Source: a virus. From it: a stretch of 6,285 nt of DNA. Position numbers and translations under genes: made by a program. Of this stretch, positions 1 through 6,285 are shown piece by piece. Numbering within the stretch: position 1 is the first letter of the stretch; each line of letters opens with the position of its first letter. Location: positions 1 through 6,285 of the IMG/VR virus record IMGVR_UViG_3300045988_009338; one strand, given 5' to 3'. Below the pieces are notes generated by a model. That model did no database searches, was not told the DNA's origin, and saw only the letters and a program-made list of their open reading frames with translations.

Positions 1-421
1 TTTTATTTGCTTCGGCTTCGTTTTTACTGGCTTGGCTTTCGTTAAGTTTGATTTGACTTAGTGCATTTGCCATTTCTATTCCGATTTCCTGTGCTCTTAG
101 ACCCATTCCTACGGATTGGTCTTGAGGTAGCCCTACTCCGTTTGCTACTCCTGCTCCTTGTGTCGAGCCTCCTTGTCCTCCCATTCCATAAATTAGCCCC
201 GGACTTAGTCCTGCTTCTTTTATGTGTTTCATTTGGTTTTCAAAGTTGGTGTAATTCCACATTTCTTTCGCTTGTGCTGTATTGAACTTGGCGTTTTTTT
301 GATTCAGTTCAGCTTGTATTTCCATTAGCTGGTGTTGTCTTTGCCAGCTTTGGTTACTTGCACTGTTTGCATTGAGTGCTCCCATTAGAGCTCCTCCTAT
401 TCCCATTATTGCTCCTATCAT
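1..421 (-). CDS. VP2 minor capsid / DNA pilot protein, N-terminal 140 codons. The CDS continues across the circular junction into 6208..5592, giving 345 aa in total.
   Basis: Hand translation of the - strand from the ATG at 421-419 is open all the way to base 1. It reads MIGAIMGIGGALMGALNANSASNQSWQRQHQLMEIQAELNQKNAKFNTAQAKEMWNYTNFENQMKHIKEAGLSPGLIYGMGGQGGSTQGAGVANGVGLPQDQSVGMGLRAQEIGIE and then MANALSQ..., which is the start of track ORF 5592..6281. An in-frame TAA at 430-428 lies just upstream, so 421 is the first available ATG. The combined length is 421+617 = 1038 nt = 345 codons plus stop. A Gly-rich N-terminus, a ...GL(S/N)P.L.YG... motif and a long coiled-coil C-terminal half are typical of Microviridae VP2/H-like pilot proteins. 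The ORF track missed this part because it runs off the window edge. Confidence 0.85.
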   Translation of the reverse strand, partial: MIGAIMGIGGALMGALNANSASNQSWQRQHQLMEIQAELNQKNAKFNTAQAKEMWNYTNFENQMKHIKEAGLSPGLIYGMGGQGGSTQGAGVANGVGLPQDQSVGMGLRAQEIGIEMANALSQIKLNESQASKNEAEANK

Positions 422-438
422 AATTGTTTACATTTTCG

Positions 439-458
439 CGCTTTGATGTTTCAAAGCG
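439..458. repeat. Perfect 8-bp stem / 4-nt loop hairpin (cgctttga tgtt tcaaagcg) in the VP3-VP2 intergenic region
   Basis: Positions 439-446 pair perfectly with 451-458, leaving loop 447-450. It lies 18 nt upstream (gene sense) of the VP2 ATG at 421. Function is unknown. Confidence 0.8.
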
Positions 459-469
459 ATATTCATATT

Positions 470-481
470 ACTTGATATTAA
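470..481 (+). other. 12-nt identity (ACTTGATATTAA) to the phiX174 gene-A-protein origin core, located on the strand antisense to the genes
   Basis: The window has acttgatattaa at 470-481. From memory, the phiX174 30-nt origin is CAACTTG/ATATTAATAACACTATAGACCAC with the nick between G and A. The match sits in an intergenic region immediately beside the large hairpin at 483-555. The strand is opposite to what is expected for a Microviridae viral-strand origin, so this may be chance in AT-rich DNA. Confidence 0.2.
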
Positions 482-482
482 A

Positions 483-555
483 TTGTAGGTGCGTACTTTC
501 GTGTATTGTCCGGTAATTAAACCGGACAATACTCCGAAGTGCTTGTTACCTACAA
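483..555. repeat. Extended imperfect stem-loop (~73 nt) with a perfect 12-bp apical inverted repeat. It is a candidate terminator or ssDNA replication/priming signal.
   Basis: The apical stem 503-514 (gtattgtccggt) pairs perfectly with 521-532 (accggacaatac), leaving loop aattaa. The basal stem 483-490 (ttgtaggt) pairs perfectly with 548-555 (acctacaa). The middle section pairs 491-492/541-542, 495-498/537-540 and 500-501/535-536, with small bulges. In gene sense the stem is followed by UUUAAUAU. Confidence 0.85.
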
Positions 556-582
556 GGCTTTGAAAATACCTTTTCAAACAGT

Positions 583-900
583 TTAGTTTTCACTTGGTGA
601 CCCTCCGTCTGTTTTATTAGGTACATTCCCGAAATCTTCCGGTTTTGGTGCCATTTCTTTTTTTGCTGCATTTCTTGTGATTTTGTCATAGGCATCCATT
701 GCAATATCGAATCTGTCTGTACGGATATTGTATGCCGGTAGTACTCCGTCTTCTTTTGCCGTATAGATTATTGGTGCGGTGTCTGTGATTGGTTCACCGC
801 TTTCTAGTACTCTTGCGCATTTTGTTTCAATGCTTTCTCCTTCATATATTTCTACGGATTCTAGTCTTCCGTTGTTTTTTGTTGGTTTTGAATATTTCAT
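583..900 (-). CDS. Small conserved virion-assembly protein, VP3-like (putative internal scaffolding protein), 105 aa from the ATG at 900
   Basis: This is track ORF 583..939. I prefer the second Met (MKYSKPTKNN..., ATG 900-898) because the first 13 codons overlap the VP1 stop (914-916). The product is acidic. The motif ...PIIYTAKEDGVLPAYNIRTDRFDIA... resembles, from memory only, a block conserved in small proteins next to VP1 in gut Microviridae. The product name is an inference from size and position. Confidence 0.65.
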   Translation of the reverse strand: MKYSKPTKNNGRLESVEIYEGESIETKCARVLESGEPITDTAPIIYTAKEDGVLPAYNIRTDRFDIAMDAYDKITRNAAKKEMAPKPEDFGNVPNKTDGGSPSEN

Positions 901-913
901 AATGTTATAATTT

Positions 914-2845
914 TTATAGATTAGGAATTTGTTTTGCACTGATTAGACGTCTTACTTTGATGTCAAACTTTGTTTGTACCCAAAAGTTCATGGCATCTAG
1001 ATTTGTGTCAGCAAATATATAATTGAATTTTACCGGGTCGATATAGGTTGTCAGGTCCTCTATCTGTCCGTTTGTTGCCATTGAATAATTGCGGTTGAGT
1101 ACCATAAAACTTTCCGGCATTTCTGGTGCGAAGTTTCCAAACGTTCTGTTTACGTTTGTCATGTAGTTTATCCAGGCCACCGTCTTTCCGGCTGCTGTTT
1201 TTTGTAATGAGCCACTTTCACTTATATAATCTGTCCACCATGCTCTTTCCCCGTTTAATGAATCTTGATATCCGATTCCGTCGAGTGCCGGTTTATGCCA
1301 ATCGTTCATGGTTTTTAGGTAGGTATCCCATGTGTTGCCTTGTCCGTAGTCGATGCGTGGTGTGATTGAGCATATACACATTATATAACATGGTTCTGTC
1401 ACCTTTATTCGGATGTGTCCGCCTTTTTGACGTCCCGTTGTTACGCCTCTTCCTGCCAGTGTTCCTAATGGCTCGTTTTCGCTTGCACTGTTGCTTATTA
1501 CTTCCTGGAATACGATTTCCTGGCTTACACCTCCTTCAAACATCGGTGTTTCGCATCTCTCCATGTAATTGCCTCCTGTATATACTGTTTCCAGCCAGTC
1601 TCTGTAAGTACCTCCGCTTACTGCAATTCTGTTTAGGAAATTGTATACTTTTTGTGACAGGTTCAAAGCGTCCATTGATAGTTTGCCGTCTGATACATCT
1701 ACCGCGCTTGCTTCATTGATTCCGTTCGTACCTTCTATCCATTCGGTGTTTATCCAGTTTTGATACAAGTCACTGTTATATGTTTTTAGACATAGTCCGA
1801 ATTGTGGATTAGTTGTGTTTAGGTCCTTTTGAGGCGTTCTTTTTGCGAAGTCTGTGAATGGTGGTATACTCATTGATTCGTTTGATATATCGAATTCTAC
1901 GTCTCCCGGAGTTAGTAATATTTTATCTCTGATTATATCCAGATTTTCTAGCAGATACGATTTTAGAGATGTTCTTTTTGTCGAGTATACTGCCGTTATA
2001 TACCATGTTTGCCCGGATGGTATTTTGCTTACTGCTATTTCTGCTTCGTCTATTTGGATACTGAAACTTCCTATTTGTGATGGAATCATTGTTTGTTCCC
2101 TCGCGTTTGCGGATGTTTTGACCCTTAGTAGTATTTCGTTTTCTTTAACTGTTTCCGGTGTTATCGTTATTGTTTTTCCGTTTGTTACCTCTCCTATGTT
2201 TAATGGTATATTGTCGGGATCTGGTATTGGCTTGCTGTTTATTACTACCGATAATTTTGGAGAATCTCCAATCATGTAGAAATTTTCTTCCTGTGTGTTT
2301 GCGTAGTAGTTTTTGAATATATCAAAATATGTTAGTATAGGTAGTGCGTTTTTGCCTATTCCTTTGTCTCCTGATGCCTTTGGATTCGCGTATCCTCTTA
2401 TCCCCAGATATGCTAGCAGGCAACTTGGATTTACTTGTTTCCATTGTTCTTCATCGTTTGACGGAAAGTCCCATAGTTGGTTTAGTTTTACTCTTATTTG
2501 AGGTAGTCTTACTTGTTCCATATTCAGCCCGATTTTTGTCCGGTTGTTGTGCAGCCAGCTGTTGTACAGTCTTACCGGCCCTGTATATACGTGATGCTCT
2601 AGTTTGAATGAGCCGAACAATGGTCCTGTTGTTGGATGTGTAAGTACGTTTGAATCAATGTCAATGTCGAACGTATCTCCTTTTTGCGCTACTAGGCATA
2701 GGTTCGGAACTAGTGTTCCCGGACTTTGTGTATTTCTTACGATTGTTGATAAATCGTGTGTCGACATGTTGTAATCATGTAGACTTACGGACATTTTATT
2801 ATTATCTCCTATGGTGTTTTTACCGATATTTTTTCTTATTCCCAT
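914..2845 (-). CDS. VP1 major capsid protein (Microviridae F-like jelly-roll capsid), 643 aa
   Basis: This is the longest ORF. The N-terminal pattern HDLS..(10)..G.L.P......GD.F.I....(T.P..GP..G.F)...H.Y..PVRL...W matches the conserved Microviridae VP1 N-terminal signature (FDLS...G.L.P...GD.F...P.R..W). The C-terminus ends ...QIPNL. A GGAGG lies 8 nt upstream of the ATG at 2845. The size (643 aa) is larger than phiX F and typical gokushovirus VP1, and closer to alpavirus-type capsids; that last point is an inference. Confidence 0.93.
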   Translation of the reverse strand: MGIRKNIGKNTIGDNNKMSVSLHDYNMSTHDLSTIVRNTQSPGTLVPNLCLVAQKGDTFDIDIDSNVLTHPTTGPLFGSFKLEHHVYTGPVRLYNSWLHNNRTKIGLNMEQVRLPQIRVKLNQLWDFPSNDEEQWKQVNPSCLLAYLGIRGYANPKASGDKGIGKNALPILTYFDIFKNYYANTQEENFYMIGDSPKLSVVINSKPIPDPDNIPLNIGEVTNGKTITITPETVKENEILLRVKTSANAREQTMIPSQIGSFSIQIDEAEIAVSKIPSGQTWYITAVYSTKRTSLKSYLLENLDIIRDKILLTPGDVEFDISNESMSIPPFTDFAKRTPQKDLNTTNPQFGLCLKTYNSDLYQNWINTEWIEGTNGINEASAVDVSDGKLSMDALNLSQKVYNFLNRIAVSGGTYRDWLETVYTGGNYMERCETPMFEGGVSQEIVFQEVISNSASENEPLGTLAGRGVTTGRQKGGHIRIKVTEPCYIMCICSITPRIDYGQGNTWDTYLKTMNDWHKPALDGIGYQDSLNGERAWWTDYISESGSLQKTAAGKTVAWINYMTNVNRTFGNFAPEMPESFMVLNRNYSMATNGQIEDLTTYIDPVKFNYIFADTNLDAMNFWVQTKFDIKVRRLISAKQIPNL

Positions 2846-2848
2846 GGC

Positions 2849-3115
2849 TTATTCCTCCTTTTTAGAATTGTTAGTATATTTTTTTGCAGAGCGTTTGAGT
2901 TTTTTCTCGTATTCGTCTGCTTCTTTGCATGCATATATCATCGATGCAACTAGATTCCAATCTGTGGAGTTGATTCTTTCTTCTGCTGCTTCACGCGTTG
3001 GAAACTTTTCTGTTGTTGCTAAATGTTTTCCAATTACAATCATGTATTCCTTTTCCTCTTGTGTTGTTGGTAACACTTTGAATACATCTTTCATGTCATT
3101 AAATTCTATTTCCAT
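2849..3115 (-). CDS. Hypothetical protein, 88 aa, acidic core with a Lys-rich tail
   Basis: This is a track ORF. It is co-oriented and tightly packed: its stop is 3 nt before the VP1 ATG and its start is 2 nt after the stop of the upstream ORF. I recognise no family. Confidence 0.6.
   Translation of the reverse strand: MEIEFNDMKDVFKVLPTTQEEKEYMIVIGKHLATTEKFPTREAAEERINSTDWNLVASMIYACKEADEYEKKLKRSAKKYTNNSKKEE
2852..2860 (-). promoter_or_regulatory. Shine-Dalgarno-like ribosome-binding site for VP1
   Basis: The gene-sense sequence is AAGGAGGAATAAGCC-ATG, with the GGAGG at 2858-2854 and an 8-nt spacer to the ATG at 2845. It overlaps the last codons (KKEE*) of the upstream ORF. Confidence 0.6.
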
Positions 3116-3117
3116 TT

Positions 3118-3324
3118 TTAATAGTTTTTAGGATTAATATTGGTTTTTACACTATCAACGTTTGCCGTTGCTTTCTGTTCCGTCTGTTGCGTTGCATTGT
3201 TGTTGTTTTTCGCTATGCTCATACTCATTGTACACGACTGTACACATAAGGTCGTAATTATAGCAATGATTGCCGTAGATATAGCCCGAATAATTTCTAC
3301 CCATTGGTTCCCGGTTATTTTCAT
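3118..3324 (-). CDS. Small membrane-anchored or secreted protein, 68 aa. It is a candidate lysis or exclusion factor.
   Basis: This is a track ORF. It has one N-terminal hydrophobic segment (AISTAIIAIITTLCV) after a short charged N-region. That is followed by Cys residues (TTLC, VQSC) that loosely resemble a lipobox, then a polar N/Q/T-rich tail. It is tightly packed between neighbouring ORFs. Confidence 0.6.
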   Translation of the reverse strand: MKITGNQWVEIIRAISTAIIAIITTLCVQSCTMSMSIAKNNNNATQQTEQKATANVDSVKTNINPKNY

Positions 3325-3326
3325 GT

Positions 3327-3581
3327 TTAAAATAATTTAAGTTGTTTATGATTCCATTTTTTTAAATCTTCTAAATCTTTGTCATAAGTTTTTGTACATA
3401 TTAACCTCCTTTCTTTTTTTGTGAAGACATATCTTTTTGTAATAACATCTTCTTCTAGTTCATAACAAACTTTTTTCATTCTTGTTGGTCCGTTGAAGTA
3501 CACGTAATCTTTTAACTCCTTAAATGTATTGAAAATACGTCCGTCTGCTTCGTATTTTTTAATCTTTTTTGGTTTTTTCAT
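3327..3581 (-). CDS. Hypothetical basic protein, 84 aa
   Basis: This is a track ORF. It has a very basic N-terminus (MKKPKKIKK) and is Lys/Arg-rich throughout. Its start overlaps the 3' end of ORF 3559..3759 by 23 nt in the +1 frame. It shares the short string E-x-RLIC with that ORF. Confidence 0.55.
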   Translation of the reverse strand: MKKPKKIKKYEADGRIFNTFKELKDYVYFNGPTRMKKVCYELEEDVITKRYVFTKKERRLICTKTYDKDLEDLKKWNHKQLKLF

Positions 3582-3759
3582 CTTTTTTAGGATATAATTT
3601 CCATGATTCTACTACACATATTAGCCTGGTTTCTTCCGGGTCGTTTAGCATTTTGGCGAATTTTTCCGCTATTTTATATGTGTTCATACCTGGAATTTCT
3701 CTTTCGATGATTTTACCTTCGTTGTTTGCATAGATTGCTGTAAATTTTGTTGCTGCCAT
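3559..3759 (-). CDS. Hypothetical protein, 66 aa
   Basis: This is a track ORF, co-oriented with the others. I recognise no family. It shows weak local similarity to the 49-aa ORF (TYKIAEKFAKML vs SFNDAIKYAKLL). Confidence 0.55.
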   Translation of the reverse strand: MAATKFTAIYANNEGKIIEREIPGMNTYKIAEKFAKMLNDPEETRLICVVESWKLYPKKDEKTKKD

Positions 3760-3788
3760 AATTTTGTAATTTTTTAAGTTAATATTAT

Positions 3789-3805
3789 GGAGGCTTTAAG
3801 CCTCC
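3789..3805. repeat. GC-rich hairpin (ggaggct tta agcctcc) spanning the stop codon of the 49-aa ORF
   Basis: Positions 3789-3795 pair with 3799-3805, giving 7 bp and a 3-nt loop, or 6 bp and a 5-nt loop. The loop 3796-3798 is the TAA stop of ORF 3796..3945. In gene sense it is followed by AUAAUAUU and lies 30 nt upstream of the ATG at 3759. It is a possible weak intrinsic terminator or attenuator. Confidence 0.75.
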
Positions 3806-3806
3806 G
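3794..3806. repeat. Copy 1 of a 13-nt exact direct repeat, ctttaagcctccg
   Basis: It is identical to 4275-4287. Here it forms the 3' half of the hairpin at 3789-3805. Confidence 0.9.
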
Positions 3807-3945
3807 ATATTGATTTAATGTACTCTCCTTTTTTTAGAAGTAATTTTGCATATTTAATAGCATCATTGAAACTTCCTTCTTTTACAAACGTTGAATTTTC
3901 TTTAGTCTCTTTGTTTCTGATAGTGATAATGTAAATAGTCTTCAT
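3796..3945 (-). CDS. Small hypothetical protein, 49 aa (not in the ORF track)
   Basis: Hand translation gives MKTIYIITIRNKETKENSTFVKEGSFNDAIKYAKLLLKKGEYIKSISEA*. The gene-sense sequence AAGGAGACCAAT-ATG provides a good Shine-Dalgarno with a 6-nt spacer. Its ATG overlaps the TGA of the upstream 50-aa ORF (ATGA). Confidence 0.5.
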   Translation of the reverse strand: MKTIYIITIRNKETKENSTFVKEGSFNDAIKYAKLLLKKGEYIKSISEA

Positions 3946-4094
3946 ATTGGTCTCCTTTTTTTTGTTACAATGATAAATGATTTGTTTTTTCTGTTTTTTT
4001 GAGTTCTGAAGTAATCTTCTAACATTAAATTTGTAGGCATGTTTTTGAATGTTAGGTGTTCACCTCTTCCGATATAGCTTACTAAAATCTTCAT
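3942..4094 (-). CDS. Small hypothetical basic protein, 50 aa (not in the ORF track)
   Basis: Hand translation gives MKILVSYIGRGEHLTFKNMPTNLMLEDYFRTQKNRKNKSFIIVTKKRRPI*. The stop overlaps the next ATG in an ATGA arrangement suggestive of translational coupling. The upstream region is purine-rich (AAAAAAAGAAAAATGAT) with no clear GGAGG. Confidence 0.4.
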   Translation of the reverse strand: MKILVSYIGRGEHLTFKNMPTNLMLEDYFRTQKNRKNKSFIIVTKKRRPI

Positions 4095-4274
4095 ATCATT
4101 TTTCTTTTTTTTATTTCAAAAATCAAGATTTATTTTTTTCTTTTTGTTAAAAGAATTCTAAGTTTTTATATTTACCTCCTTTCTTATTGACACTACAAGT
4201 ATAATTGTTTTTTTTGTTTCTACAAAATTTTCTGATATTTATCTTTTGTTTTTAACTTTAATTAGCAATAGTAT

Positions 4275-4287
4275 CTTTAAGCCTCCG
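4275..4287. repeat. Copy 2 of the 13-nt exact direct repeat, ctttaagcctccg
   Basis: It is identical to 3794-3806. It sits exactly at the boundary between the AT-rich tract and the GC-rich element, and has no local hairpin partner here. Confidence 0.9.
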
Positions 4288-4548
4288 TGGCGTTTGAACG
4301 GTGATAGGGTAATAGGGAGCGCATAGCTCCCCTTAGCGTCTAGCACCTTAGTATCGGCGAAGCCGCACACCACAACCTCCGGTTGGGTGCACGTCACTCC
4401 CTTATCCTGGTCTTAAGGTAGCTGTCTCCCGGATTAAGGCGTATCTCACCCTCCCGTTATACACCCTTGGCCGCCCGGCCTTGAGGTGCTGAATACAAAG
4501 TAGTTTGATTGAAACACAGTTGTGCTGCTGGCTGTGCCGTAGCGCAGC
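4281..4548 (-). ncRNA. Candidate structured non-coding element (unclassified ncRNA, or an ssDNA complementary-strand origin / priming structure)
   Basis: No ORF appears in any frame in the track. By my hand count, GC is about 58% over 4281-4490, against about 22% over 3961-4260. There are multiple local hairpins. These include 4315-4320/4326-4331 (gggagc/gctccc) and 4365-4377/4381-4390 (10 bp with bulges). They also include 4469-4472/4477-4480 nested in 4462-4465/4485-4488, 4515-4519/4532-4536, and 4524-4528/4544-4548. Long-range complementarity is also present. One case is 4342-4348 (agcacct) with 4484-4490 (aggtgct). Another is 4297-4301 plus 4306-4310 with 4454-4458 plus 4448-4452. On the gene-sense strand GGGAG occurs 4 times and GGAGG 3 times. 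The strand is assigned only from co-orientation with all genes and the packaged strand. No family was recognised. Confidence 0.45.
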
Positions 4549-5589
4549 TTATGTGTAGGAATGGCTGTTATAATATATATTGGCGAATAAATCAATGTCG
4601 TTATTGAATCGATTTTGATTTCTTTCTTCTTTTCTCTTTTCCTTCTCGGCGACCATAGTCGCTTTAGATTCTTTCCATTGTCTTTGTTTTCTTAGCCTGT
4701 TAAGATATTTCCTTTTATTCCAATCTTCCGGATTGTCGTGATATAATCTTTCACAACGTTCTCTTTCACTTATGAGTACGCCCATATATCTTGTTTCTTC
4801 GGTATTTAGGTCTATTTTTATTCCTAGTACGTATACAATTCCTTTTTCGATTTTGTCCAGGAATAGTTTTTCACGTTCTTCTTCTGTAAATAGTTTGTTT
4901 CTGTAATAAATTGGCAGGTTGAGTTTGCCGCCGTTTCTCATCCGGTATGATTCGTTTGTTTTACCTGGTATATATACATGCCTTTTGGCATCCTCTCGCT
5001 TGAGGTATCCTGCTCCTATTCCTGCCGAACAAAGTACCTTTCCTCTGAATTTTGGGTGCTTTTCGTCAATTTTTAGCATGTATTTTGTAATATAGTTGAT
5101 TGTTTTTTCGTTTACGAAATATCCGGTGAATGTGATTCCGTATTTCCAGTTGTCCGTTATTTTTTTGCCGTTACCTAGGCCCCAAACTATTCCGTGGAGA
5201 TGCAGTCTTTCTGTTTTTTCGTGTCCTAGTTCTGTAATAAACCAGTGTTTTACGGATTTTCCGGTTAATTTTCGTACTCTTTCTAGACACAGTCTTATAG
5301 CTTTTGTCGCGATGTCATTATTGTCTTTTAACTTGTATTTTTTGCTTATTTGTTTGTATGATTTATCATCGATTGTCAGTGTTAGAAAATAGGCGTTTGG
5401 TGTTTGCCTGTTTTCTTCTGACATTCTTACTACCCATTGTCTTTGTTTTTGTTTCCTGCACTCATAACAGTCTCCGCATGCTGCCGTTACATAACGTAAT
5501 CTTTCATCCGGACAAATAGGCGGTACCCCGCCATTTTTTTTTGTTGGCAGGTACCGCTTGTTTGGTATGAGTTTAGGATATAGACACAT
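4549..5589 (-). CDS. VP4 replication initiation protein (HUH-superfamily rolling-circle endonuclease, phiX gpA-like), 346 aa
   Basis: All three RCR motifs were verified in the DNA. Motif I is FLTLT (codons at 5388-5374). Motif II is HLHGIV (5202-5185). Motif III is YITKY, with two Tyr spaced as in the phiX A protein Y-x-x-K-Y (5094-5080). The N-terminus has a Cys cluster (C2, C26, CGDCYEC), typical of microvirus VP4. The ATG lies 2 nt after the VP2 stop. Confidence 0.93.
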   Translation of the reverse strand: MCLYPKLIPNKRYLPTKKNGGVPPICPDERLRYVTAACGDCYECRKQKQRQWVVRMSEENRQTPNAYFLTLTIDDKSYKQISKKYKLKDNNDIATKAIRLCLERVRKLTGKSVKHWFITELGHEKTERLHLHGIVWGLGNGKKITDNWKYGITFTGYFVNEKTINYITKYMLKIDEKHPKFRGKVLCSAGIGAGYLKREDAKRHVYIPGKTNESYRMRNGGKLNLPIYYRNKLFTEEEREKLFLDKIEKGIVYVLGIKIDLNTEETRYMGVLISERERCERLYHDNPEDWNKRKYLNRLRKQRQWKESKATMVAEKEKRKEERNQNRFNNDIDLFANIYYNSHSYT

Positions 5590-5591
5590 AA

Positions 5592-6285
5592 TTATTGAAA
5601 ACCTGTTTTACCTACTTTTGCTCCTAGTGCTGCTCCTGCTCCTTTTGAAGCTATTTCGAGCATTCCTAGTATAATGTCCTTGACGAGCTTTTGTTCTTCG
5701 ATGTCTAGGCCTTTTTTACCTAGTTCGTATCTGTTTATTACGTTCTGTGCATAGGCTTCCATCTGATCTCTTTGAACAATGAGCGCTTTTCCTTCTTTAA
5801 CAAGTTTTTCCCATCCTTGTAGTATTTCTGCTGGAATTGCTTTTGCTTGTTCTTCGTTGACTCTTTTTTGGCTTCCTTTAAGTAATATTTCGGCCATTAG
5901 ATTTTGAAGCGTTAGGGCACTTTCTTTAACTTTGTTTTCAAGTGTTCTTCTTTTAAGGTCGTTGTCAAGTTCTGCTCCATCAATTTCCGCAGCTAGTTTG
6001 TCAATTCCCTTTTGTAGGCTTTTGACGTTCCAGCGCGTTTCTTCAGTTTTTTCTTTTGTCCAGTCGGCCATATTTCTTTTTAGTTCTTCTTCGGCATCTG
6101 CTACTCTGATTTGTCCTAATAGCAGTCCTCGTCTTATTTTTTCATTTGAGGTCTGTGCTATCAGGTTGTCGATGGTAGCTTGTTGTGCTTCTGTATCTAC
6201 GCCTTTGATTTTATTTGCTTCGGCTTCGTTTTTACTGGCTTGGCTTTCGTTAAGTTTGATTTGACTTAGTGCATTTGCCATTTCT
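5592..6285 (-). CDS. VP2 minor capsid / DNA pilot protein, C-terminal part (229 aa in the track). It is 5'-truncated by the window end and continues upstream at 421..78 via the circular junction.
   Basis: This is track ORF 5592..6281. The Met at 6281 is internal, equal to position 73 in the duplicated end. The sequence is coiled-coil-like and E/K/Q/L-rich, with a Gly/Ala-rich C-terminus (ASKGAGAALGAKVGKTGFQ). See feature 1..421. Confidence 0.85.
   Translation of the reverse strand, partial: EMANALSQIKLNESQASKNEAEANKIKGVDTEAQQATIDNLIAQTSNEKIRRGLLLGQIRVADAEEELKRNMADWTKEKTEETRWNVKSLQKGIDKLAAEIDGAELDNDLKRRTLENKVKESALTLQNLMAEILLKGSQKRVNEEQAKAIPAEILQGWEKLVKEGKALIVQRDQMEAYAQNVINRYELGKKGLDIEEQKLVKDIILGMLEIASKGAGAALGAKVGKTGFQ
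6209..6285. repeat. 77-nt terminal redundancy (identical to 1-77), marking a circular genome of 6,208 nt
   Basis: Base-by-base comparison shows that 1-77 and 6209-6285 are identical, and both are bounded by the window ends. Reading frames are continuous across the junction: VP2 stays open. The length of 77 is what an assembler k-mer overlap would give; that reading is an inference. Confidence 0.97.

What the first reader, a model, noticed from the sequence alone, without database searches (positions are those of the whole stretch)
4281..4548. Compositionally foreign, ORF-free, hairpin-dense ~270-nt GC-rich element directly 3' of the replication-initiator gene
A 6.2-kb microvirus is under strong packaging constraint, yet 454 nt (7% of the genome) between the VP4 stop and the next ORF is non-coding. 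Its proximal 268 nt is unlike the rest of the genome. By hand count it is about 58% GC, against about 22% in the adjoining 300 nt and roughly 35-40% in coding regions, and the change at ~4280 is abrupt. It has no ORF in six frames. It contains at least five local stem-loops plus long-range complementary segments that could close a multi-branched domain: 4342-4348/4484-4490, and 4297-4310/4448-4458. On the gene-sense strand there are 4 GGGAG and 3 GGAGG motifs and three GAUAC motifs (the plus-strand gtatc copies start at 4271, 4351 and 4441). I could not match it to tRNA, tmRNA, RNase P, SRP, hammerhead or any riboswitch by eye. I see three possible explanations. (a) It is a novel phage-encoded structured ncRNA transcribed with, or after, VP4. 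(b) It is the ssDNA complementary-strand origin or primosome/RNAP-recruiting structure of the packaged strand, analogous to the G4/phiX/M13 minus-strand origins and plasmid sso elements. (c) It is a captured host fragment or recombination (att-like) site.
Basis: partly seen in the sequence, partly recalled or inferred. Interest (0 to 1): 0.8.

Follow-up and report, generated by a model that had tools for sequence, protein, structure and literature searches.

The report
Exchangeable single-strand replication-origin cassette in microviruses
The GC-rich stretch is a real, conserved, folded DNA element shared by unrelated gut microviruses; it always lies on the T-rich strand, probably starts second-strand synthesis, and hints that this phage packages the strand antisense to its genes.

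Summary
Window 4281-4548 is 56% GC against 22% in the flank. It is the GC-richest stretch of the genome and is non-coding. Folding energy is not better than shuffles (z about -1 to -1.5), but comparative evidence is strong. The full unit is 4269-4548. It belongs to a family of 38 distinct sequences, all from 4-6.6 kb microvirus-type contigs or records. The family has five to six covarying hairpins and an invariant unpaired motif, TAGCACCTTGATATCG. It has no Rfam, tRNA or bacterial-genome match.

The element is 83-87% identical between phages whose capsid and Rep proteins are 21-28% identical or of different Rep families, so it moves as a cassette. Its orientation relative to genes flips between lineages. 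In 31/31 genomes it lies on the T-rich strand, which is the mutational signature of the strand that exists as ssDNA. In the window that strand is antisense to all genes.

Relatives that lack the family carry unrelated GC-rich hairpin DNA in the same slot. They keep a second conserved site, window 421-583, which holds a phiX-origin-like ACTTGATATTAA.

Best reading: a complementary-strand origin, analogous to plasmid sso cassettes, acting in packaged ssDNA. Rivals are a Rep nick site, an ncRNA and a mobile element. The function is inferred, not shown.

The parts
4269..4548 (+). Whole element (about 280 nt). It is the unit of homology shared with unrelated microviruses. Its 3' end abuts the VP4 stop codon (4549-4551, minus strand).
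   Evidence: blastn of the window against class B genomes L016, L082 and L010 gives 4269-4548 as the strongest match by far (76-83% over 281-283 nt); the only other hit is a weak 169-210-nt one at 3098-3306. The CM core hit is 4278-4467 at 189.7 bits.
4281..4310 (+). Hairpin H0/H1. The inner stem CCGT 4285-4288 / ACGG 4298-4301 closes the loop GGCGTTTGA. The outer stem GCCT 4281-4284 / GGGT 4307-4310 is weaker.
   Evidence: The inner stem shows compensatory CG to GC and UA to CG changes. The outer stem is 85% paired, with mismatches in one subgroup.
4315..4331 (+). Hairpin H2: GGGAG / CTCCC with loop CGCATAG.
   Evidence: 4 of 5 pairs show double-sided changes (GC, AU, CG, UA).
4334..4339 (+). 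TAGCGT. It matches the 6-nt CS-6 consensus of plasmid ssoA origins, but sits in a junction rather than a hairpin loop.
   Evidence: Read from the sequence. The CS-6 sequence is taken from PMC4598088. A single 6-mer is weak evidence.
4341..4356 (+). The family's most conserved segment, apparently unpaired: TAGCACCTTAGTATCG in the window, TAGCACCTTGATATCG in the consensus. It resembles the phiX174 gene A nick site CAACTTG/ATAT.
   Evidence: The columns are invariant or nearly invariant. The phiX origin sequence was read from J02482. No pairing partner is shared by all subtypes.
4355..4365 (+). Hairpin H3: CGGC-GAA-GCCG.
   Evidence: 100% paired. The third pair varies as GC, CG and AU.
4368..4389 (+). 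Hairpin H4/H5: CACC-A-CAACC / GGTTG-GGTG, with an invariant bulged A at 4372.
   Evidence: 99.7% paired. 5 of 8 pairs show double-sided changes, and the apical extension varies in length.
4400..4418 (+). Hairpin H6': CCTTA / TAAGG. In this subtype an alternative longer pairing is possible, 4400-4407 with 4431-4439. It is followed by the conserved TAAGGTAGCTGTC (4414-4426).
   Evidence: 73-76% paired with little covariation, so this helix is tentative.
4447..4466 (+). Conserved pyrimidine-rich 3' motif CACCCTCCCGTTATACACCC, which marks the end of the core.
   Evidence: Alignments.
4462..4548 (+). Subtype-specific 3' extension. It contains the hairpin CACC..GGCC-GCCC-GGCC..GGTG (4462-4488) and the hairpin GCTGTGC-CGTA-GCGCAGC (4531-4548).
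   Evidence: DNA fold and subtype alignment. Other subtypes carry different hairpins here.
421..583 (+). Associated second non-coding site on the same T-rich strand. It holds a covarying hairpin (440-457), an unpaired ACTTGATATTAA (470-481; 12/12 match to the phiX174 origin core), TGCGTAC, a long hairpin (483-555) and a further hairpin (559-579). It is a candidate Rep nick origin.
   Evidence: DNA fold z = -7.8. Exact motif match. Conserved in the 19 class A genomes aligned (the motif is TACTAGATAT in OP549868) and in relatives that lack the GC-rich element.
4549..5589 (-). Replication initiator gene (VP4/Rep, 346 aa). Its stop codon abuts the element.
   Evidence: Pfam PF23343 REP_ORF2-G2P, E = 1.6e-10.

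Best explanation
The element is a cis-acting DNA structure that works in the single-stranded form of the phage genome. Most likely it is the complementary-strand origin: the site where host enzymes prime conversion of the incoming or displaced single strand to duplex DNA.

Proposed mechanism. Stable GC-rich hairpins (H1-H6) persist when the rest of the AT-rich strand is coated by SSB. They present an invariant unpaired segment (TAGCGT..CTAGCACCTTGATATCG) to a host RNA polymerase or primase, which lays down the primer.

Because only host factors are involved, the roughly 280-nt unit can be swapped between unrelated microviruses that share hosts, as sso cassettes are swapped among rolling-circle plasmids. 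It must always sit on the strand that becomes single-stranded.

Shown: family membership, covarying hairpins, cassette exchange, linkage of orientation to the T-rich strand, and replacement by non-homologous GC-rich hairpin DNA in relatives.

Inferred: that the T-rich strand is the packaged strand, that the function is priming, and which host enzyme acts.
For: (1) Conserved structure. There are 38 distinct members, and 90.2% of cells are paired against 32-42% when partners are slid. 17 of 30 pairs change on both sides. 164 compensatory cells are seen against 54 in shuffles (28-sequence version).

(2) Restricted to small microvirus-type sequences. Every confirmed member is a 4-6.6 kb microvirus-type contig or record, a shorter fragment, or one 10.5-kb foldback chimera. 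There is no hit in 185,579 bacterial and archaeal genomes and no Rfam or tRNA match.

(3) Orientation. In 31/31 genomes the element is single-copy and lies on the T-rich strand. Genes are on the opposite strand in 21 genomes and on the same strand in 10.

(4) The T-rich strand is the ssDNA signature. Four-fold sites on the sense strand are 56-74% T in class B. phiX174 (49-65%), Chp1, Chp2 and SpV4 are similar. In class A, including the window, they are 60-68% A, an exact mirror. NNT bias is attributed to C-to-T deamination of packaged ssDNA (PMC3278643).

(5) Cassette behaviour. The window core is 87% identical to that of L016. L016 belongs to the other Rep family, and blastn finds no other DNA similarity between the two genomes beyond one weak 169-nt hit in a small-ORF region. 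That weak hit aligns in gene-to-gene orientation, opposite to the element. L003/L271 and L270 share 85-86% element identity at about 25-27% capsid and 24-28% Rep identity.

(6) Slot replacement. Microvirus mar49 and bajarodmic virus 670 lack the family. At the same place they carry unrelated hairpin-rich non-coding DNA whose GC reaches 50-70% in 40-nt windows. Both keep the 421-583-type site.

(7) That second site is the better Rep-origin candidate. It is also conserved in more distant relatives, including a prophage, which leaves the priming role for the GC-rich slot.

(8) Known precedents. sso elements are about 160 nt, folded, orientation-dependent, variable in position, shuffled as cassettes and primed by RNA polymerase (PMC5703833). 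Conserved intergenic hairpins with compensatory changes have been proposed as minus-strand origins in other microviruses (PMC9865509).
Against: There is no experimental evidence of priming.

Folding energy of the single sequence is not better than shuffles.

The invariant motif resembles a Rep nick site rather than any known priming signal. In class B and in L270 it is the only CTTGATAT in non-coding DNA, so the element could be, or also be, the viral-strand origin there.

The excess of G.T over A.C in stems on the T-rich strand is expected from C-to-T mutation bias alone, so it is not independent proof of the folding strand.

The 31 genomes amount to only about three gene-level lineages plus a few transfer events, so 31/31 overstates the number of independent observations.

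The claim that the T-rich strand is the packaged strand is an inference from composition. phiMH2K, a cultured gokushovirus, also has an A-rich sense strand, and I do not know whether its virion polarity was measured.
Confidence: 0.5

Rival explanations
1. It is the viral-strand (Rep) origin, or a combined origin module. Rep nicks within CACCTTG/ATATCG, presented as an unpaired stretch between hairpins. The hairpins serve as Rep-binding or extrusion elements, as in the f1 intergenic region or a plasmid dso.
For: The family consensus CACCTTGATAT matches phiX174 CAACTTGATAT at 10/11 positions. ACCAC recurs at the same 30-nt spacing, giving 18/30 overall (hand alignment against the origin read). 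The motif is the most conserved part and has no universal pairing partner. It lies on the T-rich strand, as a nick site should. It is the only non-coding CTTGATAT in class B and L270.
Against: The element is shared at 83-87% identity by phages with different Rep families or about 24% Rep identity, which is unusual for an initiator-specific site. The two bases around the presumed nick vary (GA, AG, AA), as does the base two positions upstream (T or A), while the flanks stay invariant. The window itself matches only 8/11 positions. Class A has a separate AT-rich site that matches phiX better and persists in relatives lacking the element. Two cleavable sites on one strand would split the genome. 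The AT-rich spacer of the phiX origin is replaced here by a GC hairpin.
Confidence: 0.2
2. It is a structured non-coding RNA gene, or an RNA element within the phage transcripts, that acts on host or phage processes.
For: The covarying multi-hairpin architecture and conserved loops are typical of structured RNAs. In class B the element is co-oriented with the genes and would be transcribed.
Against: No Rfam family matches even at E <= 10, and no tRNA or tmRNA is found. In class A the conserved strand is antisense to every gene, and no promoter or terminator excess is seen. An RNA has no reason to follow the T-rich DNA strand in 31/31 genomes. Relatives replace it with unrelated GC-rich hairpin DNA at the same slot.
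Confidence: 0.1
3. It is a selfish or recombination-related DNA element. One possibility is a non-autonomous ssDNA transposon (an IS200/IS605-type PATE) that inserts its top strand into single-stranded targets. Another is a folded ssDNA attachment site of the CTX-phage type.
For: Horizontal spread, different insertion contexts (after Rep, after the pilot gene, after the capsid gene) and foreign GC content fit this reading. Strand-specific insertion into ssDNA would also explain the linkage to the T-rich strand. A related prophage has its dif-like att site in the same post-Rep slot.
Against: The conserved 28-nt pattern has no copy in 185,579 genomes. There is one copy per phage. The centre, not the ends, is most conserved, and the ends differ between subtypes. 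The element is held at the same place across class A genomes whose VP1 is only 46-70% identical, and internal hairpins are under purifying selection. No dif-like site is found in the element or in class A genomes. No integrated copy was found.
Confidence: 0.07
4. It is a transcription terminator or 3'-end stabiliser for the upstream gene's mRNA.
For: It always starts within a few bases of a stop codon in the gene-sense direction. GC-rich hairpins protect 3' ends.
Against: No hairpin-plus-T-run terminator is found on either strand. 280 nt with an invariant 16-nt unpaired motif is far more than a terminator needs. In class A the RNA would carry the reverse complement of what class B carries, yet the DNA strand is what is conserved.
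Confidence: 0.04

Closest known systems
Single-strand origins (ssoA/ssoU/ssoT/ssoW) of rolling-circle plasmids
   Same: Non-coding and a few hundred nt or less. Folds into a large multi-hairpin structure in ssDNA. Functional in only one orientation, on the displaced strand. Position relative to rep is flexible. Exchanged as cassettes between replicons with unrelated Rep proteins (PMC5703833). The element also contains the 6-mer TAGCGT, identical to CS-6.
   Different: No RSB-like sequence is present, and TAGCGT is not in a hairpin loop. There is no sequence homology. The host is a phage of probable Bacteroidales rather than a Gram-positive plasmid. Priming by RNA polymerase has not been shown.
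Complementary-strand origins of Bullavirinae (the phiX174 n'/PAS hairpin and the G4 oric hairpins) and the hairpins proposed for roodoodoo- and reekeekeeviruses
   Same: Intergenic, conserved hairpins on the packaged strand of a microvirus, with compensatory substitutions (PMC9865509; PMC5714925).
   Different: This element is much larger (about 190-nt core, 280 nt in all), with 5-6 hairpins and a 16-nt invariant unpaired motif. It is shared across microvirus lineages with different Rep families. It lies on the strand antisense to the genes in one lineage. Similarity to the G4 or phiX sites was not tested beyond the CM scan of phiX174, which was negative.
phiX174 viral-strand origin (the 30-bp gene A protein site, nick at G4305/A4306)
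   Same: The family consensus CACCTTGATAT...ACCAC resembles CAACTTGATAT...ACCAC at the same spacing, and lies on the strand inferred to be displaced.
   Different: A GC hairpin replaces the AT-rich spacer. The nick-flanking bases vary. The window has only 8/11 matches. A second, better match exists at 470-481.
Intergenic region of filamentous phage f1/M13
   Same: A compact structured non-coding module on the packaged strand whose orientation decides which strand is handled as ssDNA (own knowledge).
   Different: A packaging signal is not expected in microviruses. There is no homology. Whether both origins lie in this element is unknown.

Membership tests
Plasmid ssoA-type single-strand origin | Conserved RSB sequence (e.g. 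TTATGCCGAGAAAATTT) | tested here: not met
   Inspection of the alignments against the example sequence from PMC4598088 found no RSB-like sequence in the element.
Plasmid ssoA-type single-strand origin | CS-6 (TAGCGT) in the terminal loop of the main hairpin | tested here: inconclusive
   TAGCGT/TAGCGA is present at 4334-4339 and conserved in most subtypes. It lies in a junction 3' of H2, not in a loop. The tortoise subtype has AGAGCGT instead.
Plasmid ssoA-type single-strand origin | Works only in one orientation, on the strand that becomes single-stranded | tested here: inconclusive
   31/31 elements lie on the T-rich strand. That this strand is the single-stranded one is inferred from composition, not measured.
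Plasmid ssoA-type single-strand origin | RNA polymerase binds the folded ssDNA and makes a short primer | not testable with these tools
   This needs in vitro priming with host extract or purified RNAP.
phiX174-type viral-strand origin | Gene A recognition decamer CAACTTGATA on the nicked strand | tested here: inconclusive
   The family consensus matches 9/10 positions and the window 7/10. CAACTTGATAT with up to 2 mismatches does not hit the element in the window. A better match lies at 468-481.
phiX174-type viral-strand origin | AT-rich spacer following the nick site | tested here: not met
   The motif is followed by the GC hairpin CGGCGAAGCCG.
Any Rfam RNA family (4227 models), tRNA, tmRNA | Covariance-model match or ARAGORN call | tested here: not met
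   No match in 4269-4548 at E <= 10. No tRNA or tmRNA.
IS200/IS605-derived non-autonomous element (PATE) or other host-derived mobile DNA | Related copies in bacterial genomes and/or several copies per replicon | tested here: not met
   0 matches to the conserved 28-nt pattern in 185,579 species genomes. One copy per phage genome. Only that one exact pattern was searched.
Xer/dif-type attachment site | 28-bp dif-like core, found at prophage junctions | tested here: not met
   No dif-like match in the window with up to 9 substitutions. The related prophage L274 is flanked by dif-like repeats unrelated to the element and has no element.
The new family itself (covariance model R1) | Full-length CM match with hairpins H1-H5 and the TAGCACCTTRRTATCG motif | tested here: met
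   Window 4278-4467 scores 189.7 bits, E = 3e-62. The window was in the seed, so its match is by construction. Ten sequences outside the seed score 110-186 bits.

The most novel reading that the evidence does not exclude
The window's whole clade of gut microviruses may be negative-sense. This covers the window, Dulem virus 218, Tortoise microvirus 13, OP549868, mar49, bajarodmic 670 and a Paludibacteraceae prophage. Under this reading Rep nicks, and the capsid packages, the strand complementary to every gene.

The GC-rich element would then be a portable origin cassette that has moved between negative-sense and positive-sense microvirus families, landing each time on the strand that will be single-stranded. 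All microviruses are currently described as positive-sense, and complementary-strand genes are called highly unusual (PMC3394797).
Probability: 0.5. Interest if true: 0.85.

Novelty: new variant of a known kind. Interest (0 to 1): 0.72.

Why it matters
Microvirus non-coding DNA is almost unannotated. None of the roughly 30 public phage records with this element marks it, and one record calls a spurious protein over it.

If the reading is right, the element gives a sequence-and-structure model (R1) for finding complementary-strand origins in uncultured ssDNA phages. It would also show that cis-acting replication modules are exchanged between microvirus families said to exchange genes rarely, if ever (PMC9239249).

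Its fixed relation to the T-rich strand makes a textbook assumption directly testable: that all Microviridae package the coding strand. Polarity matters for how ssDNA viromes are prepared, quantified and strand-assigned. The cassette could also serve as an origin for ssDNA vectors in Bacteroidales.

Tried and rejected
- Rfam at E <= 10 and ARAGORN found nothing in the element.
- RNA and DNA MFE z-scores on both strands were uninformative, at -1.0 to -1.5.
- The sigma-70 promoter and terminator scan showed no excess. I also looked by eye for Bacteroidetes TTTG/TAnnTTTG promoters upstream and found only near-matches.
- The gapped pattern CGCACNCCAC..GGGYGCA in viral contigs gave mostly chance hits in large phage contigs. 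It was useful only after nhmmer filtering.
It yielded 7 further members (one identical to L026) plus the foldback contig L181.
- A pseudoknot between CACCTTGA (4345-4352) and TTAAGGT (4413-4419) was dropped. T-to-A changes in L082 and L139 are not compensated, and class B needs a bulge.
- I tested whether the 421-583 site is a dif-like att site, because one relative's version looked about 19/27 identical to E. coli dif by eye. This was rejected: the related prophage has its att repeats elsewhere and keeps the site internally.
- The conserved AATCTTGATAT inside VP1 of class B was checked as a hidden origin. It sits in a generally conserved coding stretch, so it is uninformative.
- Literature searches found nothing on negative-sense microviruses, strand skew in microviruses or gokushovirus origins.
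Full report
**What is in the window.** The window is a complete-looking microvirus genome with all large genes on the minus strand:
- major capsid gene VP1 at 914-2845;
- DNA pilot gene across the ends, 5592-6281 plus 1-421;
- replication initiator VP4/Rep at 4549-5589, which matches Pfam PF23343.

The nearest public record is Microviridae sp. PV067927, about 80% identical over 95% of the genome.

**The observation.** The stretch 4281-4548 is 56.0% GC. The adjoining 300 nt are 22.0% GC and the coding regions 37-40%. It is the GC-richest 268-nt window of the genome, 3.4 sd above the mean. Every reading frame has at least three stops inside it. The description is therefore accurate.

Folding energy is no better than dinucleotide shuffles on either strand. 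As RNA, z is -1.05 and -1.26; as DNA, z is -1.48 and -1.49. Rfam at E <= 10 and ARAGORN find nothing there.

**It is a conserved family.**
- blastn against 50,697 phage records finds the core in 21 microvirus records from primate, rodent, tortoise and human samples. Identity is 76-83% even where the rest of the genome is barely alignable.
- An exact-pattern scan of IMG/VR gives 21 further contigs, all 4-6.6 kb.
- nhmmer over everything fetched adds nine more hits. One is a duplicate and one is a 10.5-kb foldback chimera of the window's own sequence.
- The same pattern has no match in one genome from each of 185,579 bacterial and archaeal species.
- Two relatives that blastn had missed, Dulem virus 218 and Tortoise microvirus 13, do carry a divergent copy.
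- About 30 records in the phage collection have the element. None annotates it, and OP549868 has a 'hypothetical protein' called across it.

**It has a conserved secondary structure.** The family alignment shows obvious compensatory changes. I tested a hand-derived structure of six helices on 28 sequences and then on 38 distinct sequences aligned to a covariance model. The 38-sequence results (28-sequence version):

| Measure | Observed | Control |
|---|---|---|
| Cells forming standard pairs | 90.2% | 32-42% with 3' partners slid by 1-3 columns |
| Pairs with changes on both sides | 17 of 30 | 13.5 in shuffles |
| Compensatory cells | 164 | 54 in shuffles |

Support by helix, in window coordinates:
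- **Strongly supported:** H1 (4285-4288/4298-4301), H2 (4315-4319/4327-4331), H3 (4355-4358/4362-4365) and H4/H5 (4368-4377/4381-4389, with an invariant bulged A at 4372).
- **Weaker:** H0 (4281-4284/4307-4310) and H6' (4400-4404/4414-4418).

Between H2 and H3 lies the most conserved part of the family, TAGCGTCTAGCACCTTGATATCG. The window reads ...CCTTAGTATCG, at 4334-4356. No pairing partner for it is shared by all subtypes. The core ends with a conserved CCCTCCC..TATACACCC (4447-4466). The 3' extension to 4548 consists of subtype-specific hairpins. Ten sequences outside the seed score 110-186 bits with the model. phiX174, phiMH2K, SpV4 and four other microvirus contigs score nothing.

**The element flips relative to the genes and moves as a cassette.** The genomes fall into three groups:

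| Group | Genomes | Element position and orientation |
|---|---|---|
| Class A (window's lineage) | 21 | Conserved strand antisense to all genes; directly downstream of Rep |
| Class B | 9 | Same strand co-oriented with the genes; directly after the pilot gene |
| ON840045 (L270) | 1 | Same strand co-oriented with the genes; after the capsid gene |

.

The gene complements are very different. Class A and L270 have a 322-437-aa Rep family, whereas class B has an unrelated 443-556-aa Rep. Capsids are 21-27% identical between groups.

Element subtypes nevertheless cut across these groups. The window's core is 87% identical to that of class B genome L016. That is more than the 86% it shares with its own close relative PV067927. 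OP549868 (class A) and ON840045 share 85-86%.

Genome-wide blastn between the window and L016, L082 or L010 finds only two matches. One is 4269-4548, at 76-83% identity. The other is a weak 169-210-nt hit in a small-ORF region, aligned in the opposite relative orientation, that is, gene sense to gene sense. This defines the unit as 4269-4548. It also shows directly that the element is inverted relative to a homologous gene.

**The orientation follows the T-rich strand.** In 31 of 31 genomes the element is single-copy and its conserved strand is the T-rich strand.

Composition at four-fold degenerate sites of the large genes, read on the sense strand:

| Group | A | T |
|---|---|---|
| Class A, 20 genomes including the window | 60-68% | 10-17% |
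| Class B, 9 genomes | 11-16% | 56-74% |

The two classes are exact mirrors. The reference phages phiX174 (T 49-65%), Chp1 (66-71%), Chp2 (51-53%) and SpV4 (65%) look like class B. phiMH2K is A-rich like class A.

A preference for NNT codons is the published signature of ssDNA phages. It is attributed to C-to-T deamination of the strand that is single-stranded (PMC3278643). The simplest reading is that the element always sits on the strand that exists as ssDNA. In the window's lineage that strand is the complement of the coding strand.

I could find no report of this. Roux et al. state that complementary-strand genes are highly unusual in Microviridae (PMC3394797). The large taxonomy paper does not discuss strands or non-coding DNA (PMC9239249).

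Two caveats apply. The 31 genomes represent about three gene-level lineages plus a few transfers. Polarity is inferred from composition, not measured.

Stems show more G.T than A.C on the T-rich strand in both classes. In the reliable helices the counts are 28 against 4 in class A and 18 against 3 in class B. C-to-T bias alone would produce this, so it is consistent with folding on that strand but is not independent evidence.

**A second non-coding site, and a slot.** Searching for the phiX-like core turned up window 421-583, just upstream of the pilot gene and again on the T-rich strand. It contains:
- a hairpin (440-457) with compensatory changes across genomes;
- an unpaired TATTACTTGATATTAAAT, whose ACTTGATATTAA (470-481) matches the phiX174 origin core 12/12;
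- a conserved TGCGTAC;
- a long hairpin (483-555) and a further hairpin (559-579).

Its DNA fold has z = -7.8.

This site is conserved in the 19 class A genomes aligned (the motif is TACTAGATAT in OP549868). It is also conserved in more distant relatives that lack the GC-rich family: a Christensenellales-binned contig, a prophage in a 104-kb Paludibacteraceae contig, Microvirus mar49 and bajarodmic virus 670.

It is not the attachment site. The prophage is bounded by dif-like direct repeats 6.3 kb apart, downstream of Rep, and keeps the site internally.

Mar49 and bajarodmic 670 carry unrelated hairpin-rich non-coding DNA at exactly the position of the window's element. Its GC reaches 50-70% in 40-nt windows.

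So the clade has one constant site that looks like a Rep origin. It also has one slot downstream of Rep filled by interchangeable GC-rich hairpin cassettes. The window's family is one such cassette, also used by two other microvirus lineages.

**Mechanism.** This pattern matches rolling-circle plasmids. There the double-strand origin travels with Rep. The single-strand origin is a folded, orientation-dependent cassette of about 160 nt whose position varies, and it is shuffled between unrelated plasmids. It acts through host RNA polymerase (PMC5703833; PMC5714925). Conserved intergenic hairpins with compensatory changes have been proposed as minus-strand origins in other microviruses (PMC9865509).

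I therefore propose that 4269-4548 is the complementary-strand origin. GC-rich hairpins survive SSB coating of an otherwise 18-40% GC strand and present the invariant unpaired segment to the host priming enzyme. Dependence on host factors alone explains exchange between phages with different Reps.

The steps shown are the family, the structure, the cassette exchange, the strand linkage and the slot replacement. The steps inferred are packaging polarity, priming and the enzyme involved.

**Main rival.** The invariant motif may be a Rep nick site. The family consensus CACCTTGATAT matches phiX CAACTTGATAT at 10/11 positions. ACCAC recurs at the same 30-nt spacing. In class B and L270 it is the only non-coding CTTGATAT.

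Several points count against this:
- the motif is shared across Rep families;
- the bases flanking the presumed nick vary (GA, AG, AA);
- the window matches only 8/11 positions;
- a GC hairpin replaces the AT-rich spacer;
- class A has the better site at 470-481.

A combined module, as in the f1 intergenic region, is not excluded.

**Other rivals.**
- *A free ncRNA.* This is disfavoured by the lack of any Rfam match, the lack of promoter or terminator signals and the linkage to a DNA strand rather than to transcription.
- *A selfish ssDNA transposon or att site.* Either would also predict strand linkage. There are, however, no host-genome copies, one copy per phage, conservation that peaks in the centre, stable inheritance across a lineage whose VP1 is 46-70% identical, and no dif-like core.

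**Comparison with known families.**
- *ssoA.* The element works like an sso but is not a member of ssoA. RSB is absent, and the TAGCGT 6-mer is present but not in a loop.
- *phiX origin.* It is not a phiX-type origin by the AT-spacer criterion.
- *Rfam.* It belongs to no Rfam family.

I class it as a new variant of a known kind. It is a large, multi-hairpin microvirus origin cassette, transferable across lineages.

**Limits.**
- E-values from the short-calibrated model are rough.
- Only exact-pattern searches of bacterial genomes were possible.
- The host, probably Bacteroidales from the one prophage relative, is not established for the window itself.

Noticed in passing
window 421-583 (+): A second conserved structured non-coding region, upstream of the pilot gene on the T-rich strand. 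It has a covarying hairpin at 440-457, an unpaired ACTTGATATTAA (470-481; 12/12 match to the phiX174 origin core), TGCGTAC, and hairpins at 483-555 and 559-579. Its DNA fold z is -7.8. It is conserved well beyond the family of the GC-rich element and is a likely Rep nick origin.
   Followed up: partly
whole window; also L009-L029, L264, L265, L271-L275, L278, L279: The sense strand is extremely A-rich at four-fold degenerate sites (60-68% A, 10-17% T). This mirrors phiX174, Chp1, Chp2, SpV4 and the class B microviruses, which are 49-74% T. It suggests this clade packages the strand antisense to its genes. Whole-genome composition of the more distant relatives is A-rich in the same way.
   Followed up: partly
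L268 (Bdellovibrio phage phiMH2K, AF306496): This cultured gokushovirus also has an A-rich, G-poor sense strand at four-fold sites (A 38-51%, T 18-27%, G 5-7%), unlike Chp1, Chp2 and SpV4. Its virion polarity would be worth checking.
   Followed up: no
L181 (OGMX01001410.1, 10.5 kb), around 5160-5450: The contig follows the window's sequence through the element up to about window 4515. It then continues as the reverse complement of the window's upstream region (about 4215 backwards). This is a foldback chimera, probably an amplification or assembly artefact with its junction in the element's 3' extension.
   Followed up: partly
L274 (Paludibacteraceae MAG contig JAZREU010000025.1), 6524-12841: An integrated microvirus of about 6.3 kb (VP1 39% identical to the window's). 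It is flanked by direct repeats with a dif-like core (ATTTTACATAA-TTGCAA-TTAG) at 6524-6547 and 12818-12841. The att site occupies the post-Rep slot where the window has its GC-rich element.
   Followed up: partly
L278 4570-5035 and L279 4595-4925 (reverse strand): Microvirus mar49 and bajarodmic virus 670 carry unrelated hairpin-rich non-coding DNA, with GC of 50-70% in 40-nt windows, in the same post-Rep slot. The bajarodmic cassette also contains CTAGCACC next to a GCACC/GGTGC hairpin, so this short motif may recur in non-homologous cassettes.
   Followed up: no
window 4095-4268 (+): An extremely AT-rich (about 18% GC), T-tract-rich non-coding stretch lies between the element and the next gene. 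The sequence TTWTAAC..TTARC just 5' of the element is conserved within class A. Its function is unknown; it may hold a promoter for the downstream small genes.
   Followed up: no
L003/L271 (OP549868.1) 4566-4808: The public record annotates a 'hypothetical protein' CDS across the element. Given the covarying stems, and the stops in all frames of the window's copy, this call is probably spurious.
   Followed up: no
window 1261-1271 (+); class B VP1 genes (e.g. L266 1291-1304): AATCTTGATAT occurs inside the capsid gene on the T-rich strand in both classes. It is antisense to VP1 in class A and sense in class B, at non-homologous positions. This is probably a composition effect. In class B it lies in a generally conserved coding stretch.
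   Followed up: partly
window 3098-3306: Apart from the element, this is the only stretch with detectable nucleotide similarity to class B genomes (66-68% over 169-210 nt). It lies in the small-ORF region and aligns gene sense to gene sense, so a small gene may be shared between otherwise unrelated lineages.
   Followed up: no
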